In this document: positions 1 to 64,000 of the stretch, one piece after another
Position numbering within the stretch: position 1 is the stretch's first letter
How the letters are laid out: every line of letters starts with the position of its first letter
Assembly: GCA_002269645.1 (NCBI GenBank)
Contig: NIVC01001461.1
Location: forward strand, 1-64,000
DNA from: Macrostomum lignano
Lineage: Eukaryota
Direction of reading: 5' to 3'
DNA: 64,000 nt
Program-made: the position numbers and the translations under genes
The notes under the pieces: generated by a model
Databases searched by the model: none
Told to the model about the DNA's origin: nothing
The model's input: the letters and a program-made list of their open reading frames with translations, nothing else

Positions 1-2053
1 TGTAATTAGCTGTACTTCTGGTTGCAGCTGTGCTTTGCAGAAGTTATCAATAATTATCAAAGATCTTGTCAAATGAGTCACTTCCACATCTCGGATGTAC
101 TTTGTACAGGTCTAGCCAAATTTTTCAAATGAGTTTTTTATAACTTCGGAAAACTTCAAAGGCACTCAAGCAGTACTTTCAATTTTCTCTCCAAAGGGCG
201 GAAGTCCCTGCCAAATATTGAAACTGAAATGCGCGAACACGGGTGGACCGCCTCGCTTCCTGTTCAGCCACTTAATTTCATTCCAAAGTCTTCGGAGATT
301 TCTCTGGCTGTCCGACTTGACACCCGAAACTCGCGCCGCTCATTAATCTGATGGCCGGGCAGGGGGCGGCTCGGCCACCCCCCCTGCGGAAGGCAGCGCG
401 GCATCTCCAGTTCGCCGGGATCAGTTGGAGGAGGAGTCCCATCTCGAGCCGAACGAGCGCATCAGGAGCTGGGTGGAAGAAGTCCTGGGCAGCCGTGAGG
501 CTGGCGTTTCATGCGCCTCACGAAAGGTGGAACTGGAGATGGAGAAATTCAGAGCAGTTCGTCCCACTCAGCTTAGCTGGCATAAAAGTGCTCCGCCAGA
601 GCTGAGAGCTGTCAAGCAAAAGGAAACGAATCTCCGTAGCGAATATTAATTCACAAAGGAGAAAATAACTGAAATATCAGCTATGGCGGCTCGCTTTCAG
701 CTCGATCGATTTCGGCTTTATTCGACTCACAAGCCCCAGCCCGGGATCTCCCGGGGGCCGCCCGCTGGGGGGCGTTCCGCTCCAGCGTCCGCCATCCTCA
801 CCTCCCTGATTTTTCAAAGTGAATGACTGATAAAAAGGACCGGTTACTAATCCCATGTCTGCTTATTCTTCCCGAAAGGCAAATCTGCAGACGCTCACGG
901 CTGCAGGCTTGGAGACGCAGAAGCGCTTAATTCCCCTTTGAATAATTGCATTTTTTGAAGAGCAGTGAAGTCGGACTTTGCTTCTTCGTGTCTAACTCGC
1001 GCTGTGTGTCCGGCCAACCGAACCTTGTGAACAGCTTGCGGTGGAGCCTAAATTGAGGACTTAAGGACCAGTATTCTACCAGAGATCTGCGCTCCGCCAT
1101 TCGCAAGGGTGCTAGTAATAATAATTGATTACACCTGCCCTAATGGCCAGATGTGCAACCGACAGCTCGGTCGCAGCTATTGCGCGGCGCATCTGAAGGC
1201 TGCCTACGGCTGTTCAGTCCAAGGACTGGGGGGGGGGGGGGGTCGCCACACACCCTCAATTACCCCAGCTAATGCTGGTGCCCATTTTACAGCTGAGTGA
1301 ACTGAAGCCATGCTCAAGGACACAAATTGTTTCGAGTGGGTCAACTTTCAGTCGTGAGTTCGACGCTCCAACTACTAGGCTATAAAACCCAAGCAAAGGT
1401 TGCTGGTTGGGACTCAGACTGAGGACTCTCAGAGCAACATTTCTGACTGAGTCAGCAGCCTTGTCCGCCATGACCTGCTATGAACCTGTCCGCACTCGAT
1501 CTATCTAATAATTTAAACAGGCCTCAAGAACTCACTCGGGATAGGCGCGTACAGTCTTCAGCTGCGTCTGCAGCAGGGCGCACGTCCTCAGGTCACTGGT
1601 GTTGACCGCCCGACGGCGGAACACCCGCCCGCCAGGCGCGCCAGCATCACCGCGACCACCGCCGCCGTCGCCGCTGCCCCGAAGTCGCTAGCGCGCACCG
1701 AAACTGGAAGCCGCAGCCGCGGCTGCGGAGGTGCGCTGCAGGCCGCCCAGCATGGTGGTCGCCGTGGCACCGGTGGCCGGCCTCATCGCCTTGTCGATGC
1801 GTCCGACTCAGCGACCAGCGGCGCCGGTTTCGCCGCTCCGACTACGGCGGCTGCTGCTGCTGCGGAGGCCGACTTCGACGACGCCGTTCTCGGTGCTACC
1901 GCGACGCCGCAGTCAGGTGGCGCCGGCCGGGTTGAGGGAAGTCGCCTGCAAGGAGGAAAAGTGCCTCTGTGTTGCGCGGCTTCACAAGCTTATCGACTTA
2001 CGTTCGGGAAAAACCGCCGTGGTAGTTAAACAGAACAGGAATTATTAAGCCTA

Positions 2054-2413
2054 TTTTTTATTACAGGCAGGGGGGTTGTGTGCACCCTGGCGCACTTTAA
2101 GCGACATAGGCACACAACCGGCGAGAGGCATTACTGCCCATTCCGCCGACTCCCTGAGCAGGCATACAAGCGCGCGGATACGTACGCAGGCACACACTCA
2201 CACAGGAGTGTACAGCGGCCCTAACTTTATATTATCGTTAGGCATGTACACTTCACTGCCCCTTGGGGGGTTGGCTCTCAAGGCCGTTAATTGCACGAGC
2301 AGAGCCAAGCCGAGATTCCAATCCAGCCCCAAATTAATGTGACTGCACTTGGAATCGAGCCTGGGTCGCTGGCACACCAGAGCAGCTGCGCTACCGCTGG
2401 GCTACGGCCCCCC
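2054..2413 (-). mobile_element. tRNA-headed SINE, full-length copy 1
   Basis: Minus strand starts GGGGGCCGTAGCCCAGCGGTAG (A-box-like) and has GGCTCGATTCC (B-box-like), ending in an A-rich tail. 13-bp TSD ATTATTAAGCCTA at 2041-2053 and 2414-2426. Near-identical inverted copy at 35019-35388. Confidence 0.85.
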
Positions 2414-4859
2414 ATTATTAAGCCTAAATTATGCTTTTCCTATCCAGCTATCATTTTTCTCGTATTAGGGTTAGGGTTCGGGTTCGGGTTTCGGTCCCGC
2501 GAAGGCTATTGAGATTTTGTTATGGTTATGGTATTTCAGAGTTTGTAATTTACCGCCCTGTGGTGGTTACTGTCAAGTTTCTATGCAACACCCTTTTACC
2601 CATAGACATCGACATGCGTCACCTTGATATATAAGAGCCGTCACCATCTGCATTTAGTTAGCGAACCTAATTTCACAATTCAGAGTGATTTAACAGAGTG
2701 TACTCGTTCCAAAGCCGAACTCTTACATCTGAACAATATTTGGAAATAGGAATAACGTAAAGAAACCTTTCAATAGTGTGCTCCTACAAGCAAATACTCA
2801 GGAAATCAGACTTCAACGAAGTTTCTCAGCATAACTTGGATTTCCATCTCGTATTTATCTTTCAATTTTGGTGAATATGGATTTATTTAGCGTTTTAAAA
2901 TCGAGTTTACCCGTCATGCAGAAGTCCCTGCAAAGCTCTGACCAGTTGGTTACAAAAGTAGGTTAGGTAGTTACCTGCCGAGAATGCGTCATGGAATGTG
3001 GCTTCTTGTATCTGCCAGCAGAGAATAAAAAGGGGCTCAAAAACAGTTCAATAAAAATGTAACTGAATTTGATTTAAAAATCAGCCAGACATTGTGACTA
3101 CGGCAGAATCAGCAAAACTGATTCCATTGTCAAAAGCCAGAAAGCTTCTGGTGGTCCTTCTAGAAGGAAAATGAAAAATTACAAAAAAACCAAATCAAAC
3201 ACTCACTGCTTGCCTTCCGCGTGAGTGGACACTTTTTGTGGGATTGAGTTTTCATTTTTTATATTTTTCTTTACTTTTCCCTAATCAGCTTGAGAGTTGT
3301 TGGTTTAATCTCGACACACGACAATCGCTGTCAGCTTAATCCGCTTGCGACGGTCCGCGCGAGCTCCCAGTCACGGAATTCAACCAGCTGGCTGGTTAAA
3401 AGAAGAGCGCAGAGAAATCGAAAACGATGAAAAATTGAGATGCGCGCAAATTAGTTGGGGATGCCGCGGGCTGCATTTACAATGCAAACAGGCACCCGAG
3501 CGGCCCCAGGCAGAATAAATGATTGCCCCAAACCTGCTAATAAAAATGCACCGCACTGGAGCCATCATTGCAGAGGCACGGGGAGATGCGGGCCAATCTG
3601 CGTCCTCAGTCATGCATGCACGCGGATATGGTGGAATAAATTCACGAAGGTTTCAGTCTCCTACCGGCATCTCCCGCTGCTCCCTCTCTCTCTCTACCCC
3701 TTTCTCTCTCTTCAGCTATTGCATTTATTTTTTAGAGTCCAAGCAATAAGCATGCGAGCAATCCTGCCACTGACTAAAAAAAATTAGGTACAGAAAAGAG
3801 AAGACGGGAACTGTAAGCCGCAGTTTCCTAAGCAGACTCTCCCAACTCTCGTTGGCGCCCCGCCCGGCCCCCTAAGGCTGAGTTCACTCGCATACCTTCT
3901 TCGCTCTCTCCAGCTTGATCAGTAATTGCATTTTTGCACACCGCAATCAAACTGAGCGCGGATGGGGGGCGGCCCACGTGGGAGAGGAGAGGAAGGAGAT
4001 GAGAGGAGGGAGAGGAGAGGAGGAGGAGCGGCATGTCGGGAGAGAAGGCGGCTAAAAGCTGAGGCCCGAACTGCAAAACCTGCCGCCCATTATGGAAAAA
4101 AAGGCCGGAATGCGGCGCCCCCTGAACCGCCTTTCCCCTGGCCGGCGTTTCCAATTCTTCCAGGGCCGCGGCTCGCGATTAGAATTCTTGGATGAAGCCG
4201 CAGCCGCAGCTGCCGAAGGATTCGAAGTGGCTCCAACTCCCCGAGTCCCCCCCCTGCCTCGAGTAGACGAGAGGACACGCAAGTTGCTGGCCCCGAGAGC
4301 CCGCCTGTTCCTCCCCTTAAACACTCTCGCTGGCCCGCATGCGGGAGCGGGCGGAGATGCCGCCTGGATTGCACTTTCAAGTAGTTTCGAGTCTTCCTTG
4401 TTGTCCCTCCATAATGCATTTTCTGTGGGCAGCTGCATGCCTATTCGGCCAGTTTGTGGAGGGCTCTCGGGCAGCTAACTTAGAAAATGATTTTCTTAGT
4501 AAAAGGAAAATATGCCTATTCTGTATGCCAAGCAAAGCATGTAACACGCTCTTCTTCTTCTGGCGGACTAAAAGAGCAATACGAAATCCTGATAATGAAT
4601 GAAGTCAATGAGGCACGGAATTATTTGAGGGAACCTCCTCTGTTCTGAAAATGAAAAGCGGCCGCTAAGCACGATGCAGCTTGGCTCGATATTTCAACCA
4701 ATTTTTAGAATACAAAAATTGGCTCCTTAAGTCCTATATAATTTGTTAAAGTAGAATGTTTGTAATTATAATTATATCAATTTATTAATATAGCCATACT
4801 AATGCTAGCCGGCTTGCGAGCAGGGGAATTTTGTTAACTAATTTTGTTTGGGGAATTTT

Positions 4860-5429
4860 GAGATGTCAAGGCTTAGGGGGGAAACGCTGAGATGTCAAGG
4901 CTTACAAGGGAATTGCTGAGATGTCAAGGCTTACAGGGGGAATTGCTGAGATGTCAAGGCTTACAGGGGGAATTGCTGAGATGTCAAGGCTTACAGGGGG
5001 AATTGCTGAGATGTCAAGGCTTACAGGGGAATTGCTGAGATGTCAAGGCTTACAGGGGAATTGCTGAGATGTCAAGGCTTACAGGGGAATTGCTGAGATG
5101 TCAAGGCTTACAGGGGAATTGCTGATATGTCAAGGCTTACAGGGGAATTGCTGAGATGTCAAGGCTTACAGGGGAATTGCTGATATGTCAAGGCTTACAG
5201 GGGAATTGCTGATATGTCAAGGCTTACAGGGGAATTGCTGATATGTCAAGGCTTACAGGGGAATTGCTGATATGTCAAGGCTTACAGGGGAATTGCTGAT
5301 ATGTCAAGGCTTACAGGGGAATTGCTGATATGTCAAGGCTTACAGGGGAATTGCTGATATGTCAAGGCTTACAGGGGAATTGCTGAGATGTCAAGGCTTA
5401 CAGGGGAATTGCTGATATGTCAAGGCTTA
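4860..5429. repeat. 29-bp minisatellite (GCTGAGATGTCAAGGCTTACAGGGGAATT), ~19 copies
   Basis: Head-to-tail units read directly. Confidence 0.95.
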
Positions 5430-6974
5430 GAGTTCAAAAACAAAATTTAGTTGATTAAAAAATTTTTACTCCATTCTTTATTGGCTCCATAAAGGGGCGC
5501 TGATTGCCAGTCAAAAGCAAAATTTAACGAGTCATTTTCCATGCCTGTCAGCAGTATAAAAGCAACTTCGCAAACAGGGATACTATTTGGGAGCTGCTGC
5601 TTTGGCTTATTTTAGAGAATAGTTGAAATTATTTTTACCTGGCCCAACGAATCCCTCGCCCCTCTGCTAAGCGCATCGACCCGAATGCGAGGGTCGGCTG
5701 GGAGTCATTTCTGCCCCGTATTATTCACGAATCCTTCGGGGCGACAGAAACGGATGGATGGATAGCAACGCGCAGTTTATATCGGCACATTCAAGCTCGC
5801 GGCAGTGTGTTTGCCCAATGAACATGCTCCTATGGGCCACTTCCCGACTCCTGGAGATGTGACAGCCGCACGGACGGAGAATATCAACTATTTGCTCACC
5901 AGCCTCGTTCTTGAGAGCTTCCTAGCAGCATCTGCTTCTGCTTAGCTGGACTGGTGGCAGATGGGAGCACCGCCTCTTCAATGTGTTTCCTTTTATTCTT
6001 GCTCAGATTTAGCCACAACCTCTTACCTTCGCTTCCCAGACTCCGTCACACTGTGAGCTCCCTATCCGCCTTTCCCTATACCTGCGCCAATGCACCGGTG
6101 GATCTACCTACCCCATTTTAGTCCGTGCTCATCCTTCATCACTTGCTCCCCAGTCTCCCCAGTCTGCCATCGCGCTGTCTCAAGCTGCGCCCCAATGCCC
6201 TGCTTGCACAGCCGGCCTCCATTAATGCGGGCGACAAAGCTGCTGAAGAAAACCCCCAAAGCAATCCCTGATCCTATTTATTTTCCGTCTTATTGCATCC
6301 GGGGACCCTGCGCCGGACTACGGGATAGATCTGACAGAGCTGCAGTTCTTTTAATAAACGGCATGGGATGGGACTGGCGTCTGCAATGCCCTGCCCTCAA
6401 TAAACATGTCAGTCTTCACCCAGAACACTCGCTAGTGAGCATCGGTTGCCCCTGGCTTGATACTTGAGTGAAAGCACACTCCTGGAGTAGTCAGCTCGTG
6501 GTTGCAACCAAGGACGAATTTTGATATCGTTAAGTAGTCCTCGGCTGGTTGCAATCGGTGATCGCACTGGAAAAATAATGATTTCTGGCTACGCGACCAG
6601 AGAAAACTTCTCAAACTCTGCCTCCATCCAACAGAAACTAAAATAGCCGTGAAGTCTACTGAGTCCTAGGCGCCGGCGTCAGTCAGCAGGCAGAAACTCC
6701 GAATGTCCTCGCCGATAAGTTGCCTGCAGCGTCATGCAGGCGGTGCGACTCGGCGCAGATGATGTGGCCTGCCATCGGGAGTCGCCGACAGGTCGCTCTG
6801 AAGGCCTCAATTCAATATTTGTTTTAATCCCTAATTTTGCTTATTAGATGCAGAAATTCTGTTTCACATAGATAAAATTCTGCGTCATCCCTGGCGGGTT
6901 GGCTGAGCTTCAAAACAACTCTGTACTTAGCCGGTACTCTGCTCCGAGCATTCACACCAGGGCAGCACTAGAAG

Positions 6975-8903
6975 TGTCGCGACTTTCCTAGTCATTTCTT
7001 TAGTTCACCTTCACTTGTCTCTGTTTACTCTGTTTTCTCTCTTCTCTGTCCAGCTCAATCTTGTTATTCTTATCTCTCTCTCTCCCTTGCTGCGTTCTGA
7101 TTGGCTCTCCGTTCTCGCCTCTTTCCTCAGTCGCGCACTCCACCCCTCTCTTTATTATCTGCAATTCAAACCCCCTAAGTTAATGTCTGGTATAAATATA
7201 CTTGTTTGGGCCCTGCGCCCACTTACTGGCTTATCTTAGGTTCAATTTAACTCCAAGTAACTCTCTAGTCTTTAGTTTAGTATTTTTTCTACATGGCGCC
7301 CAATGAAAAATAATTAAGTCAATTCAGTAAGGCTGGCAAAGGCCATGCCATCGTCATAGTCGTAACCCTCCACCAGTCATCTCGTCATCTCGTCTGTCGG
7401 CCTCATCGCTTCGTTTGTCGGCCTCATCGCTTCGTCTGTCGGCCTCATCGCTTCGTCTGTCGGCCTCATCGCTTCGTCTGCCGGGGGTGCGTCCTGCGGT
7501 GTCCTCGGTCTCTCTCGGTCTCAAATTCTCGGCCGGGGCACCTCAGGGCTCGCCTGCCGGATCGTCTCTTCGCTCATCGTCTGCCGGGGGTGCGTCCTGC
7601 GGTGTCCTCGGTCTCTCTCGGTTTCCAATTCTCTGCCGGGGCGCCGCGGGGCTCGCCTGCCGGATCGTCTCTTCGCTCATCGCCTGCCGGATCGTCTCTT
7701 CGCTCATCGCCTGCCGGATCGTCTCTTCGCTCGCCTGCCGGATCGTCTCTTCGCTCATCGCCTGCCGGATCGTCTCTTCGCTCATCGCCTGCCGGATCGT
7801 CTCTTCGCTCGCCTGCCGGATCGTCTCTTCGCTCATCGCCTGCCGGATCGTCTCTTCGCTCATCGCCTGCCGGATCGTCTCTTCGCTCGCCTGCCGGATC
7901 GTCTCTTCGCTCATCGCCTGCCGGATCGTCTCTTCGCTCATCGCCTGCCGGATCGTCTCTTCGCTCGTCGCCTGCCGGATCGTCTCTTCGCTCGTCGTCT
8001 GCCGGGGGTGCGTCCTGCGGTGTCCTCGGTCTCTCTCGGTTTCCAATTCTCTGCCGGGGCGCCGCGGGGCTCGCCTGCCGGATCGTCTCTTCGCTCGCCT
8101 TCCGGATCGTCTCTTCGCTCATCGTCTGCCGGGGGTGCGTCCTGCGGTGTCCTCGGTCTCTCTCGGTTCAAATTCTCGGCCGGGGCGCCTCGGGGCTCGC
8201 CTGCCGGATCGTCTCTTCGCTCATCGCCTGCCAGATCGCCTCGTTAATTCGTCATTCAATTTTTTCTTTCACCATGTAGTCACAATGTAAAAAATTAAAT
8301 TAATTTTTAGGGGGGAAGGCGGATATATTCAGTCTTTTCAGTCTTCTCATTGGTTCAAAAACTACTCAATAAAAATCTAAGTTTAAAATTCGGTCTAAAT
8401 ATTTTGCATTCGCTCTACTGTTTTTGTATTCAAATTCTTAGTCATTATGTATTTTTCAAATCGTTTTATACACCATTTATTGTGAATGTGTTTTTCAATT
8501 TAATTCGACCTAATTCTAACTCATTAATTTCAATTGGTAATGGTACTCGAAAATTCAAAAAATGTTCCATTTTTTTGGGGGGAGTGTCGCGACTTTCCTA
8601 GTCATTTCTTTAGTTCACCTTCACTTGTCTCTGTTTACTCTGTTTTCTCTCTTCTCTGTCCAGCTCAATCTTGTTATTCTTATCTCTCTCTCTCCCTTGC
8701 TGCGTTCTGATTGGCTCTCCGTTCTCGCCTCTTTCCTCAGTCGCGCACTCCACCCCTCTCTTTATTATCTGCAATTCAAACCCCCTAAGTTAATGTCTGG
8801 TATAAATATACTTGTTTGGGCCCTGCGCCCACTTACTGGCTTATCTTAGGTTCAATTTAACTCCAAGTAACTCTCTAGTCTTTAGTTTAGTATTTTTTCT
8901 ACA
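6975..8903 (+). mobile_element. Non-autonomous LTR retrotransposon (TRIM-like)
   Basis: Two 319-bp LTRs (6975-7293, 8585-8903), TG...CA, with no differences seen by eye. 5-bp TSD AGAAG (6970-6974, 8904-8908). PBS TGGCGCCCAA at 7294 (tRNA-Lys1,2 type). Purine tract GGGGGGAG before the 3' LTR. Interior has no gag/pol motif. Confidence 0.92.
7640..8230. repeat. 27-bp GC-rich tandem repeat (GCCTGCCGGATCGTCTCTTCGCTCATC) with higher-order duplications inside the LTR element
   Basis: Read directly; source of the ACRIVSSLI / ERRDDPAGD pseudo-ORFs. Confidence 0.9.
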
Positions 8904-10469
8904 AGAAGACAACCGAAGAAAACCGAAAGCAGAAAAGCCACCCGACTCTGCGCATCTGATTACCCAGCTGGCACTAGAGGCGGTCGCTCTTCTTTGTTTC
9001 ATATGAAGCCCGCTTGCATAATTCAGTGCGTCAGTTGCCCGACCCGACCGTGCTGGTAGTGGAGAGAGAGAGTAAACACGCCGAATGGGATTGGAGGGGG
9101 GCGGGACTCGCATGGTAACGAGCCCAGATTTACAGTCAAATCTTTCCTACGCTTTCCGAGTTGAAGATTTCCCATAGAGAAGAAAGCCCATGCAAACAGG
9201 AAAGCGGCGCTGGGCGAGCCACAAGCACTACCGGGGAGTTGCCTGTTGGTGGGGCCGGGCCGTCTCGATCTGATTTTATTTTCCTGCTCCGACTATCTTC
9301 TGCTCCAATTTTTTACAACCCGAATCGCCTGTGGAAATCGATTTTTCGCCTTCCAGCAACTAATAAAATTTCGTAGTCATACTGCACACTGCACTGGGAC
9401 ACACTGGTTTAAAACATTTTGTGTAAAAGTGGTGCCTTCCGCTGCCAATCTCAAGGTAAGACTCAAGCAAGGTGTTCAACATCTTCACGTCTGCTTTGCA
9501 AAGCCATTCCAGCTGACAGAGTCGTTCAAACTGCCGTGACCAGCTGCGTGTCGTCTTCAAGATCGGCACTCCATCGCTTGGTCCGTCAAAACGGCCTGTT
9601 TCGCCGCCGGCGACTCCAGCTGGCAGGCGACTTCATCCGCGCCGAGTCGTAGGAGGAGGAGCCGGTGCAGGAGGTGCTGCGGACCATGTCCAGAGGCGCA
9701 CCCAGTGACTGACAGCGTATTTTGTTGTTGCTGTTATGCATCTACATCTAGCGGGCGGCTGTGTACAGTTTTAACTTGAAAAGTCAGCAAAGAGACCTCA
9801 AGAGTCTTTAAAGGACTTCAAGAACTGTGTGGTCAGTCGGGGTTGCTGACTATTGCTCGTTAGGAAGACTTAAGCTTGTCGAGTATCCCCTGTTTAAACA
9901 ACTGCGCTCACGTTTCTGCGTCTCAGGCTTTTAGTTAACGCAGGTTTTGGAATACCTTGTAGACTGGAATTCGTGTACCGAATCTATTTTTAGGTTATTG
10001 ATGACACCAAAATAGTGACTAAGAACTAAACTAAAAAATAGAACTAAATCACCTCCAATTCCTGACGTAACCCACTTCACAGCTGCACCTGGTAAACAGA
10101 GCGCTCTCACCTCACTTATTTTAGCTTGCCAAAATAGCTTTCTGTGAGCATCCACGCGACTCAGCTATACCGTTTGGCTAATGAAGGCTCCCCGCGTCAC
10201 TGAAGACTGAAGCCGTCCACTGGCAAAATCATTCCCTCCTCACTTGTTTGATCCCAACAGCTACCCGACTAATTCCCCCCCCCTCTTTGGCTCGGCTCGC
10301 TCCCTCTCTCTCGCTTTGCCTTGCTAATCTTATTTGTTCGGTCCTCCTAGTCGCCTTTGTTGCCAGGCCAGGCTGTGTCTCCGTCCAAGAGCTGCCGTTG
10401 CACAAAGGCTATCAGAGGGGCAGTGGCTGGGAGATCTGGCGAAATCGAGTTAGCGCCATCGAGTCCGGC

Positions 10470-11355
10470 TGGAGCAGGGACTACTCAATTTAGAGGAGCA
10501 GGGACTACTCAAGTTAGAGGAGCAGGGATTACTCAAGTTAGAGGAGCAGGAACTACTCAAGTTAGAGGAGCAGGAACTACTCAAGTTAGAGGAGCAGGAC
10601 TACTCAAGTTAGAGGAGCAGGGATTACTCAAGTTAGAGGAGCAGGACTACTCAAGTTAGAAGAGCAGGGACTACTCAAGTTAGAGGAGCAGGGACTACTC
10701 AAGTTAGAGGAGCAGGGACTAATCAGTTAGAGGAGCAGGAACTACTCAAGTTAGAGGAGCAGGGATTACTCAAGTTAGAGGAGCAGGAACTACTCAAGTT
10801 AGAGGAGCAGGATTACTCAAGTTAGAGGAGCAGGGACTACTCAAGTTAGAGGAGCAGGGACTACTCAAGTTAGAGGAGCAGGGACTACTCAAGTTAGAGG
10901 AGCAGGGACTACTCAAGTTAGAGGAGCAGGGACTACTCAATTTAGAGGAGCAGGGACTACTCAAGTTAGAGGAGCAGGGATTACTCAAGTTAGAGGAGCA
11001 GGGCTACTCAAGTTAGAAGAGCAGGAACTACTCAAGTTAGAGGAGCAGGGACTACTCAATTTAGAGGAGCAGGGACTACTCAATTTAGAGGAGCAGGGAC
11101 TACTCAATTTAGAGGAGCAGGGACTACTCAAGTTAGAGGAGCAGGGATTACTCAAGTTAGAGGAGCAGGGCTACTCAAGTTAGAAGAGCAGGAACTACTC
11201 AAGTTAGAGGAGCAGGGACTACTCAATTTAGAGGAGCAGGGACTACTCAATTTAGAGGAGCAGGGACTACTCAATTTAGAGGAGCAGGGACTACTTAAGT
11301 TAGAGGAGCAGGGACTACTCAATTTAGAGGAGCAGGGACTACTCAAGTTAGAGGA
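10470..11355. repeat. 24-bp minisatellite (TAGAGGAGCAGGGACTACTCAAGT)
   Basis: Read directly; some 23-bp variants. Confidence 0.95.
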
Positions 11356-11924
11356 GTTAGAGTTAGAGTATCAACCATTTATATGCAGATGAACTCTACC
11401 AAAATGCACCATGCAGGAAGATATACAAATAGGTTTGCACACAACCGCGCTGCAAGTTAAGCAGACTTGGTTACGGTTAGTACGCAGCTTGGTCACCTTG
11501 AATCTGGTCCAGTGTCTACTTCTATTCCATTAGAAGAAGATTACACTCTGGACACTGTAAATAACTTGCAACTATCTGGATTCCAACAGGTAATAAATCG
11601 GCAGTTAAAATTCACGAGAAAAAAATCTGACAGGCATCTCGTCAATAAATTCTACTGGAAATTTAAGACCCCCCCCCCCTACAGAAGAGCCCGTTTGTTC
11701 AATCAATCGATTTGGTCCAAGCAATTTCCTGGTGGCTTCTTCTCGATAGAGTCAATGTTGAAGCAGATCTGGATCTATTGACATTGTGAGATTGGGTAAT
11801 GCGTAAACCATAGCTATCCAGTTGGGGATCAAAGTGCCAGGTGTCTCAGTCTGAGGATCACCATAGATACAAAATATGAAATAGTGTCTGACGCGAAAAA
11901 AGCACCAAGGTGGCAAGCTATCGG

Positions 11925-12060
11925 AAATTCCGCTGACTCCTGAGCACCGAATACACGGGCATGTACTCATGCACTCGCTCACATAGGGTGTACAGCAGTC
12001 CTGACTTTCGAATCGTCAGGCACGTACTCTCTGTGTACTTTTGAGGACTGGCCCTCATTG
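11925..12060 (-). mobile_element. Diverged fragment related to the SINE body
   Basis: ATTCCGCTGACTCCTGAGCA...CTCACATAGGGTGTACAGCAGTCCTGACTTT...ATCGTCAGGCACGTAC aligns by eye to SINE copy 1 (ATTCCGCCGACTCCCTGAGCA...CTCACACAGGAGTGTACAGCGGCCCTAACTTT...ATCGTTAGGCATGTAC). Confidence 0.55.
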
Positions 12061-12774
12061 GTGTGAATAACACGAGAACTCCCCGGTCAATGTTTCTGTG
12101 TACAAACCCTGAATTAGTGTTTCAATAATGAAAGCTTCAATATTTTTTTTCTCTATTAATTTGGAATAATCGTTTGTGAAAGAAGTCCTTGAAGAGATGG
12201 ACCGCACGGGACGGCAGAGACAGGCGGGGAATGGGTGAAAACAGACTGGGATAAAGGAGCAGAATCTGGGCCGGAAATTGAATCTCTGAGCTCAACTTAT
12301 TCTAGCCAAGTGCAGAAGCATTTAAAGCCAGGCCAAGCCGCGTCTTCTGCTGATAGAAGCAGCAAGCATAAAAGAGTTGGGGAGGCCGGTCGGACGGCTG
12401 GCTGAGTAGCTGACAGTTGGCTTGAAGAGCGGAGTGTGGAATCTCAATGAGTCCTGAAGGGAGTTTATTTTTTTCCACAAACGCCTGTGACAGCTAGCGG
12501 AATGGCAGGGAAGGAAGACGTCAGGAAGGCTCGCCGGCATGAACTTTAACCACCGCTGCCGCCGCCTGCAGAAGTCTGCAGCTTAATGGTGCTCACCGTG
12601 TGCGCAAATTATTCAACAATAATAATTTTATGGCTACTGGAATTGCCGCCCAAGCTTTTCTACAGCGGATATGCTGAGAATGTCAGGGTGTGACGGGCGG
12701 CCGATGGCGCAGAGCACCTGCTGTCTTGAATTTCAACAAGCACGCATTGACACCAGAATTCTATTGCACTGCCA

Positions 12775-13410
12775 TTAGATGCAGTCTACCGTTCCTATTA
12801 GATGCAGTCTACCGTTCTGATTAGATGTAGTTTACCGTTCCTATTAGAGAGAGTCTACCGTTCCTATTAGACGCAGTCTCCCGTTCCTATTAGATGCAGT
12901 CTATCGCTCCTATTAGATGCAGTCTACCGTTCCTATTAGATGCAGTCTACCGTTCCTATTAGATGCAGTCTACTGTTCCTATTGGATGCAATCTACCGTT
13001 CTGATTAGATGCAGTTTACCGTTCCTATTAGAGAGAGTCTACCGTTCCTATTAGATGCAGTCTATCGCTCCTATTAGATGCAGTCGACCGTTCCTATTAG
13101 ATGCAGTCTACCGTTCCTATTAGATGCAGTCTACTGTTCCTATTAGAGAGAGTCTACCGTTCCTATTAGAGAGAGTCTACCGTTCCTATTAGATGCAGTC
13201 TACCGTTCCTATTAGATGCAGTCTACCGTTCCTATTAGATGCAGTCTACCGTTCCTATTAGATGCAGTCTACCGTTCCTATTAGATGCAGTCTACCGTTC
13301 CTATTAGATGCAGTCTACCGTTCCTATTAGATGCAGTCTACCGTTCCTATTAGATGCAGTCTACCGTTCCTATTAGATGCAGTCTACCGTTCCTATTAGA
13401 TGCAGTCTAC
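12775..13410. repeat. 23-bp minisatellite (TCTACCGTTCCTATTAGATGCAG)
   Basis: Read directly. Confidence 0.95.
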
Positions 13411-14129
13411 TTATAGCTGATTAACCAAAAATTTATGCAAAACCTCTTTTGCAATCTGTAAAGCGCAGCGCAAACAAAAACTGTCTCCCTAACAATAAAA
13501 TTCACAATTTCAGCTGAAAATTAGAAATTTAAGCAAAAATCCAAGCTATCTGGTAAGTCGGGTCCAAAACAAGAATTTATTCCATTCAAACTAAGACTTG
13601 CCAATTTCAGTATTAGTTGCTAGGGAGATGCGCTGGGACTTACATTCGAGCAGCAGCTCAGTTGCCGGGCTGTCTCTACGAGCTGAAGGAAATGAATTTC
13701 GCTCAGTTTGGAGTTCTCAGCAATCTCAGCTGTCTGGCATTCGGCTCGGTCTGCGATCGGATTCAAAATCAATTACTTGACCCGATTATTGACTTCTCGG
13801 CCTTGAAGCAGCTCCTGGAGCTGTTTTGGCGCGAGTTGCTTTGACCTCGGGTGATTAAAGCAAATCGCCGGTGAAATTCCGCGTGCTCTGATGGAGAAAA
13901 TCTCTCCGAAAAATGCCTGTAGCTACAGGTGTTGCTTTCAGGGAGCTAAAAGGAAAATGGGGGATTTTTTCAGGGAGGAGCCACGGGATCTCTGCTTCGA
14001 TTTCTGGGGAAGCTGGCTTTGTTGCTTTCTGCTTCTCGCTTGCGCTTGATGTGCCGCTCCCATTGGCTGCAGCAGCTGGCCCAATTGCTGGCATGGAGTG
14101 GCGTCCTCAGTCTGGGGCAGCTGCTGAGC

Positions 14130-14160
<31 letters not shown>

Positions 14161-14207
14161 GGCAGACAGACACACAGACAGAGAGACAGACAGACAGACA
14201 GATAGGC

Positions 14208-14281
<74 letters not shown>

Positions 14282-14290
14282 GTAGGTAGG

Positions 14291-14325
<35 letters not shown>

Positions 14326-14340
14326 GTAGGTAGATAGATA
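14130..14340. repeat. Compound (CAGA)n-(GATA)n microsatellite
   Basis: Read directly; abuts the left arm of the inverted-repeat element. Confidence 0.95.
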
Positions 14341-19113
<4,773 letters not shown>

Positions 19114-19594
19114 CTTATTATTATTATTAGAAGTTGCCAAGCAACTATGAAATTTCTTCTGAACTTCTTATAGGCCCAGCGAGGAGAATGTGGGCTTCTT
19201 GTACTACTTTATCGCATAATGCCATTCACTTAAAGCTCTTTACTGAAAAACTCTTTGATGCGGCTCATCTGGAGCGAAATGTTTGTGCATCATACAGCAT
19301 CCGAATGCGCCGAAGCGAATTGAATCACGCACGCAACAATTTAGCCTCTCCTGCGAGCTGACATCGGGACTTCAAAGCGTTTGGGTTGGCTTGTTTCGAA
19401 ATTTAATCCATGAATCAAGGGGGCAAGCTCAGGGGAGCGAGAGGAATCTGTTCCTGTGTGTCATGAAGAAAGCGTTAATGATTCGAGCAGGACCTTTATA
19501 AGTCATGAGATCGGGAAGACTTCGTTTGCCTTCTTATAAAAAATGCTCCTAGCCAGTTAGCTTAAATTTATAGCTTTCTAATACGGTAAACTGC

Positions 19595-19914
19595 GGAGCT
19601 GCAGCCCCTCACAGTGTCTCCGCGACAGCATTGTGCAAGCTGGTACACCCAGCCCTTGAAGGCTGCAGCTTGGGCTGTACATCTGTGGCCATCGTTTGCG
19701 GGTATTTCATGGCTTGACAGTCTTCCCATCATATGATTCTAAAGCATCGCCACTTAGCACTGCCAAAGCATCACCCACCCAGCACTCCCACAAAACACTT
19801 TTAAGCAGTCTTGTTCCTTATTTACTGCATCACTAGTCCCTGTAGGTCAATTTCCGCGATAGCTTCAAAGACATCCCACAGAATCGATTCAAAAGCACCA
19901 AACTTGAAGTTGCA
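19595..19914 (+). pseudogene. Diverged duplicate fragment of MED12 intron 1 plus the start of exon 2
   Basis: Colinear with 24048-24190 and 25318-25441. After TGTAG it reads VNFRDSFKDIPQNRFKSTKLE versus VNVREGFKDILQNRFKGTKLE in the gene (16/21 identical). Only ~2 minisatellite units. Flanked by imperfect 42/46-bp direct repeats. Confidence 0.85.
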
Positions 19915-20779
19915 CCAGTTAGCTTACATTTGTAACTTTCTTTCAAATACGGTAAACTGCACTACATGTACTTAGGACCCTGTTAAGTGCCATTTTTTAG
20001 GAACTTTGTTGCGAAAAACAAACCCCAATACTATACTAAATTGAATACCTACTTGGATATTTACTTCTACATGCAATACCTCACCATACGCTCGTATATA
20101 CTCTCAATGTCTATATTTCAATGTCTACTTACTTTATATTCTCTAAAACGCAAATTAAACTGTACTATTGGAAGAGGTATCCAAAGTAGATATTCAATTT
20201 AGTATACTACTGGCGTTTGTGAGTAGTATAAATTGCATTATTCGCGACAGATTTTCACAAAAATTAACAAGGTCCAAAGCTGTAATAACTGCAGAAGCTG
20301 AGCATCTGTAGTGGACCGTATATGGGCTACCCATTCATAATTTACGTTTGTATAGATGTACAGCTATACATTGTATAGGAAATGTTTTAATGATGTAATG
20401 GCCCAATTTCAATTTACACTGCATATTGGCTTACGTTGGCTATTGTGCAGAGAGTTGAACTTTTTTCCATTTTCCAGTTTGAATACATGCTTTTCACATG
20501 TACATGTACATATGTACTTTTGGCTTTTACTTGTAGTGCAGGATAATGTCCTGTCAACACTTCCCAACCTTAATGTAAACTACATTGTAGCTCGTATGTA
20601 CGCATTTAAACTGGCAAACGCATTATTAGATGTACCTATATAGTACGTGCGGCAGTTGTTTGCTTAAAGTTGATGTGCCTGCGAGCACGAAAAGCAATTT
20701 TCAAAGTGCAATTTTCAAAGTTAAGGTATCCAAACAGTGTGTACGTCCAGTACGGGGGCAATGATTATTGTTGTATAAC

Positions 20780-20951
20780 CAGGGGCGGATCCAGTGGGTG
20801 GCCAAGAGGGCCATGCCCCCCTCAACCGCGGCCAAAAAAATTGGGCCATACTTTTTTGGCCTGCAAATATGCCAGGTCTATTTTCTAATATTGGGCTGTA
20901 GTACTTGGTACAGCTTGCCCTTCCCTCAAAAAGTTTCTGGATCCGTGCCTG
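20780..20951. mobile_element. hAT-type MITE (172 bp)
   Basis: TIR CAGGGGCGGATCCAG / CTGGATCCGTGCCTG (13/15). 8-bp TSD TGTATAAC / AGTATAAC (7/8). Confidence 0.8.
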
Positions 20952-22187
20952 AGTATAACAGGACGTAAACTCAAGGATCATGTACTTTTTGGAGGCCAGT
21001 TTCCCTGAAAAAATTTAATGGTGAATATCTGAATACCAGTTTTAAAATGATTACGGTGCATGAAATTCTGAAAGAGAGAAATCAGTACCATCATTCGGCA
21101 GTTGTGGCTGCTTTTTCTATTGCCATTCGCTCTTCTCTGACTTCTTAGTTACAAGTTACAAGATTGACATCCTAAATCAAGGCAATAAGATATTTACGGA
21201 TTGATCGTAGGCCGAAGAAAATGGGTCACGCACCAGAGTCAATTTAAAATCCACGAAATAATTTTTATATGTTAGTGCACACCGCCCCCTCAACAAAGAA
21301 CACATAAGACACAGAGCTGGCGAGCAGACGAGGTGAGGGAGCCTGGCAACGGAGCCCCCAACACCAAACAAAAGCAGGCGCGAAAGGAAAAGCAAAGCAA
21401 AAGGAACGCGCCAAAGGCAAAGGGGCAAAGAGGTGTTGTGATTTAAAAACTCAATGTACTTACCCATACTGTAGCTCTCTCTCTCTCCCTCTGACATTCT
21501 GACAACTCTCCCCACCCCTTCCATGCTATTCCATTCTATTTCAATAAGAATGATTTTTGGTAGCAACCATTTTAATGATATTGATAGATAAGTTTAGAAA
21601 TAACCATTTTGGAAACAGGAGTAGGTAGTAAATAAGTTATTATGTGTAATTATTTAGACTATTAAAAATAAACAATATTAAGATACACTAAAATAGATCA
21701 ACCCAAGGTCCTTAACCAAGATTTACTAATAAAGAATAATTACTAAGATAGAAAATAGAACAAAGTACTAATAATAGGCCTAACATAGATTAAAAGATAA
21801 TAATTAATTGATAAAAGTAACTATATTTATAGTTTGCTTCTACAAACTTCCTTTATCTATTTCTTTTTTCTTTAGTGTTTCCATTAATCTAGGCCCTATC
21901 TTCGTTGATAGTCTATCTCTGTTTATCTTGGTCTATCTTAGTAAAATATCTTGATTTAATAAAGTTTAATAGCTATTATTATATTTTTATTTTATTATAT
22001 TGACTTTGATAGAAAGTGGTTATGAATAAAAGAATATTTGGTATCTAAGTAGGCCATTCAAAATAAAAGCTATTACAAATTGATAAATATTTATTAAGGT
22101 ATTTATTGCAAACTGCTTGTTGATTCCATTGGTTATTTACTAGACAGTAATATTTTAGCTTTTTCATTGAATGTATATTGCTAAAAC

Positions 22188-22683
22188 CCTATAGTGTGGA
22201 TCATGCTAATTCCCTAAAACCCTAACAACCCAAAGCTAATTCCCAAAAGCACGCCGACAACAAGCGGATGCACGCCGATAAATTAAAATTCAAATTGAAG
22301 ACAAAAAACGTATTTTAAATTGCATTGTGTAAAACAAAGCAACAAATAATGTACAAAAGAAATGATATATCTTTAAAAATGTGTATTTCTCATACATTAA
22401 TTTATTTAACAGTCTTATACACTGTTTATTTACAATAGTTTTTTTCAAAAGTTAAATACAATAATACATATTTTATGTCTGCTTACCATTGCATTGGCAG
22501 CTTTGCCATATCAGGTGCCAGGCACGCGGCACGCGGCGCATGCCAGGCACGCCAGTGTATTTATGTAGTGTGCATTATGCATGCCAAATGCACGCCACTT
22601 ACCTAATCGCACCCCGGTGCACGCCACTTTTGAAAATGCACACGGGAAAATTCTCGCGTGCACTACATGATCTACACTATGGG
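22188..22683. mobile_element. MITE (~496 bp) with 18-bp TIRs and GCACGCC subterminal repeats
   Basis: TIR CCTATAGTGTGGATCATG / CATGATCTACACTATGGG (16/18). 7-bp TSD CTAAAAC on both sides. Confidence 0.7.
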
Positions 22684-23011
22684 CTAAAACTATTATATGA
22701 TAGATTTTTTTAATATTTACTATGCTTTTGACAATATAGTCAATTTGATTATTTCATAGATTAAAAAAGTTAGTTAATACCAAGTAAGATATACTTTTAA
22801 GTTTAAGTTTGAAGCTTAAATATAATATATTATAATAAATTTTGGAAAATAAGGAAGTGTCAAGTATTTGATATTAAATTAAGCCACTTTATTGTCAACA
22901 TTCTTTAATATATACTAGAATAGAAAAATAGACTAATATCTTAATAATAATATGCTCATATCTAGACATAGAATCAAGATATTTTATCATTAATATAATA
23001 TCATATACTAG

Positions 23012-23241
23012 CAATAGCAGATCTAGAATTTCATTTAAAGGAGGGGGGTTGTTCCAAGTTTTGGGGCACTAAATTTTAAGCTAAAGGGCCTAAAATTTGT
23101 ATAAGGCCAAAAAGGCAAACTTAAAGATGCAAAAATGTGTTTAAAGGGTACAAACCTAGGTTTTCAAGGGTGCAATATGTTCTATTAAGCTAAAAAAAGG
23201 GAGAGTAGCAGCCCCCTCACTGCCCCCCTAAATCTGCCCTG
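23012..23241. mobile_element. Older hAT-type MITE (230 bp)
   Basis: Degenerate TIR CAATAGCAGATCTAG / CTAAATCTGCCCTG. 8-bp TSD TATACTAG / TGTACTAG (7/8). Confidence 0.6.
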
Positions 23242-23780
23242 TGTACTAGATATTAGTATGTAGTTTACAGTATATAGTATAGTATATAGTATATTTTACT
23301 ATCTAGTATTTAAAAAAAATTCACTAATTTTTATCATTATTACACCATTGATCCATAAATAATAAATAAAGTTTGTTTTTTGCAGTTATTATTTTTTGTG
23401 CTTTCAATTATGAGCAAAAGCATTTAGAACTTGTAGCATCAATTAAATAAGAAATTATCCTATAGTCTATGGTATTTACCCATTCTTACAATAGCAATTT
23501 CAGCCAGTTTCAGCCATATATGTTTCAAGAAATTTGCTCATATTTTTTTATGGTAAAGAGCAATTTTAGTTTAATTAAAGGTAGGTTTGTTAATCCAAAG
23601 TTAATATTCTGTTAGTGACATTTTTAAAATCGATTCAAGCAAACTCAAAAGTCAAGGGGCTATTAAAATAGAATTTGTATATAATGAAATAATATTTCTG
23701 GTTGCCAGACTGCATGTAGCCTTTTGCTTAGTTGGCAATAGAAATTTGCTCAGGATACTCAGAGCTCTTTACTCACTAGT

Positions 23781-23805
23781 GCTAACTCACATTGCAATTT
23801 CCCAG
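23781..23805 (+). promoter_or_regulatory. Unpaired acceptor-like site upstream of the MED12 ATG (candidate trans-splice acceptor)
   Basis: GCTAAC branch-like motif then ...ATTGCAATTTCCCAG, 37 nt before the ATG; no upstream coding exon needed. Confidence 0.35.
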
Positions 23806-23842
23806 TGCTAATTGGCCACTGAGGCATTTCACCAGCCCGTGA

Positions 23843-26800
23843 ATGAGCATGCCATCGTTTCCCTCCTTGGAGACGCTCTCGCTGAAGAAGGCCCGGCTGG
23901 AGAGAAAGCCTCTTGGCCCGCCCGAGGTTTATCCGCAGATGCCCAATCAGGATGAGGATAAACTGGATCAGGTTGGTTCAAGATCCATCTTGTTGGCAGG
24001 GGATGAATCCTAGTTGATAATTCTTTGCTGCAATAAATACAGGCTAGAAGCTGCAGCTCTCACAGTGTCTCCCCGACAGCATTGTGCAAGCTGTTTCACA
24101 GCCCTTGAAGGCTGCAGCTTATGCTGTACATCTGTGACCACCGTTTGCGGGTATTTCATGGCTTAGCAGTCTTTGTATTCTATGATTCTAAAGCATCGCC
24201 CTTGAGCACTCCCAAAGCATCGCCCTTGAGCACTCCCAAAGCACCGCCCTTGAGCACTGCAAAAGCATCGCCCTTGAGCACTGCAAAAGCATCGCCCTTG
24301 AGCACTGCAAAAGCATCGCCCTTGAGCACTGCAAAAGCATTGCCCTTGAGCACTGCAAAAGCATCGCCCTTGAGCACTGCAAAAGCATCGCCCTTGAGCA
24401 CTGCAAAAGCATCGCCCTTGAGCACTCCCAAAGCATCGCCCTTGAGCACTCCCAAAGCATCGCCCTTGAGCACTCCCAAAGCACCGCCCTTGAGCACTGC
24501 AAAAGCATCGCCCTTGAGCACTGCAAAAGCATCGCCCTTGAGCACTCCCAAAGCATCGCCCTTGAGCACTCCCAAAGCACCGCCCTTGAGCACTGCAAAA
24601 GCATCGCCCTTGAGCACTGCAAAAGCATCGCCCTTGAGCACTGCAAAAGCATCGCCCTTGAGCACTGCAAAAGCATTGCCCTTGAGCACTGCAAAAGCAT
24701 CGCCCTTGAGCACTGCAAAAGCATCGCCCTTGAGCACTGCAAAAGCATCGCCCTTGAGCACTCCCAAAGCATCGCCCTTGAGCACTCCCAAAGCACCGCC
24801 CTTGAGCACTGCAAAAGCATCGCCCTTGAGCACTGCAAAAGCATCGCCCTTGAGCACTGCAAAAGCATCGCCCTTGAGCACTGCAAAAGCATCGCCCTTG
24901 AGCACTGCAAAAGCATTGCCCTTGAGCACTGCAAAAGCATCGCCCTTGAGCACTGCAAAAGCATCGCCCTTGAGCACTCCCAAAGCATCGCCCTTGAGCA
25001 CTCCCAAAGCACCGCCCTTGAGCACTGCAAAAGCATCGCCCTTGAGCACTGCAAAAGCATCGCCCTTGAGCACTGCAAAAGCATCGCCCTTGAGCACTCC
25101 CAAAGCATCGTCCTTGAGCACTCCCATAGCATCGCCCTTGAGCACTGCAAAAGCATCGTCCTTGAGCACTCCCATAGCATCGCCATTGAGCACTCCCATA
25201 GCATCGCCCTTGAGCACTCCCATAGCATCGCCCTTGAGCACTCCCAAAGCATCGCTCTGAAGCACTGCCAACGCATCGCCCTTGAGCACTCCCAAAGCAT
25301 CGCCCTTGAGCACTCCTACAACACACTCACTCTTGAGCAGTCTTGTACCTTATTTACTGCATCACTAATCCGTGTAGGTCAATGTCCGTGAAGGCTTCAA
25401 AGACATCCTGCAGAATCGATTCAAAGGCACCAAACTGGAAGAATACTCTTCCATAGCCAAAAATTTCAATTGCTCCAGCGAAGACGTGCTGGGCGCATTC
25501 AAGAAGATTGTACAGCGCAAAGTGGACGTTAACGTGATGCCGGACACCAGCAAGAGGCGCGGCGCCATCAGCAAGGACATCTCCCTGCCCATGGCCGGCC
25601 GGACCGCCAGCAAAGTTGAAGAGTGGTTTAAGGATTTCAAATCTGGCGAACAATTGACTAAATTGTCGGCTAAAGTGCCCCTGTCAGTGAAGAAGGAGGA
25701 CATACTCAAGGAGGTGTTCAAGAATCGTCTGCCCGTGCACCGGGCCATCTGGTATTTGAAGGTCTGGTGGCAGTTCAGCAGCAGCTTGTCCGAATCGTCT
25801 AAGAAGAAAAAACCATTTGATGCGCCTGAGGTTCAGGTAAACCTGCTGGCTGCTGACCCAAGCAGACCTATTGACCTATTCAGTGTGTCAGTGATTGCTG
25901 ACCCAAGCAGACCTATTGACCTATTCAGTGTGTCAGTGATTGCTGACCCAAGCAGACCTATTGACCTATTCAGTGTGTCAGTGATTGCTGACCCAAGCAG
26001 ACCTACTGACCTATTTATTGTGTCAGTGACGGCTGACCCAAGCAGACCTATTGACCTATTCAGTGTGTCAGTGATTGCTGAGTGCTGACCCAAGCAGACC
26101 TATTGACCTATTTACTGTGTCAGTGATTGCTGACCCAAGCAGACCTATTGACCTATTTATTGTGTCAGTGACGGCTGACCCAAGCAGACCTATTGACCTA
26201 TTCAGTGTGTCAGTGATTGCTGACCCAAGACGACCTATTGACCTATTTAGTGTGTCAGTGATTGCTGACCCAAGTATATCTATTGATCTATTTAGTGTGT
26301 CAGTGTCAGTGACGGCTGACCAAAGCAGACCTATTGACCTATTCAGTGTGTCAGTGATTGCTGACCCAAGCAGACCTATTGACCTATTCAGTGTGTCAGT
26401 GATTGCTGACCCAAGCAGACCTATTGACCTATTCAGTGTGTCAGTGATTGCTGACCCAAGCAGACCTATTGACCTATTTAGTGTGTCAGTGATTGCTGAT
26501 CCAAGCAGACCTACTGACCTATTCAGTGTGTCAGTGATTGCTGACCCAAGCAGACCTATTGACCTATTCAGTGTGTCAGTGATTGCTGACCGAAGCAGAC
26601 CTATTGACCTATTAAGTGTGTCGGTGATTGCTGACCCAAGCAGACCTATTGACCTATTTAGTGTGTCAGTGTCAGTGACGGTTGACCAAAGCAGACCTAT
26701 TGACCTATTTAGTGTGTCAGTGACGGCTGACCCAAGCAGACCTATTGACCTATTCAGTGTGTCAGTGATTGCTGACCCAAGCAGACCTATTGACCTATTC

Positions 26801-29800
26801 AGTGTGTCAGTGATTGCTGACCCAAGCAGACCTACTGACCTATTCAGTGTGTCAGTGACGGCTGACCCAAGCAGACCTATTGACCTATTTAGTGTGTCAG
26901 TGACGGCTGACCCAAGCAGATCTATTGACCTATTGACCTATTTGCCGTCCAAACGCAGGTCAAGAACGACATCTGCACGCACCTGAAGGACACATTCGAG
27001 GCCGCGGTCGATGGCGCAGACGAGGATGTGCAAGACGAATGGAACTACGTCTGGGACCTGCTGGTTGCCATGCTGGATCAGAGCCTGTTCGAGCAGCTGG
27101 AGATTCTCCGCTGGGTCACCGAGTTCGTTGAGCGCTGCCGCCGCTCAGAAAATCAGCTGGCGTTCCTCCTGCCTCACCTGCTGGCCGTGGTGCAGCACTT
27201 CTCCACCTCCGAGCTGGAGAGTCGCAGATTTCTCGGCGTCTGCTGCAGCGTTGTTCACGACTTGAGCAGCGTTGTTGACCTGCAGTTCGCCCAGCGGTCG
27301 CAGTGCCCGCAGCACTACCAGATCCTGCTGTCAGTCACCAGCCTGATTGTCACCACCATCCTGCGCTGCCCGGAGTCCGCCGTTTGGTCCGCCGCCGTCA
27401 GCTGCGAGTCGCCGCTGTATGGAAGCCCCCTGGACCGCCTGCCATGCAACCTGCTGTGCCTGCCAGTGCCGCCGAAACTGCTGGACCCCCTGCGCCAGCT
27501 CATGCTAGAGATTATCAACAGGAGCGCCGAGGCTGAGCAGCATTGGACCCGTCGGGTTGACAGTCCGGACACTCTGCGGCTTATTGAAGTGCTGGAGCAC
27601 CTGGACAAGCACGACTATATGTCTGAGGATAATAAAGTGAGCCAAGCCGCGAGTACCGCATCCCAGTGTCATTGGGGTGCTTCTAACTGCTCTACTGATC
27701 AAGGGATAAAAGATACTGGCAGAGGCAGCTGTGATCTGAGATTTTGGGCTGCTGTAATATGAGATTTTGGGCTGCTATAATATGAGATTTTAGCCAGCTG
27801 TAATATGAGATTTGGGCTGCTGTAATATGAGATTTTGGGCTGCTGTAATATGAGATTTTGAGCTGCTGTAATATGAGATTTTAGGCTGCTGTAATATGAG
27901 ATTTTAGGCTGCTGTAATATGAGATTTTAGGCTGCTGTAATATGAGATTTTGGGCTGCTGTAATATGAGATTTTGGGCTGCTGTAATATGAAATTTTGGG
28001 CTGCTGTAATATGAGATTTTGGGCTGCTGTAATATGAGATTTTAGGCTGCTGTAATATGAGATTTTGGGCTGCTGTAATATGAGATTTTGGGCTGCTGTA
28101 ATATGAGATTTTAGCCAGCTGTAATATGAGATATTGGGCAGCTGTAATATGAGATATTGGGCTGCTGTAATATGAGATTTTAGCCAGCTGTAATATGATA
28201 TTTTGGGCTGCTATAATATGAGATTTTGGGCTGCTATAATATGAGATTTTGGGCTGCTGTAATATGAGACTTTGGGCAGCTGTAATATGAGATTTTGGGC
28301 TGCTGTAATGAGACTAGGTGGCTGTAGCATGAGATTTTGGGCTTTGTTTTTCAGACAAGTTTCACGCCTTTTCCCAAGCAAGCAAGCCTCCAATCCCACT
28401 TTCCCCAGGAGGCGCTGCAGCAGGGCGAGTCTGAGATGCCACTGCAGGACAAGGACATCATGCACAACCTCTTCACCAAGTGCTTCGATCGGGAGGACCC
28501 GGAGAGCGACCTTCGGGTGGCCAATCTGCTCTGCCAGTGGGCTGTGCACCCGAGCCGCGGCGGCTGCCACCGGCCAGTGGTTGCCGCGGTGCTCATGGAG
28601 AAGCTGCGCTTGCTGAACCGGGTGGATCCGGTCCGGTTGCACGATCAGCTGGTCAGCTTTCTGAATAGCGACTCGGCGCCTAGGCAGGACCGCGAATCCG
28701 GACCCGACTGCCAGGAGCCGTTCCGGAATCTGGTGGCCCTCTTTGGCGAGCTCATCGATAGGGAGATCTTCGACCACGACAGCTATGCCAGGTGAGGGGT
28801 GTACATGACGATTCGTAGGTGTACTTCAACTAAGCAATACGAAACGCAAAAACACGGGCTAATTTTAGTTGCTCACCTTCTCAAACAAGAGTCAAATCTT
28901 GAATATCTCCGAGATATTCAACACAATTATACCAGCAGGTCGGATTTTCCCATAAGCGCTAGTGTATTCAATTCTTCAGCTGAAGTTTCATCAGCATGTC
29001 ATCCACACGTGTCTGCATCAGCTCTGACTTTCCAGACCTTCAACAGGTGACACCAGGTGACTTGCTACAGTTGAATTACATTAGGGGCATATCCTGCGTA
29101 CCTATTCAGGTACCTGATCGCGCACGACATTCTGAGCTCGGAGAAGGCGCCGCTGGTTTTCTCTGAGACTGAGTACAGCCCGCCTGGCCTGGCTCAGCAG
29201 CCCAGCAAGCACATCCAGTACCTGGCCCACTTCCCCCTGCCCGCCGATGACACCTACGCTCACGAGGCCAGCCAGCGCCTCCACATGCTCTACGGGGTCG
29301 GCAAAAGCGAGGAAGCTTTGAAGAGATTCCTGCGCCGTCTGGTGCGGGAGGTCAGCCGGCTGTTCACCAAGAAGCACAACCTGATGGACGCCAGCACCGG
29401 CATGTACGCCAAGCAGCGCCGGGCCGGCAGCGCCGACGAGGACGCCGAGCTCAACGATATTAGGCGCCGATTCTCTATGCTCACGTTCTGCGAGATGGAG
29501 CTGGTTACTGCTCAAGTGAGTCTGGAGACAACAGCAAATTTTTCAGTTTCTTAGGTGCTGGGCCAGCCTCCCAGATCCTCAGTTGCTGGGCCAGCCTTTC
29601 AGATCCTCAGTTGCTAGGCCAGCCTCCCAGATCCTCGGTTGCTGGGCCAGCCTTTCAGATCCTCAGTTGCTGGGCCAGCCTCCCAGATCCTCAGTTGCCA
29701 GGCCGGCCTCCCAGATCCTCAGTTGCCGGGCCAGCCTCCCAGATCCTCAGTTGCTAGGCCAGCCTCCCAGATCCTCAGTTGCTGGGCCAGCCTTTCAGAT

Positions 29801-32800
29801 CCTCAGTTGCCGGGCCAGCCTCCCAGATCCTCAGTTGCTGGGCCAGCCTCCCAGATCCTCGGTTGCTGGGCCAGCCTTTCAGATCCTCAGTTGCCAGGCC
29901 GGCCTCCCAGATCCTCAGTTTCTGGGCCGGCCTCCCAGATCCTCAGTTGCCAGGCCGGCCTCCCAGATCCTCAGTTGCTGGGCCAGCCTCCCAGATCCTT
30001 AGTTTCTGAGCTTTTATAGCCAAAGCCAGGCACAACGAACACAATAATTCAAATTCAAACCCATATCTCTTTAGGGCAAGCGCAGCCTCATGGAATCGCT
30101 GCGCCAGTTTTACGAAGATCCCAGCTGCAATATCCTGCCGTCTCCATCCCGGATGCTGTTCCTCATGAACCTGGTAGAGCTGTCCGGCAATCTCACCGGC
30201 CTGATCTACTTTCTAGTTGAGATTTCGAATAGCATTTTAAAGTAAGTGTTGCGCCTTTGTGAGCTTTAGCGAGATTTTAAGTAGAATTTCTATGATTTTG
30301 ATTCTTTGAATTTCTTATGATCCTTAAGCATCATCCTTGAGCACTCCCAAATCATCGCCCTTGAGCACTCCCAAATCATCGCCATTGAGCACTACCAAAT
30401 CATCGCCATTGAGCACTCCCAAATCATCGCCATTGAGCACTCCCAAATCATCGCATTTGAGCACTCCCAAATCATCGCCACTGAGCACTCCCAAATCATC
30501 GCATTTGAGCACTCCCAAATCATCGCCACTGAGCACTCCCAAATCATCGCATTTGAGCACTCCCAAATCATCGCCATTGAGCACTCCCAAAACATCGCCC
30601 TTGAGCACTCCCAAAGCATCGCCCTTGAGCACTCCCAAAGCATCGCCCTTGAGCACTGCAAAAGCATCGCCCTTGAGCACTCCCAAAGCATCGCCCTTGA
30701 GCATTGCAATAGCATCGCCCTTGAGCACTCCCATAGCATCTCACTGCCCCGCCAATTGCAGAGTGGAAAACAAGATTTGCCCGGGCTCGGCAGCGGCAGC
30801 GGGCGCCGCAATGCCGGTCACCCCGGAGGAGCAGCAGCGCAACAATTTCCTGCGCATGTGGAGCAACAAAGTGGTGCTTCGGGTCCTCGGCTACCTCCGC
30901 CAGTACCAGGCGATCCTGATGACCATGCCGGCTGAAATGCGAGCCCTGTTCTCTAATTTGGTCCGAACTAATGTCAAGAAAGTTGGCAATCCTGAGCAGT
31001 GCTCATGTGCCGACCGTTGCACCCTGGCCTACCTGTTCGACCTGTACTCGCAGTCCATCTCAGTGAAGGCCGGCTTTCATAACATCTTCTCCCGGGCTAG
31101 GCCGAAACTCAAGCAGGCAATCTATAAGAAAATTGAGGCCTACGAAATTCCGCAGGCTAAATTTCCTCCAACTCTGATGAACCTGACCCACCCCAGCATT
31201 GAGGAGCTTCTGCTCAACGATGAGGAAGAACGGAAACGGGCCAACTCGTCTGAGGAGGAGAAGCGAACCAACTTCTTCTCTTATTATTTGTACAATGTGC
31301 TCATGTGCGACACGGATGAGAAGGTGATTCTTCTTGGCCTCTTGGGCGGTTCCGTAGGATCTTATGGGCGATTCTGTACAGGATCTTTAAATACATTCTG
31401 TACAGGATTTTTTGGGGGATTCTGTACAGAATTTTATGGGGGATTCTGTACAGAATTTTATGGAGAATTCTGTACAGGATTTTATGGGGGATTCTGTACA
31501 GGATCTGTAGTGAAATTCTGTACAGAATCTGTAGTGATATTCTGTACAGAATCTGTAGTGACATTCTGTACAGAATCTGTAGTGACATTCTGTACAGAAT
31601 CTGTAGTGACATTCTGTACAGAATCTGTAGTGACATTCTGTACAGAATCTGTAGTGACATTCTGTACAGAATCTGTAGTGACATTCTGTACAGAATCTGT
31701 AGTGACATTCTGTACAGAATCTGTAGTGACATTCTGTACAGAATCTGTAGTGACATTCTGTACAGAATCTGTAGTGACATTCTGTACAGAATCTGTAGTG
31801 ACATTCTGTACAGAATCTGTAGTGACATTCTGTACAGAATCTGTAGTGACTGTGTTTTAGTGACTGTAGTGTAGTGACTGTGAATTCTGTACAGGATTTT
31901 ATAGGGCCATTCTTTACAGTATCTTATTGGCGATTCTGTACAAATCTGATAGTGGCGATTCTGTACAGGATCTGATAGTGGCGATTCTGTACAGGATCTG
32001 ATAGTGGCGATTCTGTACAGGATCTGATAGTGGCGATTCTGTACAGGACTCTTCATGGTCATCATCGGCTTCAGGATCCATTCACTGCCTGTTGAATCCA
32101 CAAGCTATTCATTGTGTTTGAACTTCGCATCAAACCCGCCCAGGTCCTGAAGACCTGCGTGGAGGCCTGCGAGTGCACCACCTTCTGTGCTCAGCTGCCG
32201 CCTCGTTGGCTTTGGATTCTTCGGGCTCTGCTCAACTCAGCCTCAGGCAGCGCCAAATTCGAGCCGGTGCTGCCTCAGATGCTGCGCGATCTCGTCTGCA
32301 ACTGTCCGAATCTGGCCGAGAAGCTGTCCGTACTGTGCGGCCTGCTGCTGTCCAGGACCTGCTTCACCATCGCCGACTTTGTCACCAACGTGCTGTTTCC
32401 CGTGGTCAGCGATTACTTGAAGAATCAAAGCGCCGAGCCCTCCGCCAGGCTTGCCATCCACGTGTTCTACCTGATCGTGACGCTCAAGCTGCCGCTCAAG
32501 TCGTTAACGGACAAACTGCTGCTGCGTGGCGCCGTTGTGGATAAAATATCTTCCAATTCGCTCAGCTTCTTTCTGAAGGTAGGTTCATGCTGAGGCAGCT
32601 CCCCTGCGGTTCTTTACTGAGGCTTGTTTCCCCTTACCACTACTTGTCTTTATTGTTCGTAGCCATATCCGCCTCCTTTTAGAGTCAAATCCGCCCCTCT
32701 GACAGTAATATCCGCCTCCTTTTAGAGTCATATCCGCCCCTCTCTGACAGCCATATCCGCCCCTTCTGACAGCCATATCCGCCCTTCTGACAGCCATATC

Positions 32801-35800
32801 CGCCTCCTTTTAGAGTCAAATCCGCCCTTCTGACAGCCATATCCACCCTCTCTCTAGCAGCCACATCCGCCCTCTCCTAACAGCCACTTCCGCCCTCTTT
32901 AACAGCCATATCCGCCCTCTTTAACAGCCATATCCGCCCCCTCTAACAGCCATATCCGCCCCCTCTAACAGCCATAGCCGCCCCTCTAACAGCCATATCC
33001 GCCCTCTCTAACAGCCATATCCGCACCACTCTAACAGCCATATCCGCCCTCTCTAACAGCCATATCCGCCCTCTTTAACAGCCATATCCGCACCACTATA
33101 ACAGCCATATCCATCTCTAATTCTATAAACTTCGCCCTATCACCCATCGCCAACCCGGTCCCCGCCGCCACCCGTCCTGCTCCAGGTGCTGCTGCTCATC
33201 CCAGGTGATTCCTGGCTTGAATGCGTTCAACGCGAGGCCGCTCGCGAGTCGCCCGTCGACCTTCGCTCGTTGCGATTCGCCGATTTTGCCGCCCGAGTGT
33301 ACAAGGAGATCACCGACTCGGCCTGGATTAGGGAGAAATTCCTTCGCCAGCCGTTCACAGAGACTCTACTGAGCAAGGAGGCCCTGCTGGACTCCTTCAT
33401 CACGGACTCTCAGGCCCGCTTCATCCTGCACAGCATCGCCTACCGCTGCCCGACTCCGCAGCGAGCGGAGATGACCGGCTCGTCGGTTGCTTCGTTCTCC
33501 GACTTCTGGCGCCAGACTCAGAACTTTAGCCACCTGTTCAAAGGCCTGTCGCTCTGGTATCTCACCTGGAGCCTGCTTGAGGTTGAGCTGAGCCTGCTGA
33601 GGCTCATCTCCGGCCCAGGCGATTTGGACTCGACTCAGCGCCAATTTGCCAACTCACTGTGCGAGTTCTTCAGCCATCGGGTTGCCCCGGTGCTCAAGTC
33701 TGAGACTGCGGCCACGCCCACGCCCAGCGGCGGCAGCCAGGCCTACCAGCTCCAGCATCACCAGCAGCTTCATCAGCCGCCGCCGCCGCCCGGCTTGCCG
33801 CTAATTGAGCCGGTGGAGACTGATTGGCTCGTCAGCTTGCTAATCCGGAAGCTCAGCTCGCACAGTCTCGGCCCGAGTATTCGAGCTCAGATTGTGAAAT
33901 TCGCCGGCTCTCTGCTGGACTGCGGCGCCAGCTTCAGCAACGCCAAGGCCGATCACGAGCGCGAGGACATGCTGAGGCGGAGCTCAGTTCTGCTGGCCTA
34001 TCCGCCCTTCCTCTGCCTGCTGCAGGAGTCTCTGGCCGAGGAATCCGTCCGGCTGGACATCCTCAGCCCTGGCACTCAGTCCGGCCTGTTCCAGCAGATT
34101 AACAGGTACATTGAGCACGCTGAGAAGGCGCTGGACTCCGGTATTGAAGAGGATCTGCGGGTGCGCTGTCTGCTTGGGCAGGTGAGCTTCGGCAGCGTTA
34201 TTATATACGCGTACTCTGGCCGTATGATCTCACGTGTCTTCGGCCTCTGGCCGTATAATCCCATGTGTCTTTGTTCTATGGCCGCCGTATAATCCCATGT
34301 GTCTGTTCTATGGCCGTATAATCCCATGTGTCTGTTCTATGGCCGTATAATCCCATGTGTCTTTGTTCTATGGCCGTATGATCTCGTGTGTCTTTTTTCT
34401 CTGGCCGTATGATATAATGTGTCTTTGTTCTCTGGTCGTATTATCCCATGTGTCTTTGTTCTCTGGCCGTATTATCCCATGTGTATTTGTTCTCTGGCCG
34501 TATTATCCCACGTGTCTTTGTTCTCTGGCCGTATTATCCCATGTGTCTTTGTTCTCTGGCCGTATGATCCCATGTGTCTTTGTTCTCTGGCCGTATTATC
34601 CCATGTGTCTTTGTTCTCTGGCTGTATGATCCCATGTGTCTTTGTTCTCTGGCCGTATGATCATATGTGTCTTTGTTCTCTGGCCGTATTATCCCATGTG
34701 TCTTTGTGCTCTGGCCGTATGATCCCATGTGTCTTTGTTCTCTGGCCGTATGATCCCATGTGTCTTTGTTCTCTGGCCATATGATCCTATGTGTCTTTGT
34801 TCTCTGGTCGTATGATCCTATGTGTCTTTGTTCTCTGGCCGTATGATCCTATGTGTCTTTGTTCTCTGGCCGTATGATCCTATGTGTCTTTGTCCTCTGG
34901 CCATATGATCCTATGTGTCTTTGTTCTCTGGCCGTATGATCCTATGTGTCTTTGTTCTCTGGCCGTATGATCCTATGTGTCTTTGTTCTCTGGCCATATG
35001 ATCCTATGTGTCTTTGTTGGGGGCCGTAGCCCAGCGGTAGCGCAGCTGCTCTGGTGTGCCAGCAACCCAGGCTCGATTCCAAGTGCAGCCACATTAATTT
35101 GGGGCTGGATTGGAATCTTGGCTTGGCTCGCTTGTGCAATTAACGGCCTTGAGAGCCAACCCCCCCCAAGGCGCAGTGAAGTGTACATGCCTAACAATTG
35201 ATAAAGTTAGGGCCGCTGTACACTCCTGTGTGAGTGTGTGCCTGCGTACGTATCCGCGCGCTTGTATGCCTGCTCAGGGGAGTCGGCGGAATGGGCAGTA
35301 ATGCCTCTCGCCGGTTGTGTGCCAATGACGCTTATATTGCGCCAAGGTGCACACAACCCCCCTGCCTCTAAAAAAAATATAAAAAAAGATGTGTCTTTGT
35401 TCTCTGGTCGTATGATCCTATGTGTCTTTGTTCTCTGCTCATATGATCCCATGTGTCTTTGTCCTCTGACCGCATTGTCCCATGGCTCTGTCCTCTATTA
35501 TTCCATATCTTTATCCCCTGCTCATTATTGCATATGTCTTTATTCTCTGGCTGTATTATCCCATGTGTATTTTGTTCTCTGGATGTAGTATGCCATGTGT
35601 CTTTGTTCTCTGGCCGGATTATCCCATGTTTTTGTCCCCTGCTCATATTGTCCCATACATCCCTGTCATCTGTTCCAATTATATGATTTATATCTCGTGT
35701 CTGTCATTAGTCCTGCGTGTCCGGACTCCGATGCTTTGTACGCATGTCTCTAAACCCCATGTCTTTGTGTCTATATTTGCTTCGAGTAACACCTATGTCA

Positions 35801-38088
35801 CTAGTCTTTGTTCACATGTGCATAATGTCCGTCCTGTTTCCCCTTCGCTAACTACCAGGCTCTGCGTCTGCGCCTCTCTCTTGTCGGCTCCTTGTTCGGC
35901 GTCTTGCTGCAAAACACCAGCCTGTGCGCAGAGTGGTCCATGCTGCTAGCCAAGCTGGTCACCCACTCGGTGGTGGACATCGGCAGCAGTCGGGAGGACT
36001 TTCACCGCGTCATCGACATGCTGGTGTCGCTGCTGCACGCGGTGGCCACCGGGCCGCCCGGCTCCGACCCGGAGCGGCAGCCGACGCTGGACGATGAGAG
36101 AAAGAACCTGCTGGGTGTGGTGAAGAAGCTGCGCAAGGAGCTCAAAGACAGCGACCTGCTGCCGGCCCGCTCAGACCGCTGTTTGTCACGCCCAGGCTCA
36201 CCTTTGAGGTGCCCGTGTGCCGCATCGGTGAGTGAGGCCGGGAGATTGTATTCGCTCACACACTGACTGACAATGTCCTCTACTGACACACTGACCGGCA
36301 AGTACTCTTACTGACACATTAACTGACACATCATTGACAAATTAATTAATTAGTTGACGCACTCACTGACACATCAGCTGACCCACTCACTGACACATCA
36401 GCTGACCCACTCACTGACACATCAGCTGACCCACTCACTGACACATCAGCTAAACCACTCACTGACACATCAGCTGAACCACTCACTGACACATCAGCTG
36501 ACCCACCCACTGAACCATCAGCTGACCCACTCACTGACACTCACTGACCCATCAGTTGACCCACTCACTGACACATCAGCTGACCCACCCATTGACACAT
36601 CAGCTGACCCACTCACTGAACCACTCACTGACACATCAGCTGACCCACCCACTGAACAATCAACTGACCCACTCACTGACACTCACTGACCCATCAGTTG
36701 ACCCACTCACTGACACATCATGATGTCAGCTGACCCACTCACTGACACATCAGCTGACCCACCCATTGACACATCAGCTGACCCACTCACTGAACCACTC
36801 ACTGACACATCAGCTGACCCACCCACTGAATCATCAGCTGACCCACTCACTGACACTCACTGACCAATCAGTTGACCCACACATTGGCACATCAGCTGAC
36901 CCACTCACTGAAACATCAGCTGATCCACTCACTGACACATCAGCTGATATCAGCTGACCCACTCACTGACACATCAGCTGACCCACCCATTGACACATCA
37001 GCTGACCCACTCACTGACACATCAGCTGACTCACTGACACATCAGCTGACTCACTGACACATCAGCTGACTCACTGACACATCAGCTGACCCACTCACTG
37101 ACACATCAGCTGAACCACTCACTGAAACATCAGCTGAACCACTCACTGACACATCAGCTGACCCACCCACTGACACATCAGCTAAACCACTCAATGACAC
37201 ATCAGCTGAACCACTCACTGACACATCAGCTGACCCACCCACTGAACCATCAGCTGACCCACTCACTGACACTCACTGACCCATCAGTTGACCCACACAT
37301 TGGCACATCAGCTGACCCACTCACTGACACATCAGCTGACCCACTCACTGACACATTAACTGACACTCTGACACAAGCAGCAGGCTCAAATCTGCAGTTC
37401 TCCCTATCCAAATCAATTATCCGCAGCTCGCCGCCCAGCCAGCTGCATTCTGCACGGCCGCGAGCACATGAGCCCTCTTGAGCTCATCGAAGGCGTCAAG
37501 ACTTTCCAGCCACTGTCGCTGTCCTGGTACACCGCCATGCGCTACGACCTGCCGCCCAGCCGGCACGAGCTGGCGCACCTGGTGGCGCCCCTAACCCGCG
37601 CCGGCCCCGGCGCTAGGCCAGTCCGAGACGAGCGCTATTACCTGCGCAGTCCCGACCTGCCGGAGGAGGACCTAGTCCCGGATGAGCCCAAAAAGATGAA
37701 AATGTCCAATGGCTTACCAGCTGTGCCTCATCAGCAGATGCAGCATCCTCAGCATCCTATGCACAGCCAGCACCAACACCCGGGCCAGATTCCCTATCAC
37801 ATGATGACGCCTCAGCAGCAGCACCACCATCACCATCATCATATGCACCAGCAGCAGCTCCAGCATCAGCATGCTCATCAGCATGCTCAAATGCAGCACC
37901 AGCATACGCATCAGCCTCCGCATCCGCCTCATCAGCAGCAGCACCAGCCGCATCAGCCCCTGCATCAGCAGCTGCACCAGAATCCGCATCAGAATCTGCA
38001 CAGCCAGCATTCGCACCAGCCGCCGCCGCTGCCTCCGCCCGCTCCGCAAACCACCGGGCGGAAGTCGGTAAAGAAGAAGGCCTCGCTG

Positions 38089-38120
<32 letters not shown>

Positions 38121-38742
38121 GCAGCAACCGGCCTCTTCTACCAGCTATGCGATGCAGCAGCCAAGCCAGCAGCCGCCTCACGGCCACGGCTATCTTCATC
38201 ATCCGGCCGCCACTGCTCCCGGCTACGCTTTACAGCCGCCGCCGCCTCCGCCACCGCCGCCTCCAGCGCAGCCGGCCGCCTGGAACGGCTCCGGTGGCGG
38301 CGTCGGCTCGAGTTTCGGCCATCCCCAGCCGCATCATCAGCCGCAGATGCCTCATCACATGCAGCAACAGCAGCAGCAACCGCAGCAGCATCCAGCGGGA
38401 TTCCGCCAGCAGGCGCCGGTGCAGGCTCGTGGCCGCGGTGGCGGCAGCGGCAGTGCAGCCATGATGATGCCGGGCCCTGTCCAGCGAGCCCAGGCCCCCG
38501 CCACCAACGATGCCCTTCAGCGCTCCATGGTGGGTCGGCAGCACGCACAGCAGCAGCAGCAAGCCGCTCCCATGTACGCCCAGAGACCTTCAGCTGTATC
38601 GGTGGCTCCGCATCTGCAGCAGCAGCAGCCGCCACCCCCGCCCGCTTATTCTGCCTACAGCAACCAGCAGCAGCAGCAACAGCAGCAGCATGGCCAGATG
38701 TTTCCCTCGCATCCCAACAGCTACTATAATGCCCCGAGATGA
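23843..38742 (+). CDS. MED12: Mediator of RNA polymerase II transcription subunit 12
   Basis: Exons 23843-23971, 25378-25836, 26959-27636, 28355-28791, 29110-29515, 30075-30241, 30762-31323, 32144-32578, 33186-34181, 35859-36227, 37427-38742; all GT-AG. Recognised motifs: LGPPEVYPQMPNQDEDKLDQ|VNVREGF, LSAKVPLSVKKEDILKEVFKNRLPVHRAIWYLK, ALRLRLSLVGSLF...EWSMLL, MSPLELIEGVK...LSWY, RYYLRSPDLPEED, and a Gln/His/Pro-rich C-terminus. A one-base frame problem near 36155 is likely (see findings). Confidence 0.93.
24189..25318. repeat. 24-bp minisatellite (GCATCGCCCTTGAGCACTGCAAAA), ~47 copies, MED12 intron 1
   Basis: Read directly. Confidence 0.97.
25851..26935. repeat. 45-bp minisatellite, MED12 intron 2
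   Basis: Unit GCTGACCCAAGCAGACCTATTGACCTATTCAGTGTGTCAGTGATT. Confidence 0.95.
27735..28342. repeat. 23-bp minisatellite, MED12 intron 3
   Basis: Unit ATGAGATTTTGGGCTGCTGTAAT; the last copy runs into the acceptor pyrimidine tract. Confidence 0.95.
29556..30000. repeat. 28-bp minisatellite, MED12 intron 5
   Basis: Unit CCTCCCAGATCCTCAGTTGCTGGGCCAG. Confidence 0.95.
30325..30739. repeat. 24-bp minisatellite, MED12 intron 6 (same family as intron 1)
   Basis: Unit (A/G)CATCGCC(C/A)TTGAGCACTCCCAAA. Confidence 0.93.
31370..32047. repeat. ~24-bp minisatellite, MED12 intron 7
   Basis: Core unit TTCTGTACAGAATCTGTAGTGACA with degenerate flanking variants. Confidence 0.93.
32660..33112. repeat. ~22-bp minisatellite, MED12 intron 8
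   Basis: Unit AGCCATATCCGCCCTCTCTAAC. Confidence 0.9.
34214..35660. repeat. 31-bp minisatellite, MED12 intron 9, interrupted by a SINE
   Basis: Unit CTCTGGCCGTATGATCCCATGTGTCTTTGTT. Confidence 0.93.
35019..35388 (+). mobile_element. tRNA-headed SINE, full-length copy 2
   Basis: Near-identical to 2054-2413, with A-rich tail AAAAAAAATATAAAAAAAG. 13-bp TSD ATGTGTCTTTGTT (35006-35018, 35389-35401). Confidence 0.88.
36262..37372. repeat. 24-bp minisatellite, MED12 intron 10
   Basis: Unit CTGACACATCAGCTGACCCACTCA. Confidence 0.93.
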
Positions 38743-38910
38743 CAGAACAGTCAATATAGCTTCTGATTTTTTATAAATATCACTAATTGGATATCACAAT
38801 GAAAATCTGAAGTTTTTATAAAATGACTGGTTTAGGTTTCTTGGAACGTACAGGTTTTTCGTGTTCTGTTGAAAGTGGATGATTTTCTAAGAAATCATAG
38901 GCAGTTTTTC

Positions 38911-38916
38911 AATAAA
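38911..38916 (+). terminator. Candidate poly(A) signal for MED12
   Basis: AATAAA ~170 nt after the stop, with T-rich sequence downstream. Confidence 0.45.
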
Positions 38917-39084
38917 GCAATTTGTTTTTTATTCATTAGTTAAATTTCCTGGGATTTGAGTGGTTCGAGGTTTCTGTATTCTTAGAAATTAGCAGTGATT
39001 TCTTAGAAATCGACTGGCATACGAAATCCGATACAGTTTTTTATTAAGCGACGTGTGTTCTTATAGACAGCGGTTACGTTTCCT

Positions 39085-40290
39085 AGAAATTAAAGAGCTT
39101 GATGTTTCTTAGAAAGTATTTTTTCTTCATAGAAGTAGCTGTAGTTTCTTAGAAATCAGCTGGCGTATCTTCGAAATCGTACTTGTGGTTCTTATAGTCA
39201 GTAGTCAAATTTCTTAGAAATTAAAGAGCTTGAGGTTTCTTAGAAAGTATTTTGTCTTCATAGAAAGTAGCTGTAGTTTCTTAGAAATCAACTGGCGTAT
39301 CTTCGAAATCGTACTTGTGGTTCTTATAGTCAGTAGTCAAATTTCTTAGAAATTAAAGAGCTTGAGGTTTCTTAGAAAGTATTTTGTCTTCATAGAAAGT
39401 AGCTGTAGTTTCTTAGAAATCAACTGGCGTATCTTCGAAATCGTACTTGTGGTTCTTATAGTCAGTAGTCAAATTTCTTAGAAATTAAAGAGCTTGAGGT
39501 TTCTTAGAAAGTATTTTGTCTTCATAGAAAGTAGCTGTAGTTTCTTAGAAATCAACTGGCGTATCTTCGAAATCGTACTTGTGGTTCTTATAGTCAGTAG
39601 TCAAATTTCTTAGAAATTAAAGAGCTTGAGGTTTCTTAGAAAGTATTTTGTCTTCATAGAAAGTAGCTGTAGTTTCTTAGAAATCAACTGGCGTATCTTC
39701 GAAATCGTACTTGTGGTTCTTATAGTCAGTAGTCAAATTTCTTAGAAATTAAAGAGCTTGAGGTTTCTTAGAAAGTATTTTGTCTTCATAGAAAGTAGCT
39801 GTAGTTTCTTAGAAATCAACTGGCGTATCTTCGAAATCGTACTTGTGGTTCTTATAGTCAGTAGTCAAATTTCTTAGAAATTAAAGAGCTTGAGGTTTCT
39901 TAGAAAGTATTTTGTCTTCATAGAAAGTAGCTGTAGTTTCTTAGAAATCAACTGGCGTATCTTCGAAATCGTACTTGTGGTTCTTATAGTCAGTAGTCAA
40001 ATTTCTTAGAAATTAAAGAGCTTGAGGTTTCTTAGAAAGTATTTTGTCTTCATAGAAAGTAGCTGTAGTTTCTTAGAAATCAACTGGCGTATCTTCGAAA
40101 TCGTACTTGTGGTTCTTATAGTCAGTAGTCAAATTTCTTAGAAATTAAAGAGCTTGAGGTTTCTTAGAAAGTATTTTGTCTTCATAGAAAGTAGCTGTAG
40201 TTTCTTAGAAATCAACTGGCGTATCTTCGAAATCGTACTTGTGGTTCTTATAGTCAGTAGTCAAATTTCTTAGAAAGTAAATGGCTTGGG
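39085..40290. repeat. 132-bp satellite built from TTTCTTAGAAA-containing subrepeats
   Basis: Period measured at 39241 / 39373 / 39505; ~9 copies between MED12 and PRIM1. Confidence 0.93.
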
Positions 40291-40743
40291 GTTTCTTAGA
40301 AAGTATTTGGCGTTCTTAATCTACTCGTACGTTTCTTAAAAGTGACAAGTTTTTTCATCAAAAGACTGGACTTCTAGAAATATTCACTTTAAAAGTTGTT
40401 TGTGTTAAAATTAATAGTATTTTACATTGTGTAATTATTCGTTTTTTTATTTCGTTTATAAATCATTTCTCCTGATGAAAAAAGTAAAACTCGCTGCCTG
40501 TTGCACGTCTGTGCTGCAATTGATAATTTCTTAAAACATTGCTGCATGCTATTAATTGTGCTAATTATTATAAACCGTTTGTTAACTAGTAAGTGTATTT
40601 TAATTGAATTGTCTTTATGTTCATCGTTTATAACTATTGCTCATTTTGAATTGGCAAGTAAATATTGACTACATTTTATAATTGTAATTTATTTCAAAAA
40701 TAAAATTGTTCAGTCAATATTATTCATTATTATTTATTATTTC

Positions 40744-40957
40744 CGTGTGATGGGGATATTTCCAGTGTGATGGGGATATTTTCAGTGTGATGGGGATATT
40801 TCCAGTGTGGTGGGGATATTTCCAGTGTGATGGGGATATTTCCAGTGTGGTGGGGATATTTCCAGTGTGATGGGGATATTTCCAGTGTGATGGGGATATT
40901 TCCAGTGTGATGGGGATATTTCCAGTGTGATGGGGATATTTCCAGTGTGATGGGGAT
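40744..40957. repeat. 20-bp minisatellite (GTGTGATGGGGATATTTCCA) upstream of PRIM1
   Basis: Read directly. Confidence 0.93.
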
Positions 40958-41056
40958 AGTTGTGGTGGATGGTTGTGGTGATCGAGATGGAAATTAAATG
41001 GGATGATGGGATAAAGTTTGCTTGATTTTGCTTTCCTACTTCAGCAGCCTTTGACC

Positions 41057-42733
41057 ATGTGCGCGGAGCTGCTACCGGAGGAGCTGGCAACCTACTACAA
41101 GCGGCTGTACCCCACCCACCTGATGGTGCAGTGGCTGTCCTACAGATCCCCAGCCTACTTTGCCAACAGGGAATTCTCCATGACCCTGCACGATGATATC
41201 TACCTGAGATTTCTCAGCTACAATTACGAGTCCGAGTTTCGCGGAGCCCTGCTGGACCGTCGGCCCGAGAAGATTGACATCGGCGCCGTGTACAGCTGCC
41301 GGCCGCGGGACAGAGCGACTGTCAGCGGCGGGGCCTTCCAGGCTAAGGAGAAAGAGCTGGTGATCGATATTGACCTCACCGACTATGACGGAGTTCGGCT
41401 GTGCTGCTCAGATGCTCGCGTGTGCTCAAAGTGCTGGCTGTTCATGCGGATCGCTGTGCAGGTATGGCTCTGCTGCTTCAGGGTTGAGTTTGGGTGCTTC
41501 AGGGCTGACTTTGCGTGCTTCAGGGCTGGTTTATCGTGCTTCAGGGCTGGCTTTGGGTGCTTCAGGGCTGGCTTTGGGTGCTTCAGGGCTGGCTTTGATT
41601 GCTTCAGGGCTAGCTTTTGGTGCTTCAGGGCCGATTTATGATGCTTCAGGGCTCGTTTATGGTGCTTCAGGGCCCGCTCGTTTATAGTGCTTCAGGGCTG
41701 GCTTTGGGGTGCTTCAGGGCTGGCTTTGGTGTGCTTCAGGGCTTGCTCCGGTTCTTTGCCTGGCATTGGGTGTTCTCGGATCCCAAGGCTAGTTTGAGAT
41801 TCCCTTCTTGGCTGGTGTTGGGCCTCAGGCCTGGCACAAGACTGGAGCAGGTGTGGGCAACTAATATAAAGCCGATTTCCGCACCGCCAGGTCCTGGACC
41901 GGGCCCTGCGCTGCGACTTCGGGTTCCGCCACCTGCTGTGGGTTTACTCCGGCCGTCGCGGCATTCACTGTTGGATTTGCGACCGCACCGCCCGGCAACT
42001 GTCAGCCAATGCTCGCACCGCCGTGATCGAGTACCTGTCCCTGGTGCGCCGGCCCGGAGACAAGCAGCCCCAGCAGGGCCAGCAGCAGCCGCCGAAGTGC
42101 CATCCCAGTGTCGCCGCGGCAGCCGACGCTATTCGTCGCCAATTCGACGATCTGGTCCGTCAGCAGGATCTGTTCGGCACCAAGGATCGAACCCGCGCCC
42201 TGTTGGCGCAGCTGCCCGAGGATCTCCGCTCGGTGGCGGACACCGCCGTGGCCTCCTGGCTGGCCGATCCCGACGCCTATCCGTCCTTGAAGCGCTGGAA
42301 GACGATCAGCAAGTTCGCCGTGAGCCGAGGCCGGCAGGATGTGGAGCAGCAGCTGCTGATCCAGTACGCCTACCCCAGGCTGGACGTGGGCGTCAGCACC
42401 GGCGTCAATCACCTGTTGAAGGCGCCGTTCTGCGTCCACCCCAAGACTGGCCGAATCTGCGTGCCGTTCGATCCGGCGGCTGTTGACAGCTTCGAGCCAG
42501 ACTCGGTGCCCACCCTGGCCCAGCTGCTTGCCGAGCTCAGTTCCGCCTCTGCTCAGCAGCAGCAACAGAAGCCGCATCTCATGGCTTACAAGTCCACTTC
42601 TTTGAAGGCTTCCATTGAATTGTTTGCCAAGTTTGTTGACAGCCTACGCGCTGACGAAGCTCAGGCTGCCGACGGCGCTGCTGCTGCTGGGGCCGCGCTG
42701 CGGGATGCCAGCAATGGGGGCGAGATTCTGTAG
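41057..42733 (+). CDS. PRIM1: DNA primase small (catalytic) subunit
   Basis: Exons 41057-41461 and 41891-42733 (phase 0). Motifs YYKRLYP, REFSMTL..DIYLRFLSY, PEKIDIGAVY, KELVIDIDLTDYD, DFGFRHLLWVYSGRRGIHCW, YPRLDVGVSTGVNHLLKAPFCVHPKTGRICVP. Confidence 0.97.
41474..41740. repeat. 21-bp minisatellite, PRIM1 intron
   Basis: Unit GTGCTTCAGGGCTGGCTTTGG. Confidence 0.9.
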
Positions 42734-42782
42734 CTTGCTGTGTGCAATGGCGACTCGGGCTTTGCTTGACAGAGTTGACGCG

Positions 42783-43326
42783 ATCGGGATGTTGCTAGGC
42801 AAGATCGGGATGTTGCTGGGCAGGATTGGGATGTTGTTAGGCGGGATTCGGATGTTGCTAGGCAAGATCGGGATGTTGCTGGGCGGGATTGGGATGTTGC
42901 TAGGTGGGATTCGGATGTTGCTAGGTGGGATCGGGATGTTGTTAGTCGGGATTGGGATGTTGCTAGGCAGGATCGGGATGTTGCTAGGCAGGATTGGGAT
43001 GTTGCTAGGCAGGATCGGGATGTTGTTAGTCGGGATTGGGATGTTGCTAGGCAGGATCGGGATGTTGTTAGTCGGGATTGGGATGTTGCTAGGCAGGATC
43101 GGGATGTTGTTAGTCGGGATTGGGATGTTGCTAGGCAGGATCGGGATGTTGTTAGGCAGGATTGGGATGTTGCTAGGCAGGATCGAGATGTTGCTAGTCG
43201 GGATTGGGATGTTGCTAGGCGGGATCGGGATGTTGCTAGGCGGGATTGGAATGTTGCTAGGCGGGATTGGGATGTTGCTAGGCAAGGCGGGATCGGGATG
43301 TCGCTAGGCGGGATTGGGATGTTGCT
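42783..43326. repeat. 21-bp minisatellite just after the PRIM1 stop (probable 3' UTR)
   Basis: Unit GGGATGTTGCTAGGCAGGATC; candidate signals ATTAAA (43343) and AATAAA (43560) lie downstream of it. Confidence 0.93.
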
Positions 43327-43892
43327 ATAGTCGTAATGTGTTATTAAAATATTGCACATATTTGTGAATGTTGAGTAAAATTTACATAAATTTGCATTTC
43401 ACTGTGAGCCAGCACGCATGTATTTGTATTGGTCTTTAAACTAATTTTTGGTATAAGGCGCATGTTATTATTATTATTATACAAATTCAGGACAGTTTGC
43501 ACTTTAAAATATAGACTTAGCATTTGCTCCTATTAGTGCCCCTACCCCGTGCATTTTCTAATAAACTAAGTTCGCCAAAGCAATGCGGCGTTTCAATGTG
43601 CTCAAACAGTTTTACATTATGAAGCAAATTGCGAATGTTTTTGTTTAACTTATTTAATACATTGAGCCAAAGCCGCTCCAGAAATAAGCCGAATTTTTCT
43701 TTTCATAGCTCGAAATTATGTAATTATTCTGTGTCCTACCGATCTTTCTACCTGTCTGTCTGTGTGTCTGTCTGTCTGCATTCTGCCTAGATAATGCCTA
43801 GATAATGTCTAGCTTTATTCAGTTATTGCAATCAGTCAAAGAATCGCGAATTTAAATAATAAGTATCTAACAGTACATATTCTCTCTTCCTG

Positions 43893-50776
<6,884 letters not shown>

Positions 50777-50929
50777 CGCTGCTGGGATACTTTGAGGCTT
50801 ATCATCTGATTTTCCACTTGCTCAGCTTGCAGCTGGAGTTCCGTGTCATGAGCATTTCACCTCTGCTTAAGCCATTGATTGGCCGTTATTGACCCATAGT
50901 ATATTCATAATGGAGTCTGTTCACTTATT

Positions 50930-51220
50930 GTTAGGTCATAGTTGAGTCTTAGCTGACTCATGGTTAACCCATATTTAAGTCATAGTTGACCCATATTTGA
51001 GTCATAGTTGACCCATATTTGAGTCAATTGACCCATATTTGAGCCATAGTTGACCCATAGTTTGGGTCAAAGTTGACCTATAGTGTGAGTCATATTTGAC
51101 CCATATTTGAGTCATAGTTGAGTAATATTTGAGTCATATTTTGAGTCATAGTTGAGTCATAATTGACCATAGTTGAGTCATAATTGACCCATGGTTGAGT
51201 CATAATTGACCCATATTTGA
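50930..51220. repeat. ~22-bp degenerate minisatellite (GAGTCATAGTTGACCCATATTT); resumes at 53137-53195
   Basis: The array is split by the 51221-53136 element. Confidence 0.85.
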
Positions 51221-53136
51221 CCCGCCTGGCTGTCGGTACCCGGTATTTACCCGGCCTTCATCCGGTTTAATCCGTAATTTTAGACTTTTCCGGACGAAAA
51301 TGAATTTTTATCCGGTTTTGATCCGGCAGTTCTTACCGGACTAACAAACGGAGGAAACTCCGGAGCAAAACCGGATTAAAGTGTTTTTATTGATCACATT
51401 TTATCCGGATTGTGTCCGATTCCTGCTCCGGTCGATCAGCGGATGAAAACCGGACTGCCAACCGGAATAAGAAGCGGATGAAAGTCGGATGAATCATAAC
51501 TTTCTACCCGGAGTTGTTCCGGTTTTTTATCCGGCTGTGAATCCGGCTTACAGTGATAAACTTCCGGATAGTGAAACGGACAAAATCCGGATGAGGGAGT
51601 TCACTTGAAGTCAATGTCAATTTTCAGCGCACAAGGCTCAAAAATGGACCGGGAGAAGCAAAACGCGGACTGCGGCTCAAATACCACGAAAAAGACTGCC
51701 GATTGGACATGTGCCCGTTGTTTACTTCTGTACCCGAATCTATTAACCAGATGCCACCGGGCATCAATGTTGACAGGAAATTTTATTGATCATGCCATGT
51801 CTATTTATTGTACTGTTTACAATACCCGTTGGAAATATTTGCATCTAATTAAACTGGCGCTGGCCCTACAATTTTTTTCAGCGGCATTCGCCCATGTATG
51901 TGTTGGGATAAAAGTTATATAGATCGCCTTACTGTTTCGATTAAAGCCTTTATAATCCTCTGTTTTAATTACCGAAAGCCAGTGGCCCGTCCAAGGGGGG
52001 GGGGGGGCTAGGGGGCCCAGGCCCCCCCTGTAAAGCCATGGGCCCCCCATTGGCCCCCCACTTTCAGTTTTTTTACCTTAGCTGTTGAAACCCGCGGATT
52101 TTGAACATGTGGAATTCTGATCCCCGGAATTATTTTCGCTTATATCTCCCCTCTTCTCTCGTCCATCTTCCCTCACCTCTTCTCTTTCGTCTCTACTCTC
52201 TCCTCCCTCTCATCTCTCACCTCTCCTGCTCTCCCATCTCCTCTTCTTTCTACTCTCTCCCTTCTCCATTCTTCTCTTTCCTCTCCTCCCTCTTCTCTCC
52301 CTTCCCCTCTCTTCTTGTCCTCTCGATTCTCCCCCTTTTTTCTCCTTTCTCCTCCCATCCACTCCACTTCTCTCCCACTGTCTCTCATGTCTGCTCTCAC
52401 ATATTTCTCTTCCCTCTCCTCTCTCCTCTGTTCTAGCTCTACTGTCACATTTCTTGTCTCTGCTCTCTCATCTCTCCTTTCCCCTCTTTCATCTCTCCTA
52501 TCTCATCTCTTCTCTCTTCTTTCATCCTTCCTCTCTCTTCTCTCCCCTCTCCTGATCGGCCCCCATCCTGAAACCTCTGGACGCGCCCCTGCCGAAAGCT
52601 TTCTACTAGTAAGCTTCTCTAGAGCTCCTCGCTTGTTCATACAGATACGAGCAGAATCATAGCAGGAGCAGCAGCTATAGATAGGAGCAGGAGCCGTAGC
52701 TATAATAGCCGCCACATAGTGCAATTTTTGTGCCAAACCTTTGGAAGCCGCTGTAAAGAGCACAAATTAAGGCTGAGTAATAAGCATCTAGAATGTCCAT
52801 TATTATCCGACGACAGTATACAGGTATCCATACATTTGATCCGGAAATGGCTCCGGTTTCTTATCCGGCTGTAACATCCATACATTTCATCCGGTTTTCA
52901 TCCGGAATTGGCTCCGCTCTCCCATCCGGCTTCCTCCGGATTACTTATCGGGCAATAACCGGACACACAGCCGGATACCAAACCGGATAAACGTCATATT
53001 TTCAACACTTTCATCCGTTTTGTAAACTTTTCGTCCGGTTTTCGTCCGTTTTTTTTGCATGTAAATTTGCTATTCCTGCCGGATTAAACTCCGGACAACA
53101 CATCGGATAAAAGACGGCTAAATTCAGCCCGGCGGG
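51221..53136. mobile_element. Non-autonomous DNA transposon, CMC/EnSpm-like
   Basis: Termini CCCGCCTGGCTG / CAGCCCGGCGGG (11/12), 2-bp TSD GA, and dense ATCCGG/CCGGAT subterminal repeats at both ends. CCC termini with a 2-bp TSD are typical of animal CMC-EnSpm elements. Confidence 0.72.
51980..52591. mobile_element. hAT-type MITE (612 bp) with CT-rich interior, nested in the EnSpm-like element
   Basis: TIR CAGTGGCCCGTCCAA / CTGGACGCGCCCCTG (12/15). Perfect 8-bp TSD CCGAAAGC (51972-51979, 52592-52599). Confidence 0.85.
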
Positions 53137-53703
53137 GAGTCATTTGACCGATATTTGAATCATTTTGACCCAATTTGAGTCATATTTAACCTATATTATA
53201 GCGTTAATTAACGTTTTGAACTGAATTGGAATAAATATACGGATAATATATCAAAAACTAACCCTTAATTTTGGTAATATCTGATTACTTGTGTGGATGC
53301 GTTAGCAATCCTTGACTCGTTAAACTCTTGTCTACTTATTGTGAACTGATGGCTGCTTTTAAAGTTTTGACTTGTCATGGTTTTTTCAATGATTTGGCAT
53401 TTCTGTTGCCTCAATTCTCAACTGCCTTCAATAATAGCAAGATTTTCAAAGCTTTTTTTAATAGAAAAAAGTTTCGCCCTGTAAATTTCTGCTGCTCCAT
53501 TGCTGGAGCAACGCGCTGGATTTGGATAGAAAAAATGCGAACGAAAGGCTTTGGTCTGTTTTGATTTCATTTGTTATTTAGGTGAAATATTCTGCAGATA
53601 TTCTTGCATTTCTACTAGCAGTAGCAACATCAGTAGTTTGTTTCAAGTAAATTCATCAAATCCTATTTACACTGCAGCAGTTCGAGCAGAAAATTTAGTT
53701 GCT

Positions 53704-55107
53704 ATGGGCAACGAGTCCAGCAGCGGCGGCGGAGCTTCATCAGACAGGCGCCAGCATCCCGGAGGCTCGTCATCGGCGGCCGGCAAAGCCGCGCCCAGCC
53801 ACCAGTATTCGGTCAACAGGCCGATTGGCAGCGACTCCAGCCCGCCCCAGTCAAACTTTAATCTCCATGGCAACTCGGCTGCTGCCAACACCGCGGCAGC
53901 TCCGGCGAGCGGCAGTTCGTCTACTGCGGACGATGGCAAACATCGCATTGTGGTGGTGAACTCCGGCCCCAGGCCCGACAGCGCCGCCGTTAGCGACGAG
54001 TTGCGCGCGCTTGGCACTCTGCCAACTTTTATGCCGCTGATAAAATCGTCGGCCACGTCGACCGGACACGCCTTGGACAGCTCGGCGTCGGCGGCTCCGG
54101 CCGCTGAGCGAGTGGACCACCGCAGCCTGCTGCACTTCTGCGCCCGCTACCAGGAGCACCTGAAGCAGTGCGCCGAGGCCGTGGCGTTCGATCAGAACTC
54201 GCTGTGCGGCCGCATCAAGGAGCTGGAGGCCGGGTCTAAGTCCATTCACGACAGCCTGCAGGAGCGGCACAAGAAGTTCCAGCGGCTGGCCGAGCAAATT
54301 CACAAGGTCACTGAGCTGAGGAGCATGCTTACCAGGATGCGGAGTCACGCAAAGTGAGGGGCATGCCTGGCTACTGTGGCTAGTCTGAGTTTGAAACTGG
54401 ATTCTGGCATTTATGTTTGATTCTGTAATCTATCGGTCAGATTCTGTAATCTGTTGGTCGGATTCTGTAATCTATCAGTTAGTCAGATTCTGTAATCAGT
54501 TAGTCAGATTCTGTAATCTGTTGGTCGGATTCTGTAATCTATTGGTCAGATTCTGTCATCTATTGATCAGATTCTGTAATTTGTTGGTCAGATTCTGTAA
54601 TCTATTGATCAGATTCTGTAATCTATTAGTCGGATTCTGTAATCTATTGATCAGATTCTGTAATCTATTAGTCGGATTCTGTAATCTATTGGTCAGATTC
54701 TGTAATATATTGGTTAGATTCTGTAATCTATTGGTCAGATTCTGTAACATATTAGTCGGATTCTGTAGTCTATTGTTCGGATTCTGTAATACGCTTATAT
54801 TATTTACGCATAAGTGATCCGTATATTAAAAGTTTAATTATCTTCAGGGTAGATTCAGTCTGTGCCCTGCAGTCAGTTGCAGCTTCACCCCGCGGCCCCC
54901 CTTTTCAGGCACCTCGGCGCCCTGATGGAGGAGCTGAACTCCGCTCTGCCAGCCGACTGCCAGCTGGAGCCGTTTTCCTGGCAGTCCACCCTGCCGCAGC
55001 AGCAGCAGTCTGACAGCTCTGCTGTTTCCTCTGCAGCAGCAGCAAGTCGCGCTGCCGGAGCCTCGAATGCCTCCACGCCAAGCCCTGCGAATTCTCTATT
55101 AGATTGA
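53704..55107 (+). CDS. BORCS5: BLOC-1-related complex subunit 5 (myrlysin / LOH12CR1)
   Basis: Exons 53704-54353 and 54909-55107 (phase 2). MGNESS myristoylation-type start; motifs IVVV, LPTFMPLIK, RYQEHLKQCAEAVAFDQNSLCGRIKE, EQIHKVTEL, LNSALP...LEPFS. Confidence 0.93.
54415..54790. repeat. 21-bp minisatellite, BORCS5 intron
   Basis: Unit GATTCTGTAATCTATTGGTCA. Confidence 0.93.
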
Positions 55108-55149
55108 ATTGATCAGCAGCAACATTGAATATCCACCGCCTCGTACCCA

Positions 55150-55292
55150 TGAAGGCGCAGAGATGAAGCCTGCGTGAGTACAGTATTGTCGCGCCTGTGT
55201 GTGTTCAGGAGTCTGCGGAATGGGCAGATTGCCTCAGCGCTTTAGTTGTGGGACGATGTCGCCAAAGACGTTGCAGCAAGGTGCCCTGCCAT
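55150..55292 (+). mobile_element. Diverged SINE-body fragment after the BORCS5 stop
   Basis: TCAGGAGTCTGCGGAATGGGCAGATTGCCTC...AAGGTGC resembles SINE copy 2 (TCAGGGGAGTCGGCGGAATGGGCAGTAATGCCTC...AAGGTGC). Confidence 0.45.
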
Positions 55293-55332
55293 GCATCATT
55301 GTCATTACACAGTGAAAGGGTGAGCTGCGCTA

Positions 55333-56252
55333 ATTAAGCAGTGGATAGACAGGGCAGACAGATGAATTAAGCAGTGGATAGACACTGCAGACAGATGAAT
55401 TAAGCAGTGGATAGACACTGCAGACAGATGAATTAAGCAGTGGATAGACAGGGCAGACAGATGAATTAAGCAGTGGATAGACACTGCAGACAGATGAATT
55501 AAGCAGTGGATAGACACTGCAGACAGATGAATTAAGCAGTGGATAGACACTGCAGACAGATGAATTAAGCAGTGGATGGACAGTGCAGACAGATGAATTA
55601 AGCAGTGGATAGACACTGCAGACAGATGAATTAAGCAGTGGATAGACACTGCAGACAGATGAATTAAGCAGTGGATGGACAGTGCAGACAGATGAATTAA
55701 GCAGTGGATAGACACTGCAGACAGATAAATTAAGCTGTGGATAGACACTGCAGACAGATGAATTAAGCAGTGGATAGACAGTGCAGACAGATGAATTAAG
55801 CAGTGGATAGACACTGCAGACAGATGAATTAAGCTGTGGATAGACACTGCAGACAGATGAATTAAGCAGTGGATAGACAGTGCAGACAGATGAATTAAGC
55901 AGTGGATAGACACTGCAGACAGATGAATTAAGCAGTGGATAGACAGTGCAGACAGATGAATTAAGCAGTGGATAGACACTGCAGACAGATGAATTAAGCT
56001 GTGGATAGACACTGCAGACAGATGAATTAAGCAGTGGATAGACAGGGCAGACAGATGAATTAAGCAGTGGATAGACACTGCAGACAGATGAATTAAGCAG
56101 TGGATAGACACTGCAGACAGATGAATTAAACAGTGGATAGACACTGCAGACAGATGAAATAAGCAGTGGATAGACACTGCAGACGGATGAATTAAGCAGT
56201 GGATAGACACTGCAGACAGATGAATTAAGCAGTGGATAGACAGTGCAGACAC
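55333..56252. repeat. 33-bp minisatellite between BORCS5 and EEFSEC
   Basis: Unit GACAGATGAATTAAGCAGTGGATAGACACTGCA, ~28 copies. Confidence 0.97.
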
Positions 56253-57740
56253 ATAAGCTACTGTAGTCAAGCCTCACAACGAACTCCCTTTTATAGAAAT
56301 TTTCACTCTTGTTTTGCTTATTCTGGCTCATAAAAATTCAATAATCAGGACAGTGATTGCGGAATCAACGATTTTAAATTACCCAATTAACGCTGGATCC
56401 AAGAGACAAGCAGATTGGCAATAATGCATGATATTGATCGATCATTCGCTTTAATTTAAAATATTGTTAATTAAGATTCCAAGTCACTTAATACCTGTGC
56501 TAACTGATTTATTACTGTTTGCAACTTGTCACTATACATTTGTCAATATTGTGAATATATTGCTTAAATATATCTTAGTACTGGTTTTATACAGACTGCT
56601 TATTAATTATAAAAGATTTGACTGAATTAATGTCGATTTCCGCTGGCCCAGTTCGATCGGCGCTAAGTTAAGCAAAGTTGGTAGCGGTTAGTAAGCAACA
56701 TACCACTAACAAGTGGCAAATACAGCTGAAGTGGCAAGAATCGCTAAAGAGTGACTCTAGCGACTCTCTGGGGGCAACACTTGCGACTTTTTAACGACTC
56801 AAACTACTGCAATGCGACGGAGAGGCGGGAAAAAATTTGATCTTTGTTGGCGCTTAACTTTCTAATTCATCAAGTGACGCAGATGCGCTTTAGAGGCAAC
56901 TCAGTGCTTCTACAGCGACTCTGGCACGCCTCAGCTAGAAATGACCACAGATACTAGAATAACTAGATAAGCCACTCAGCACATTTGCGAGTAAGCTACT
57001 TTCAGTTCAGTAGTAGGTTAGACAAGCATTTTAACGTATTTGTAAAGCCAAGGCTACTTTATTGGCTCCTACCCCCCCCCCCCCAGCTTAAACCCTCCAA
57101 CCGCGCCCTTCCACCCTACCCCCTCCGCCCCACCCCAATTTTTATTGCTTTTCTCGGAATTCTACCCTAAAGCTGCGATGTACATATTTCAGTGGACTGG
57201 TTAATGTACATTACTGCTGAACAAATTAGCAAGTTGTTTACGCCTGCAAGCTTGGGCTTGTAAACTTATCAACGTTATTTCAGCTGCCTCTATTTTTATA
57301 AAATAGCTTATGTATTCTTTTTTGCTACTGAACTGAAAGTAGGAAGCTGTTTTACTAAGTATATATGGCTGAGTGGCCCATCTAGTTATTTTTTAATATC
57401 CGTGGATATGACTCTACGGCCCCAGAGTCACTAGCGTCACGGCGTTTCATAGTTCAGGCAATAAAAGACTCTTTGACGACTTTTACCGTGACGTCTCGTG
57501 GTTTTAGAGTCGTCTAGAGTCACTTCTTTCCTATTTTGTACCTGCGTTACTTGCAATGAGTCTGGGGCGCTTCTCGGCCTAAGTCTATTGTTGGCACTTC
57601 ACAAGCTGTACACAGCAGGCCACACCTGGTCACCTTTAGCGGGTCAGGCACCTCAGGATTCTAGCTATCAGATTGAAAAATACTTCGCAGAGACTGCAAT
57701 GATTTGTGGCCGCCTTGCAGCTGTGCCCGGCACTGAAGGC

Positions 57741-60700
57741 ATGCCGCTGAACGTGAACATTGGCGTGCTGGGTCACGTGGACAGCGGCAAGACCTCGCTG
57801 TCCAAGGCGCTAAGCACCCAGGCCAGCACGGCCAGCTTCGACAAGAATCCGCAGAGTCAGGAGCGCGGCATCACCCTGGACCTGGGCTTCTCAACTTTCA
57901 GCGTGTCTTTTGCTGACGAAGACTCTTCCGCCACTGGCAGCTCCTGGCGGCGGCTGCCGGCCGAACTGTCCGAGCGCTGGGGCCGACCGGCCGAATTGCA
58001 GTTCACACTGGTTGACTGTCCCGGACACGCATCGCTTATTCGCGCGGTCATCGGCGGTGCCCAGATTATCGACGCGGTGATGCTGGTTGTGGACGCTACT
58101 AAGGGCATCCAGACCCAGACTGCAGAGTGCCTGGTGCTGGCCGAGATCGTCTGCTCCTGCCTGCTGCTTGTCATCAATAAGGTGCAGAGTGCGAACTCAC
58201 TGTTATTTGTTTAGTCTTTGTGTAAGCACTTTCTCAGCAGGATTTAAGATTATCTAGGGGAATTTTTCAGCAGGATTTAAGATTCTCTAGCGGAATTTCT
58301 CAGTAGGATTTAAGATTCTGTAAGGGAATTTTTCTGTTAGGATTTGAAATTCTCTAGAGGAATTTTTCAGTGGGTTTCAAGATTGCCTAGGGGAATTTCC
58401 CAGACAATTCCACTGCCAAGCGGTTCATCGCAGGTGGATCTCCTCCCGGAAGCGGAGCGCGACCGCTCCCTGGACCGGCTGAGCAAGCGCCTGCTGAAGA
58501 CCCTGGCCGGCACGAAGTTCGCCAACTGTCCCGTGGCAGCCGTGGCCGCCAGCCCGTCGGGAGGCGACGCACCCGACGCCGCCGCTCCCGAGCCTATCGG
58601 CCTGGCGAATCTCGTCAAGCAGCTGGTTGCCACCGCGCCGGTGCCCACTCGAAGCCCCGCCGGTCCGTTTCTATTCGCCGTGGACCACTGCTACGGCATC
58701 CGCGGCCAGGGCACCGTGCTGACCGGCACCGTCCTGGCCGGCTGCGTTCGCGTTGGCGACACCGTGGAGGTCGCGCACGAGCAGCGTCGAGTCAAAGGGA
58801 TGCAGGTGAGGCTGGGATCGGCTGTCTGGCTGGAGGGGGCAGTCATAGGGTGGGGGCATTGAAAATATGTTTTTTCTGCATGGGTGTGTTCGGCGGCAGG
58901 TCAGCTCGTATGTATTTATCTTTGTGGAAAAGTAGTATTAACAGTAAGTAGTATCAGTAGTAGTATTACTAATAGTAGTAGTAGTACTAATAGTAGTAGT
59001 AGTAGTACTAATAGTAGTAGTAGCACTAATAGTAGTAGTAGTAATAATAGTAGTAGTGGTATTAGTAGTAGTAATAATAATAGCAGTAGTAGTAGTAGTA
59101 GTGGTAGTACTATAGTATTAGTAGTACTAATTGTAGTAGGTAATAGTATTAATAGTAGTAATAGTATTAATGGTACTATCAGTAGTACTAATAGTAGTAG
59201 TATTAGTGGTAGTAGTGATATTACTAATATTATTAGTATTACTAATTGTAGTAGTACTAATATAGTAGTAGCAGTAGTAGCATCATTTTGCACTAAAAGG
59301 TTTTGAGTTGCTCGTGGACCCAGAATGTCACAGCCCTAACAGTAGTATAGCTGTAATATGCTCGCATTATTACTAAGCCAAGCCCCCCCCCCAACTCAGG
59401 TATTCCGCAAGCCGGTCGATTTCGCTCAGCAGGGCGACCGGCTGGGCCTCTGCGTCACCCAGCTGGACCCGCGCCTGCTCGAGCGCGGCCTGGTGTGCGC
59501 GCCCGGCTCCGTGCCCACCATCCACGCCCTGCTGCTGCCGGTGTCTCCGGTGCCGCACTACAAACTGCCTGTGCGCTCCAAGTCCAAGCTGCACGTCAGC
59601 CTCGGTCACGAGACCGCCATGGCCAGCCTGCTGCTGTTCCAGGCGCCGCGGCCCGACCAGCCGCTGGCCGAGCAGTTCTGCGAATACCTGGACGAGGCCA
59701 GCATGCGGGACTGCCCGCCCGGCCTGCACGCCCTGCTGGAGTTTGAGCGGCCTGTTCTGGTGAGTCTTGATCGGGGAGTAGCGTCTGACACAGGCTCTGA
59801 CATACTGGGGAATTGTAATCTGACACAGGCTCTGACATATTGGGGAATTGTAATCTGACACAGGCTCTGACATATTGGGGAATTGTAGTCTGACACAGCC
59901 TCTGACATATTGGGGAATTGTAATCTGACACAGGCTCTGGCATATTGGGGAATTGTAATCTGATACAGGCTCTGACATACTGGGGAATTCTAATCTGACA
60001 CAGGCTCTGACATATTGGGGAATTGTAGTCTGACACAGCCTCTGACATATTGGGGAATTGTAATCTGACACAGGCTCTGACATATTGGGGAATTGTAATC
60101 TGACACAGGCTCTGACATATTGGGGAATTGTAATCTTACACAGGCTCTGACATATTGGGGAATTGTAGTCTGACACAGCCTCTGACATATTGGGGAATTG
60201 TAATCTGACACAGGCTCTGACATATTGGGGAATTGTAATCTGACACAGGCTCTGACATATTGGGGAATTGTAATCTTACACAGGCTCTGACATATTGGGG
60301 AATTGTAGTCTGACACAGCCTCTGACATACTGGGGAATTGTAATCTGACACAGGCTCTGACATATTGGGGAATTGTAATCTGACACAGGCTCTGACATAT
60401 TGGGGAATTGTAATCTGACACAGGATCTGGCATATTGGGGAATTGTAATCTGATACAGGCTCTGACATATTGGGGAATTCTAATCTGACACAGGCTCTGA
60501 CATATTGGGGAATTCTAATCTCATACATTCTCCGACATACTGGGGAATTGTAATCTGACAGGCTCTGACATATTGAGGAATTCTGATCTGACATTAGGGG
60601 AATATTCTATCCAACGAGACTTTGAGCTTATATCTCTATCCCACAGTAACAGAAACCACAGCGTACAATATCCCAGTTATGAATATGAAATCCCATTACG

Positions 60701-61670
60701 CAACAATAATTCTCCCAGGCCCCGCCCAGCGCCACGGTGATAGTCTCCAAGCTGGACGTGGACATCAACCAGAACGTGTGCCGCATCGCCATGCACGGCC
60801 GGCCGCTGGAGCTGCTCACCTCAGCCGACTATCGCACTGCTCAGCTGCCCAAACTCGTTCGAGTCTACCGGCCAAAGTGTCGGCGAGGCCGGCTGGACCG
60901 GGTCAAGGACCCCTACACCGTGGTGGTGACTGGATTGTTTCGAAAGGAGACCGCGCTTGATGTCTTTATTGGACTGCAGGTGCGCGATTCGGGGGGGGGA
61001 AGGCTTCGATGTCACTGATCTCTTTGTCTCGGGGTATCTGTGAGACTTTAATTCAGTTCTGTGATTCTGATTCACTTCTATGAGATTCTGATTCACTTCT
61101 ATGAGATTCTGATTCACTTCTATGAGATTCTGATTCACTTCTATGAGATTCTGATTCACTTCTATGAGATTCTGATTCACTTCTATGATATTCTGATTCA
61201 CTTCTATGAGATTCTGATTCACTTCTATGAGATTTTGATTCACCTCTCTGAGATTTTGATTCACCTCTCTGAGATTTTGAAATCTTCTTACAAGACTGTG
61301 ATCTATCTATACAAGATTGTCTATCGATATTATGACAGGCTTCGAGCAATCTCTTTGATATATGAGATTTTGATGGAATCTCAGCTGTGACACTTTCATC
61401 CATCCGTGACGCCTGCCCCACCCCCCGGAACCCCAGGTGTCCCTGTCCACAGGACAGCAGGGCCGCATCGAGGGCTCATTCGGGCAGAGCGGCAAGTGCA
61501 CAGTCCGCATGTCGGAGCCCCTGTCGGACGAATTCTGCCAGCGCTACGGCGGCGGCAAGCGCGCCAAAAAAGGCGCCAGCGGCGGCGACGGCGCCTCGGA
61601 GCCGGTCGAGGTTTGCCTGAACTTCAAGCGGCTGCTGTTCGACCCGCAGAGGAAGATGACTCAGACCTGA
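57741..61670 (+). CDS. EEFSEC: Selenocysteine-specific elongation factor (eEFSec / SelB)
   Basis: Exons 57741-58181, 58434-58805, 59400-59759, 60719-60979, 61437-61670, all phase 0. Motifs NVNIGVLGHVDSGKTSLSKALS, RGITLDLGFS, LVDCPGHASLIR, NK|VD, FAVDHCYGIRGQGTVLTGTV, QGDRLGLCVTQ, LGHET, CRIAMHG, GSFGQSGK. Confidence 0.96.
58240..58400. repeat. Degenerate 33-bp repeat, EEFSEC intron 1
   Basis: GGATTTAAGATT(A/C)TCTAG(G/C)GGAATTT..CAG(C/T)A, ~5 copies. Confidence 0.75.
58930..59280. repeat. (AGT)n low-complexity tract, EEFSEC intron 2
   Basis: Read directly. Confidence 0.9.
59785..60595. repeat. 35-bp minisatellite, EEFSEC intron 3
   Basis: Unit CTGACACAGGCTCTGACATATTGGGGAATTGTAAT. Confidence 0.95.
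61063..61280. repeat. 21-bp minisatellite, EEFSEC intron 4
   Basis: Unit CTATGAGATTCTGATTCACTT. Confidence 0.93.
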
Positions 61671-61870
61671 TTTGAGTTGCCGCTCAGTCGGACTCCGTGA
61701 CATTGGATTGATTTAAACTGTTACGTCTATACTGTAATTTTATTATTTCAGCCGCATTTTGCATCTTGCTACTGTTAGTAGGTGAAATTGAATGATTTTC
61801 GTATATAGTACTATTTGCATGAAGCATATTTAGCCGGATCTGTTTCAATTGTTATGCGAGTTGCGCCTCA

Positions 61871-61876
61871 AATAAA
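61871..61876 (+). terminator. Candidate poly(A) signal for EEFSEC
   Basis: AATAAA 200 nt after the stop, followed by GT/T-rich sequence; 170 nt upstream of the XPF acceptor. Confidence 0.55.
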
Positions 61877-62046
61877 TGGCCAATTAACTGTATTCGAGAT
61901 GTCTGTGTACCGACTGTCCTTGTGGCGGGTGCATCTTTTATAAGTTAAAAAATGGCTATGAATGAATCTCTCTTTGACATTCTAACTGTTCATTTCTCAT
62001 TCATTAATACACCGGATCTGCATTTACATAAACTGGCCAATTCCAG

Positions 62047-63545
62047 TCTACAGACGGCCTGCTGGACTACGAGAGCGCGCTGTTCCTGGACCTCTTTCAC
62101 CAGGACGGCTTAGCGGTCCTCGGCGCCGGCCTCTGCCCGCACCGGCTGGCCGCCCAGCTCATCCGCCTCTACTCCGACCCGGCCCACCTGGTGCTGGTGG
62201 TCAACGCGAGGCCCGACGAGGCCGCGTTTTACGCCGAGTACGTCGAGCGCGCCTGCGTCGCTTCCGGCGCCCCGCCTGTCTCGCCGGCGCCTCGCGCCCT
62301 CACCTCTGAGCAGCCGCAGGCTGAGAGGCGCCGGCTCTACAACGAAGGCGGCGTGTTTTTTGCCTCGTCCGCCCAGATTCTCGTGGTCGACTTTTTGCGC
62401 TCGGTGGTGCCGGCCGATGCTGTGAGCGGCATCATCGTGATGCACGCTGATGAGGTGCTGGACCTGTGCCAGGTGAGCCTTGACTAAGTTCCTCCTTGAC
62501 CCGGGCCTTGACCCAGTTGGCCCAGGTCCTTAACCCATCTGATCAGGTCCTTGACCCATCTGATCAGGTCCTTGACCCATCTGCTCAGATCCTTGACCCA
62601 TCTGATCAGGTCCTTGACCCATCTGATCAGGTCCTTGACCCATCTGATCAGGTCCTTGACCCATCTGATCAGGTTATTGATCCATCTGATCAGATCCTTG
62701 ACCCATCTGATCAGATCCTTGACCCATCTGATCAGGTTATTGACCCATCTGATCAGATCCTTGACCCATCTGATCAGGTTATTGACCCATCTGATCAGGT
62801 CCTTGACCCATCTGATCAAGTTATTGATCCATCTGATCAGGTTATTGACCCATCTGATCAGGTCCTTGACCCATCTGATCAGGTTATTGATCCATCTGAT
62901 CAGGTCCTTGACCCATCTGATCAGGTCCTTAACCCATCTACTGATCAGGTCCTTAACCCATCTGATCAGGTCCTTGACCCATCTGATCAGATCCTTGACC
63001 CATCTGATCAGGTCCTTGACCCATCTGATCAGGTCCTTGACCCATCTGATCAGGTTATTGACCCATCTGATCAGGTCCTTGACCCATCTGGTCAGGTCAT
63101 TAACCCATCTAATCAGGTCATTGACCCATCTGATCAGATCATTGACCCAGATTCTTGACTCATCTGACCCACTGTTCCTTGACCCAGCCATCTGACCAGG
63201 TCCTCCTTGACCCGGCTGACCCAGACACATTGTGTGGTGCGTTTTCTATCTCCAGAGGATTCTCAATTTTCAATCCAAATTTCCCCAGGAGGCCTTCGTT
63301 CTCCGTCTGTACCGGGAGGCGAACCCCACCGGCTTCATCAAGGCCATCACTGACCGGGCCCAGGGCCTCACCCGGGGCGGCTTCGGCATCGAGAGAATCC
63401 TGCGCACCCTGTTCGTGCCAGGCCTGTTCCTGCTGCCCCGGTTCCATGAGAGCGTGGCCGCCTGCATGGACGCCTGCCCGCCACAGGTGACAGACAGACA
63501 GACAGACAGACGGACAGTAGACAGACAGACAGACAGACGGACAGC

Positions 63546-63610
<65 letters not shown>

Positions 63611-63673
63611 CTAAGACAGACAGACAGACAGACAGACAGACACTAAGACAGACAGACAGACAGACAGACACTA

Positions 63674-63710
<37 letters not shown>

Positions 63711-63713
63711 CTA

Positions 63714-63781
<68 letters not shown>

Positions 63782-64000
63782 TGGACAGACAGAACTTAAG
63801 AGGTCCAGCTAGAAGAAGGGGAAAATTAAATAAAATTAAATAAATTAACACGCACAAAAACACATAAAAGACGCCTGAGAAAGACACTCAGACAAACTGT
63901 CGTCTCGATCTTCACAGGTGGAGGAGGTTCGCGTCAACCTGACGGAGCCGATGCTGCGCTGCCAGTCGGCCCTGGTGGACCTGCTGAAGGCCTGCATGCA
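62047..64000 (+). CDS. ERCC4: DNA repair endonuclease XPF, 5' part (runs off the window; no genomic ATG seen)
   Basis: Exons 62047-62472, 63289-63486, 63918->64000, all phase 0. Motifs LLDYESALFLDLFHQDGL, LVLVVNA, ERRRLYNEGGVFFASSAQILVVDFL, Q|EAFVLRLYR..N.TGFIKAITD, LPRFHESV, VEEVRVNLT.PM..CQSALVDLLKAC. Confidence 0.93.
62490..63220. repeat. 21-bp minisatellite, XPF intron 1
   Basis: Unit CCTTGACCCATCTGATCAGGT. Confidence 0.95.
63490..63790. repeat. (CAGA)n microsatellite, XPF intron 2
   Basis: Begins directly after the GT donor. Confidence 0.95.

What the first reader, a model, noticed from the sequence alone, without database searches (positions are those of the whole stretch)
61871..62472. 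XPF lacks a genomic start codon; it may be initiated by the 3'-terminal AUG of a spliced leader
Seen: the conserved XPF N-terminus (DGLLDYESALFLDLFHQDGL) has an in-frame TAA at 62029-62031 upstream. The first in-frame ATG (62440) is ~130 codons into the conserved domain. An acceptor TTCCAG (62041-62046) lies in phase 0 right before TCT ACA GAC GGC CTG, with CTAAC and T-rich sequence upstream, only 170 nt after the EEFSEC AATAAA. Established: flatworm spliced leaders end in AUG, which can serve as the initiator Met. Inference: SL-AUG plus TCT ACA... gives MSTDGLLDYE, so translation of an essential repair nuclease would depend on trans-splicing.
Basis: partly seen in the sequence, partly recalled or inferred. 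Interest (0 to 1): 0.78.

Follow-up and report, generated by a model that had tools for sequence, protein, structure and literature searches.

The report
XPF start codon supplied by spliced leader
In this Macrostomum lignano flatworm locus the DNA-repair gene XPF has no start codon of its own and most likely borrows the AUG at the end of the trans-spliced leader RNA, a trick shown in schistosomes in 2006, so this is a likely new example rather than a new mechanism.

Summary
XPF exon 1 (62047-62472) has an in-frame TAA five codons upstream. Its first in-frame ATG is 131 codons in. It begins directly after TTCCAG, 170 nt after the AATAAA of the upstream same-strand gene, which I confirmed as EEFSEC.

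The window is Macrostomum lignano. Its single 35-nt spliced leader (SL) ends in ATG. Its published trans-splice acceptor motif is [T/C]TNCAG, and its operon spacers peak near 100 bp.

The AG at 62045-46 ends a 102-nt AG-free stretch and is the first AG after a CTAAC. GC content jumps from 0.3-0.4 to 0.6-0.8 exactly at 62047. No ATG in the spacer is followed by an in-phase consensus donor. SL-ATG joined at 62047 reads MSTDGLLDYE..., a normal XPF N-terminus.

I therefore rate the SL-AUG reading about 0.75 likely. It is not proven, because no M. lignano RNA data could be reached.

One caveat: a second motif match, CTACAG at 62048-53, would put the SL-AUG out of frame.

The mechanism is established (Cheng et al. 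2006) and is routinely cited for flatworms. One Schistosoma and one Echinococcus XPF locus each keep a genomic ATG. Verdict: probable new member of a known kind, low interest.

The parts
61437..61670 (+). Last coding exon of the upstream gene EEFSEC, with stop codon TGA at 61668-61670.
   Evidence: Acceptor ccccag|GTG at 61436/61437. The ORF is listed. The concatenated EEFSEC exons match human eEFSec 5izk at E=9e-134.
61871..61876 (+). AATAAA polyadenylation signal of EEFSEC.
   Evidence: It is the only canonical AATAAA between the EEFSEC stop and the XPF exon.
61877..62046 (+). Intercistronic spacer (outron), 170 nt and AT-rich (GC 0.30-0.53, mostly 0.3-0.4). It contains CTAAC at 61982-61986 and a 100-nt AG-free zone at 61945-62044.
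   Evidence: Published M. lignano operon spacers peak near 100 bp, with a 1 kb threshold (PMC8629364).
62029..62031 (+). In-frame TAA, five codons upstream of the acceptor. It closes the XPF frame on the genomic side.
62041..62046 (+). TTCCAG, the proposed SL trans-splice acceptor. It is in phase 0 with the XPF ORF.
   Evidence: It fits the [T/C]TNCAG motif of M. lignano trans-splice acceptors. It is the first AG after the AG-free zone.
62048..62053 (+). CTACAG, a competing acceptor-motif match 7 nt downstream. Here the SL-ATG would be out of frame and would open a 20-codon ORF whose TAG stop is at 62111-62113.
62047..62472 (+). XPF exon 1, 142 codons reading STDGLLDYE...DLCQ. It has no start codon of its own; the first in-frame ATG is at 62440.
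   Evidence: Frame 0 has GC3 0.87 and no stops. It aligns to human XPF residues 15 onward.
62473..63288 (+). XPF intron 1, starting with donor GTGAGC. It contains a 21-nt tandem repeat array at 62523-63149.
   Evidence: The junction DLCQ|EAFVLRLY aligns without a gap to human ESCQEAFILRLF.
63289..63486 (+). XPF exon 2, 66 codons.
63487..63917 (+). XPF intron 2, with a (GACA)n microsatellite at 63489-63793.
63918..64000 (+). Start of XPF exon 3, which runs off the end of the window.

Best explanation
XPF is the downstream gene of a two-gene, SL-resolved transcription unit, EEFSEC then XPF, in Macrostomum lignano.

Proposed steps, all inferred rather than shown:
1. The primary transcript is cleaved and polyadenylated shortly after the AATAAA at 61871-76.
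2. The 35-nt spliced leader is trans-spliced onto the acceptor TTCCAG|TCT at 62046/62047.
3. The leader ends in ...UUGCAUG and the acceptor is in phase 0, so the leader's terminal AUG becomes codon 1: AUG UCU ACA GAC GGC CUG CUG GAC UAC GAG = MSTDGLLDYE...
4. Full-length XPF therefore cannot be made from an AUG on an unprocessed transcript.

Shown here: the sequence anatomy, the gene identities, the species, the frame relations and the absence of alternatives in the sequence. Taken from the literature: the SL sequence, the acceptor motif, operon spacing, and the precedent for the SL AUG acting as initiator.
For: 1. There is no genomic start. An in-frame TAA lies at 62029-31, and the first in-frame ATG (62440) would delete about 130 residues of the conserved helicase-like domain.
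2. The species is M. lignano. Its SL ends in ATG and 30-39% of its genes are trans-spliced (PMC8629364 and PMC5730564).
3. TTCCAG fits the published trans-acceptor motif [T/C]TNCAG.
4. It is the first AG after a 102-nt AG-free run, rank 23 of 4170 in the window, which begins upstream of a CTAAC.
5. The acceptor lies 170 nt after the AATAAA of a same-strand gene, matching the roughly 100-bp operon spacer mode.
6. GC content jumps from 0.3-0.4 to 0.6-0.8 exactly at 62047, and frame-0 GC3 is 0.87. Coding therefore starts at the acceptor with no genomic 5'UTR.
7. The predicted N-terminus has 4 residues between M and LLDYE. That is typical: 26 of 59 XPF homologues that start with M and show the motif have 6 or fewer residues before it. 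Most full-length parasitic-flatworm models read M-x-x-LL[ED]YE.
8. Other genes in the window have a genomic ATG 12-26 nt after a [TC]TNCAG: PRIM1, LOH12CR1-like and EEFSEC. XPF looks like the same layout with the ATG moved into the SL.
9. S. mansoni XPF (Smp_153770) is listed among SL trans-spliced genes (Boroni 2018 Dataset 5).
10. The SL 3' AUG is a demonstrated initiator in S. mansoni. It is in frame in 28% of trans-spliced mRNAs, and more than 40 cDNAs need it (Cheng et al. 2006 as summarised in PMC9851317).
Against: - No RNA, ribosome or peptide evidence for this gene could be reached. Exact-product look-ups for M. lignano sequences returned nothing. ERCC4/XPF is absent from the held supplements of two M. 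lignano transcriptome papers.
- A second motif match, CTACAG at 62048-53, lies 7 nt downstream and would put the SL AUG out of frame.
- The pyrimidine content upstream of 62046 is modest (0.53 over 30 nt), and the CTAAC is 61 nt from the AG, rather far for a branch point.
- The SL AUG has a poor Kozak context, with U at -3 and U at +4. I read this from the SL and exon sequences, and it is my own inference.
- One Schistosoma and one Echinococcus XPF locus each have a genomic ATG, so dependence on the SL AUG is not a conserved feature of flatworm XPF.
Confidence: 0.75

Rival explanations
1. A cis-spliced upstream exon supplies the ATG and is joined to the same phase-0 acceptor at 62046. This could be a micro-exon in the 170-nt spacer or an exon further upstream.
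For: The spacer contains ATGs at 61876, 61899, 61952, 61958 and 61962. Flatworm acceptors are often shared between cis- and trans-splicing (PMC12582326).
Against: No ATG between the EEFSEC stop and the acceptor is followed by an in-phase donor matching the M. lignano consensus GT[G/A]AG. The only in-phase GTs are GTATAT, GTTGCG, GTATTC, GTGTAC, GTGCAT and GTTCAT. The spacer has non-coding composition, with GC 0.3-0.4. A promoter plus an exon would have to fit into about 150 nt behind another gene's poly(A) site. XPF homologues need no further N-terminal residues.
Confidence: 0.07
2. The SL AUG is not the initiator. Either the SL goes mainly to the out-of-frame acceptor at 62053, or the mRNA is not trans-spliced. 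XPF would then start at a near-cognate CUG (62059 or 62062) or at the internal AUG at 62440.
For: CTACAG at 62048-53 also fits [T/C]TNCAG. The SL AUG has a weak Kozak context (inference from the sequence). There is no ATG in any frame between 62047 and 62417, so scanning ribosomes could reach 62440 nearly unhindered.
Against: The spliceosome normally takes the first AG after the branch region, which is 62045-46 (established knowledge). Starting at 62440 would remove about 130 conserved residues that are clearly under coding constraint, with GC3 0.87 and a gap-free alignment to human XPF residues 15-140. An untrans-spliced RNA carries a 53-codon out-of-frame ORF (61952-62113) overlapping the XPF start. 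CUG initiation is usually inefficient.
Confidence: 0.1
3. This copy is defective, or the assembly is wrong here. A functional paralogue or allele would carry a genomic ATG; M. lignano is a hidden polyploid with many duplicated genes.
For: M. lignano has extensive duplication (PMC5730564 and PMC10468722). At least two XPF copies are implied by P0002 (98% identical) and P0005 (69% identical). An ORF from the ATG at 61952 runs through the acceptor in another frame, so a single indel would create an ATG-initiated fusion.
Against: Exons 1-3 are intact, with strong codon bias, no stops and canonical splice sites. Two gene models in UniRef, P0002 and P0005, which apparently derive from a different assembly, read the same STDGLLDYE start with no Met before it. 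Both were fused onto EEFSEC instead, which is what an ab initio predictor does when no ATG exists. By my hand count from the sequence, the 61952-62046 stretch has GC3 of about 0.34, which is non-coding composition.
Confidence: 0.05

Closest known systems
Flatworm SL 3'-terminal AUG used as initiator methionine (Schistosoma mansoni; Cheng, Cohen, Ndegwa and Davis, J Biol Chem 2006;281:733)
   Same: The SL ends in AUG. The acceptor is in phase with a conserved ORF that has no AUG of its own. The SL supplies both the whole 5'UTR and codon 1.
   Different: The species is a free-living basal flatworm and the gene is different. Here the case rests on genomic inference only, whereas the schistosome cases rest on cDNAs and translation assays. 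That detail comes from the summary in PMC9851317 and from my memory of the paper, which is not held in the library.
SL-resolved operons of M. lignano (Ustyantsev and Berezikov 2021, PMC8629364; Wudarski et al. 2017, PMC5730564)
   Same: Same-strand gene pair. The spacer of about 150-170 nt lies near the published mode of about 100 bp. A [T/C]TNCAG acceptor precedes the downstream gene, and both genes are conserved housekeeping genes.
   Different: Whether EEFSEC and XPF are actually co-transcribed was not tested. Those papers, as far as I read them, do not describe which genes depend on the SL AUG.
XPF loci of one Schistosoma and one Echinococcus species (S. guineensis L001, E. granulosus L002)
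   Same: The protein N-terminus is the same design, M plus a few residues plus LL[ED]YE. A candidate acceptor sits close upstream. S. mansoni XPF is reported as SL trans-spliced.
   Different: Both keep a genomic ATG. In Schistosoma the sequence is ...ttttag|TCATAAATGTATGAA, so an SL AUG joined there would read AUG UCA UAA, hitting a stop just before the genomic AUG. Echinococcus has ...tttttcATGtctgtg.
slORFs, ORFs created by start codons inside spliced leaders (slORFfinder, PMC9851317)
   Same: It is the same concept: the SL donates the start codon.
   Different: slORFs are mostly novel or alternative ORFs detected by ribosome profiling. Here the SL AUG would initiate the canonical, conserved protein.

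Membership tests
SL-AUG-initiated flatworm mRNA (sensu Cheng et al. 2006) | The organism has an SL RNA whose exon ends in AUG. | tested here: met
   The window is M. lignano (98% identical UniRef fragments). The SL, CGGTCTCTTACTGCGAAGACTCAATTTATTGCATG, comes from PMC8629364. The SL gene itself is not in the window.
SL-AUG-initiated flatworm mRNA (sensu Cheng et al. 2006) | The mRNA is trans-spliced, with the SL joined directly to the ORF. | not testable with these tools
   Only sequence proxies are available: the [T/C]TNCAG motif, the first AG after a 102-nt AG-free zone, and the GC jump at 62047. No M. lignano RNA data could be reached.
SL-AUG-initiated flatworm mRNA (sensu Cheng et al. 2006) | The SL AUG is in frame with the conserved ORF, with no intervening stop. 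| tested here: met
   SL joined to 62047 translates to MSTDGLLDYESALF....
SL-AUG-initiated flatworm mRNA (sensu Cheng et al. 2006) | No usable genomic AUG exists for the full-length protein. | tested here: met
   TAA at 62029-31, first in-frame ATG at 62440, and no in-phase consensus donor after any spacer ATG.
SL-AUG-initiated flatworm mRNA (sensu Cheng et al. 2006) | Translation actually starts at the SL AUG. | not testable with these tools
   This needs Ribo-seq, N-terminal proteomics or a reporter assay.
XPF/ERCC4 structure-specific endonuclease | N-terminal helicase-like (SF2-like) domain homologous to XPF. | tested here: met
   phmmer against PDB: 6sxa_F human XPF, E=2.7e-50, residues 15-237. 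642 homologues at E<=1e-10 in the representative library.
XPF/ERCC4 structure-specific endonuclease | C-terminal ERCC4 nuclease domain and the HhH2 domain. | not testable with these tools
   The window ends at 64000, inside exon 3, so the rest of the gene lies outside it.
Downstream gene of an SL-resolved operon (M. lignano definition, PMC8629364) | Same-strand upstream gene at a repeat-adjusted distance under 1 kb. | tested here: met
   The EEFSEC stop ends at 61670 and its AATAAA is at 61871-76. The XPF acceptor is at 62046.
Downstream gene of an SL-resolved operon (M. lignano definition, PMC8629364) | Both genes lie on one precursor RNA, and the downstream gene is trans-spliced. | not testable with these tools
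   This needs RNA-seq or long-read cDNA.

The most novel reading that the evidence does not exclude
Macrostomum XPF would have lost, or never had, the genomic ATG that one Schistosoma and one Echinococcus locus retain. Production of an essential repair nuclease would then depend on trans-splicing. The two tandem acceptors 7 nt apart, 62046 in frame and 62053 out of frame, would act as a splice-site-choice switch. That switch would set how much XPF protein is made from a constitutively transcribed EEFSEC-XPF operon, for example in neoblasts versus differentiated cells.
Probability: 0.1. Interest if true: 0.5.

Novelty: new member of a known kind. Interest (0 to 1): 0.25.

Why it matters
If confirmed, this is a clean and easily explained case of a conserved, essential protein whose start codon is not in its gene.

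- For annotation: predictors that require a genomic ATG fail here. The UniRef M. lignano models fuse the XPF N-terminus onto EEFSEC or truncate it.
- For experiments: transgenes, knock-ins or RNAi-rescue constructs for such genes in M. lignano must supply an ATG or keep the trans-splice acceptor.
- For evolution: the contrast with the Schistosoma and Echinococcus loci, which keep a genomic ATG, hints that start codons can migrate between gene and leader.

None of this changes the understanding of the mechanism, which is established.

Tried and rejected
Searches for direct RNA or paralogue evidence, all negative:
- Exact-product look-ups for the two UniRef M. lignano fragments and for the exon-1 ORF: none on record.
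- The first homology search found no Logan-derived M. lignano XPF, only five hits. Four were mis-predicted UniRef fragments.
- ERCC4, XPF and EEFSEC are not in the held supplements of Wudarski 2017 or Grudniewska 2016, nor in those of the 2025 MBE flatworm SL paper.
- Wasik et al. 2015 is not held.

Other negative searches:
- SL sequence in the window: none, allowing up to 3 mismatches.
- Rfam families in the window: none.
- Pfam on the N-terminal 235 residues: no significant family. Identity had to come from PDB and phmmer searches instead.

Readings considered and rejected:
- The micro-exon ATGTCT|GTGTAC and every other spacer ATG, because no in-phase GT[G/A]AG donor follows.
- The 61952 ORF as a real N-terminal extension, because it is in the wrong frame and has non-coding composition.
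- Initiation at 62440, because it would delete a conserved domain.

The closest protein in the large library, P0006 with its relative P0272, comes from two Logan contigs of unidentified organisms. They cannot be used as flatworm comparisons.

Full report
OBSERVATION

I read 61000-64000 and translated all three frames across the finding. In the XPF frame the sequence reads ...SAFT*TGQFQ|STDGLLDYESALFLDLFHQDGLAVLGAGL...
- TAA at 62029-31.
- TTCCAG at 62041-46.
- TCT ACA GAC GGC CTG from 62047.
- Donor CAG|GTGAGC at 62472/3.
- First in-frame ATG at 62440.
- AATAAA at 61871-76, ending 170 nt before the acceptor.
- CTAAC at 61982-86.

The only other ATGs in exon 1 are at 62417 and 62450, and both are out of frame.

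Exons 2 (63289-63486) and 3 (from 63918) follow canonical GT..AG introns. The concatenated 235 residues match human XPF (PDB 6sxa_F) at E=2.7e-50, with residues 5-235 aligned to human 15-237. The alignment crosses both exon junctions without gaps. The upstream same-strand gene is EEFSEC, at E=9e-134 against human eEFSec 5izk. Its last exon is 61437-61670.

ORGANISM

A search of 5.8 billion proteins returned four UniRef fragments named Macrostomum lignano. One, P0002, is 98% identical. P0002 and P0005 both contain ...STDGLLDYESALF... fused to the C-terminal part of EEFSEC. These are mis-predictions, and they are what an ab initio predictor produces when the downstream gene has no ATG.

M. lignano has a single 35-nt spliced leader, CGGTCTCTTACTGCGAAGACTCAATTTATTGCATG, found on 30-39% of its genes. 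Its published features are:
- Most enriched trans-acceptor motif: [T/C]TNCAG.
- Cis donor consensus: GT[G/A]AG.
- Spacers between trans-spliced operon genes peak near 100 bp, with an operon threshold of 1 kb.

These come from PMC8629364 and PMC5730564. The refutation condition "no SL system in the organism" is therefore excluded. No SL gene lies in the window, and there are no Rfam hits.

IS 62046 A REAL ACCEPTOR?

- TTCCAG fits the published motif.
- Downstream of the AATAAA, only two motif matches occur before the coding sequence is well under way: 62041-46 in phase 0, and CTACAG at 62048-53 in phase 1.
- The AG at 62045-46 ends a 102-nt AG-free run. That is rank 23 of 4170 in the window, and most of the longer runs I inspected lie in tandem-repeat arrays.
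- That AG is the first one after the CTAAC. An AG-exclusion zone is the classic signature of a used 3' splice site (established knowledge).
- GC content is 0.30-0.40 in the three 30-nt bins before 62047, and 0.60-0.80 in every bin after it. Frame-0 GC3 of exon 1 is 0.87, with no stops.

Coding sequence therefore begins at the acceptor itself, with no genomic 5'UTR. That is what an SL-AUG-initiated gene should look like.

Other genes in the window are identified by Pfam or PDB: MED12, PRIM1, WDR36/UTP21, LOH12CR1-like and EEFSEC. All are on the + strand. For the three whose starts I read, a genomic ATG sits 12-26 nt after a [TC]TNCAG:
- PRIM1: CTTCAG 41039-44, ATG 41057.
- LOH12CR1-like: CTGCAG 53672-77, ATG 53704.
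- EEFSEC: TTGCAG 57715-20, ATG 57741.

XPF looks like the same layout with zero spacer and the ATG provided by the leader.

ALTERNATIVES IN THE SEQUENCE

I listed every ATG between the EEFSEC stop and the acceptor, with its ORF and every in-phase GT. None of the candidate donors fits GT[G/A]AG. They are GTATAT, GTTGCG, GTATTC, GTGTAC, GTGCAT and GTTCAT.

The longest spacer ORF (61952-62113, 53 codons) is in another frame and has non-coding composition. On an unprocessed RNA it would act as an overlapping upstream ORF, and trans-splicing removes it.

Joining the SL at 62047 gives MSTDGLLDYESALF... Joining it at 62054 gives MTACWTTRARCSWTSFTRTA followed by a stop.

IS M+STDG+LLDYE A PLAUSIBLE N-TERMINUS?

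A full HMMER scan of 1.84 billion representatives gave 642 hits at E<=1e-10. Among hits that start with M and show the LLxYE motif, 26 of 59 have 6 or fewer residues before it. Examples are MLEFEN, MSKLLDYE and MGDVDDLLDYE.

Most full-length parasitic-flatworm XPF models recovered read M-x-x-LL[ED]YE:
- Schistosoma: MYELLEYE.
- Other trematodes: MHELL[ED]YE.
- Cestodes: MSVLL[ED]YE.
- A monogenean: MTALLEYE.

A few models carry longer predicted extensions. No conserved N-terminal exon is missing, so the start must lie within a few codons of 62047.

COMPARISON WITH OTHER FLATWORMS

I fetched the XPF loci of Schistosoma guineensis (L001) and Echinococcus granulosus (L002). Both have a genomic ATG.
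- In Schistosoma the sequence is ...ttttattttag|TCATAAATGTATGAACTGCTTGAG. An SL AUG joined at that AG would read AUG UCA UAA and stop just before the genomic AUG.
- In Echinococcus the sequence is ...ggtttttcATGtctgtgCTACTGGAT.

S. mansoni XPF (Smp_153770) appears in the list of SL trans-spliced genes of Boroni et al. 2018, with an SL-trapping mean of 1365 and 8 filtered RNA-seq reads. XPF is therefore reported as an SL target in a schistosome as well. Dependence on the SL AUG appears specific to the Macrostomum gene, on the evidence of these two other loci only.

WHAT IS KNOWN

The flatworm SL 3'-terminal AUG as initiator Met was shown in S. mansoni by Cheng, Cohen, Ndegwa and Davis (JBC 2006). 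[quoted passage not shown] The point is repeated in PMC12582326, PMC5832876 and PMC7653826. For Macrostomum, PMC10468722 labels the final ATG of the SL as a translation start codon. The mechanism is therefore not new. The specific gene, and the contrast with the two parasite loci, are small additions.

LIMITS

No RNA-level evidence could be obtained. The following therefore remain inferred:
- Trans-splicing at 62046.
- The relative use of 62046 versus 62053.
- Co-transcription with EEFSEC.
- Initiation at the SL AUG.

The pyrimidine tract is modest and the CTAAC lies 61 nt from the AG. The SL AUG has a weak Kozak context, which I read from the sequences.

VERDICT

The rivals are a cis exon (0.07), non-use of the SL AUG (0.10) and a defective copy or assembly error (0.05). 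Novelty: probable new member of a known kind. Interest is low, at 0.25.

Noticed in passing
window 25486-64000, + strand: Six conserved housekeeping genes lie head-to-tail on the + strand: MED12 (about 25.5-40 kb), PRIM1 (41057-42733), WDR36/UTP21 (about 44.9-50.3 kb), LOH12CR1/BORCS5-like (from 53704), EEFSEC (57741-61670) and XPF (from 62047).. Several may form SL-resolved operons. Only the EEFSEC-XPF spacer was measured.
   Followed up: partly
window 41039-41059; 53672-53706; 57715-57743: PRIM1, the LOH12CR1-like gene and EEFSEC each have a [TC]TNCAG motif 12-26 nt upstream of their genomic ATG. These are candidate SL acceptors with very short genomic 5'UTRs.
   Followed up: partly
window 61063-61280; 62523-63149; 63489-63793: Introns carry long tandem arrays. 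A 21-nt unit occurs x10 in the last EEFSEC intron, and another 21-nt unit x30 in XPF intron 1. A (GACA)x76 microsatellite nearly fills XPF intron 2. Many similar arrays elsewhere in the window create long spurious ORFs.
   Followed up: partly
UniRef M. lignano models P0002 (A0A1I8FQ47) and P0005 (A0A1I8FA24), corresponding to window about 61437-62200: Public gene models fuse the EEFSEC C-terminus to the XPF N-terminus. P0002 does this through a fake micro-exon, SRILHLAT, at 61752-61774 with donor GTTAGT. The models carry misleading names such as 'ILEI domain-containing' and 'VPS13 domain-containing'. These annotation errors are probably caused by the missing ATG and the tight spacing.
   Followed up: partly
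window 61952-62113: A 53-codon ATG-initiated ORF in another frame overlaps the XPF start. It would be translated from any RNA that is not trans-spliced, and trans-splicing at 62046 removes it.
   Followed up: yes
L003 2094-2110 (Logan DRR639838) and L004 about 775-792 (Logan ERR14224705): The closest full-length XPF in the 15-billion-protein collection (47% identity) and its relative come from unidentified organisms. Both have an uninterrupted XPF ORF and the layout TTTTCAG + 6 nt + ATG (ATAAAA or ATTGAA, no stop). An SL ending in AUG would be in frame with the genomic ATG there. Schistosoma has the same 6-nt spacing, but with a stop (TCATAA). Organism and SL status are unknown.
   Followed up: partly
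window 20001-24000: A markedly AT-rich block (GC 0.33-0.36) sits in a window that otherwise averages about 0.45-0.58 GC. I did not examine it.
   Followed up: no
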